Made by a program: the position numbers and the translations under genes
The notes under the pieces: model-generated
Told to the model about the DNA's origin: nothing
Databases searched by the model: none
The model's input: the letters and a program-made list of their open reading frames with translations, nothing else
NCBI GenBank assembly: GCA_951406725.2
Contig: OX597823.1
Span: forward strand, 42,284,001-42,348,000
DNA length: 64,000 nucleotides
Reading direction: 5' to 3'
Source of the DNA: Octopus vulgaris
Taxonomy: Eukaryota
In this document: in pieces, positions 1-64,000 of the stretch
Numbering within the stretch: the first letter of the stretch is position 1
Layout of the letters: the number at the start of each line of letters is the position of its first letter

Positions 1-108
1 TTTGCCTAAAAATCATAATTCTGACATTCTCTCTAAAATTCATGTTTGTGAAACTCTGCCTAAGTACACAGTTGCTAAATTCTGCCTAAAATTCACTGTT
101 GTGAAATT

Positions 109-580
109 TGTAGGCAACCTCATTTGAATCCAGTGTTGTCATGTGTTAATGAGAGTCATCTTGAGTTATCTCCCCTGTCACATCGTTAACAACTAGGTGG
201 CGCTTGTTAGATAGATATAAAAAGACGCGCACAGCCAAGTAACATCCTCTGCCCCTCTCCCATGCGGCCTGAAGCTAACTACCTCTTCTACATCTCTGTT
301 CCTGCTATGGGACAACCCTCTGTTGATTTGAATTTTGTTAAATCCTCTATACCATTCGTGGAAGGCAGCAAGACAAAAGCCTTTGCTTATTCAGCTTCCA
401 TTCTGTTCTCTTGAATGATAATATACAAGATGTGTATAAATGCTCTCATCCCGGATCGGAATAAATACTCCATGTGCATGAAGTCTTCATGTTGTTGTTG
501 TTCCTCACTGGATTAATTCCTACGGCTATCGAAGGATGATTGAACATTATATTAAATTAGTGGGCTAAAAGCTCGCTAAA
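109..580 (+). mobile_element. Gypsy-like LTR (5' copy)
   Basis: Starts TGTAG, has TATAAAAA at 216-223 and AATAAA at 460-465, and ends GCTAAA (likely decayed CTACA) one base before a PBS. Confidence 0.7.
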
Positions 581-581
581 A

Positions 582-599
582 TGGTGACCCCGATGTCAG
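582..599 (+). promoter_or_regulatory. tRNA-Trp primer binding site
   Basis: TGGTGACCCCGATGTCAG; the first 12 nt match the canonical tRNA-Trp PBS TGGTGACCCCGACGTGAT used by ASLV and many Gypsy elements. Confidence 0.75.
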
Positions 600-3141
600 A
601 AACTATCCGATGGATAGTTTCCTTAAACAACTACAACTTGTATGAGTTTTCGAAGACTTCATGTACATGAAGTATTTGTTCCGATCTGGGATGAGAGCAT
701 TTTTACACAGCTTGTATATTAACATTGAACAAAACAGAATGGAAGTTGAATAAGAAGAGTCTTTTGTCTTGCCACCTTCCATGAACGGTATAGAAGATTT
801 AACAAAATTCTAATCAATGCAGGGTTGTCCTGTAGCATGAACAGAGATGTAGAAAATGTAGTTAGCTGCAGGCTGTGTGGGAGAGGAGAGGAGGATGTTA
901 CTTGGCTGTGCACGTCTATTTATATCTATCTAACAAGCGCCACCTAGTTGTTAACGATGTGACAGGAGAGATAACTCTAGATGACTCTCATTAAAACATG
1001 ACAACACTGGATTCAAATAAGGTTGCCTACAAATTCTTCCCAAAGTTTGTAGTTGTGAAATTCTGCCTAAAATTCACAGTTGGGAAACTTTCTCTAAATT
1101 TCACAGATATGAATTTATGTCTAAATTTCACAGGAGCGAAATTCTACTTAAATTTCAGTTGTGAATTTTTGCCTGAAATTCACAGCTGTGAGATAAAGCC
1201 TAAAATTTCACAGTTTAACATTTGAGCTTAAGATTTGCAACACTGAAATTCTGCATAAATTTCTCATTCTGAAATTCTACCTAAGTTTCACAGGTGTAAA
1301 TTTCTGCCTGAATCTCAGTCATGAAATTCTGCTTAGTTGCGAGATTCTACATACAAACGTTATTTGTTAAGAAAGAAGTTAATGATGAAAAAGAAGGCAA
1401 AGAAAAATAACAAAACAGTAGATCTACAGATATGGCCAAATACTTACTGCTGACCTGGCACAACTAAATAAGCTTGCCATGTTGACTACCTGTAGGACAT
1501 ATTGTATAAAAGGAGAAGGCAGAAACTAGGTTAAAACGTGTTTCTATTCCATCTTATGTGTGGAGTGGGTTGAGATCTTTAGTCTCTGGATTGACAAAAC
1601 ATTTTACAAAATGGTTATTAATCTCCTCAAATTTTCTCCCACCCCTTACTTCAAGCCACTTCACCTTCTTAAACATGTCAACAGCTCCCTTCTTTCAGAA
1701 TCCAGGACTTCCACTCTGATACACATAAAACAAGATAGCTATTCGCTTCTTCCTTTTTTGACTCCACTTCTTCATTATTGTCATCCCCCTGTTCATTATC
1801 CTTTTCTTCTTCCTCCTCATTATAATCCTCTACCTACTCTTCCCTTTTTCATCTTCCTTCTCCAACCTCAGTGATCGTTAACAATTCTAGCTGGTCTAAA
1901 TTTTTGTCCTCAGAGAGAGAGTAAGAGAGCATTCCTTCTTTTGACTTGGCTGTGCCATCTGATGTTTCTCATTACTCTCAGATGACTTTATTCTCTCAGA
2001 AGTGTTGCAGAAGGAGGAATGTTGTGTTATGAACTTCCTAGAATTTTTACATTTGTTCTTATTTTCTTTTTATCCTTTTTTATGAAATATGTTTTTTTAA
2101 AGTGATAGAGCTCAGTGTTGGGAGAACTTTAGTTTCTGCTTTGGATCACATAGTTTTAACTGGCATAATTACTAAGATTAAAAACAAGTTACTTGTTGAC
2201 ACATACAGACTTTTCAATTATGTTAATATGAATTAGAACAGAAGAAAAATTGGAGCATTTTTCATCCTTTGACTATTACCTATATATGTATTGATAGATA
2301 GACAGACAGACAGACAAACAAACAAACAGATAGACAGATAGATGGGCACACACATATATATTATACACATGTATATCCATGTATGTTCATGAGGTTGGTA
2401 GATAGAGAGACACACGTATATATATTCACATATGTATATCTATGTAATTTCATTTATATTAACACACACACACATAGATAGATAAACAGACAGACAGATA
2501 GATATATAGATAGATAGACACACACAATCAAATACATATACCTATGCAAATCTATATATTTATACATAATCTTAGACATATGCACACACATACACAAACA
2601 CATATACACACATGAATGCAACACACATACATACCTCACCACATTAATGTATATTTTATGTGCACTGAAAACATATACTCACTTCAGATGCAGCTGTTAT
2701 AGACAAACATATTTTGGCAACACAGGTGATAAATCCAAAAGTTTCTTTGTGTTTTGCCTTATGCGACAAATAGCAGACTTGTACAGTCATGAACTATTTC
2801 TTTGATTACACGAATGGAATTACTATTTTAAGTTAAGATAATGTAGTGTTAATTGATACAGAGACAATGTATTGCAACTGTCATTGTATTCTGATATGAC
2901 CAATGACTTCAAAGTTAAGAGAAAATAATGATAATGTTAAGGAGATAGGAAACGTTATGAATTCTACAGCTATGTGGTTTAAGAAGTGTACTTCACAACG
3001 TTCTGGCTTTGGGTTCAGTCCCACTATGTGGTATCCTCGGCATGTGTCTTTTTCTTTAGATCCAAGCCAGCCAAAGTCTTATGAGTGCATATGGTAAATA
3101 GAAAAGGAAAGATGATTGTTATAGGTATATGTGTATGTATA

Positions 3142-3460
3142 TCATCATCGTCGCTAGGCATCTGCTTTCCATGCTGGCATAGGTTGGACGGTTTGACTGA
3201 GGACAAGCAGGTCGGGAGGCTGCAGCAGGTTCCAATCTGATTTGGCAAGATTTCTACAGCTGGATGCCCTTCCCAATGCCAACCATTCCTAGAGAGTTGT
3301 GGGTACTTTTTAAATGCCACCAGCACGAGAGCCAGTCAGGCAATGCTGGCATTGACCATGCTCGAATGGTGCTTTTTACATGCCACCAGCTTGTGTGCCA
3401 GTCAGGCAGCACTAGCATTGGTCACACTTGAATGGTGCTTTTATGTGCCACTGGCATGAT
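3142..3460 (-). mobile_element. RTE LINE 3' UTR fragment
   Basis: Shares the (CAT)n-TTTCCATGCTGGCAT...CTACAGCTGGATGCCCTTCC..ATGCCAACCA tail with the ORF-bearing RTE copies at 4614 and 44613. Confidence 0.75.
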
Positions 3461-3515
3461 ATACATATATTTTTGTATATACATATACACAATATATATA
3501 TATTTGTGTGTGTGT

Positions 3516-3550
<35 letters not shown>

Positions 3551-4274
3551 AATGCACATGAGTTGTTGAGGTTAAATTTGACAGTTTGCATAAGAGGAAA
3601 AGAAAACACAATATACCATCCAAAAACTAAAGTATTTAAAAAATTCAAAATATTTCAAATAGAATATGGCCTGAATATAAAAGTCTACTCAGCATCCATC
3701 ACATCCTCAAGGTGGCTCTAGAACCTACTGCAGGCATTCTCAGCCACCAGCTCAGCCTTGGTGTTGCAGGCAAAGCAACTCAAATGTACCCCATGCTTAG
3801 TAATCCATGGAATTACAAATAAACGAAATTAGAAGACCAGAAATTGAGGCTGATGAAGAAATAAAGACAATGTTCCTTACATGAAACTTAGTAGAAGGAT
3901 CACCAGCAAACAATCTTATTGAAATGAGCTTAAACTCAGCCACAGACCCTCATGATTTCCCAGCCAGTCAAGAAAGAATGGCCATTAAAAAGGTGATAAC
4001 ACTAATGGTGCCCCAGCATGGTCACAGCTTTTGGATTGAAATGCATAAAAGAATAAAACAGTAAACATACATACATACATAAATGTGTGTACATATATAT
4101 ATATATATTTATGTTGTGTCTTTTTGTTGAATTATAATAAGTATAATTTAACATTAAACTGAAGAATTACTTAATACCTTTTGTAGAGTATATACTAGCT
4201 ATATGAGACGATGGGTGAGTGACTTCAAAATTTCAGTGAGGGCTGAAACTTCAAACAAACATCAATATATTGAG

Positions 4275-4612
4275 AAGTTAGCTTCCCAACCATATCGTTT
4301 TAGATTCAGTCCCAGGATGTAGTACTTTGGATATGTGTCTGCTGCCATAGCCCTGGGCTGACCAAAGCTTTATGAATGGATTTGCAATACAGAAACTGAG
4401 GAGAAACCCATTGTATATTTGTACTTGTGTCACCTTGTCTTGCCATCATGTGGTTTGTAAATGAGTTGCAGTCTCATAGGAGTAGTGTCATTCATTTCCA
4501 ATGTTTTGCATAGGCATGTCTGGCCATGGAAGAATATTACCTTGCTTAGAAACAGGTGAGGGTTAATGAAGGGCATCATCCAGCATATAGAAAATCTGCT
4601 GCAGTAAAATTT
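4275..4612 (+). mobile_element. tRNA/CORE-head SINE with RTE-like tail (decayed)
   Basis: Head GCTTCCCAACCA...TTCAGTCCC, followed by the CATGTCTGGCCATGG...AAACAGGTGAGGGTT...CATCCAGC tail seen in many other copies. Confidence 0.65.
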
Positions 4613-4613
4613 A

Positions 4614-5115
4614 TCATCATCAACATTTAGTGTCTATTTTCCATGCTGGCATGGGTTAGATGGCTTGACTGGGACTTGTAAGCCAGAGAGCTGTACCAAG
4701 CTCCAGTCTGATTTGGTTTGGTTTCAACAGCTTGATGCCTTTCTTAACGCCAGCCACTTTATGTAGTGAGTGCCTTTTACATGTCAATGGTACAGATGCC
4801 TTTTACATGTCCCTGGAACAGGTGCTTTTTATGTGTCACCAGCAGAGGCCACAAATACGATTTCACTTAGCTTCACATGTCTTCTCAAGCACAGCAAATC
4901 ACCAAGAGTTTTGGTCACTTTTCATAACTTCCATGAGACTGAACATTCAAAGATCATGCTTCATGACCTCATCTCGTGTCTTCCTGGGTCTACCTCTTCT
5001 ACACGTTCGCTTCCCAGTTAGAAACTGCCACTTCTTTACACAGCTGTCCTCATTCATATGCATCACGTAACCATACAAGTGCAGTGTTCTCTCTTACACA
5101 CCACACCTAATGCTT
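4614..5115 (-). mobile_element. RTE-clade LINE 3' fragment (ORF C-terminus + 3' UTR)
   Basis: Minus strand reads ...LYGYVMHMNEDSCVKK..RRGRPRKTRDEVMKHDL..., the RTE 'RLRWxGHVxRM...GRPRKTW' terminus, and ends in (GAT)n. Confidence 0.85.
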
Positions 5116-5956
5116 GGATGTTAAAGCAATGATGATATGAATAGATCTGTATGTGTGTGTGTGTGTCCTTGTCTTGACATCACACCTCAGCTGTAAACAA
5201 GTATCACTATCATAAAAGCGGTGTTGCTTCCATTCTCCCATGGAAACATCCAGCCATGAGGAAATGAGGAAATATGCTTCGGGAAAAGGAGAGCGATGGC
5301 AATAAGAATGTTGTCTAGAGAAAATTTGCTTCAGTGAATTCTGACTGATTCAGCAAGCATGAAAACATGTAGATTAAAATGATGATGATGATAATGTGTG
5401 TTGGTTGCCATATGTGTTTCCATTGACATAGTATGGGTAGTGACAAAATTGTTTACAGCCCACAGCGCAATAATTTAACATTAGACTTTACTTGAAAGCC
5501 AGTAAGGGTTGGTGGCAGTAAGTGAATGCAATCATAGAATACAACTTTAATAAGTCCCATCCATTCCATACTAGCATGGAAAAAGTAGATGTAAAAATGA
5601 TAATCGCACACACACACACACATGTGCACACACACACACACTAGTTATATGTGCAAAATTATGTATTTTTCTATATAGGCTACATATATGTCTTTGTACT
5701 GTTCTATTTATAAACATTTATAAAAGACACACACGCTCTATATTTGTGTGTATGTATTTATGTAAATGTATGTAATTAAAATGCTTATGTGTCTCTTAGA
5801 ATGTGTGTGGGAAAGTGTATGCACATATATATATATATACATGTGCACGTATATACACACAGTGCATATGTATGTATGCATATATATATATATATATATA
5901 TCACACCCATGTATTTACATTTTCATACATACATATGTGGGTGTGTGTGTATGTGG

Positions 5957-5993
<37 letters not shown>

Positions 5994-6025
5994 ATATCCA
6001 TATATATATATATATACATATGTAT

Positions 6026-6059
<34 letters not shown>

Positions 6060-6427
6060 CCATACATACATACAGATGTGTATGAATAATTTTCTAAATA
6101 TACATTGTGGCAAAAATTAAGCAATTTAATCAAGTAATTCCATTTAAAGACACACAGCAATGTCTTTATTATTTACTAATCTGTTTAGAAAAACTTGCCT
6201 AAGCTATTTTTGCACAAACATTGCATAATCCTATTAAAAAGTAGCAATCTAAACGAAATAAAAACAACACCAAAAGAATGAAAGAAAAAATAACTAAAAT
6301 GTTACATTTTTCCTGTGATAATAATTAATAGAGAAGGTTACAGAATTAGATAATTTTGTTAGCATTTAAGATCATAGTGCACAGTAGTGGGTGATGTTTT
6401 ATGTGTGATTGTGGTGGGCAGCTATGG

Positions 6428-7072
6428 TTGTTTATTATATTATTAGTACATTATATTATTAGTAGATGGTGATGGAAGTGTAAAGGTTTTGTTGCTGCAT
6501 GGTTAGGAAGCTTGCATCCCAACTATGTGATCTTGGGTTCAATCCCACTTTGGAACCTCAGGCAAGTGTCTTTTACTACAGCTTGAAGCTGACCCAATCC
6601 TATGAGAAGTGGATTGTGAGGGGCATGTTACAGAAAGAGGCCTTGTTTATTATATTATTAGTACATTATATTATTAGTAGATGGTGATGGAAGTGTAAAG
6701 GTTTTGTTGCTGCATGGTTAGGAAGCTTGCATCCCAGTTATGCGATCGTGGGTTCAGTCCCACTGTAGAACCTCGAGCAAGTGTCTTTTATTACAGCTTG
6801 AAGCTGACCCAATCCTATGAGAAGTGGATTGTGAGGGGCACGTTACAGAAAGAAGCCTTGTTTATTATATTATTAGTACATTATATTATTAGTAGATGGT
6901 GATGGAAGTGTAAAGGTTTTGTTGCTGCATGGTTAGGAAGCTTGCATCCCAATTATGTGATCGTGGGTTCAGTCCCACTGTGGAATCTCAGGCAAGTGTC
7001 TTTTACTGCAGCTTGAAGCTGACCCAATCCTATGAGAAGTGGATTGTGAGGGGCATGTTACAGAAAGAGGCC
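6428..7072. repeat. Three tandem 215-bp units, each containing a decayed SINE head
   Basis: Units start at 6428, 6643 and 6858. Near-identical ORFs lie at 6499, 6714 and 6929. Confidence 0.95.
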
Positions 7073-7149
7073 TGGTTCATTAACCTATTGAATGTTCCAG
7101 ATTTGTATCTTTTTTGTCATTGTTTTCTTGTCCTGGAATTCTTTCACAC

Positions 7150-7740
7150 TTGAACCCTCATGATACCAAACCACCTAAAACCACCTTTTTCTCTATGACA
7201 AACTTTCTGCTTAACCCTTCAGCATTTAGATTGCTCTATCAAAAGTGTAATTCTTATACAATCAAATTGTTTTGAATCAATCATGTGTTATCGTGTATCT
7301 TTGAAATTTGTAGTGTGTAGCTAAGTGGAGGAGGTGTGTAGCATAGTGATTGGGGTATGGGACTAATGATCATAAGATTGTGGTTTCAATTCCTGGACCA
7401 GGCGACATGCTGTGTTCTTGAGCAAAATACTTCATTTCACTTTGTTCCAGTCCACTCAGCTGTTATGAGTCAGCATGACTTGAGAAAGTAACTATACCTT
7501 AGCCAGACCTGACCAATTTGAACATAAAACTGGTACAGTATTTGGGCCTGACATGGTCAGTTTAGATTTTAAAGTGTTCAAGTAATACAACTTAAAACTT
7601 CCCATCAAAATTTCATGTTAATGTATTTTTAAGCCTCAATTTTCCAATTACAAATCTGTTTTACTAAATTCTTCAATATTTTTGAAATTTATAGAATCAG
7701 AAGTATTGTCTCAACAGAAATACAATAACAAAATGGTTAA
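7150..7740. mobile_element. Nested TTAA MITEs (piggyBac-type) with an internal CORE SINE
   Basis: The outer MITE resembles 62823-63034 in reverse. The inner one (7211-7580) starts TTAACCCTTCAGCATTTAG like 54656-54869. A SINE head with GTTCTTGAGCAAAATACTT lies at ~7325-7470. Confidence 0.6.
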
Positions 7741-7856
7741 TCTGTTGCTGTTTTTATATGTGGATGAGTAGTGATGTTAACACTGCTTAAGCAATGCCAT
7801 GGATCACTAGTAGATGATTAATCAACATTAATAACTTGCATTAGGTCATCATATCT

Positions 7857-8300
7857 TTAGCCCATGTTTTACTATATTTCTGTTGAAACACGTTGTCTTT
7901 GTTCCAATTAATTTTGAAAATGATGAATTTATTAAAATAATTGTTGTCATTAATTTGAAGGCAGCAAGCTGATAGAAGTGTCATAGCATTGGAAAAATAT
8001 CCAATATTTCATCTGACACATTGCACTGAGTTCAAATTCTATTAGGGTCAAGTTTACCTTTTATCCCTCTGGGATCAATAAAATAAAGTATCATTCAAGT
8101 ACATGGGTTAACATAATTTTCTAACCCCAGTTTTCTAAAGATTGCTGGCCTTGTGCTAAATTTTTGAAGCAATTATTAAGCTGAATTTTAATTCATAAAT
8201 TAACATGAAATTTTACAGCAAGGTTTAAATATAAATCACTCTAAAAGTGGAAGTTTATAAGCAGAGGTGGTCTGATGCGGGTTAATATCAAAGGGATCAA
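7857..8300. mobile_element. TTAA MITE (same family as outer 7150-7740, opposite orientation) containing a Meta-type SINE at ~7958-8175
   Basis: Similar to 62823-63034. The inner SINE has GAGTTCAAATTC...TTTACCTTTTATCCC..GGATCAATAAAATAAAGTA. Confidence 0.55.
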
Positions 8301-8846
8301 GGAGAGGTTTAAATCCAAACATTTCAAACTTCACAAATGTGATCCCCATTTTACAGACAGTGAAGTCTTTGTTGCATGAAATTTATGGCCTTGCATTGCA
8401 CAGATCAAGATCGAGTTATAGTGTAGAAGCTCCAGTGATTGGCTTAGACTAAATTTCCTGTTGCTGCTTGTTCTGCAGCACCACCATTGCTGTCATTGTC
8501 ATCACCATTTAATGTCCATGTTCCATGATTGGATGGTTTGGCACAAAATAATGGGTCCAAGAACTGCATCATGCTCTGATGGCTGCTTTGGTATCGTTTC
8601 TACAATTGGATGCCCTTCCTAATGCCAACCAGTTTACAGCATGGGTGGGATCTTCGTGCCACCATCACTAGTGAGGTTGTGATGCAGCTTGCAAGACTAT
8701 AACATCCAAAGGAAGAGATAGGTTTATGCTAGAAGATGATGGGTAAAAGTATGAGAGAAGGTGAGAACAGAGTAGGTTCAGGTGAAGAAACTGCACGGTT
8801 ACTCACATTTAGTAAGCGAGGGAGATAATATGAGTTGTGAAGAGGT

Positions 8847-9080
8847 AAGGCGATGAGCTGGCAGAAGAGTTAGCATGCCGGGCGAAATGCGTAGCCGTAT
8901 TTCGTCTACCGTTACATTCTGAGTTCAAATTCCGCCGAGGTCGACTTTGCCTTTCATCTTTTTGGGGTCGATAAATTAAGTACCAGTTACACACTGAGGT
9001 TGATGTAATCAACTTAATCCGTTTGTCTGTCCTTGTTTTTCCCCTCTGTGTTTAGCTCCTTGTGGGTAGTAAAGAAATAA
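8847..9080 (+). mobile_element. Young tRNA-derived SINE with Meta-like central domain
   Basis: B-box GAGTTCAAATTCC; central GTCGACTTTGCCTTTCATC..GGGGTCGATAAATTAAGTACC; 16-bp TSD ATATGAG(T/C)TGTGAAGA at 8828-8843 and 9081-9096. Confidence 0.85.
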
Positions 9081-11511
9081 ATATGAGCTGTGAAGAAATA
9101 AATACTGGAGATGAGGTACCCAGATGTCCTCTCAAAGCATGGGATGAACAGAAGTTGTATGTGGGGTGTTACAAGATTGCATCAGGAGCAGGAGATGAGT
9201 AGATGGGGAGTCAAGCTACAACTGTCATTGTTTTATAAAGAAAATATAATTTATTAAAATTTTTTTTTAGCTGTTCATCTCAGTGTACCTGACAAGAATT
9301 ATTATTACAGGATCAGACAACTAAACATCATCTTCTGTGTTTTTATCGATAACCTCTACAGTCACTTTCAGGCTCCAGTCATCATACTCTCAGACTACAA
9401 ATAAACTGAAAAAGCTTAATTTGTAACATATACAGAACATATATGTGTCAACATTAATGGAACATAAACCTATCTCTGTAAGAGCATTCATATTCAGCTG
9501 AACTTTATGTGAGACTTAACTGATTTGATTCCCAATATTAGCAGTATTCTATCAACTGAACTGCTTCTGACATCTTTTCACTTACCATTATGATTCTTTT
9601 TTTTCTTTTTTTTTTTGGAAGGATGGTTGTCTTTTATGACCCATAATAACATATGATTTCTATTTTCATACAAAAAAATTTTTCTATTTTCATATAAAAA
9701 GAATAAAATTCCATGACAATTTTCTATTTTTCCTATAAATATTCTATTTTCTGCTGTTTCTCAGTTCATTGTTTCTTTTGTAAACCAAAACTATCTGATT
9801 CTGATGTTCATCAGTTCTGATCTTTATACATATTTCTCTGTCACCTTTTCAAGTCCTTTCATAAATTCATGGAATGTTATGAATCTAATTCGGTTATTCT
9901 TCTCACTGATTTGCTGCATTAAAATCTGGTGAGCCATTTGCAAATTGTTCTATGAATTTTAGATGGTACTCTCTCATTTTCAATTTTTGTGTATAACTTT
10001 TAAAATAGATACTTCTGTTTATTCTTCTACTACATGTATTTACCAAGCATTAACTTGAAATCACTGTATGCATGTATATATGTACACATATATGGCCATG
10101 CAGTATATGGCCACAGTCGATGTAAGGAATAAACAATATGTGTATGCATATATACATATGCATGTCTGTGGATATATATATATATATATATAAGAGATAT
10201 ACTTAGTTTGGAATGTAAATGGGTATTTTTGTAATAGAGGGCCACCCTATCTTAAATTTTCTTATAGTGCCATGTATAAACGTGTGTGGATATTGATATT
10301 TTGTTACTTGTCATCACTTAAGCATTATAACTTGACATTATAACTGGCAGCTCTGCACTTTTGAAGACCTCTGGAATATAAATTCCTTTACTTGAAGAAC
10401 AAAAAAAAAACAATAGATTGGTGACAGAATGAGCATCTTATAATAAAGTCCTGCTTCAAATAATTCCTTTCCCAAACCTGTATAAGAATGAGGAAAATAG
10501 ATATCTAATAAATGAATGAATGAACAAACTGAACCAGGAGGTACTTTTTTTATGGTTGCTTAACTTGTTTAAAATTGCAACGTAATTTTCATCAAATTAA
10601 ACCTTAGTGTTTGTTTTAAAAAATGTAGTGGGTACATTGGATACTACAGACTTTAATGTGCTGTTTGGATAAAATACTAGGTGGTCATAGCTGGAATAAC
10701 TTTGATCATTGCTTACCTGGGAGACCAACAACCTAACTATTTGAGGTTTTAAAATACGAAGAACTCAAGAGATGAGTATTGAAACAAGTATTTACTGCTT
10801 GCTGGGTGAGTTTAATAGTTATCTGTATGCTAAAAACCTAGCCTTCCATTGCTAAAACTAAATTACAAATGTCTCTCAGCTAACATTATGAACTGTCACA
10901 TTAGTTGCAGCTATCGCATATTTTATTTGGAATTTTTCTATAACTTAAGTCCATAGAATTAATTTTGTTTGTCGATTGTCTAACATAGCACTATATCTCA
11001 AAACAATTTGGTGAACAGGCAAGAATTAACACCAGAAAACATGAATCTATAGAGACAGGCATGGATGTGTGGTTAAGAAGTATGCTTTGCAGCACTGAGG
11101 TTTCAGGTTCAGTACTAGTGCATGACACGTTAGGCAAGTGTCTTCTACTATAGCTCCAGGTTGACCAATGTCTTGTAAATGGATTTAGTAGATGTAAACT
11201 ATGTGGAAACCCATAATGGAAGTCTAATGGTGCAACTAAGTTAATGTTATTGATTGGGTTTCAGTTAAAAAGCTATGGCTTTTATTTAGTCTGTCCAGAG
11301 TTGCCTGTCTTCAGTATTGCCTATTGATAATGGCTAAAGAGTGAGAAACATGTCTGGGAATCTGACAAGAGGTGGCACTCAACAGATATGGTGTTTTTAC
11401 ACCATTTTACCATAAGAGAAAAGTTTTCTTTCGACTGTAACTGCATTGAATTTGCCTTGAGAAGTTGAAATATGTTACAAACATTTTAACTAACCTAAAT
11501 TTTGTTATATA

Positions 11512-12183
11512 CAGAGTGCAGTGAAAAAATTGTCATCTAAATTATGCAACAATGAAGATAAAACTGACATCTTATTTTAACAGATACATTTACCAAAATT
11601 ACATAAAAATATCTTGAAATATTTAAGAGTAAATATTGGCCATAAAATCACCATTGGCTTCAACCATGACCTCCAGGAGACTTCAGAATCTCCTTCAAAT
11701 CTTCTGGACAGTCTCCTTGTTTAAGTTGGTGAATGCTGCCATAATCCTTGCATTCAGTTCATCTTCGGTATTACAAGGAGTTTTGCTGGTCTCTTGCTCA
11801 ACTGTGCCCCACACATAATAATCAAGAGGGTTGCAGTCTGTGGAGTTAGGTGGTCAGATGTTAGGAGCGATATGGTCACAGAAATTGTCTGATAGCCATG
11901 AATGGGTACTCTTGCTTGTGTGCCATAGTGCAGAGTGCTCTTGCCAGACACAGTCTTCCAGCAGCCACTCTCTTGACACAGTGCAGCACTACCTCCTCAA
12001 GGCACTTGATGTAGGCCTCCCTGTTGAGTAGGAGGCATAACATTGTCATCATGATGCTGTTTTTCTCACAGACGGTGCCCAACAGACCCTAATATATATG
12101 TATAGTCAACAAAATTGAAAACAAGCAATGCAGAGGCACGAAATTAAAATTAACAAATGGCAACAATTTACCCATCGTATCTG
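11512..12183 (-). mobile_element. Internally deleted DD37D (maT) Tc1/mariner transposon
   Basis: Minus strand encodes YIKCLEEVV..RVAAGR...PPNSTDCNPLDYYVWGTVEQETSKTPCNT...VEANGDF. Reconstructed spacing between the last two catalytic positions is 37. Decayed CAG.. TIRs are flanked by TA at both ends. Confidence 0.85.
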
Positions 12184-12257
12184 TAAATATATATATATGT
12201 ATGCATATATATCTATGTGTATCTATCTATCTATCTATATATATATATGCATATATA

Positions 12258-12917
12258 TACTCAGCTGGTAGTCAGAAATAAGGTAAAGGATGACACGTCT
12301 GAGAAAATAACATTCTTCCACTGCTCTAGAGACCAATTCTGTAGGTTTTTACTCCACTCTAAAAGCTTTGCAATGTTTGTTTTTGAAAGTAGTGGTTTTC
12401 TGATTGCAACCCTCCTGTGAAATCCGGCTTTGTGCTGCTCTCAGTGAAGAGTTTTTGTGGAAACTGGATTCTCAAGGTGGTTATTAAGCTCTGCAGTAAT
12501 TTTAGGAGCTGTATTTTTGAGATCCTTCCTAACAATTCACATAACAGTCCACTGGTCCTCATCTGAAAGTTTTGGCTTACTTCCAGAGTTTTGTTTCAAC
12601 CAGGAGGTTTTTGCTTCTTTCTCAAAGGCTATCATTACTTTCGATACACCAAATATTTCGGTTTTATTGTTACACTAGTCCTGTCACATGAACAGCAACA
12701 ATTTGACCTCTTTGAAAGTGTGATTGATCTGTCATTTTAATGAAGTTTAATTACCTTTTTACTGATGATATCTGAAAAGAAACAGCAATTTTAGCAAAAC
12801 ATATTAAGTAACACTAACTATAAATCAAAAAAACATAAAAGTAAATACGCTTTTGATGGTTTTATAGATATTTCCAAATTATGATGCTAGTTGTTTCCAT
12901 TATTTTGTCCAACCCCA

Positions 12918-12918
<1 letters not shown>
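12258..12918 (-). mobile_element. Tc1-like transposon, 5' half (TIR + paired-like DNA-binding domain to first catalytic D)
   Basis: TA-CTGGGGTTGGACAAAATAATGGAAAC end; ATG at 12735. Frameshifted MTD..FQRGQIV...KQNSGSKPKLSD...NTAPKITAELNNHLENPVSTK...KPLLSKTNIAK..EWSKNLQNWSLEQWKNVIFSD. Confidence 0.85.
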
Positions 12919-12971
<53 letters not shown>

Positions 12972-13072
12972 ATATATATATGTATATATATGTATATATA
13001 TGTGTATATATATGTATATATATGTGTATATATATATATGTATGTGTATGTATATATATATATGTGTATGTG

Positions 13073-13111
<39 letters not shown>

Positions 13112-13264
13112 ATGTGTATGTGTATATCATCATCATCATCATTTAGCGTCCGTTTTCCATGCTAGCATGGGTTGGAGTTCTACTGGGGTCTGTGAAGCCA
13201 GAAGGCTTCATCAGGCCCAGTCAAATCTGGCAGTGTTTCTACGGCTGGATGCCCTTCCTAACGC

Positions 13265-13320
<56 letters not shown>

Positions 13321-13440
13321 GTGTATATATATATGTATATATATATATATATGTATATATGTATATATATGTATATATGTATGTATTTATATATGTATAT
13401 ATGTATTTATATATATATGTGTGTATATATATTATATATA
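12919..13440. repeat. (TA)n/(TG)n compound microsatellite with an RTE 3' tail (minus, 13127-13267) inserted
   Basis: Direct reading of the sequence; similar arrays occur throughout the window (e.g. 5820-6080, 20490-21058, 24900-25210, 51060-51450). Confidence 0.9.
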
Positions 13441-13819
13441 TCAGTAGATCAATACTAGTCTAATGCTCTGGCTGCTAGGAGATGGTAGGGGTTCGCTCCC
13501 TTGCTCAGAATGTCATTGGATGTAGCAGTGCATTGTTAAACAGCAGTGGAGTCTGATTGAACATACAGTCATGTTAAAGTGGCTACGAATATTACTTGTC
13601 ACTACAACTACCGTGTTGATCTCTTAGAGAGATTTTAGAACTAGAATTTTTGCCTGTTGCAAAATCAGTAACTGTGTGTTCTCTTGAAATTTATATGTTG
13701 CATGCAGAAGCGAATGACCTTTCCTTGTTTTCTTTGTACTGTCTATCTGGATGTTTTGTTGTCCCATTTTTATATAACCTAACTGTCCAGATGTTTTGTG
13801 TTCTTGACCCATTTTGAGA

Positions 13820-14275
13820 GAACCTAGAACCATGTGGTTTGGAAGCAACCTTCTCACCACACAGCCTCTTTTTTTTTTATTTTTTAGGTATCGTTTATCT
13901 TTTACTTGTTTCAGTCATTGTGCTCAAGCCATGCTAGAACATGGCCTTGAAGGGTTTAGTCAAACAAATTCATGTTGTACTTATTGTTTAAGATTGCTGA
14001 ACAGCTAAGTTATGGGGAAACAGAAACAAACCAACACCTGTTATCAAACAGTTGGATGCACACATACACACACTCACACACACTCATACACACACACACA
14101 CACACATATATATGTATAAATGATAGGCTTTCACACAGTTCCACACACACAAGGCATTAGCTGGCTGGGGACTATAATAGATGCTTGCCCAAGGTGCCAT
14201 GCTGTAGGATTAAACCCAAAACCATCTTTTAGTTGCAAAAGGTTGCAAAGTCAGCTTCTTAACCATGCAGCCATG
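13820..14275 (-). mobile_element. tRNA/CORE-head SINE pieces (tail A type), decayed
   Basis: TTTTACTTGTTTCAGTCA tail, internal (CA)n, CTTGCCCAAGGTGCCATGC core and head. Confidence 0.7.
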
Positions 14276-16341
14276 GTTACTCATAATGTAAATATCTAAT
14301 ATTTCTCATGTTGATAATTCTTAAAATTCTATTTCCTGCTATATAAAATAATGTAAATAATATATATTATATATAAATATATGCATATATACATACATGT
14401 GTGTTTGTATATATGCATATATTTATATATTATTTATATTATTATATGATCAAATGCCACGCATCCTTTTCCAAGTAAGTTTTATCTATCTATATATATA
14501 TATATACACACACACACATATATGCATGCATGTGTATGTGTGTATGTATCTTCTTTATTCTGTCCTCTGTATATCACTTGTTTATTGCTTCGATACTATT
14601 GAGAATTTTACACTTAGTTTTTCTAACATTATCAAGAATCTGTATTTCATGTTAGTTGTCTATCACTTCATAGTAATTGTGATATAATGTGCAGATATGT
14701 GATCTACTTCTGATAGCATATTCAATTACTACTATTTTCAATTCTTGTTTAATTGGTTAGATGGTACAAACAGAAAACTGTCACGCAAACACACTCACAT
14801 GTAGACACACTTACATACATCTCTGCACACACTTTCATGGAGGCATTGGAAATCAAAACAAATTGCCTAAAATTTCTGTTTTTAAAGTGTTTATTTTTAC
14901 TAACTACCAAAGTCCAGCTGTATGATTTAGAAGTTTACTTCTTAACAAGATGTTCTAGTGTCCGCTACTATTGCCCCACAAAGGAATTTGTAAACAGACA
15001 CTGATGAAAGCTTTGTTTTACACAGGCATACACACACATATGTGAACATATGTATGTATGTGAATTGGTGTCTGCTTGTCTTCACATCACATGAGTGTTG
15101 TAAATGCATGTCAATGTCAGTCAAGCAGTGACATTCGTTTCAAATATTATTCTGCAAGAACATATCTGGTCATGGTGGAACTGTTATCTTGCTTGGAGAG
15201 AGGTGAAGAGTGGGCAACAGGACAAGCAACTGACCATAATAAAACCCATCCTACCCATGCAAACAAGAGAAAAGTGAACATTAAAACATTGATGATGATG
15301 ATGATGTTGATGATGATGTTGAGGAAGAAGAAGAAGAAGAAGAAGAACTATGCAGTTTTATAAATATGAAGTCTATACATGAAGATCAAAATCGATTTAT
15401 CCAGATTCCATGAAACCTTATTTAAACAGTATTTTAATATAGTGTTCAAATTACTGATGAATATCTACAAACAATTTGACTTTTCTTCCTTAAAGTTAAG
15501 GAAGTTCATTGGAGGGGACATTAACCCGAGAATTATTGATTTTTGATTACTGGTGTATATTTCTTTGATTTGGAAACAGGAATAGGTAAAATGCTGCAAT
15601 TTCAGCTCAGAAATTACAGGAAAAAGAAAAATATATTTTATAAATCTTCTTGTTTAGTGCTTAAGCATTACAGCAGTTTTACTCATGTTTTTTCTGCTAT
15701 TTACATTAAAATATATGTATAGTTGTCATTTATGTGCATTAATAAATAAACCATTGAGGAAATCAACATATTTTTCATTAAAAAAAGTTGAAAATATTAA
15801 CAGTAAAAAATTTTGTCATTTCTAATCATTGAACATTTTCTATGCGGATTCTACCTTCAGTGTTTAAATTTCGTGTTTATATTTTAGTGAGGAACTAATT
15901 ACAGAATTTGTGAGAAAAATCTTCATTTGATTTTTTCATTTTCTGTTACAGTTCAAAACAAAATCTTTAACAAGTATCAAACTAATTATTTTAGAGATCC
16001 AATTAGGCTTCTTTCACATATTTATGTATATATATATTAGTCGCTCAAAAGAGAACTGTTTTAAGATTCATTAAATCAATGTCAGAGGCATTAATTTAAA
16101 TATTAATAACCAAATAATATTATTGAATATTATATTAATGGATATTAATTTAGTTAAATTTTTCAAAAGTTATTAGTTGTATCCATTTATGTTTCAGAGA
16201 ATATGAAACAATAAAGAAAATATATTGAAATTAAATGAGAAGAGAATGAATAGAACTGATGTTATGTCAACAGTCATATAAAACGAATAATAATTATCTA
16301 ATTTAAATATTCTCCTGTCATTTGCATACTAGAACCAAAAC

Positions 16342-16398
<57 letters not shown>

Positions 16399-16743
16399 AA
16401 AGTGTATATATCATCATTGTTTTACCATCCACTTTTCCATGCTTGCATGGGTTGGAAGAAGATTTTCAACATGTGAGTAGCCATGTGGCCCCTCTACTTT
16501 AAGAAACCTACCCTACTCTCATAATTTAACCCCTTACCTCTTACTATAAAGCCGTCTTTCTCATGGTAATCTCACTAGTTCTAGTGTGCAAGCTGTAAAG
16601 TGGTTGGCATTAGGAAGGGCATCCAGCCATAGAGACCATGGTAAGCGGACAGTGAAGCATGATGCAGTCTTTGGATTTGCTGGATCATGTTAAACAATCA
16701 AAACCATATCATCATTAAATATTAAATGAGATACATGCACACA

Positions 16744-16823
<80 letters not shown>

Positions 16824-16849
16824 TCTATATCTTCCCGAGTGTTCCTAAA

Positions 16850-17070
16850 TACTCCTCTATCACAGATACCATCCATGTCAAGTGCTTGGCATTCCTTTAT
16901 CTTACGTAACTTCAAATGCATGCCTGTACCACCCTAGTCTTCTCTATTGCATTCTACATCTGATTACTCTTACATCCAGCTTTTTGCACAGCTCATTTTG
17001 CTCTAGAATTAATGCACACCGACATTACATATCCAGCAGAGAACACTCACTTCATTTCTTTCTAGCCAAT
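16850..17070 (-). mobile_element. RTE LINE ORF fragment (decayed)
   Basis: Minus strand LERNEVSVLCWICNV...LDVRVIRC..RRLGWY, matching the other RTE copies. Confidence 0.6.
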
Positions 17071-17129
17071 GCAAATCTTAAACATTCAAAATCTATATAA
17101 CACTACCATGCAACAGAACAGTTCATACA

Positions 17130-17516
17130 TGGCTGTGCTCCTTTACATTTTCCCAAACATTTACTCCAGAATTCGAATATCTCTTGTTCTGTGAGGACTT
17201 CTATTTTGACGGTCCTCTTCTAATGTATCTATAGAATTTCTTTGGGTTATTTTTGAACATGCTGTCATCTTTGAAGAACTTAGATCGTTTTCCAAAGCAA
17301 TGTATGTGCACAGATTTGCCCTGCACTTTTTGTCTTATCTTCTCCATTATTTCAGCATACTGGTGTTCAATATTTTACATAATACTTTCTCGTAGGTGGT
17401 TTTTATATTATGACTATTGCTCAAGATATTTAGTGTTTCTTTATTAGATCAAAGAGCATCAATTTGTTTCTCAGTTTTTTCTTGCCACATTGGTCTTTTA
17501 TGAAGATTTCCCACTA
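17130..17516 (-). mobile_element. R4/Dong-like non-LTR fragment (region N-terminal to RT), abutting (TAA)n
   Basis: Minus strand RPMWQEKTEKQIDAL...EKIRQKVQGKS...FFKDDSMFKNNPKKFYRYI...EQEIFEFWSK fits the R4/Dong 'PPW..RLE..KQKL.A...F..N.K.FYR...FW' pattern. Confidence 0.65.
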
Positions 17517-17518
17517 TA

Positions 17519-17549
<31 letters not shown>

Positions 17550-17589
17550 GAAATCATATTGTTATCTACATCTTTATTATCAGCAGTTA

Positions 17590-18060
17590 TTAGTATTTAC
17601 TTTCAGTTTCAATTTGTATTAAAAAGCCTTTATAAAATGTTCTTTTGCCTTCTGCAATTGTTTGTCACAACTTATTTTTTAAGTGGAAATATTCAAAAAT
17701 CTTTCAATTGCACAATTGTCATGAGGTTCACTACTTGGAGTTTTGTTAAGAGATGGAGATGCATCCATGATCCATTGTGGATGTGCCCTGTCTCAGCCCA
17801 TTATGTATAGTTCTCGTTGCATTACTGGAATGTAATGCGGTAACTTAAATTTTTTGATTTGCAATTCATATTTGCATTAACTTTGAACTCCTTTCCATTT
17901 TTCCAATTTTATAATGTCACTGCATTCAGTAATAGGAAATGTCCAACAATGAGGTTTTTCACATTTTATTAGTTGCATAATTTATTCCAATGTAAATCTG
18001 ACATTTCTTTAAGAGTCTTTTAAGATTAGATGGTTATTTCTAACTGTTAATAATCTATGA
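17590..18060 (-). mobile_element. Penelope-like element, GIY-YIG endonuclease remnant
   Basis: Minus strand KNGKEFKVNANMNCKSKNLSYRITF..CNENY, matching the Penelope 'CxSxNxIYxIxCxxCxxxYIG' motif. Confidence 0.75.
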
Positions 18061-18269
18061 CTTTTTAATAATTTCATTCAGATTTGATGACAGGAGTAGG
18101 ATCCCAGAAAATATTATTTTGCAGAATCTAATATAACTGATTACAGTATTAAATGGAATATTTCATTTTGTATGGGATGGATGGCAAGATCTAAAGTCTA
18201 AGTACTGGAGTGTATCCATTTCTTTACAGTGGAGATAAGGCATAATAATTTCAGCTTCCTTAAATAAAG

Positions 18270-18630
18270 GCATTTCCAAAAATAAGAGTTGCCTTTCACT
18301 CAGTGGAATTGATTTTATCGAACACAATGAAATTCTAAAATTCAAGAATAAAGCTGAACTCAAAGTTAATGCAAATACGAAGAGCAAATCAAAAAATTTA
18401 ATTCATTGCATTACATTCCGGCAATGCAATGAGAAATATAGAAATCAGGCAAGGACAAAATTAATGAATTGGGTCTCAGTACATCAACAGCAAATCGGGG
18501 ATCCAGCAGTTAGGTATAGAGAACATTTTGACATTTGAAGAAACAAGAGAATGTATACTTCTTATTCAAAATAACAGAACAGAAACATTTTGTAATGATT
18601 TTCAATCTGGAACTAAATCTGAAATAAACT
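18270..18630 (+). mobile_element. Penelope-like element, GIY-YIG endonuclease remnant (second, inverted copy)
   Basis: Plus strand KFKNKAELKVNANTKSKSKNLIHCITFRQCNEKYRNQARTKLMNWVSVHQQQIGDPAVR..EHFD. Confidence 0.75.
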
Positions 18631-18819
18631 GTAAGATTCATCATTATCAAATAAAGTTACTATGACATTAACATCGTAGATAACTGTCATTAACATACCA
18701 CGTGACTATTAGAAAAGGCACTGACCATTTTCCTCATACCATGATCATCAGGACTGTGCCAAGCAGCTTCAATAACTTTTCTCATTTTTAAATATTTTTA
18801 CATTTTTAAATATATCGTG

Positions 18820-19288
18820 ACTCTGTTCCCCTGCTTGTGTGGAATGGTGCCAGACATAGTCTTCCAGCAATTACTCTCTTGACCTAGGGAAGCACTACCT
18901 CCTCCAACCATTTGATGTAGTTTCTGTGTTGAGTCTGGGGCCATGTAGGAAGATGAATTGAGGTATAACATTGCCATCACTAGTGATCACTCGAAATACC
19001 ATGATGTTGACTGGATGTTTGATTTTTATCACTCTTGGTACATGTTCTCAGATTGCACTACCTTGAAATTGATACCCAAACACTCTGAAATGTTCATAAT
19101 GGAGTTTCTGGCACAAATGCCAAGCAGTACAGCATGCCGTTTCCAAATTTCTGGCAGAGTGAATTGCATCATGGTGATGTTTTTCTCACAGACAATGCTT
19201 CTATATTGTGTAGTCAACAAAATCAGAAACAATGTGCATACATGAAATTAAAAGTTTTAAATGATGACAATTTACTCATCTCACCCTG
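18820..19288 (-). mobile_element. Second DD37D (maT) remnant, different internal deletion
   Basis: TA-CAGGGTGAGATGAGTAAATTGTC end; MQFTLPEIWKRHAVLLGI...SECLGIN joined to KIKHPVNIMVF..ITSDGNV..FIF..IKWLEEVVLP; homologous to 11512-12183. Confidence 0.8.
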
Positions 19289-19300
19289 TATGTGTGTGTG

Positions 19301-19336
<36 letters not shown>

Positions 19337-20497
19337 TGCATGTAATTATAGATGCATACATATAAATACATGCGCACACACACATATATATCACCATACA
19401 ATACAGACACATATATATGTATTTATACATATATATATAAATACGTATGCATGCATAAAAATATACACGCACAGAGTCATATATTTATGCGTATTTTTAT
19501 ACACACATGCATACTTGGTACAAAGCCACCTCAATCAATACTGCATGCCATTCATTCAAGAGGTCTTTTGTGAGTTATTTGGTAACCTCACTGATAATGG
19601 TTTCTTGGTAAAAGCACCCAATGACTAGTGTTAGTAAGGGCGTCCAGCTGTAGAAACTATGCTTAAGCTCTCAATGGGACCCAACACAATCATCTGGCTT
19701 GTCAGATTCTGTTGAACCATCTAACCAATGTCAGCATCAAAGACAGACATTGAATGATGACAATGGTATATCTATAGGAGAGAGTGCTAGGATCTGTGGG
19801 GAATGGATTATGCATATTGGGCTAAAATAAAAAAAAACCTTCCAGTAGATTATGGAGACCAAACATGATAGAGGTACGTCTCAAATGAAAACTGAAATGA
19901 AATAGAGATGAAATAGTAAACCTGTGCATTATTGTCTGTTCAGATGAGATGAAAAGGAGTGGGTAGTGTTGAGATGAATATAATAATTTGTTATTGTAGG
20001 TCTATGCAAACCAGAACAGCAAGGGAAATGAAACATTCATATGGTAATGATGATGATGGTGAAAGTGAGAATAATAATGAATGTGTGTGTATGCATGTGT
20101 ATGTCTGTGTGTGTGCATTTGTACACCTACATATATATATATATGTCTGTATTGTATGATCACACATAGCTTTCACTGTACTTTACTATCATAACTATGT
20201 ACAGCTGCTTCATTTCCATTCACATATATTGTTTAGCAAACAATGAATTGCAACAGAGCAGCATTGGATAAACGCTTCTTTGCTAAAATGTTATAAAAGA
20301 TAATATCTTTACCACACAACAACTTAATTCTATTATATTTCTAACTGGTTCCTGATATTTATCATACATTTGCATTTTTATTTTAGTTATCTATTTGTTT
20401 GTTTATTTATTTTGTATTTCTTTTTAGATTATAACGATAAGATATTCAACCATAGAAAATTATTTTTAATTCCTTGTTTGAAAGTATATATTTATAC

Positions 20498-20528
<31 letters not shown>

Positions 20529-20611
20529 GTCATACACACACACACCCACCCACATTCATACTTATTCATACGTATATATATATCCACTCTTATACACATA
20601 CATGAACGTGC

Positions 20612-20642
<31 letters not shown>

Positions 20643-20948
20643 TAAATAGATATATAGATAGACAGATAGATAGCGATATAAAAACACATAAATATGCAAG
20701 TGCTTGTGTGAGTCTGTAATGTATACTTTACGCTTGCATTAATCTTTGTGTGTAAGACAGTATGTTTCATACATAAATATCTGAATATATGAGTGAGTGT
20801 GTGTATGTGTCTACACATAATTTACATGAATGTTACCGTATAAATTTGTATATCGTATTCTGCATATTTACATGTTTTTGTGCACATTTGTGCATCTCAA
20901 CTTATAGCTCCTTATGTACCAGTGTGTCCAACATATGCATATACATAC

Positions 20949-20997
<49 letters not shown>

Positions 20998-21018
20998 TAT
21001 GTAGATAGATATCGATAT

Positions 21019-21059
<41 letters not shown>

Positions 21060-22194
21060 TAATGGCTGTATGGTTAAGAAGATTACTTTCCAATTTCCTG
21101 GGTTTTGTTTCAGTCTCACTGCATGGCACCTTATGCAAGTATCTTCTTTTTTAATGCCAGACAGACCAAAGCATTGTAGATTTGGTGGATGGAAACAGAA
21201 AGGGTATATGTGTGCATTGTGCTTGTAAGTGGGTGTATATTTGTATCTTTGTGTCTGGTGATGGCTTTCTTTGAAACAGGTGAAGACGGTTGGTGACACG
21301 AAAGGCATGGTGGTATAACAATTCTTCAATAATATATGCTTGTAAGCCATGCTATTAATAATGAAAAGAAAGACACAAAATGAATGAATGAATGAATGGA
21401 AGCTCTCGTGATGAAAGCTTCCTCAAAAATAAGTAAATTTGCTGAGTCATAACTCAGTCCTCAACAGCATAGAAAATAGGCATTAAAAAATAAAAAAATA
21501 AATGACTTTCTACTAGAAGTAAATTCAGAAATATATAAAGAAAAGCTAAAAAAATTTTAAAGAAAGAAAATTTTTTTGTCTTCTTTTCCAGAAAATGTTA
21601 ATGTAAATGAGAGGCATCATGTGTGAATTACTTGTATGATGGTTCTTGATTTCCTATAATAAATATTTTAGAAGGAAACATATTAGTCTAGACTTCCCAT
21701 TTGAAGAAAAGTTGGAGAAAGTTTGGAAGCAAAAAACACGTTTGTGGAATTAGATATATGATGTGTGAGTTAATTGTGTATCGTGATGTTGTTTAGAGAA
21801 CACATTAGTTTGGTATATTAGTTTGAAATTTTCACTGATATTACTTTTTCTTAACTGACAACATGGTTATTAAAATGTCTTTAACTACTTATGTGACGAC
21901 ACATAACACTTCTTTACCAACAGCACCGACCAAATTAATGTCATCAGCCTAGTCTGGTAAAAGAGGCAGTTCAGCAAATTAGATAGAATATCCCAGACTA
22001 ATACACTGCATGCTGGAATACAGCACAGTGAACTACATGTAATCAAACATATGAATGATAGTGTATGCAGCAGCATGTTATAATTAGCTTGATAACACAG
22101 TAATTCATTCACAAGCTGTTGATTCGTTACCTTTTGTAACATAATTCTACATGACTAAACAGATTTCTCAGCAACAAAATCTTCCACTCATTAC

Positions 22195-22412
22195 TGATTT
22201 CAAATTTTAACACAAGGCCTGTAATTTCGAGGGAGGGGTAACTCAATTACCTCAACCCCAGTGCTCAACTGGTACAAATATTATTGACCCCACAAAATGA
22301 TGAAAAAAGTAAAGTTGATCTCTGTGAAATTTGAACTCAGAATGTAAAGATGGACGAAATGCTGCTAAGCATTTTGCCCAGCAAGCTAACAATTCTGCCA
22401 GCTCTTTGCCTT
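22195..22412 (-). mobile_element. Meta-type SINE
   Basis: Reverse complement of the 39841-type element (ATTTGAACTCAGAA B-box, GCTAAGCATTT). Confidence 0.75.
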
Positions 22413-22956
22413 ATAATCCCCCAGTCATTTATTAACAACAGAAATATGTTGAATACTGGTAAAGATATCAACATTGATAGCAACAATGTTCATATTGGTT
22501 GTCATCATCATCATCATTACTGTTTTAATGACCACTTTGCCATGCTTGCATGGGTTGGATGGGATTTCTTGAGGCAGATTTTTTTGCAGCCAGATGTACT
22601 TCCTGTTCAACCCTCATTTACTTCCAAGCAAGGTAATACTTCTTTATGGCTGGGCATAGCATGTTTAAAGGGAAGATTATATGTCAAATAGCATCACTTG
22701 TTTGAGAGTGACATTCATTTACTACTATCATGTGATGTAAAGACAGAGAAACATTCACACACACATACATGCACACTGATATATATATATACATACACAA
22801 ATATAAATACATGCACAGATATATATATATATATCACCGTGATCACCGTAACTGACCAGGCTATCAGATGTTGCTACACGTCGCTGGTCACAATGCGCTT
22901 CACATTGTTTTAGCCTTCAAATGATGCCACTCTGCTGGCTAAGCGACCAGGCGAAC

Positions 22957-23007
<51 letters not shown>

Positions 23008-23719
23008 TATATATATATATATATTAAAAACATATAAGTATATACAGACACAGACACCACACACAATGAGTTTCTTTAAATTTCCCTCTATCAAATACTA
23101 CTCACAACGTTTGAAGCTATATTAGAAAACACTTGCCCAAGGTGCTGCTCTGTGGGACTGAACTTGAAGCTACATGACTAGGAAGTGAACCTCTTAACCA
23201 CAAAGTCATAATAGAAATGATGATCAAACTAACAGAAGTGACTGGTAGAGTCATTATTTGAGTGTTGGATAGAATGCCTTAATGTATTTGTTTTGATTCT
23301 CTATGCTCTGAGTTCAAATCACACCTAGGCCAACTTTGTAAAATATTGCAAAATATGAATGTTCATGGTGAGAACATCTTTGATCACAGGCTTGTTCATC
23401 AGAGCTGACCTAAGGTTAAACAACAACCACAACACAGATATCATCAACAAGACAGTAATACTATCATAATAATGGTTTCTGGTTTGGGCAAAAAGAGAAT
23501 AGTTTCAAGGGGAGGGGGTTAGTCAATGCCATCAACCACAGTACTAGTAGACTCCTAATTTGTTTTATCGACCCTCACCTAAGTTGACTTTAGAAGGATT
23601 TGAACTCAGAACATAAAGAGGTGGAATATCAGGAAGTGTTTTGTCATTGTTCTAATGATTTGCCAACTTGCTTCCTTGTAAATATTATTGTAATAACAAT
23701 ATTCATCAACAGAAAAATT

Positions 23720-24160
23720 AATTACTACAATCTTTGCTACCACCACCACCACAAACACTACCATCATAATTATTACAGTCACCACAACTATCATCATATC
23801 TATCATCCCCCACAACCACTACCACATATCTATCACCACCACCACCACAACTACCACAACCACTACTATCATAAATATCACCACCACTACAACCACAACT
23901 ACCATCACAACCACTATCATCATAACTATCACCACCACCACAACTACCACCAACCACCACTACAACTACCATCATAACTATCACCACAACCACAACCCCC
24001 ACTATAACCACTACCATCATAACTATTATTGCCACCACCATAACCATTACCATTATAACTATCGCCATCACCACCAGAACCTCAACCATCATAACTATCA
24101 CCACCACCATCACCACTACAATCATCCTCACTGCACTACTACAACACTAGCCACCATTAT
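23720..24160. repeat. (ACC/ACT/ATC)n low-complexity trinucleotide tract
   Basis: Direct reading; it produces the His-rich and Val-rich spurious ORFs. A similar tract lies at 52570-53210. Confidence 0.9.
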
Positions 24161-24185
24161 CATCTCATATAAAATAGCCCACATT

Positions 24186-24225
<40 letters not shown>

Positions 24226-24971
24226 ACAGACAGATAGATAGACAGCATAGCCCATCATCTCACCACAACTGCCATTATGAACCGAGAATCTGCTACCATT
24301 ATCATAACAGATACAACTACAGTCAGCACTACCATTACCGACTCCTGACTTACAACTTACAAATAGAGAAGAAAAAGAAAACATTTTTTTCTTCACTATT
24401 TTATAATACAAATTACCTTGCTAAATTTCCAGGTGAACACTTGTTAGTAAGTAATTTGCGTCATTATCTCAGGCACATCATTTCATCAGGCAATTTTTCA
24501 TGTAAACCTCCTTGTTAATGCAGGTATATTTTTTTATATTTTTACATAGATAAATATGCAGTCATAGTTTATTTGCGTGGTTGTTTTGTTTTGTTTTGTT
24601 TTGTTTGATGCTGTTGCTTTTATTTTTTTGTGTGTGTTTTGTGGTAGCACTATGATGGTGCATAGGTGTCGGGCATGTTGCTTCCTGTTATTAAGGTGTC
24701 GTATGTCCTATAATTACAGGGAACTAAACAGGTATTACTGATGAAATTAGAGATAGGCTTTCTTTTGGGTATGTGCGCTAGCGATTTCTACTTTTAGCAA
24801 CTGCATATAGCACACAAAAATACTTGTGCAAGCATCTCTGTGTGTGTCTATGTGTAACACAGCACAGCTAAAAGTACAAATTGTAGTAATATTATGCACA
24901 CACATAAACACACACACACACACACATGTATGTATGTATATGTGTAAATATGTATATTTGTACTCATATAC

Positions 24972-25002
<31 letters not shown>

Positions 25003-25076
25003 TATGAATGTATTTATATACATATATGTGTGTATGTATATTTGTACACATACATATATGAATACACATATGTATA

Positions 25077-25119
<43 letters not shown>

Positions 25120-25689
25120 CATACATACATTTATAGATATATATATGCATACATTTATGTATATACATGCCTGTGTGTGTGTATATATGTACATATCTAT
25201 AAACATGTACAAATAATATATAGGTGCGTGCATTTGTGTGTATGTCTAAGAATGTATGAATGTATGTATGTATGAATAAATGGACAGATGAACAGAAGAT
25301 TGTTCAACTCAGAAAGAAAAATTACTCTTATTGCTATTAGTTTATATGAACAATCTTGATGCTGGAATTTTTTTCTCTTTTGGCTTAAATCACAAACAAT
25401 TTGACCTAACCTATATTATACTCTTGCATGAAAACTGATAAGATAATAATAATAAAAAAAAAGATAGTTATAGAATGCCCCTAATATGTAATATCAAACA
25501 AACTAGATACTCCAATGGCAATCAACTGATTCCAGTTCTTAGAATCTTTCTGGACCTTATAGGTAATGTTAACACTACCACCTCAACTATGAAAAGATAT
25601 GAAACTTCCAAAAATAAAAACTATTTCTACCAAAAGCAGCTTGACATTCTTGCTTCTACTTTCATTTGTAAAAAATTGGAACTTTATCC

Positions 25690-25995
25690 GTTACGCTGAT
25701 GAAGGTTCCAGTTGATCTGATCAACAGAACAGCCTCCTCATAAATTAATGTACAAGTGGCTTAGCATTCCACAGACATGCATACCTTAAACATAGTTCTC
25801 AGGATAATTCAGCATGACACAGTATGTGACAAGGCTGGCCCTTTGAAATACAGATACTACTCATTTTCGCCAGCTGAGTGGACTGGAGCAATGTGCAATA
25901 ATGTCTTGAAGGATGCAATACATCACTGGAAATTGAACTCACGACTTTATGATTGTGAGCCAAATACCACTCACCACTTAGCCAATGCACCTTCA
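25690..25995 (-). mobile_element. tRNA/CORE SINE (family sharing its 3' part with 47699 and 59129)
   Basis: GTTCCAGTTGATC..CAAGTGGCT.AGCA.TCCACAGAC...GTGACAAGGCTGGCCCTTTGAAATACAG, then CAGCTGAGTGGACTGGAGCAA. Confidence 0.75.
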
Positions 25996-26100
25996 CTTTT
26001 ACTTGTAGATCTATTGTAAATCAATCATAGACTTCTGTAGTGAACTTGGCAATCATTCTCTTTTCTTTCTTCCTGGAATTATATCTTTCAGAGGAACTCT

Positions 26101-26514
26101 TTACTCTCTCTTTTACTATTTTACTTGTTTCAGTCATTTGATTGCGGCCATGCTGGAGCACCGCCTTTTAGTTGAGCAAATCGACCCCAGGACTTATTCT
26201 TTGTAAGCCTAGTACTTATTTTATCGATTGCTTTTGCCGAACCGCTAAATTACAGGGACGTAAACACACCAGCATCGGTTGTCAAATGATGTCGGGGGGG
26301 GGGGGAAGACAAAAAGACACAAACACACACATTTATATATATACATATTTATGATGGGCTTCTTTCAGTTTCCATCTACCAAATCCACTCACAAGGCTTT
26401 GGTTGGCCCGAGGCTATAGTAGAAAACACTTGCCCAAGGTGCCATGCAGTGGGACTGAACCTGGAACCATGTGGTTCGTAAGCAAGCTACTTACCACACA
26501 GCTGCTCCTGCGCC
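26101..26514 (-). mobile_element. Full-length tRNA/CORE-head SINE (tail A)
   Basis: Close reverse complement of 49821-50272, with GGTTCAGTCCC B-box, GGCACCTTGGGCAAGTG core and internal microsatellite. Confidence 0.85.
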
Positions 26515-26907
26515 TTCAACTTTGAAATACCTACCATAGTTAATGGCATATATGACTCACAATTTTTCAGAAAATGTCTCAAAAATATCACTGGGAGTCC
26601 TATTTGTGAATTTGGATTCTATTCCATGCTTTAATGCACTAAAACTTTATTTCCTCATTATGTGCATCTACTATGCCCATGTGTGTGTATTATACCATCA
26701 AATATTGTAATTTGAAACAATTACAATTAAACATTGGGCTATCATGTTCAAACTGTTAATTATTAAAATTTGATTGACATTCATTTAAAAAACTATCATA
26801 TAAGCATTGTTGCAATTCTTCTGATGAGCAAAAACAAATATCTACTAAGTCAAGCATTTAAACATGCATCAGTTTACATTGGTTATTCATAGAGTAACTG
26901 ATATGAA

Positions 26908-26945
<38 letters not shown>

Positions 26946-29349
26946 CATGCACACATACACACGCATACACACAATATATTGTTGCAGGGTTTGATATATA
27001 CACAATATAATTTATAGTGTTTAAACATTGAAATATTCTGCTACAAAGATTAACAAATTCACCCAAATACAGAGACATAAATGGAGGTAAAAAACAGAGA
27101 GAGAGAGAGAGAGAGATCATATTCTTATGTTGTATTGTGTTGTAACTGTTTGATATCACATAAGATTAGAAGATATATTAAATACAAAGAAAGTAAAACA
27201 GCATAGAAACAACTTAAGGGAGAGAAAAAAAAAAGTCACCAACAATATCAGATTTAAATTCATTCATGTCAAACTACATTCCCAAAGATTATTTTCTGGT
27301 TTTTACTGGAATGGAAAGGAGTCAGATATTTTTTTTCTTTTTCTTTTACTTCTTTCTTTTTTCTGCAACGTCTTTGAGTTTTTGAAATTCTTTTCAAGAT
27401 GTGCCAAACTCAAATGACAATGAACTGTAATCCAAACGAGGAAGAAAGTTGAAATAAATCTCCAGCTACTGTATTTCTAATTCTTTTCTTCTTCAGACAT
27501 AATATTGTTCTAGTACCTGGATATATTTCAATAGCACACATTCAATAGCTTGTAAACAAGTGTGTGTATGTGTGTATGTGTGTGTGTGTCTGCGAGTGTG
27601 TGTGTGTACTCAAAAAATTTCAGCGTGAACTTGTATGAAAATATGCATATATATTCTTCAATATATACAGACACACAAGATGCACACACATGTACACACA
27701 CATGTATATATGCATACATACATGTACACACACATACATCTACATATATATTTTATTATCATCATCTTCATCGTTTTATGCCTGCTTTCTATGCTGGCAT
27801 GGATTGGACAGGTTGCCAAAATCTGAGTCAGCTGATATTTAGAGATATGACTCACCAAGAAAGATCAGAAAATTTCATCTTACTGATGTATTTTGTTCTA
27901 CAGCTGGACACTCATTTATTCGTAGATATATGTACATATCACCAACATCATCACTTAATATCCATGTTCCGTGCTGTTTTAATTTTGATAGGTGTGGACA
28001 TGTTAGTGAGGTTAAGATCACTTTACAATTATTTGGTTTCAGGTTTAGTCCTACTCAATGATACCTTGGACAAGTGTTTTCTATTATAGCTCCATGTGAA
28101 CCAATGCCTTGTGAATGAATTTGGTAGACAGAAATGATGTGGAAGCTCCTTGTATATATGTGTGTTTCTTTACACTTGTGTTTGTCCCACCACTAATTGA
28201 TAGTTGTTGTCTCAATAACTTTGCAGTTAGTCTGATAGAATAAGTACAAGGCTTAAAACCAAAATTAAGCACTGGGGTTAATTCCTTGAAGATGGTGCCC
28301 CAATATAGCCACAATCCAATAAATGAAACAAGTGAAGTGATAAAATGAAAAAAAATGTCTTTTATAAGGATCAATGGTATTTAATTTGACAGGCTTCTGA
28401 TTTAAGCAACCTATATAACCTCTCGTAACTTTTCTAACTTTTGGAATTTTCAGAAAATTTTTGTGAATTTATGTTTTACACGGGAATTCACATGATTATA
28501 AAAAAAAATTTTCACTTTTTAAAACCAATCCCTCCCCACACACACACACATGCAAATCCTAAAAGTTCCACTCTTTTTCAATTTCTTTTTTTTTTTGTCA
28601 GTTTAAAATACAGAGAATTTGAATTTTTTGCTGAAATCCCAGCAATGGACTACCTTTGAGTGCATCATCATTCCATTATATGTGTTTATGGGGAGAAAAA
28701 TATGGAAAAATATCAATACATGTCAGACAAAGAAACAAGGAAGGTATCAGGTGGTCATTAGATGTGCTAAAAACAACAGCTAAATTCCCCTTAAGTCACA
28801 CAAAAGTTTTATTTTTTTGCATAATTGTATGAATTCTGGTGTGTAGAGCTCAAATTAACAAGATGCTTTTGAAAATTCATAAAAAATATCAAAAGTCATG
28901 AGGGTTTATATGATGTATTTAAACCAGAATTCTGCCTATAATTTGGTAGAATTCTTAACCTTTTAGATTAAAGGTGAATGGTTACAGACTTTAAAACAGT
29001 AAACTGTTATCAAACATATAGTGATCTGTTTGGTAATTAATCACCCACTGAAAGAGGTGAGCTGTGGGAAAGTTGGAAGGGATGATACTGAGAATGATGG
29101 CTGAATTAATGGAAATTGTTCAAGAAGATAAGATAATTAGTGGCCTGAAAGGGAAAAAATATGGGCATATTCTGCTGCCATATGATTTCAGTAACGGAAC
29201 AATGCTGTTGGTAGAAGAGTGATGGTGAGATAGATGTTAGGAAGATGAGAGGTGGAGAAAACTTGACAGGAACAGTATGAGTGCAGAGGTGAAACCCAGT
29301 GAATGTAAAAACTGAAGCATAATGTTTTTATGGCATCACTCTCATTGTG

Positions 29350-29670
29350 ATGGACAGGTCATCTCAAGCACAATGCAGAAACCAATCATCTCAGTCCTTT
29401 GTCATTGCTACCCTGTGGCTCAACCATTGAGATCAGCCTTTGTGAGTCTCCCTCTTCCACAAGCTCCATCTTTATGTATCTGTCCTCATCCATACTCACA
29501 TGTCCACAGCAGAAGAGTTTTCTCTCTTTCAAACTACATTTGATTTTTCTCTCAACATATTCACACTTTGTTCTGCATGCACACTAATGTTGCATATCCA
29601 TTGGAGCATACTGACTCCATTCCCGTTTAGTCTTCGCATGGTTTCTGCATTCAGGGCCCATGTGTACTAG
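29350..29670 (-). mobile_element. RTE LINE ORF 3' fragment (decayed)
   Basis: Minus strand TWALNAETMRRLNGNGVSMLQWICNISVH..SVNMLREK. Confidence 0.7.
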
Positions 29671-29861
29671 TTGACTAATGTTTAATGAGTAATGAGAAAT
29701 AAGATAAAAAGCAGATACTTGTATATTAATTTACAAAGTTAGTATATCATTATTATCTATATAATGTTATTGTCCTCTGACAGCTGATTTATGTTACTGT
29801 TTGGGAACAACATAATTTGTCTGTCAGGAGACTGCAGTATTATGATAATGATAATAATAAT

Positions 29862-29904
<43 letters not shown>

Positions 29905-29926
29905 GTAATGGTAATAATTACTTTAA

Positions 29927-30110
29927 CAGAAGTACGTGGAACAAATAGGGGCTGCAGTAAGGGTGGAGCACTTGCAGAAAACAGCACTACTTGGAACTGC
30001 TCGAATACTCTGGATGGTACTTGAAAAATATGGGGTGTTACCTTAGCTCACAGGTAGTGAACAGCTGACACCGTAGTACATCTCCAGTGTTAGAAGCTGT
30101 GCAAAGACAA
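29927..30110 (+). mobile_element. R4/Dong-like RLE retrotransposon 3' end #1
   Basis: KYVEQIGAAVRVEHLQKTALLGTARILWMVLEK; follows (TAA)n at 29838-29920 and ends at TAAAATTATAATAATAA. Confidence 0.8.
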
Positions 30111-30127
30111 TAAAATTATAATAATAA

Positions 30128-30372
30128 AGCCAATTATTCTTGGTTCCTTGGGAACAGTATCAGAAGGCATCAAGAGGAATATAAAGGAAACTGAAATAGA
30201 GTGCCCGGTAGAACTGTTGCAAAAGGTTTGCCTCCTTGACTCAGCCACAATAATCAGGAAAGTATTGGATAGTTGATAAGATGAAAGCATGGTACCATAG
30301 ACTGCAGGCAGCAAGCTTACTATGCATGTAAAACTCCAGGAGTTACAAAACCTGAGATAAAAAGAAATAATA
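30128..30372 (+). mobile_element. R4/Dong-like RLE retrotransposon 3' end #2
   Basis: KPIILGSLGTVSEGIKRNIKETEIECPVELLQKVCLLDSATIIRKVLDS* (stop 30274-30276). Confidence 0.8.
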
Positions 30373-30404
30373 CCCCAGTAGTCAAAGGGACACTGAGTAA
30401 CTCT

Positions 30405-30735
30405 CATTGCAGTCGTTTTAGGAGAACTAAGAGAGTAACTGTCATCCCAGTAGTTGTAGAGGCACTCGAATCATTAACAACCAAGTTCAAGAAATATGTC
30501 AAAGAAATTGGAATTGACATGAGGGCAGAGCATGCCCCCAAAACTACTCTATTGGGGATAAATAAGATTTTGAGATTGGTACTTGGGTGTTGAGTATCTT
30601 CCACAATACTTCACACCTAAATACCAAGTTTTATAATTTGTGGAGACACTGTGAGACCTTTGACTACAGGATGGTGTCTGTTCTCATAGAATTAACCAGA
30701 GCAAGTAAGATTGAGAGCTCTGAGAAGTAAATTAT
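30405..30735 (+). mobile_element. R4/Dong-like RLE retrotransposon 3' end #3
   Basis: RRTKRVTVIPVVVEALESLTTKFKKYVKEIGIDMRAEHAPKTTLLGINKILRLVLGC* (stop 30591-30593). Confidence 0.8.
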
Positions 30736-30830
30736 TCAAAATGGCTGACGACAAGCATCACACTTGAAACTCAAGAGTACCAATGAATTTCAATAAAACT
30801 GTTTTGAGCCATATATATATATATATATAA

Positions 30831-31206
30831 GGTGTAGGCATGGCTGTGTGGTAAGAAGCTTGCTTCCTAACCACAAATTCCAGGTTCAGTCCCACTGTGT
30901 GAGGCCAACCAAAACCTTGTGAGTGGATTTGGTAGACAAAAATTGGAAGAAGCCCATCGTATATGTGTGTGTGTGTTTTGTGATGTGTTTGTCCCCCATC
31001 ACTGCTTGACAACCAGTGTTGGTGTGTTTATATCCCCATAACTTAGCAGTTCAGTAAATGAGACTGATAGAATAAGTACCAAGCTTAGCAAAATAGGAAA
31101 AAATACTAAATCCTAGAGTAAATTCATTAGACTAAAAATTCTTCAAGGTACTGCCCTAGCATGGCCATACTCTAATGACTGAAACGAGTAAAAGATAAAA
31201 GATAAA
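30831..31206 (+). mobile_element. tRNA/CORE-head SINE (tail A) with core deletion
   Basis: Matches 49821-50272 except for a deletion after CCCACTGTGTG; sits next to (TA)n. Confidence 0.8.
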
Positions 31207-32711
31207 TACATGAATACACACACACACATACACATATATAGTGAAAGAGAGAAAGAGAGAGAGGTTATCTGTGTATATCCGTGTATGTTATTTATGAATG
31301 GTTCTAATTCCCAGTACAGCCAACAATTCTCCCCTACAGCCACCACTGAAATATTCCACATACTGTATGACCAATGCAGATCAGTCTTCTTTCTTTCTTG
31401 CTTGCTTTCTTTCTGTCTTTTCATTATTATATTCCTTATTCCTACCTACTTGTTCTCATGTGAGGAGAAATCTAAATAACTATAGTACAGACCACCAGAA
31501 TTACTTGTCTCAGTCTTGTACTTCACTCAGTACTTTGTCACAAAATCATCCAACCTCTCTCTCTCTCTCTCTTTCACACCTTATATATTATAGCAAAGAT
31601 ATTCCTTTGGCGTAAATTCATTAGCTGTGTCAGGACTCCTCATACTACCAGTGAATGCGTGTCCTTAACTTACCCAACTCTTGTTAAATGAGAGAGAGAG
31701 AGAGAGGACAACTGCTTTACACCTGGTCATTTTTTTGACGCCTCCTCCTCCTCCTCCTTCCTTTTTCTCCTCTACCTCCTCCTCTTCCTCAGTTGCCTTA
31801 AAGAGTTACAGAGCATCTCCTTCAGAGACAAACTTATCAAAATCAATTTATACTGAAACTAATTGAAAAAGTGAATTTGTGGCATGAAATACAAGAGAGA
31901 TTATCAAGAATCAATAAAACAATGATAGATTTGGTATTATTATGCAGTAGACTGTCGTGGATTTTCATTTCTTCTTATTTCTATTTGTTAGTCTTCTTCT
32001 TGCTGCTCTAGTTCTTCCTTCTTTTCGTCCTTCTCTTATACACTTCTTAACATGCTATAGTAATTAGGTGTTCTGTTCTTAATTAATCTTATAAAATCTG
32101 ATTTTTACCTTGCCATCAAGGGAATTGACAAAAATCTTTCCTCCAGACCTTTTTTCTCCTACTGGTGGCATGGTGAAAGTGTGGAGAAGAGTTAGAGTGC
32201 TGTGTATTTGTGTGTGGAGGGATATCATCTGAAAATTGCTGTTGAGAAGGACAGATGGTTGCTACATTGGAGAAGAGAGAGAGAGAGAGCAAGCTGTACA
32301 GAGAGAAGGAAAAAAGGGAGGAGGAGACAAAGGAGGGAGGGAAGGAGGGAAGAAAGGAAGTAATTAAACTTTAGTTTATAATTTGATGGACTAATTAGCT
32401 GATGGCATTAAATTTCTGTGCACAGATTGTGTGGTCTCTTCTTTTATTGAAATAATAGAGAGTATACACATGTTATAGCAAAACTAAGTGCTTTACAGTT
32501 GTGATATGGAAAAAAAGACAATCATAAACATCACCATTAGCATCATCATCATCATCAACTTTATTGTTATAATCGTCATTATATTTTTTGTTTTTGAAGG
32601 GAGTGGGGAGGAGAAAGGAACATAAAAGAGCTGACACAGATGGGAAGCACTTAACATTCTTTGTGGTATTTAGTTATACACATATATGTTCTAAGAAACA
32701 ATTATATATAA

Positions 32712-33100
32712 TAATAATCCTTTCTACTATATAGGCACAAAGCCTGAAATTTTAGGGATCACATCGAAAATTTGGGATTACATTGACCTCAGTATTTCAC
32801 TGGTACTTAACTTATTGACCCCGAAGAGATGAAAGGCAAAGTCAGCCTCAGCAGAATTTGAACTTAGAACGTAACAACAGGTAAAATACTGCTAAGCATT
32901 TCATCCAGCATGCTAATGATTCTGCCAGCTCACTGCCTAAATAATAATGACCCTTTCTACTAAAGGCACAAGGCCTGAGATTTAGAGGGGGGTGCTAGTC
33001 GATTACATCGAATCCAGTGTGTAACAGGTACTTATTTCATCAGCTCTGAAAGGATGAAAGGCAAAGTTTACCTCAGTGGAATTCGAACTCAGAACATGAA
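32712..33100 (-). mobile_element. Two adjacent same-orientation Meta-type SINEs in (TAA)n context
   Basis: Both start (plus strand) ATAAT..CCTTTCTACTA..AGGCACAA.GCCTGA and carry GATGAAAGGCAAAG...GAACT.AGAAC. Confidence 0.8.
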
Positions 33101-33107
33101 AATGATA

Positions 33108-34190
33108 ATCATTTAATGTCTGTTCGTCCTGCTGGCATGGGGTGGATGGTTTGTAAAGAGCTGGCAAGTCAGAGGGCTATGTCTGTTTTCTGTTTTGGTA
33201 TGGTTTCTATGGTTGGATGTCCTTCCTAATACCAACCATTTTACAGAGTGTACTTAGTGCTCTTTTCATAGCACCAGCACTGGCAGGATTACCGAGTAAC
33301 TTGTAGGACAAAACAAAGTCCTTTTACTCAAGGGGAGCAGTATTGAATGAGATGGCTTTATTGGTTTTATGCTAGTTGATTAGAGGTTAGAAGAATAATA
33401 GCGGGATAGAGCTTGGTATCTTGCTGTAGAAGTGGCTCAAGGTTATCCCAGGCAGAGGAGAAGGGAGGGGGAGACTTATAGGGAGTGATAGATATAGGAG
33501 TGGCTCAAGAGGGGTGGTTATGTTAGATATGTGAGGGCATTAGGAGAGATAGGGGATGAAATAGATGATAATGATCGAGCGCATAGCTAAGAGGAGATGA
33601 GGAATGGATGCAGTTTTAAAAATGGTCTAACAGAGAGGTGAGGACAAGGCTAAAGATAGGTAATGAGGAATGGAAATGTTTCTGGAGAGGGTGAGAAAAG
33701 GGGAAGGAAACATAAGTATGGCATGTACGTAGTATGTGCCTGTTCTGCTTTCAGGTGATTATCATAGCTCAGTAATATCAAAGATAATGAAGTGGTGAGT
33801 GTAGAGAATTAGAGATGTGAGAGAACATCACAGGGCAGTAAGAATGGAGGTGGAGCATGGTTTTGCACATTCAAGCTTTTACTAAGGTGGTTTTAAGATA
33901 TCAATTCTGTTGTGGTGCATGGGTTTTCTCAAGTACAGCAAAGTGCCAGATATTTAGGTCCTTTGTCATCGCCTCCTTAAGGCTCGGCATCTTGAGATTG
34001 ACCCTAATACTTCCTCCCATGTCTTCCTGAGTTACCCTCTTTCACATGATCCATCCACTTTAAGTGATCAGCACTTCTTTACACAACTGTCATTGTCCAT
34101 ATGCTTCGCATGACTGATCCAGCACAGTTTCCTCTCTTTCACACTACATTTAATTCCTCTTATACCTAACTTTTCTCTCAGTGAACTTAT
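33108..34190 (-). mobile_element. RTE LINE 3' fragment with long 3' UTR
   Basis: ORF end at ~33920-34190 (LREKLGIRGIKCSVKER...MDNDSCVKKC...RKTWEEV); RTE tail at 33108-33280. Confidence 0.75.
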
Positions 34191-34949
34191 TGTGTACAAA
34201 TTTTATGGACACTACAACTTGTTGGAAATAATTAAGAGAGTGAATAAGGAGCAGGTATATAAGTCAAATAGAGAAAGACAGCAATGAAAGCTAATACATA
34301 CACAGCACACAGAATGAAACACAAAAATAGGGAGATAAATGAGGATATTAAAAGAATCTTAAAGAATAAGGGCTTATATGCACACCAGAGTAGTGTCAGC
34401 AAATGTCAGGAAGCATGAAATTTTTGAAGAATGTATGTTTCTGCAGTTAACAATGGATGTTAGTTCACTCTATGTTTTGATAACTCTGTGTGTGAATAAT
34501 GGTTTCTGAAAGTCTTGGATGCTCAGCTGTCTTGATTTTATAAGTATGTCCACACGTGAACTTGCTTATAAAATGTGCACCATTAGGTCTCAGAGCTTTC
34601 TAGTTTGGTATCTTTCTAAGTATCTATGGTTTTTCACTTCTGTGATATTTATATTCACTTGATCATCAACATTATCATTTTAAAGTCCACTTTCCATGCT
34701 TGCATTTGTTAAGGTATATTTTCTATCGCCAGATGTCCTTCCTGTCATCAACCCTGATTTACTTCCAAGTACAGTAATATATCCCCCATAACCAGACATA
34801 TTTTCATAAAAGATTAGAAATGGAAGAAACTACTTGCATGGCGGTGACACTTGTTTACAATCACCACATAAAGTCAAGGCAAAGTGGCAATAGAATACAC
34901 ACACATGCACACATATGCACACACACACACACACATATATACAATGCGT

Positions 34950-35185
34950 TACTTATTTCTTTAGTGCCCACAAGGAGCTAAACATAGAGGGGACAAACAA
35001 GGACAGACAAAAGGATTAAGTCGATTACATCGACCCCAGTGCATAACTGGTACTTAATTTATCGACCCCGAAAGGATGAAAGGCAAAGTCGACCTCGGTG
35101 GAATTTTAACTCAGAATGTAAAGACAGACAAAATACCGCTAAGCATTTCACCCAACGTGCTAACGTTTCTTCCAGCTCACCGCTT
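34950..35185 (-). mobile_element. Young Meta-type SINE
   Basis: Near reverse complement of 8847-9080. Confidence 0.85.
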
Positions 35186-36309
35186 TTCTATAGTTTCTTA
35201 TAATTTCTGCCTAGTAAGTCTATTCACAAAGTTTTGGTTGGGTGTGATATTGATTTTTATCTGACATTGCACTTGCTGTGGTGATAAGGTAATACATACA
35301 AAGGTGTTTTTTTTATCATAACATCATCTTTTGGAGATGGAGCAACAAAACAAGCCTAAGGAGCTTCCCAGCTCAATAAGACAGAGTGAAACCTACTGAA
35401 AGTCAACCTAGCATTTTCTGGTCTCAACCTATTGTTGTTGTTGTTGTCGTCATCGTCATCGTCACCTCTGTTGTTGTTGTTTTGCAATAATAGTGAAGAC
35501 ACATGACTGGTTAGGGTGTTATACTCATGATGGCTTCAATTCCTAGATTGGGTGGTGCGTTGTGTTCTTGAGCAAAACACTTCATCTCTTCAAGGTCATC
35601 ACTTCAACACCTGGCACATGGTACGCCATGCACCTGTTTGGGCAATGTTGATTTGATGGAGGGAGGGAGTTAATGTATGGCACATACATTTGTTCACTAT
35701 AAACAAAATATTTCTGCAAGTCATTTGGAAAAAGCTGCATACTAAGGCGTTGTCTTCAATGGAAGAGTCCATCATTATTATTACTAAGAGTAGTGCATGC
35801 AGTCAAAGTGCCACTAGAGTACATATAGGCAAAGCCTGATATACCAATCATAACTTCCCATCTGATAAAGGCACACCAGGTACATGCATCATAACCATAT
35901 GTGCATGACAGGGAGACCACATATCAAGATATATAGTGCATGACTTTGCAGATAGGTCCTAGTTAGTATTTTCTTCAGTAGCCCATCCCACTCAAAAGGA
36001 TGCTGAATAAGGGTTGTTTAAGGGTGATGAACAAAACACCTATCTTTCTGGGGTGAATCATTCCCAACACATGGCTATGATGCTGTCCCACTACTCTTGC
36101 TCATGATCAGAGATGCATGTACCAACAACTAAGGGACATACTCAACTAGTTAAGGTCAAGCAACTGACAAGCAAATATGCAGTATTGAGCAGAATATTTT
36201 CTGTAACCTATCAAGACAAAATGTACACAATAACACTTGCTATCATTTAAAGCCCAAAGCCTTGAGAGCCATTGCCTGCTATTACATTAGGGTATTTGTT
36301 GTTATAAAT

Positions 36310-36830
36310 TTTTTGCATTTCATCTCTATGATGGGATTTACATGGGTTTATTTTGTGACACCATGTCACCCCTGTGACCTCAGCCATTCAACAGCTTTCA
36401 AATGATCTTTGCTCTTCCTAACAAGCAGACCAGTTGCATGATTTCTATTTTCATCTGCAAGCCAATCTTTTCAGTTCAATCCTTATTCCTAAGTCTCTAC
36501 TGACAATTAGCATTACCTCTCTTTTTCTGCAACTCCATAATTTGCTGTCTCTTTCTTCATTTCATTTTCTTTTATCCTTGTCAAATGGATGGGCCACGTT
36601 AATTATGTAGCAAGACCCTCTTTTCAAACACCAAAATATATCTGATTTGTTATGCTCTAAGACTTGATCCATTTGGATAAGGAAGTCTCAAAGAGGTTTA
36701 ACCTCATCGTTCTCAGCTACTTTTTCAGATGCATGTTCATACCACTGATGTCCTGATGGAAGTCCATACTTCTTACACATTTCCCAGTGGATGACCTTTG
36801 AAAAATCATCACATCTCTGAGATTCATACT
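36310..36830 (-). mobile_element. R4/Dong-like RLE domain remnant
   Basis: Minus strand KVIHWEMCKKYGLPSGHQWYEHASEKVAENDEVKPL.DFLIQMDQVLEHNKSDI...CYIINVAHPFD, the RHD..HW...WD...RPD restriction-like endonuclease signature. Confidence 0.85.
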
Positions 36831-37038
36831 GGAACATCCTGTCCTGTATAAATTGTTCTGTATGTCTGTCACATTTTACTAGCTTTCTGATTCTGCAATG
36901 ATTCTTTATCTGACCTCTTCAATAGCAACTTTGAGTTCTTTTCTACATATTTTGTATTTTCTTTCCAGTTGATCTTTAATTCCAATGTTCTGCAGTTCAT
37001 TGCTTCTCCAACTATTTAATCTGCTCATATCATCATCA

Positions 37039-37079
<41 letters not shown>

Positions 37080-37080
37080 G

Positions 37081-37455
37081 AGTCTTTCTTCTTCCTTCAA
37101 TTTTGTTTCCATTTCTTGCTGAGTGTCTTCTCAACACCAAAAGCAAAGAAAATTATTGTATACATTGATAGGCCATTAAAATAAACACACCAGATTGTTT
37201 ATTTACAAAAACAAAATAAAATTCTGTAAAAAACAATAAACATTTACAAGGAATGTTATCAATCTCACAGCAACAATATTCTTCTCAATACATACACTGT
37301 ACCAGATAAAACAATCTTTTGCCTTTCTTGCACAGACGTTAAGCCAGGGATCATTCTCAAATAATTCTTAGTTCCTTTTTTTGATCATTCTAAGAGCTCC
37401 TACAATTACTAGAATTGTAACTGCCTTGAAATGTGACATTGTTTCAATTTCAATG
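37081..37455 (-). mobile_element. R4/Dong-like 3' end ending on a (TAA)n tract
   Basis: Minus strand IEIETMSHFKAVTILVIVGALRMIKK..KNYLRMIPGLTSVQERQKIVLSGTVYVLRRILL; the 3' UTR runs into (TTA)n at 37040-37080. Confidence 0.8.
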
Positions 37456-39439
37456 TGCGAATCTTTATTTATTCTTAGCTTGTCAATCAATAAACAAGAA
37501 AATGCTTCGCAGAATTTGTCCCAACTCTCTACTTTTACAGTTCAAATCCTGTCATAATCAAATTTGCCTTTCATCCTTTTGGAGTCAATAGAATAAGGTA
37601 CCAGTCGAGTACTTGGATTGGGAGTATCAAGTTATCCACACCTCCTTCAAATTGCTAGCTTTGAGCCTGAAACCAGAAATCATCCTAATCACAATAATGA
37701 TGATGATGATGATGAAGAAGCATACTTTGGTATACCAGATGTGTGTTGCAGGGAGATGTCACAATAATTGAGGGTCACAGAAATCTATTGTAATACCAGT
37801 TGGTAGTTTACACACTGTAAACATATATGATAAAGCTCCTTAAGGATGACTGCCACATATGTTGTGGGAGCAGTCGACAAGTTACCTCACACATCCATGA
37901 TCGGTCTAACTACCTGAGGGTAAGTGCCCTCTCCTAGCTGTTTCTCCAAGGCCTACTGATACATTTTGAAAGTAAACCCATTAATGTTTAACACTTTTAA
38001 AATTAATGCTTAGAAAATTTACTGGAAAGCAGTACCACCCTTTCCACTCTCTTCAAGGGGTGTTAAAATAATGATAAAGGATTTCACCAAAGATGTGTCT
38101 GCTTTTAGTCATTTCAACTGTGTTCATGCAATTTCTTTCTTGATAACTACCAAACACTTCAGGAAGAAAACCTTCTTGTCTTTTCTGACCAAAGTAATGC
38201 AGTGAAGCAATCTTCAGCATGGACTTGACCAATTACCAGTTCCCTTTTACATGTCATGACAGCTCTTTGATATCACCCGACAAATCATTAGTGTTCAGAC
38301 AGTGAAAGACTGCATGCAGATTGGTTTGTATTAGTCTGTACACGAATCCATCTACCCTGATTAATAGCACTTACATGCCTGTAGAGTTAATATCTAACCA
38401 GAAATATTCACTTGGATTCGGAATAATTTCCAGAAATTCTTACCAGTCAAAATTTCTAGAAATTATCTAGTCTCAAGTTGAAAGCCCTCAGGAAAACTAA
38501 AAGAAGATATTGGTTATATTTGTGATACATTTGCAATAACATTGTGTGTGTGCGCGTGTGTGACAGGTTTGTACTTGCCATCAAATGTATCATCTCTAGT
38601 TTCTGATGAATTAAAGATAAGTACTGACAAGATGAATTCCAATCTCTCTTTTTTATCTTATTCATATACTTATTTAATTATTTACATTCTCCCCGCCACA
38701 CCTCTCATTTTTTGCTTTTCATTTTTCCTTTCTGTTAACTTCCCTTTCTTCTCTCTTCTGTTTTCTATCCTATTCTGTACGGTGTTGTCTCAAAGGAAAG
38801 AGGAAAGGATGAAAAAAAAAAAAAGGTAAACAGGTGTAGTTGAGAGAGTGAGAGAGTGAGTAAGTGAGTGAAAGAGATGGCCATGTTACTTTGATATGAT
38901 ATTGTAGTAGTGTGGCATATCAATAATGCAAAAATGTTATATTTGATCTTTATACTAATCTGAATCATCTTAATGAAATGTTAACACTCTTCCCAAGATA
39001 TATCACATAAAAGAAACCACTTGGTATCATCATCATCATCATCACCTGTATATATATAATAATAATATATATATAATAATAATGATAATCAACATCGCAG
39101 CAGCTTCAATTTCATTATCATCTTCAGCATTGTCATTGCAATTATTATCTAGTCACCAATACTATTTCTAAGGTTTTCATGCTAGTGTAGAAATAGATAT
39201 TCATTATCATCATCATCACATCTCAACAGCAGCAGCAGCCTTTTCATCATTATCATTATTGATCTCATTATCATCATTGTGATTATCAGCTTTCAAGCAC
39301 TATTTTTTAGGTTTCCATGCTTGTGTAAAAATATTATTATTATTATTATAGCTAAATCTTCTCGGTTCAGTTCAGATGTAATATTCTATCACTGTTGCAC
39401 TACTACTACTACTACTACTATTATTATTATTATTATATT

Positions 39440-39805
39440 AATCAATTAATGTCCATTATCCATGGATTATATGGCTTGACTGGAGCTAATGAGCCAGTGA
39501 GCTGTACCAGGTTCCAGTCTGATTTGGCATGGTTTCTACAGTTGGATGCACTTCTCAACGCCAGCCACTCCAGAAGTGTAATGAGTGCGTTTACGTGCCT
39601 CTGGCACAGGTGCCATTTACATGACACTGACAACAACTGCAACTATGATACATGAGTGCCATGTACATGGCACCAGCAACAACTATAATTATGATGCACA
39701 GGTGCTTTTTACATAGCACTGGCAGTAACCACAACTATGATTCATGGGTGCCATTTACATGGCACTACCAATGACCATGATTTCTAGGTGTCATTTACAA
39801 GGCAC

Positions 39806-39810
<5 letters not shown>
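39440..39810 (-). mobile_element. RTE 3' UTR carrying ~46-bp tandem repeats
   Basis: RTE tail followed by five GGTGCCATTTACATGGCAC-type units. Confidence 0.7.
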
Positions 39811-39840
<30 letters not shown>

Positions 39841-39841
<1 letters not shown>

Positions 39842-40288
39842 GGCAGTGAACTGGCAGAATCATTAACACATGGGGAAAATTGCTTAGCACCATTCCACCC
39901 ATCATTTCATTCTGAGTTCAAATTCCACCAGGGTCAACTTTACCTTCTATTCTTTCAGGATCTACAAAATAAGTATCAGTTGAGCAGTGAGGTCGATGTA
40001 ATCGACTAGGCCCCTCCCCCAGAATTGCTGGCCTTACACCAAAATTTGAAACCATTATTATTATCATTATCATTGAGGTAGTGAGCTGGCAAAATTGTTA
40101 GCACACTGGGCGAAATGCTTAGTGATATTTTGTTTGGCACTACGTTCTGGGTTCAAATTCTGCTATGGTCGAATTTGCCTTTCATCCTTTCAGAGTCAAT
40201 AAATTAAGTACCAGAGAAACATTGAGGCTGATGTAATTGACTCATCCCCTCCCCCAAAATGGTTGCCCTTGTGGCGAAATTTAAAACC
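39841..40288 (+). mobile_element. Two tandem Meta-type SINEs (39841-40052, 40076-40288) embedded in (TTA)n
   Basis: Each has AGG(C/T)AGTGA.CTGGCA head, GTTCAAATTC B-box and AAATTT.AAACCATT end. Confidence 0.85.
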
Positions 40289-41525
40289 ATTATTATTATT
40301 AGTAGAAGTAGTGGTAGTAGTAGTAGTAGTAGTTACCTATATAAGACATTATTATTATTACTGTTATAATTGGAGGAAGATGTACCTGCACTCTTTGACA
40401 CGATAGCAGCCATATCAATAATATTGTTTTTATTTTTATTATCATTATTATTATTATTTTGCATCACTTCCGTATGTGAATATAATAGCATTAGATGCCA
40501 TTTTGTCCTCCCCACCCACCATTATATCGAGGAAGGGGAATATCCATAATTAAAGATAACAAGTAAAAAAAAAAAATTAAATCAAGCACACAACATACAC
40601 ATATTCTGTTCACAATAGGGATGGAAACCTTCCTAAAATTTTTGCCCACAGGTGGCTTTCTTCTATTCCATGTGATGGAATTTCAAATCTTAGGAAGTAC
40701 TCTGACATTGATTCACATTCTGGAAAATATAATTAGCTTATTCTGAAAAACATATATATATGTTTATATATTTATACACACACACATATTATGTATACAT
40801 ACTTATATTTATATGTTTTATATATGTATATATATATATATATATATACGTACAGATGCAAATTTTATATAGGGAGTAAAGTATCAACAGACATATGTAC
40901 ATATACTTTATATGGATATAAAGAGAATTGTATAGGGCTATACAATGGCTTGTTATCATTAGGCTTATATAGAAAATAGTTTATAGTATGTAACAGAAGT
41001 TCTTTGAGTAGCCTCCAACAAGTCTTCTTAAACATCCTTCTGTTACAGAAGGAGCCAATAAGATACTTAGCAACAACCTTTAACTCTTGCATCTTGATCA
41101 TTCTGTATTTAAGTTTAGTTTGATTTTTGTCTTGGAGACTTTGCTGCAGAATCAGTGCTTTTCTATCTAGAACAGAATGTAGTTTCACTATCAGAATGTT
41201 CAAATTTACTTACAGTCCCTTCTGTTTCAGCATCTTGAGATTTTGCAATCATTTGAAGATTGGGTCTTTACAGCTGGGTTAGTAGAACTGACATTTTCAT
41301 ATGTAATGAAGATGTTTGACTGCCAAGCAAACAAAAGAAACTCCAACATATTCCAAAATTTTTTAAGGTCTAAAAAAGCAGGAACCAAATTTCTAGGACT
41401 TGTAAACCACAGAAAAAAAAAATGTTCTAATACTCATTATTTTTGGTACATAAAGAACAAAAACAGGGAGTATAAAAATAATATAAAATAAAAATCACAT
41501 TAAATAGATAAGAGGAAAGAAAGAT

Positions 41526-41729
41526 TGGTTTCAAATTTTGGCACAAGGCCAGCAATTTTAGGGAAGGGGCTAAATTGATTACATTAACCCCAGTATTCAA
41601 CTGATGCTTATTTCATCGATCCCAAAAGGATGAAACTTCAGTGGAATTTGAACTCAGAACATAAAGTCGGATGAAATGCTGCTAAGCATTTTGCCCAGTA
41701 TGCTAATAATTTTGCCAGCTTACCACCTT
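41526..41729 (-). mobile_element. Meta-type SINE
   Basis: Reverse complement of the 39841 family. Confidence 0.8.
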
Positions 41730-41984
41730 AGAGAAAACAAAAATGGACAGAAATCAGATGTAAAATAATGATGACAAGAAATGAAAAACAACAAAGGGAC
41801 TAAAGAGTATTGATGTGATGGAGGTGAAAGTCAATGTATATTGATCGAGATAACAAAATATTCAAAAAATGAAAAACAAGAAAATAAAAGCCTAAAAACA
41901 GACTTTCAAACAGCTGCAGAGGAATTGTTGTCAGTGACTAAGTCACAGTTGTGTAACAAAAATATTGACACTTCCTCTTTTAAT

Positions 41985-42374
41985 CTTTATTATATTTCAG
42001 TCATTTGACTGTGGCCATGCTGGAACATTGCCTTTAGTTGAAGAAATCAACTCCAGGATTTATTCTTTGTAAGCCTAGTACTTAATCTATCGGTTACTTT
42101 TGCTGAACTGCTAAGTTTTGAGTATATAAACACGCCAACATCAGTTGTCAAGTGATGGTGGAGGTGGGACAAGCACAGACACAAATATATATATTTATAT
42201 ATATATATATACATGATGGTCTTCTTTCAGTTTCTGTCTACCAAATCCACTCACAAGGCTTTGGTCAGCCTGAAGCTATAGTAGGAGACATTTGCCCAAT
42301 GTGTCACACCATTGGATTGGTCTCAGAACCATGTGGTTGGTAACCAAGCTTCTTACCACACAGCCATGCTTGCA
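41985..42374 (-). mobile_element. tRNA/CORE-head SINE (tail A)
   Basis: Colinear with 26101-26514. Confidence 0.8.
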
Positions 42375-42543
42375 TCTTCATGAAATAAATTTAAATTTCA
42401 AGTAAATTTAACATCTTTGTATGTCTTTGAATAGATTTCCTGTGATTTAATTGCTTAGCATACTCCTCACTAGCTCTCGGCTGATCAAAGCCTTGTGCAT
42501 GGATTTGACCAATGGAAACTGAAAGAAGCCTGTCGAGTGTGTG

Positions 42544-42586
<43 letters not shown>

Positions 42587-44577
42587 GTGTGTGTGTTGGT
42601 GTGTGTATGTGTTTGTGCATGTCTCTCTTTGCTTTGATGTCACATGATAACTGTGAACAAGCACCATTGTCATGGTAACAGTGTTGTTCATTTCCAAGTC
42701 TTCTTTGAAAATATGTCTAGCTATGGGGAAATATTATCTTGCTTGGAAACAAGTAAGAGTTAGGGCATCTGGGTATAGAAAATCTACCTTAACAAATTCC
42801 ATCTGACCCTAGCAAGTAAGGAAAAGTGGGAAGTTGTTGCTTACCTTTCAGCTCAGATTTAACTGAACAAAAGAGAGTAAGATCTGATTACAGGAAATAA
42901 TTGGTTGCTATTTCTAGCAGACTGAGAGATCACATACTGTTATCCTCATTCTTAAATGTTATGAAAATCAAGAAAAACCCGAGTCATGTGGTTACTAGAA
43001 AATTGTAAAGACATTCGTTGGAGTGCCATACACTTTCTTGTAGAAGTTTGATATAGAAGTTTTATTGGAAACAGACTTAGAGGATAGCTGTTATCAATTG
43101 ATATGAATCATCATCAAGAAAACACCATCTCAAATAAAATCCAAAGAGAGCCAACCACTGGATATTGTTAAAATGGAATGATGAAATCTGGTTAAAGTGA
43201 TGTACAACTGTTATGCAGGTACCTGCTTGCCTACATAGCAAGTCAAACCTGCCTGTTTCCGCAATTTAAATGGTGCTGATGAGCCCCAACTGAAAGAATT
43301 AAGATCACGCTAATCACTTAATCCAGTAGGCAGGGTCCCTCATCAGTGAGGGGGGCTGGTGTGTTGTAAAGCTGTTGAGAGGAAGGCTCTAAAACGATGG
43401 GCATTCTTGTCTGATGACCCCCTGAAACCTGGTGGTACCCTGTATGCAGAGCTTGCAAGTGACAGTACTTGCATAAGCAAGCTGTTACAATGTGAATAAT
43501 TAGAAATCTTGTTAACTGGCAAGTTTATTATCATATCTAATTGTCCATGCTGTGTATCTACTCACAAATAACTGCTTTTTAAGAACACAGTAGAAATAGG
43601 AATCGATAATAAACCAAATAGTAAGTAGAGAAACAAAAATAAAAATCAAAGAAAATGTTCTGGTTCCAATGTTAGGAAAAGTTTTTACAAGTTAGTATAT
43701 TATAAGAAGCTCGAAATACTGTTTACAGTCAATTTTCCTGGCTATAATTTTCTGTTCAATAGATTGAGTAAATACATAAGTAATTAATGTTTAAAAAAAA
43801 TACTCTGGGTCGTGAGATTGAGTTATTCTGAAAATTATTTTAAAACACTTGGATATTTCTAATTAATCTAATATTCAATAAGTTCACTTCAGAACAGTGG
43901 TTATAGATTTTTGAAGATTTTCTTAATGAATACAGCAAAATTCTGTCTATTTTTGAAAACAGTGTCTATAATTATAGCTATATTTAACTAATGAAATTTT
44001 TTAACACATATTCAATTTGTACATTAGATATTTCACCAGAGTTCTATGATTATGTATGTATATATTTACACATACATATAGACCCTTCTCTCTCTATATA
44101 TATATATAGATCCTTCATCACACTTAAACCTCAGGCAGCATAGCATAGCTGTGTGGTTAAGAGATTTGCTTCCCAACCACACAAATTAAGGTTCAGTTCT
44201 CCTCAATACTTTCCATCGTGGGCAACAGTTTTCTACCATAGTTCTGAGCTGACTTATGCCTAATGGGTGGATTTGTTGGAAGGAAATTGAAAGGAGACCT
44301 TTGTATGCATGTGTCCATATGTGTATGTTTGAGTGAAGTGCCCTTGTTTTGACATCACCAAAGTGTTGTAAATGAGGGCCACAACAATGAAAGCAGTGGC
44401 TGTCACTTCCAATCTTCCTTGAAAACAAGTCTAGACATGGGTAGATTTTATTTTGCCTGGAAACATGTTAGGATTGGCAACAGAAAAGGTACCCAGTCTC
44501 AACAAACTTCCTCTTTACACAAGTATGAAAAACTGGATGCTGAAACAACTGTAGTGATGAATACACAGGTTTATGCA

Positions 44578-44612
<35 letters not shown>

Positions 44613-44614
<2 letters not shown>

Positions 44615-45058
44615 CATCATCATCGTTTAACATCCGTTTTCCACACTAGCACGGGTTGGACGGTTCGACTGGGGTCTGGGAAGCCAGGGGCTGCACCAGG
44701 CTCCAGTCTGATCTGGCAGTGTTTCTACAGCTGGATGCCCTTCCTAACACCAACCACTCCGCGAGTGTAGTGGGTGCTTTTAACGTGCCACCGGCACGGA
44801 AGCCAGTCAAGGCAGCGCTGACATCGGCCACGTTCGGATGGTGCTTTTTATGTGCCCCCGGCGCAGAAGCCAGTCGAGGCAGCGCTGGCATCGGCCACGT
44901 TCAGATGGTGCTTTTTATGTGCCACCGGCACAGGTATCACAACTACTATTTCCATTGATATTTATTTCGATGTTCATGTACTTGACTCAATAGGTCTCCT
45001 CAAGCACAGTGGGATGTTCTGGAATCCAAGGTACTTTGAAAGGGCAGGGGCTATGCGG
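44613..45058 (-). mobile_element. Young RTE LINE 3' end
   Basis: CpG-rich copy of the RTE tail with internal tandem GGTGCTTTT..GTGCC units, (CAT)n end and ORF terminus near 44990-45058. Confidence 0.8.
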
Positions 45059-45078
45059 AATATATATATATGTATGTA

Positions 45079-45318
45079 GAAGGCACATGGCTCAGTGGTT
45101 AGGGCATCCTGTTTATGGTCGTGAGTTCGCTTACCTGCAGTGTGTTCTGTCCTTAAGCAAGTCACTTTGTTTCATGTTGCTTGCTCCAATCCACTCAGCT
45201 GGAAAAGATGAGTAGTACTTGTATTTCAAAAAACCAGCTTTTTCACATTCTGTGTTACTCTGAATCTCCCTGCGAACTATGTTAAGGGTATGCATGTCTG
45301 TGGAGTGCTTAGCCACAC
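45079..45318 (+). mobile_element. tRNA/CORE SINE
   Basis: TGGCTCAGTGGTTAGGG A-box; TGTCCTTAAGCAAGTCACTT CORE-like block; same 3' module as 25690. Confidence 0.75.
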
Positions 45319-45620
45319 ACACACACATTTAAAAATACATTCATATCTTAGGAGGCTTTGCAACCAAGGCTGTGTATTTGCTGGTGGAAATTTTTAGATT
45401 AATGTTTTTCATGTTTTACTTTCATTTTAGTTATGGCTTCCCTGGTATGCTATGAGTTAGAAATATTCTACCTTGTTATGCATGTATGTATAACATGTAT
45501 GTATACCATACCTTATTATATATATATATATGTATGTATTCTGAGTCAGATGAAGTGACAATGAATATTTTGGGAAGTGTTGGGAACAAAATCCAGAATT
45601 GAAAATAAGTTATAGGAAAG

Positions 45621-45658
<38 letters not shown>

Positions 45659-47698
45659 GTGTTTATAAATAGATAGACTTTTACATAAATATATTTGCCT
45701 ATATATTTCGCCCTTTAAGAAGTAAAAAATTATGTGTGTATGTGTGTGTGTGCATATATATCAATATATACACACACACATATGAAGCAATGCTTGAACA
45801 TGTGTATATGCAATTGCATGCAAATATACACCGATGTAAAGTTATCTGTATACCTACATACTTACTCCTATATTTTCAAATTCACAGAGTATACACTTTC
45901 ACAAACACCACTCACATATGATTTATAATGCAAAACTACTCAGTCTGTTCAGTGAAGTTATTTTTCATTTTTGAAAAAAATAAAAACTTTATTAATTTAG
46001 TTTGCGTTCTATTTTATCTTGAAAAAAAAAATTTTTTTTTTTTTTAATTTCTATTTCAGAAATATCCTTGTCATTCTTGTTTTATTTTCAAATTTTTTCT
46101 TAAATTCTCTAAATTTGTTTCTTTTGCTACTTTTCTATAAGACTTAGAAATTCTAAATTAGTTTTACATTGTACTCATTTTATTCCAATCATCTTTGAGT
46201 GATAGAGATGGTCCAGATAGAAAAGAATCTGTCAAAACACTTAACTGTATCAAATTTTGATGGTTCAAAATTCTGATTTTAAAATTACATTGGCAACACA
46301 TTAACTTCATCTGTTAACTACTCTCAGGCAATTTCAATAAAATAGATACCTGTAACATAACATGGTCCATTAATGCTTTAAAATTTGGCTGGGTGCTTCA
46401 CTGAAAGAAGACATTTATTCTGAAATGATGATCATAATGATGATCATCATGATATTCTTTATCAATGTGCTCATCATCATCATCGACATCATTATCTAAA
46501 CATTACTACAACATTTCTGCAAAATGCCTATGTGTATCTGTGTTTTTTGTATATGGTTTGTGTATGTCAGTGTGTTTGAATGGTGGTGAAAGTTCTCTAT
46601 GAAGAATTTTTGTGATTCATGCTGTTCTTTAAAGTTATTGAAATTATATTGACTCTAAAGAGTTGGGTATTTTATTGTATCTAGTCCGGTGCCATATATA
46701 TCCCTTTCAAATATATTCAAATCTTAAATAAATAAATTTATTTATCTCTTATTTAGTCTTTTTTATCCTATTGATCGGAGGATATTCAATAAAAAAATAT
46801 TACTATTATTATTTTGAAGCTGAATCAATTTATTTTACATTTCTCTCATGGGAAACAAGTAAGATACTTTGCTTTTTCATAACAGTTGATATTTTCTATT
46901 ATAGTGCAGAGGTAAATCTTTGCACATTTAGACTATAATACAGTTTTGATTCCTCACTGGAATCATTTCTCTGACATCAATAGTGTAGAGTGGGTGGGGC
47001 CACAGGAGTAGTTGCTTTGGGTGCAAAATTTCAGAGCTTTGAAACCATGTGGTTATGAGTTCAATCTCAGCACAAACCTTGTTGGCTAATGTTCTATACT
47101 ATGGCAACAGGCTGATCAATGCCTGATGAGTAAAACTGGTAAACAGAACCTAAAGAAGAATATCATATGTGCATATGTGTGTGTATGTATGCTTGTATGT
47201 TCACTGGTATGCTTTATGCAGTACACTTTACCAAATATTTTTGACTCGGTATCCAGATTAATATTCTATACCCTATACCCATATTGCATTATAACCATAT
47301 TATCCAATCAGGGAGAGGCTAGACTATTATAAATATGTGAAATGTATTTTGATTATAATGTCTGAAAAGAATGGAATCTGGGTAACAATTTGTTACATAA
47401 CCACTTGAAACATACATATCACATGCACTCAAAATATTAAAAAATGGTTTTGTGCTGATTATATATGTGTGTCTTTGTGTGCTTATACATGCATTTCAGC
47501 AATGTAGTTATACACATGTTGCTGGTGATTTCTTGTCTTTCTTTGGACTTTTTCCTTTATCCTTTCCAATTAAGTTCTATGCTTGAAATGGCAAACTCTC
47601 TCATTTTGCTGACTGTCAACCTAATACATTCCTTGTGCACATCCTCTTGTTGTCTGTTAATTTTATTATTCATTTATATGAATTGACTATATATATAT

Positions 47699-48078
47699 GG
47701 AGGCGCAATGGCCCAGTGGTTAGGGCAGCGGACTCGCAGTCGTAGGATCGCGGTTTCGATTCCCTGACCGGGCATTGTGAGTGTTTATTGAGCGAAAACA
47801 CCTAAAGCTTCACAAGGCTCCTGCAGGGGGGTGGTGGTGAACCCTGCTGTACTTTTTCACCACAACTTTCTCTCACTCTTTCTTCCTGTTTCTGTTGTAC
47901 CTGTATTTCAAAGGGCCAGCCTTGTCACACTCTGTGTCATGCTGAATCACCTTGAGAACTACGTTAAGAGTACACGTGTCTGTGGAATGCTCAGCCACTT
48001 GCACGTTAATTCCACAAGCAAGCTGTTCCGTTGATTGTATCAGCTGGGACCCTCATCATCGTAACTGACGGAGTGCTC
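47699..48078 (+). mobile_element. Young tRNA-derived SINE
   Basis: tRNA-like head TGGCCCAGTGGTTAGG...GGTTTCGATTCCC; flanked by CTATATATATAT on both sides; closely similar to 59129-59510. Confidence 0.9.
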
Positions 48079-49247
48079 CTATATATATATATGTGTGTGT
48101 GTGTATGTGTTTGCCTCTGTGTGTGCCTGTGTGTATGCTTGAGTGAAGTGTCCTTGTTTTGACATCGCCTTAGTAACAATTTGTTTATACACACACACAG
48201 GTGTGTTTGCCTCTGTGTGTGGGTGTGTACATATGTTTGTGTGAGTAAGTTTTCTGATAGAATAAAGGATTATTATATTACTTTAAAACAGGTGAAGGTT
48301 GATAAACAGTAAAAGCATGAGCTGAAGAAAATCAGCCTTAACAAATTTTATCAACCCACGTGTGCATGCAAATATGGACGTTAATGCAATGACAAGGATG
48401 ATGATAAGGATGATGATGATAAATATAAAATGGTACACTGCCTTCCAGGACTTGCCTTGCCCCAGGCACTGACAACCAATATTATGCCAATGAACAATAT
48501 TTTTGGTTAAGCCAGAGAAGCAGTTCCATCTTGAATACTCTAAAATATCCTAAAGACACAAAACTTTATCCATTTGCAGGAACCCATTATTGTTAAGTCC
48601 ATTTATTTCTATAATAATTTGTGATAATTAAATTATAGGGCAATACAAATGAAACTCATTTTCCCAAATTATCGTGGTTAATTGGTTATAATTGAAATGA
48701 TGGACCTGCTTCAAATATATCTTCTCTGGCAATTTTGTCAAATACTTGTCCTAATAAATTTGTGTTACATAATTAATGATCACATTACTCATTCTGTACA
48801 TGTCATTCATAAACTACAGTCATAGCCCCATTTAATCTGATTTATGCCCCGGATTTTTCAGTGAGTCTATAAAAAACTGACCTATGGCAAAGCAAATTTT
48901 TAAAACTTTGTCTTAAGTCTTTCAACTGCTTTCAGACAATTAGTTGAAAACTGGTTAGTTAATAACTTGGTAAATTTAATGAAAATTTCATCATAAAGAG
49001 TTATTTCTGAAATCTAGAAATATATTCAAATCAGTAGAAACATATTATTACACACACACAGAATTAAAGCTGTGTAGTTAAGAAGCTTGCTTCCCAACCA
49101 TGTGGTTTCAGGTTCAGTCACACTGCTTGCCTCCTTGAGCAGGTGTCTTCAACTATAGTCCTGGCCAGCCAAAGCCTTGTGAGTAGATTCGAAAGATGGA
49201 AACTGTATATATGATGGGCTTCTTTCAGTTTCCATCTTCTGAATCTA

Positions 49248-49284
<37 letters not shown>

Positions 49285-49584
49285 ATTTTGGCACAGGTAT
49301 GTCAATATGGTCAAGAAATTTTCTTCACAACCACATGAATTAGGGTTCAGTCACACTGCATGGGACTTTAGCTAACACTCTTCTACCATAACATTCGCCT
49401 GACCAATGCTTTCGAAAGGGAATTTGATACACAGAAACCATGATGGTATCCATCATGTATGTATGTATGTGCGCATGTGCATATATTGAGCTCACAGAGT
49501 TTAATTATTATCAAACACTTTAATGAAAAGAAATGTCTTGAATATAGGAATAATCACACACACCTACAAATATTGTGTCTTTTA

Positions 49585-49773
49585 TCTTTTATATTTTACT
49601 TGTTTTAGTCATTTGATTGCAGCCATGCTGGGGTATGGCCTTGGATTTTTTTAGTCGAATGAATCAACCTGGTACTTATTCTATCAGTCTCTTTTGCCAA
49701 ATCTCTAAGTTACAGGATACAAACACATTAACACCAAGCGTTAGTGGGGTACAAACACAAACACACACACATC

Positions 49774-49822
<49 letters not shown>

Positions 49823-49973
49823 AGTGGCTGTGTGGTAAGTAGCTTGCTTACCAACCACATGGTTCTGGGTTCAGTCCCACTGTGTGGCACCTTGGGCAAG
49901 TGTCTTCTACTATAGCCTTGGGCCAACCAAAGCCTTGTGAGTGGATTTGGTAGACGGAAACTGAAACAATATG

Positions 49974-50030
<57 letters not shown>

Positions 50031-50272
50031 GTGTATGTGTGTGTGTGTATGTATGTTTGTGTGTCTGTGTTTGTTCCCACAACATCACTTGACAACCGAT
50101 GCTGGTGTGTTTACGTCCCTGTAACTTATTGGTTCAGCAAAAGAGACTGATAGAATAAGTACTAGGCTTACAAAGAATAAGTCCTGGGGTTGATTTGCTC
50201 GACTAAAGGGAGTGCTCCAGCATGATCACAGTCAAATAAATGAAACAAGTAAAAGAGTAAAGAGAAAAAAGA

Positions 50273-50310
<38 letters not shown>

Positions 50311-50465
50311 AGCTTCTTTCAATTTCCATCTACTAAATCCACTCACATGTCTTTGGTTTCACCAAGGCTATAGTAGCAGACACTTACATAAGGTGTCACA
50401 CAGTGAGACTGAACCTGGAACTGTGTGGTTGGCAAGCAAGCGTCTTAACACACAGCCATGTCTGT
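49585..50465. mobile_element. Plus-strand SINE (49821-50272) nested in the internal (TA)n of a minus-strand SINE of the same family
   Basis: Order: minus tail (49585-49775), (TA)n, full plus copy, (TA)n, minus head (50305-50465). Confidence 0.85.
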
Positions 50466-51799
50466 GTATGTATGTGCGAATGTGTTCTCGAATACTCACT
50501 GGTAGTAAGCATAGATGTATATTTTTAATTTTAGGGTGTAATTTGAACGCTACAAATTTTTTCAGATTGTATGCAGCTCAAGTCTAGATTTCCAAGATTT
50601 CTATAAAGCCACAGCAGCAGTCTTGTATGCCCAACAGCAGTGTATCGCCGTGGGCTCTCTGTCTCTAACAGATGAGGAAAGAGATATAGTAACGAGCATT
50701 TCAATAGAAACATGAAAGTGGGTAAAAAAAAATAATAATAGTCAAAAAGAATGTGAGCATTTTGTGAATATATTCATAAAATATAGATAAAATATATAAC
50801 CGAAAGAAATATTACTTGTTCCACTGCAATATGTTTTGACATAATCTTGAAGAGACATTTCGTAAAAGTTTAACTTCAGTTAAGTTTGCTATTTTAATAT
50901 ATATTCTGTGTATATATATATATATATATATTGCATTTTGAAAAATTTCTATACATGAGTGAGTGTTTGTGTAACTATTGTGCATATGTGTATGTTTGTG
51001 TATATATAAATATATCTTTTTGATGGTAGAAAAAAAACTATGTACACACTATTTGTAAGGTGTAGATATATGTGCATGTATGCATATATATATGTGTGTG
51101 TGTGTGTGTGTGTTTATGTATGTATATCTATGTAAGTGTATTTATATATATATATATATGTATGCGTATATATTTCATATACATATGTATATAATATATA
51201 TGTACACACACACACACAAACATATATACATGTACATACACACACACATATATATGTATGTATATACAAGCTTGTTTGTGTTATGCTGTCTCAGAATACA
51301 TTTACATGTGTAGATATACAGTTATGAACACATTTATAGACTAGATATTTGTGTGTACATTTATACATATAAACATGAAAGTCTGCGTGTGTACATGTGT
51401 ATGTATGTATGAATGTATGTGCGTGTGTGTGTCGCTCTATATATATATGCAATTCTAAAATAGTTGTTTGTTCTCCTTTTTTATTTTCTTTTGTTCATTA
51501 TATTTGTCCTTAGAAATGTTTTGTGTGTCTAAATATAACTGCAAAAGACATTTAGTTAAAATGAAGATTTCAAAACTAAACTATGATAGTAATATCAAAC
51601 TCTTCATATTCAACTATCTGCTTCCATATATAAATATGTGTGTGTGTAGTGTATGTGTGTGTGTGTGTGCATATGTGTGTCAGTGATCAATCTCATATGT
51701 GTGCATTGAATATATGCCTACATGTGAGTAGTTGTCTTTCCTCATATTTATTGTTCAGTTTTTTAATCTATATATAATATGGACATATGTGTATGCTTG

Positions 51800-51849
<50 letters not shown>

Positions 51850-52466
51850 ATGAAAAAGCATCAAAGAAAATCTATAAATGGTAGGATATATATATACATA
51901 CACATTTACACACATGTTTCTATATATATGCATATATCTTGTCATTTATAGATTTTCTCTGGTGCTTCTTTCTGTTTGCTTTGCTTTCTCTATCTTTTTG
52001 AAGATTTATCAATGCACCAACATACACACACACACACCCACTCACATATGTGCATACACTTCACTCATTCTCTCTCTTTCTCTTACATATACATATACAT
52101 CCGCATTATGTAAAATTAGATTCTCTCTTGAAACCAACCTCCAGGGAGAACAAGCGTTGTGAAATAGAATGTAATTTCCCAGCCAGCTGAGTCCAAGACA
52201 TGGTTTTTATTCCTGGTTCTAACTAATTCACTTCTCTTTCAATCAGCTATGCACTCAGGAGAAGTGTGTGCATGTCACATCTTCTTTCTCCTCCTTAGTT
52301 CTCTCTGAAATTCTTCGGCTGCTCCAAGTCTAACTGGATAACACGACAACAAGAATCTACTCCTGTATATCTTCCAGAGACAGAATGAGAAGAAATACTG
52401 TTTTTTTTTTTATTGTTTTACTTTATTTAAGTAAGTGTGTGAAAACGTATGTGTGTGTGTGTGCAC

Positions 52467-52524
<58 letters not shown>

Positions 52525-54659
52525 TACACACATGCACACACACATATATGTGCACACTCATACATACACTTATGCCAATATTAATCTATTACATCATCAT
52601 CGTCAGTGTCTTGTTACAATTATTGGTGCCACCATCATTATCACTACCACCCCCACCATCATCTTCATCATCACTCTCATCATCCTTGATCTTTTGTTGG
52701 TTCCATCTCTGTTGTCATTGTCATCATAGCTTCCAAAGTTATCACTTTCTTTGCTCTTCATCATATCAGATATATTATCAGTTCTTTTATCACTATCATC
52801 ATCATCATCATCATAATCCTTATAATGAGCCTTTTTATCATTCGTCTATATAATCATCTTCATAATCATCCTTTTTGTCATCAAGATTCTTATCACTGTC
52901 ATTGTTGTTGTCATCAACAGCCTTTATAAATGTCATTGACATCAACGTCCTTAACAGCACTGGCATCATCATCATCATGCACAGTATCAATATGAACATA
53001 ATCATCAGCCTTATTATTATCATCATCATCATCATAATTGATCATTATGTCAACCTTCTTCTTTGCCTCCTCCTCCTCCTTTGTCTTCATCCTCTAATCA
53101 ACATTGTCGTTATCTTTGTCATCATCCTGTAACTATCATCATCATCATCATCATCATGCTTATCATCATCTTATAATGAACATTGTCATCTTCATCATCA
53201 TCATCTGCAATAACAATTATCTGCCAACATAATTTGCTAAGGTTTACATTCAAATTAGTTTTGCTTCATCGCTGTTTACTACTTTTGAACGTTCTCTTAC
53301 ACACCATTCAGTATACTCTGTACCTGTGTATGTGCATACATAGTTATGTTTGAGTATGCGTGTATGTTTATGCTAATCTGTCTTTTGTTAATTTCTTAGT
53401 TTTAACAGAACTACAACGTTCATTAATATTTATTATAATTTTCTCATGAATTTTCAACTTCCATCTGTTTTTTTTTTTCATTTTTTTCTATTTTCTTGCT
53501 TCCCCATCCTTTTCCAATTATCATTATTACAAATGCTATTATAATTATTATTAGAAACAACTGTGGTTGGCTAGAATCAGAGCAATGCCAGATAAAATGA
53601 AAAGGCATTATTTATTTACCTTCCTCTAAAATCCTAAGTTCAAACCTTCTCAGGGTCAGCTTTTGTCTCCCGTTCTTTTGCTTCAATAAAATGAAGAACC
53701 ACCCAATTACTGAAACAATATGACTGATTATTTGATTTCTTCCTAAATTTATAGTTGGTCACAAAAACAAAAAAAAACAAAAAAAACTCAATAAATTCTA
53801 GAAAGTGGATTTCAGTAACATGGGTGTCAAGCTGTAGCAACCATGCCAAAGTAGAAACTGGGGCATGCTGCAGTCTTTGGAACCACCAGATCTTGTCAAA
53901 ACCACCCCACCCATGCCAGCATGAAACACTGACATTAAATAATGATGATGGTGGTGATAATGATGATGATGATGATGATGTTATTCTGCTTGACTGATAA
54001 TGGAAGTTTCAGTGTCATAGTTTAAACAATCTTAACTATGGAAGGATACTTAAGACAAAATTGAAGCCTATAATACAGTATATGAAGTGTAAGTTAAAAT
54101 GTAACAACATAACCTTGAAACTATGGAACAAAACTGTAGATATAATCAAAGTCTGTCAGCATTCTCAAACAAGTTTGACTGTTATGCCTTAAACAATGTT
54201 AACTATGGAGCACAATCAAAGACATAACTGAGACAGTTAACTCATTGGAATGTTGCTGTAAGGCTCTTTAAATCTATGAATCAAAATAAAAATATGAAAA
54301 TTTATAAATCATGGAATTTCAATGAAGTTTATTAGTTATTATTAATGGTGCTAGAGGGTGATGGCTTCTAATTTAAAGCAGAATTTCCCTATATTTTCTT
54401 TTCATACCCTTCCTTTTCTGATTCCAATTTACATTTGTGTTAGGTTATTAGTTGTTAATTATATATTAAAATCAGTTCAGTCAAATACATCTTACATCTT
54501 CTCAATAGCAGAGGCTGTCTAAATAATTTTATACAACATCAGGCATAGTACAAAACTAGGACGAGCACATATATATGACCCACAATATACATAGATTCGT
54601 ATTGGGTCTCTTAGACAAGTCATGCACCTGGGTAACTTCCCAGTGTACCCATGTCTTAA

Positions 54660-54865
54660 CCCTTTAACATTTAGATTATTCAGTCAAATATAATACTTAT
54701 CTATTCACAGTTTTGAATTAATCATGCTTTATGTTGTAGCTTCAATATGATGTAATGATGTGATTGTTTATTTTTAGAATAACATTGTAGGGTATGTGTG
54801 AGAGACCAGAACATAAGATGGGTAAAATATTTGAGCCAAATATTGCTGGATTAAATGCCAAAGGG
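54660..54865. mobile_element. piggyBac-type MITE
   Basis: TTAA|CCCTTTAACATTTA...TAAATGCCAAAGGG|TTAA (TTAA at 54656-54659 and 54866-54869). Confidence 0.85.
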
Positions 54866-55503
54866 TTAAAATGGTACTCCCCAAAGGGAATTGTTTATAG
54901 AGCTATTTTATGGTAGTTTCTTTTTGTTTTTAAACTAAATACCTTATTTTCATATTAAAAATTCTTCGAGAATTAGCTTTTCCATTTGTCCTTCGAAGGA
55001 TTTTAAATCAAGCAGCAGTAATAGTATTAAGCTAATTTAATCACCAATATTTTCTCACAAAAAAAAAAAGGAAATGACTTTATGCCTAATTAAAAAAAAA
55101 AGTTGATTCAATTAATAGTATTGTAACACTATGATTTCAACAAATGAGGTTTAACACCCAGTTTCAATTCCTTCCAGAACATCACTTCAATTATGTGTAA
55201 TTTTGTCACTAATGGTGTTTCTAATGCCTTTGAGAGTGGCATGAAAGTCACAATTAGCAACTATACTTCCCTTAAGAATACAAGACAGAAAGTACTTATC
55301 AGAATTCTTTAATAATACTTTAGAATTATTACTGTGGCAGATGTTATTATATAGTAAAATTCTTGGCAAAATGAATCTACAATTTGGAATTAAGTTCCTG
55401 ATTCAAACTCCCTAACATTATACGATATTTTCTCCCCTCATTATAACTATTTTGGCTGATTTTAGTTCAGGATTATTACTTACTTATTTATTTTTTGCTA
55501 CCT

Positions 55504-55856
55504 GGCTGTTAGATCAAAAAGTTTGCTTCCCAGTGTTACAGTTCGGAGTTTGGTCTCATTCTGTGGCAACTTGGGCAAGTGTTTTCTACTAAGTTCCTGG
55601 ACTGACCAATGCCTTGTGAATGGATTTAGTAGATGAAAACTGAAAGACACCCTTCATGTGTATGTCGTAGTTGTTAATGAGTGTCACAGTGTCATTTCCA
55701 ATATTCTGCAAGAACATGTCTGGCCATGAAGAAATACAGGTGAGGGTTGGCAACAGGAAGGGTATCCAGCTGTAGAAAATGTGTCTCAATAAACTCCATC
55801 CAACCCATGCAAGCATGGAAAATGAACATTACATTTATGATGATGACAATGATGAT
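55504..55856 (+). mobile_element. tRNA/CORE-head SINE with RTE-derived tail (tail B)
   Basis: Same head as tail-A copies; 3' end AGGAAGGG.ATCCAGCTGTAGAAA...CCCATGCAAGCATGGAAAA...(GAT)n is shared with the RTE LINEs. Confidence 0.8.
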
Positions 55857-56554
55857 GCTCCTTCTTTAACTTCCTTTTTATTTTTGTTTTTGTCTTTCTC
55901 TTTTCAGACTCTTTATGATAATGGTAATAAGTAATTAATAATGAAAAATTAATAAAAATGATAATAATAATATTAATAATAATACTGATAATAAATATTT
56001 ATGATGATGATGATGATGTAAATAAAAACAGCTATAATTAATGATAAAATATATTTAAAAAAGAAAAAAATCAAAACCAGTATTTAACAGTTCCTTTTTG
56101 TTTTTTTATACCTTTTTTCGTTATTATTTTATATTTTTCTTCATTTTTATTTTTTCCCCATCTGATAGGAAGTGAACTACCTGTCACCAAAGGTAAATAC
56201 GATCTGATATATTGAATGAAAAAAAAAACTCTTCTACCAGAGTTCATCTTGAGCATGTGTAAAGAAAAAAAAAATTGTCTGACGCACGACAGCAACATTA
56301 CAAGCAGTATCATGTAGTTTAACACGCCACATTCAGATATTGAGTGCTTCACACCTTCAGTTAACTGGTTTTTTTCTTTTTGGATTTTGGTTTTGTTTCT
56401 TTTCCTTTTTCTTTTTACTTAACTACTTATTTATTTTTGGCCAAAACTTTTGCAAAACGAGGATGTTTCTAATTTATTAGGACTCTATGTGTGTGTATGT
56501 GTAGGCATGTATATGTGTGTGTGTGTGTGCACACATAGATGCATACATATATGA

Positions 56555-56591
<37 letters not shown>

Positions 56592-57100
56592 TACATGCAC
56601 ATACATATATATGCAAATGCAAGAACTATATGTATGCATATATATATATATCAACATTCTAACAACTCAGTCTCCTGACCACTGGAGTAGTTTATTAAAT
56701 AAATTTGGGTTTTTTTTTTTGTTATTTTATATTAATAGACTTTAGATGCTGATTGATTAGACTAATAAATAAATGGGAGATAGATATTTGACTAAAATAG
56801 AGAAAACACATTGCCCGTATATGTCAGATTGATTAAAGAATAATTAGAAACACTGCCTGTTGAGTAAATACAAAGACTGATGCAATGTGGCACTAGATGA
56901 CAGACTGACTAAATACAGGAGATATAGACAGTGTTCAGAATATGTTACAGTGGTCGGGACAAGCTATGTATTTTGACTGATTATAGATAGAAAGCTCTGT
57001 GGTTGAGAACTTTTCCTTTGAAATTACACATCATGGTTTGGAATTGAAATACACTGCAAGTACCTTTTACTATAGCTTGAAGTCATTTTTTTTTAATGAC

Positions 57101-57425
57101 CAGTGGTTCTCAAGCATGGTCCATGTAAGACTTTTGGGGGTCCACGCAAACAAAACAGTATATTGGGGATCCACAGTGGTTTATTAAGGGTCCGTGAAAA
57201 CATTTTGCTTCAGATGTATTTAATGCAAGAAACAGCTAGGTTTCTTTCCCTAATGTTTTACACAGTCCAACCTATAGAAATTAATGTGTGAAAAGCAGAA
57301 TAGGAATTTTGAAGAAATTTTTATAAAACTAGGTTTTAAACATTGAATGGCTACAGGGGTCCACCAGAATAGAATTGTAATCAAAATGGCTCCATAGATT
57401 AAAAAACAATGGTTTTGAACCACTG
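57101..57425. mobile_element. hAT (Charlie-like) MITE
   Basis: TIRs CAGTGGTTCTCAA / TTTTGAACCACTG; 8-bp TSD TTAATGAC (57093-57100) / TTAATGGC (57426-57433). Confidence 0.85.
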
Positions 57426-57859
57426 TTAATGGCATTTGCTTTATTGACTGTTGGTGGGGCCCTGGTTTAATACCTCACTATCTGGCTAATGTGTGTTTTT
57501 AGTAGACCCTATTCCATTACAAACATTCAGAACAAGTGATTGGTTTCAGAATTAATTCTTCCCTTCCCAGCCACCACCACCACCACCACCACCACCACCA
57601 GTTGTGAAAGTCCCAGAAAAATTGTGGGTGCTGCTTTTCCACCTCTGATGAAGAATAAATTTTAAAATGCAATCCCTACAGATACCAGCTGTGTATAGAG
57701 GTAGGAATAGAATACATCTTGTGGATATGTACATGATATAAAAATATATTTAAGATTTACAAAATTTTTTTTGTAATGATAATGAACTAATTGTATACAG
57801 TGTTCAGATGCTCTATGGTCACCAGAAAAGAATTAAAAATGAGGTGGGGGATTCAGAAA

Positions 57860-58125
57860 GCAACTGTAAGTCAAGTAAAGTGAGATACAAAGGAAAAATA
57901 GAAATACATGGACAGTACACGAAATAAAGCATAAAAAGACAGAACAGTAAACATTATAAGACCCATGAAAAGGAAAGGGTGTATAGGCACATCAAGAAGT
58001 TGCAGATTTCAGGAAGCATAGAATTTTTGAAGAAAATGATACATCTATACAATATATTTGTGGACAGAAAAAGAGGCGAAACAGTTGTACATATGTTTAG
58101 TTTCTAGTTGGGCTTGTCATCAGTA
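57860..58125 (-). mobile_element. Decayed interspersed repeat, possibly Penelope pLTR-related
   Basis: Shares AGGAAGCAT..AATTTTTGAAGAA with 34400-34430 and TGTACTGTC with 13735; a minus-strand CTGATGA...GAAAC motif lies at ~58100-58123. Confidence 0.4.
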
Positions 58126-59128
58126 TTAATCGATTCAGGGTTTTTGCAGTATTGCAGTGTTTGCTTATGCTATGTGTCTAATAATACCAAAGGTGTGATT
58201 GCTCTCAAGAACCAGTTTAACCTCTCACATGTTCCACTATGAAAAACTCTTTCAGTAACATTAAATTTTAACATCTACAGCTTGCTACAAAGTTCTCCAT
58301 TCTTCTTGCATGCAGTCACCTACAACCACAACTACTACACCTACAACTACTACTGCATCTACTACCATTTATCCGACTCTATAACCTCTACTACACCTCA
58401 TACACATACTATCACTAATATTACTAATACATATGCTATCACGATATCCACTGAAACTATGGTTTCTGCTATATCTGTAAGTAATGTCATTTTTATATTC
58501 AGCGTTAAACAGTTCAAAATTTAAGAATTACCATGGCCATGAGGTGAAGAAGATTGCTTTGCAGCTATGTAGTTTCAAATTTAGTCCTACTGTGCAGTAC
58601 CAAAGTCAGTTGTCTTTTGTTATAGCCAGGGGATATCCAATGGCTTGTGATTGAATTTGGGAGATGAAATTTGGGCAGATGCTTATTGTATGAATGTATG
58701 TGTGTATACATGTGTGAGTTAAGTAATGAGCAAAATGAAGAAGACAAAATAAGAGGGGTAAAACTTATTAATGACATTATTTGTTTAATGCTTAAAAGGA
58801 AGAGAAAGAAATGAAAGAGGGAAAAAAGGAAGAGAAGAAGAAAAGGTTATGAGAAAAGAAGGGAACAGAGATGGAAGGTGCAGAGATTAGACATGTTGGG
58901 AGGGAGGGATTGAGGCAAACAGAGAGAAGAGGGAGAAGTAGGAAGGAAAAGAAAGAATAAAGATATATGGTGGTCACATGACATCATGTACAGTGAAGAG
59001 AGCAGTCAAAAAAGAGAGAATCATTCTGCATAAGTGCTAAGCACTTGTGTGTGTGTGTGTGTGTGTGTGTGTCTATGTCAGTGTTTATGTTGGGTCTCTT
59101 TATTTACTGAAACAATGTTATCAACTGT

Positions 59129-59510
59129 GGAGGCGCAATGGCCCAGTGGTTAGGGCAGTGGACTCGCGGTCATAGGATCGCGGTTTCGATTCCCAGACCG
59201 GGCGTTGTGAGTGTTTATTGAGCAAAAACACCTAAAGCTCCACGAATCTCCGGCAGGGGATGGTGGTGATCCCTGCTGTACTCTTTCACCACAACTTTCT
59301 CTCACTCTTACATCCTGTTTCTGTTGTACCTGTATTTCAAAGGGCTGGCCTTGTCACTCTCTGTGTCATGCTGAATATCCCCGAGAACTACGTTAAGGGT
59401 ACACATGTCTGTGGAATGCTCAGCCACTTACATGTTAATTCCACGAGCAGGCTGTTCTGTTGATTCGGATCAACCGGAACCCTCGTCATCGTAACCAACA
59501 GAGTGCTTCC
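59129..59510 (+). mobile_element. Young tRNA-derived SINE with 10-bp TSD
   Basis: Paralogue of 47699-48078; GTTATCAACT at 59117-59126 and 59515-59524. Confidence 0.9.
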
Positions 59511-60142
59511 AACAGTTATCAACTAAATGCATCTAGGTGTTGCCCCATGACCATTTCCAAACAAGTATTTGCTAATTGTTTCAAGTATCCATTTAGTTGC
59601 AACTTGACATAAACACCATCTTGGCAGCCTGACACTTTATCTAGAGGACATGATACCTGGAGAGAGAGAGGGCTGAACCAGAATGAGATTGGGACTTACT
59701 TTCAGCTGAGTAGATTGGAGCAATAATATTTTATGTGCCTTGTTTGAGGTTACAGTACACCACCTGGTCTAGGAACCTGACCTCACAATCTTCAGATAAA
59801 CATCATAACCAGTTGGCAATACATGTTCATGAAGATTAATGTAGAAACCCCAGGATTAATCAGTAGAAGTGGACACAAGAGCTATGTGGTGTAGGGAAAG
59901 TGATCTTACTCAATATATTGCAAATTTTGTTGAATCTTTGGAGGGTCATTAGGCCAATAATAAACACATGCACTGGTTCTATTTCACTTTATTTTTATTT
60001 GTCAAGTGGTTAACCATTTAAATAATTATCTAATTGACTGCTTAGTTTAATAAACTGGATTTTGACAAATCTAGTTGATTGATTGAACCAAAGATTAATC
60101 AAACAACTGATTATTTAATTTGTGAAATGGTTTACTAGCTGA

Positions 60143-60470
60143 TTGATAATAATAAGTGAAATAGAATCAGTGCATGTGTTTATTATTGGTATTATGACAT
60201 TCCCAAAGAACATCAAAATATGTTTCAACACACAAGTTCACATCAATAATCTTGCAAACCAATACAAAAATGAAACAGCAAATTTATTTTCAGAAATGCA
60301 GTTCTATATAGTCAATGTTAATAATGGCCAGACAAATGCCACATACTTTCTTGGAAACAGAATTTTAGACATACTTGGTACCAGAGTGCGTGGGAGTAGG
60401 TGCAGCCATCAAATAAATATAACATCATACAACAGAATAACTGTGTTATCTGACTATGAGATATAATTAT
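60143..60470 (+). pseudogene. Possible ancient LINE APE-endonuclease relic
   Basis: Motif-like order IIG..F / NE..NL..EM.F / N.TYF / HTW (shifted frame) / HQIN.. / VLSDY resembles GDFN..NG..NTFF..TW..QIDY..SDH. Confidence 0.35.
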
Positions 60471-62822
60471 GGTTGGAGATAGTATTAATAAAAATATACT
60501 GACTGTGGTGTAAACCAAGTGGGAGTAATTTGGAAAAAATAATTCTAATCCCAGTTTTGTCACAAGATGGATGGGCAAACATACTCTCTCCTTAGAACCT
60601 GAAATGAATCTAATAACATCATCAACTGGAAACCAGAATAACAAGAGAAGGAAGAAAGTGGTGATATATAGACTCCAGTATGTATACAGCTGACACATAT
60701 TTTATTCATAACATAAATATGTTAGGTACAGGTATGGTTGTGTTGGTTACTAAGTCTGCTTCTTTAACATGTGATCTTAGATTTAGTCCAATTGTGAGGA
60801 ACTTTGGAAAAGTAGCTTCTGAAAGCCTTTGTGAGTGGAATTGCAGAAAATGAAAGAAGCCAGTCAAATATACATGTATGCGTGGGAGAATGTGTGTGCG
60901 TGTTTGAGTAAATATATACACACACAACTTATTTTTTATATCATATATACCTCTCTTTTATGTCAAGTTATATAAAAAACAAAAACAAAGGATTGCTCAA
61001 TACATTTTTGTGGAATACATGTTTATTAAGCTTTTACAAGGAAAAGGCTGACAGTTACTTCAAGGTTTCAGCTTGCTCACCAGTCACTGTCAACCTTTTC
61101 TTTGTAAAAATTTGATAAACATATGTATTTGTGTGTGTGTGTGTTTGCATTTACACTTCTCTACAGATTTGTTCAGCTACAATCAGTGACACTGCTATTG
61201 TTTCCCCCATTGACAGGCTGACTGCTAGCTTTGTGCCTTTAAAGTTTCGTGGAATAAGATATCACATACAGGAATGGTTAGTGACAAAACAAGAAAGATA
61301 TCTGGCTGTAAAACAATGCTACAGTGATATGTCCAAGCTGTGCTAGTATGGAAAAATAGACATAAAAATATGCTGCTGGAATACTTTGCAACAGAAAGGG
61401 TGCCTGGCTATAAAACAGTGCCTCAATAATATATACATCCACCCATGCGAGCATGGAAAATGGGTTAATTGATGATGAAGAAATGTGTGAATAAGGTGAG
61501 GAAAAGAAAACTGCAAGATGAAGTTTGGGATACAAGCAAAACAAAATGGAACAAATCCAGCTAGTAAGTACAACTAAATAATTGGTGTATTCATCTCCTT
61601 TGATGTGGTTGAACAACCAATCCAAACCAGTTGGGATTCACAGTGCAGGTTGTACTATTCATTATTTTGATTGCTGAATAAAAAACCATGGCTCACAAAG
61701 GCCCTCTGGGTGAGTTTTCTGAATCACAATCAATCACACCTTTGTATAACAATCTGCCACAAGATTTTACAACTGAGTGGACTGCAGCAATAGGAAATTA
61801 ACTGTTTTACTCAAGAACACAATCTAGGAATTGAAACTGCGATCTTGCAATCATGGGTGCAACATCCTAATCGCTAGACCATATGCCCTTGCACATTTTT
61901 GGATGGCCATTGATTTTTTGGAGTACCTCTGCCCTTTAATGAGTTTTGATTTCCCTCCCACAGCATGTCCAATAAATCACCCTCCTCAGCAAGCTTGCTT
62001 GTTACCAGTTTAGTTGCCAACGATCTGACCAGTAACAAATTGTACTATTGGGTTACAGGTTACCAGTAGCACTTGAGAGACCATTAGTTTCAACAATGAG
62101 GACTCAGTCCAATCAAATGAATTATTTGTTCATTTGATCAACATGTAAGAGGCTGAGTATTCCACAAATATGTATACCCTTAACATAATTCTCAGGCAGA
62201 ATCAGTGTGACAAATGTTTGACAGGGCTGTATCGTTTAAATTACAAGTACAATCCATCTGACTTGCTCCTTTGCAATTTCTGTCGTCCCAGTTTCACTGA
62301 CAGAGTATAAGTTGACCTGAAGTTAAAAGAAATGACATTTACTCAAGGTGTCTCATAATGAGATCAAACCTGGGACCTTATGGCTGCAAGGCTAACTTCT
62401 TTACCACACAGCCATAATGCACCTATAATATTTGGTATGCTATATGTAGGTATTATAATATTCATTATACACAAAACAAGCTGTCAAAATAAAACATACA
62501 CTCAGGCAGACAATCAAATGTGAGAAATAGATAAACACTTGAGACACACTAGACAAAATGAAACAAAGATTTGAATACAAAGAAAGCAAAACAATTAAAA
62601 TCTTGTGTTGATAGAAACTGATTTGGTTTTTGTTTATAAAAGACACTGTAAAAGCGATATTTAAGAAGTATGGCACAATATAGAAATCGTTGTTCTTTAA
62701 ACTGAGGTCACTCTGAATCCAACATTAAGGTCATTTTACTCACATTTGCCATTCCCATGTATTGTATATCTAGGACTCCATTATTTAATGTAGTTCTTTT
62801 ATATTAAGATGGTAAGGGTAAC

Positions 62823-63210
62823 TTAACCATTTTGTCACCACATTCTTTATTTCAATACATTTTTGAAATAATGAAGACTTTGATAAAATAACTTGATCAA
62901 TATTAAGCAAGTGCTTGGAACTTAAATGAACATGAAAGTTTGATGCTAGATTTTCATTTAGATCAATTTAAGTCAGGAATTTTGTATCATAGGACCAGAG
63001 TCTGTTTCAGATGGATTGGTATCAAAAGACTTAATCCTATGTTAGTTTTGATAACGATAACATTACTGTTTAATCTTATTCTTACCATATTTTGGTTAGA
63101 ATACACAACCCAAGTTTCAATTAATTTAGGATAATGAAAAATTCATAAAAACATGAAGATTGTATCATAGAATTAGGGTCAGTGCCAGGTAGGTTGATTT
63201 CAAGAGTTAA
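62823..63210. mobile_element. Two tandem TTAA MITEs (62823-63034 and deleted copy ~63070-63210)
   Basis: TTAACCATTTTGTCACCA...TGGTATCAAAAGACTTAA; both contain TTGTATCATAG. Confidence 0.65.
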
Positions 63211-63829
63211 AGAGGATTTAGTTACTATTTCAAGCAGGTTAAGTGGCCACATAGAGTCTTCTGCACTGATTCAGCAACTACCAATAAGATATAAAATATA
63301 CTGAAAGAATCACTGACCAAAAGAAATTAGACCACATTTGTTGCATGACAATATTATATTTAGAAGGAACTCTGCACACCAGTTATTTGAGAAAGTAGCT
63401 TTGTTAGTATTTAGTTGCAGGATCTCACCCCAACAATTCATCTTCTTAATTCACCTGCTACACATGTCCTCCACTCACTGCAATCTCTCCTCTATCTACT
63501 GCTCTCCTTTCACATTCTTGCAAACTTACCTACCCACTCAGCCTATCCAATCCTCTCTGCCACTGTTTTCACCTCCCTGTAACTTGAAGGTATGCCCCGA
63601 TATATTTTTTTTATCACCTCTCTCTCTCCTTTCTCTTTTTCAAATAGGGCAGCTATGTATTTCTGCTACAGCAAGACATCTGTTTCTGTCCTTCTATCAT
63701 ACTTTATTGATTTAACTCCTCATCACTTGGCACAAAGCCACTTCCCTCAATACTACTTCACCACCCTCTTCAATTCAGAGGTCATGTCTTGCGAGTTACT
63801 TGAGGACCTTACTAGAGCTGGAACCATGT

Positions 63830-64000
63830 AAAAGCATCCAGTACATTCTGTAAAGTGGCTGACATTAGGAAAACCATCCAGGCATGGAAACCATTATGAA
63901 GCAAGCAGTGGAGCTTACTGCAGTCCTCTGGCTTTCCAACTCCCATAGAACCATCCAGTTCATGCCAACATGGAAAATGGACATTAAAAGGCAATGATAA
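63830..64000 (+). mobile_element. RTE 3' tail
   Basis: CATTAGGAAAACCATCCAG...CATGCCAACATGGAAAATGGACATTAAA. Confidence 0.7.

Follow-up and report, generated by a model that had tools for sequence, protein, structure and literature searches.

A two-U3 Gypsy insertion in an octopus satellite that probably arose by mis-primed reverse transcription

TRIMs carry direct LTRs with a PBS and a PPT and are able to retrotranspose. CsRn1-like Gypsy elements such as CsRn1, PwRn1, and AgCR are described with a tRNA-Trp PBS, a 4-bp TSD, LTR ends of the form TGT...AAA or TGT...ATA, and a Gag motif CX2HX9CX3C; in that description "inverted" refers to the 3-bp LTR termini only (PMC2582038). DIRS elements are retroelements with inverted long repeats (PMC3950715). 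They use a tyrosine recombinase. Inverted ends together with a TGTNR start and a 4-bp TSD are reported for Ginger1 and Ginger2/Tdd; in the relevant passages of that paper the path from an LTR element to a DNA transposon is called unclear, and two independent LTR insertions of opposite orientation are suggested (PMC2836005). Concerning the intermediates of reverse transcription, plus-strand strong-stop DNA of Ty3 is reported to be re-initiated and displaced and to accumulate in particles as a dead end (PMC5371799). Read-through past m1A58 of the primer tRNA, a plus-strand strong-stop product without completed transfer, is described as leaving plus-strand DNA unable to complete synthesis or to integrate (PMC8599865). 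Ty1 integrase is reported to be capable of inserting DNA of non-Ty origin and of making a normal TSD in doing so (PMC2939329).

In the window, the whole 64,000-nt stretch of Octopus vulgaris DNA analysed here, an element of 923 bp with the termini 5' TGTAGG and 3' CCTACA lies within a satellite. Its features are as follows (window positions).

3..108, plus strand: host 27-bp degenerate satellite, left flank
105..108, no strand: left TSD AATT; a 4-bp TSD is the norm on solo LTRs of the parent family
109..580, plus strand: complete LTR of a CsRn1-type Gypsy family, TGT...AAA, with about 12 bp gone at 489
582..599, plus strand: tRNA-Trp PBS, 15 of 18 nt antisense to the tRNA-Trp of the genome
599..621, plus strand: 10-bp leader hairpin, a normal feature of the parent (copies L002-L006, L018, and L024)
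626..630, no strand: junction microhomology AACAA, common to the parent leader and the LTR minus strand near 405
626..1031, minus strand: inverted copy of LTR positions 1-405 with the exact U3 end, 90.4% identical to the parent copy L031
1032..1035, no strand: right TSD AATT, matching the left one
1036..1332, plus strand: host 27-bp degenerate satellite, right flank, in phase after removal of the element

Alignment of the inverted arms 109-488 and 652-1031, originally predicted as 380 bp, ungapped, and ~89% identical, gave 339 of 380 identical positions (89.2%) and no gaps. The aligned part of the right arm was thus confirmed, but its limit was not: the arm runs from 626, an extension that had been masked by the loss, in comparison with other copies, of about 12 bp from the left arm at 489. 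Relative to the parent family, 109-630 comprises the LTR, the PBS, and some 50 nt of the leader; LTR positions 405 to 1, reversed, make up 626-1031. TATAAA at 216, AATAAA at 460, the LTR end at 580, the PBS at 582, and the hairpin at 599-621 were all found as predicted. Beyond its first 12 nt the PBS tracks the genomic leader sequence of the parent, and the window LTR is 88% identical to the 5' LTR and leader of L031, a natural parent copy. With L031 as reference the junction overlap is AACAA; in other parent copies a pure A-run occupies this place, so that the overlap is put at 2-5 bp. The window copy contains neither a PPT nor a coding region. Its TG...CA termini, which had also been predicted, are due to both ends being U3 ends; as a trait of the LTR they did not hold, the parent LTR ending in AAA and not in CA.

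AATT was seen on both sides of the element, and deleting the element with one AATT restored the satellite spacing of 27 bp (GAAATT to GAAATT), again as predicted. As AATT is self-complementary, it cannot by itself tell a TSD from an inverted flank at the window; the two were separated by nine sister elements with nonpalindromic TSDs, described below. The predicted insertion of two LTR 5' (U3) ends as one unit with a 4-bp TSD is supported. The RNA fold of the element has a z-score of -48.8, a stability that results from the palindrome and has no bearing on function. No RNA run was among those listed as covering the element, and the role as an endo-siRNA source or ADAR substrate suggested in the original prediction is unsupported.

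Contigs assembled from public runs were found across the inversion junction. X1 covers 551-669 and X5, from organism B, covers 553-676; three contigs from three studies of organism E (X12, X15, and X19) cover 511-718 with 20 differences. All of these cover the inversion junction and none the whole element, and X1 may be the source of the assembly. Since the junction is bridged in contigs of several organisms, the structure is real; an assembly artefact was ruled out by the bridging contigs from other studies and species labels. The insertion likely predates the split of the bridging organisms. No empty pre-insertion site was seen in related species, all covered species labels appearing to carry the insertion.

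When the centre of the element was searched against the genome it comes from (2.8 Gb, 227 contigs), 75 matches were obtained from 40 scored candidates, among which the window alone spanned the junction. The other matches were LTRs of about 484 bp, TGTAGGCAAC...GCTAAA. Most of these matches are solo LTRs flanked by 4-bp TSDs; behind others come the PBS and hairpin known from the window, with gag next, so that the ordinary direct-LTR Gypsy parents sought in the original prediction are present. One natural copy of 4,549 bp has direct LTRs 95.7% identical and matches to DUF7041, RVT_1, and Integrase_H2C2. The CHCC motif CX2HX9CX3C of Gag was found in two of the five natural copies scanned (L031 and L035). 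With its tRNA-Trp PBS, 4-bp TSD, TGT...AAA termini, and CHCC Gag signature the parent resembles CsRn1, PwRn1, and AgCR as far as these are characterized in PMC2582038, and by these traits it is classified as an ordinary CsRn1-type Gypsy element, its RT being known here as a Pfam RVT_1 match. The PBS and hairpin of the window are ordinary leader features of this parent. The window copy departs from the CsRn1 clade in its inverted U3 ends and in lacking PPT and coding region. Like TRIMs and solo LTRs it is short, noncoding, LTR-derived, and TSD-flanked, but in place of the direct LTRs with PBS and PPT of a TRIM it has inverted U3 ends and no PPT. Unlike in DIRS elements, the LTRs of the parent are direct, an integrase zinc-binding domain is present, and the insertion has a TSD.

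The leader hairpin is kept across the copies listed above, with a compensatory change in L006 and L018 and, often, CCGG at the loop; it is possibly a dimerisation or packaging signal. Three solo LTRs (L057, L008, and L074) are internally deleted or rearranged (74, 242, and 132 bp) with both ends and a perfect TSD kept. Some "solo LTRs" may therefore have been inserted directly and not formed by recombination.

A census of the parent family was made by three pattern searches for the U3 end together with fetched loci, yielding 108 motif sites. Twelve sites were left out (chance matches, another family, an internal repeat), and the other 96 represent 83 insertion loci. At 7 of the 83 loci (~8%) a U3 end was present on both sides, the chance expectation for convergent pairs within 2 kb being ~0.002 in this family.

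Window: 923 bp, TSD AATT (palindromic)
L040: 121 bp, TSD CTCC
L070: 268 bp, TSD CATT
L097: 190 bp, TSD GGAT
L100: 279 bp, TSD ATAT (palindromic), flanks inverted over 6 bp
L109: 143 bp, TSD AAAG
L032: 615 bp, no TSD

No U5-U5 convergent pair occurred among 85 U5-end matches of the parent family. Nor did the motif census of this family, in which diverged ends could be missed, contain a convergent pair longer than 923 bp; none therefore encloses the integrase gene, and neither the Ginger integrase ORF that the original prediction proposed to look for between such ends nor an autonomous partner coding for a transposase within these TIRs was found there.

Other tRNA-Trp-primed LTR families were collected by a PBS search. 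Family E contains at least five convergent pairs among the matches listed (100 of 171 ends), which after merging a segmental duplicate correspond to at least four events of 1,275, 1,570, 287, and 300 bp; the TSD is perfect in all of these. One convergent pair (1,060 bp, TSD matching at 3 of 4 positions) was found among 75 ends of family F, and a further LTR family contributed L187 (835 bp, TSD GTTG). Family D yielded no integrase-type pair among the matches listed (100 of 145 ends); its two convergent pairs include inverted flank and were left out as chromosomal duplications. In total, at least 13 two-U3 insertions are present in four tRNA-Trp-primed LTR families. Eleven have perfect direct 4-bp TSDs (nine of them nonpalindromic), one has a 3/4 match, and one has none. 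Their inner junctions are all different, and none is repeated at an unrelated locus.

Several candidates were excluded from this count. L203 and L204, which might have been an amplified family, proved to be one event and its segmental duplicate (flanks 98.7% identical). In L208 and L210/L211 the flanks are inverted too, over 49 bp without a mismatch in L208 (C2:5779820-5783309); these are chromosomal inverted duplications of an LTR end plus flank and serve as negative controls. L115 (=L173/L209), with inverted arms of 69% identity and a truncated left end, was omitted. The noncanonical AAA end of U5 need not be invoked as forcing U3-U3 products, since the L187 family, which ends in TGTTACA, made one too.

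A partial fold-back was recognized in five further loci of the parent family (L074, L101, L103, L111, and L054). In L103 (C23:49618240-49620758) and L111 (C24:24308698) the first fold-back occurs at one and the same junction, which lies 15 nt into U3; beyond it L103 switches into pol and continues to a normal 3' LTR with TSD CCCT. Fold-backs at the U5/tRNA end, with U5 reversed and U3 not reached, were seen in L178 (1409-1636), L185, and L054. The short arms of other fold-back products measure from ~15 bp to >500 bp, and there is no fixed TIR.

Both arms belong to the same subfamily in all seven two-U3 elements of the parent family. A 9-bp gap in both arms of L040 is a subfamily trait (11 of 46 ends) and not private. 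L116 has TGTTG at both ends, while 71 of the 73 other ends of its own family have A at that base. At alignment column 39 a G occurs in five of the six terminal arms of the subfamily-C elements L097, L100, and L109 and in no other aligned copy, which suggests one source copy prone to inverted products. The arms of the window differ from the 12 closest copies by 18 and 18 private substitutions, and the distance between them is about that among family copies (mean 88.8% among the 12 closest). In an ML tree of 17 sequences they are sisters, weakly (SH-aLRT 74, UFBoot 64); two variants are exclusive to them, and of the 136 pairs 5, counting the arms themselves, reach this level.

Clues to the origin of these products came from their inner ends. 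Directly before the inverted arm, L174 (=L116) and L187 contain TGG plus 39 and 37 nt of tRNA-Trp antisense sequence, the PBS being only 18 nt. A search with this read-through motif gave 50 matches in the genome, of which 30 were examined: the tRNA-Trp copies are 29-50 nt long, stop at 39 in 7 of 30, and have a base other than T opposite A58 in 9 of 30. A stop at 39 nt lies just 3' of tRNA position 37, a methylated G in tRNA-Trp. Many LTRs among L173-L202 are followed downstream by TGG and 29-50 nt of tRNA-Trp antisense and apparently are integrated read-through strong-stop DNA. In L191 the TSD follows directly after the tRNA copy; in L176, L188, and L189 a short U5 end lies between the two. 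TGG is missing from about 9 of the 50 matches, on contig C6, which are located in arrays of tRNA genes (confirmed for one array); L213 (C6:58384000-58388000) holds four tRNA-Trp(CCA) genes within 2.6 kb.

In L100 the sequence folds back, passes through an internal U3 end into ~12 nt of inverted PPT, and then switches a second time; its template therefore still had the PPT attached. Together, the tRNA and PPT remnants point to intermediates of reverse transcription. The long arms are confined to LTR and leader, those of the window and L032 both ending in the A-tract past the leader hairpin, and the junction overlaps are mostly ~4-11 bp; L203 has a 5-nt gap and no overlap. L206 and L207 turn at the same natural LTR stem, with different exit points. 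In L191 and L101 the TSD lies beside an end that is no att site.

These products resemble the LTR-length plus-strand species described for Ty3 dead-end strong-stop DNA and retroviral tRNA read-through (PMC5371799, PMC8599865), and as in the latter the sister elements hold a tRNA copy extending beyond the 18-nt PBS. In contrast to the dead-end products as presented in those reports, here they were apparently rescued as DNA with two ends that, flanked by a normal TSD, became fixed in the germ line.

We consider it probable (roughly 0.7) that the element is a dead two-U3 Gypsy copy, for which the plus-strand cDNA was likely mis-primed on a plus strand during reverse transcription and the product was then likely inserted by the element's own integrase. 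Plus-strand synthesis would begin at the PPT and copy the LTR and PBS. About 50 nt into the leader the plus strand would leave its template in the A-rich tract past the hairpin, and its 3' end would anneal via AACAA to U5/R of a plus strand, either its own or that of a second strong-stop DNA. Extension back to the U3 end, by RT or a host polymerase, and completion of the other strand would give a short linear DNA whose two U3 ends are ready for integrase. This DNA would have been inserted into the satellite with the normal 4-bp stagger, the arms later diverging by neutral drift. Integrase is indicated by the precision of the ends and by the 4-bp TSD typical of the family, and the lack of U5-U5 pairs is expected if the products begin at the PPT.

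Mis-priming is favoured by the number of independent two-U3 insertions in four families as set against chance pairing in the parent family, and also by the end variant of L116, the common subfamily of the arms, and the sister position of the window arms. Against it count the weakness of this sisterhood, the missing TSD of L032, the palindromic TSDs of the window and L100, the gap instead of an overlap in L203, and that the extrachromosomal intermediate was not observed. L191 and L101 suggest that mis-priming fits them only with relaxed end use or host repair. Two-U3 insertions as a class are likely a real, dead, and recurrent by-product of Gypsy replication.

We considered four alternatives. 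First, integrase could join the U3 ends of two cDNAs at one target, the inner ends then being fused by microhomology-mediated end joining. Such a two-donor event would give the direct 4-bp TSD, the inverted arms, and the microhomology junctions, and it would also cover those loci whose second end is a short U5 piece or absent (L176, L188, L189, and L191). HMS-Beagle, a fly element, is moreover reported to depend on alt-EJ factors for the synthesis of its second strand (bioRxiv 10.1101/2022.09.25.509424). However, full-length donors predict U5-U5 products and kilobase arms, and none were found; the PPT and tRNA remnants would need strong-stop intermediates as donors, which brings this scheme near to mis-priming. 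We therefore regard it as unlikely.

Second, a chromosomal fold-back inversion or inverted duplication could have followed a normal insertion. The palindromic AATT would allow for this, and such events do occur in the same genome (L208). At the window, however, the inverted match extends no further than 4 bp and removal puts the satellite back in phase, and the nonpalindromic direct TSDs of the nine sister elements contradict it, making this origin very improbable. For the same reason, recurrence of the architecture with direct TSDs, the one-off inversion considered in the original prediction was abandoned. The unique junction that would have reduced the element to a single rearrangement was indeed observed; copies with U3 on both sides recur, though, so a single rearrangement is not the explanation.

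Third, the element could be a nonautonomous TIR element, Ginger- or MITE-like, mobilised as DNA via its two U3 ends, which was the reading originally preferred. The TGTAG at both ends of the window agrees with the 5' TGTNR termini of Ginger1, and with the 4-bp TSD it resembles Ginger ends as given in PMC2836005; L206 and L207 are also near-equal in size and structure. These two nevertheless differ in their exit points, and each has its own base at both ends. None of the 13 elements has the CCGG/CCGT-specific TSD of Ginger1, and the window arm of 406 bp exceeds the TIR lengths of Ginger1 (~40-270 bp) and Ginger2 (50-180 bp). Dispersed copies of one internal structure with TSDs of their own, as in MITEs, were not seen: the window junction is single among the 40 scored candidates, and no junction recurs at an unrelated locus among the 13 insertions. 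Divergence of the arms is on a par with that of the family's solo LTRs, and no transposase was found between such ends in the census. The two-U3 elements thus resemble Ginger in end structure and are not Ginger members, having no transposase, target preference, or amplification; mobility of this kind is hardly credible.

Last and least probable, autointegration, which joins an LTR terminus to internal DNA, or the fusion by deletion of two neighbouring opposite insertions, the route proposed for Ginger1 TIRs, can each set LTRs in opposite orientation and could account for L032 with its missing TSD, but the window joins leader to mid-LTR by microhomology and not at an LTR terminus or integrase end, two separate events would not have the one direct TSD that 11 of 13 elements have, and a matching direct TSD with a non-att inner junction is what was observed.

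Returning to mis-priming, the two-U3 insertions show that inverted arms with TGT ends and a common TSD come about frequently, and in one step. The single common TSD shows a one-step route where the Ginger paper proposed two insertions and thus offers a concrete answer to the question raised there, namely how LTR ends become TIRs flanked by one TSD. This could be a repeatable way for retrotransposon ends to become the inverted ends of DNA transposons. It is a tentative and rather doubtful extension that Gypsy reverse transcription routinely yields integrase-competent two-U3 DNA as a one-step LTR-to-TIR route, that later mis-priming past the integrase gene led to a proto-Ginger1, and that hairpin loci act against their own family. 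If true, the product of such mis-priming would be TGT-ended and TIR-bounded, code for integrase, and have a 4-bp TSD, and two-U3 insertions would seed ready-made hairpin loci against their own family. Two-U3 insertions with a TSD were not described among the titles and beginnings of abstracts searched; they may have been reported in older work on retroviruses. LTR finders search for direct repeats and would likely miss the class, and TIR finders would likely mislabel its members as DNA transposons. Two-U3 copies also preserve transient traces of reverse transcription that are otherwise studied in vitro, namely tRNA read-through, an attached PPT, and pausing after the hairpin. Elsewhere in the window, three tandem copies of a 215-bp unit (94% matches) were found at 6428-7082.
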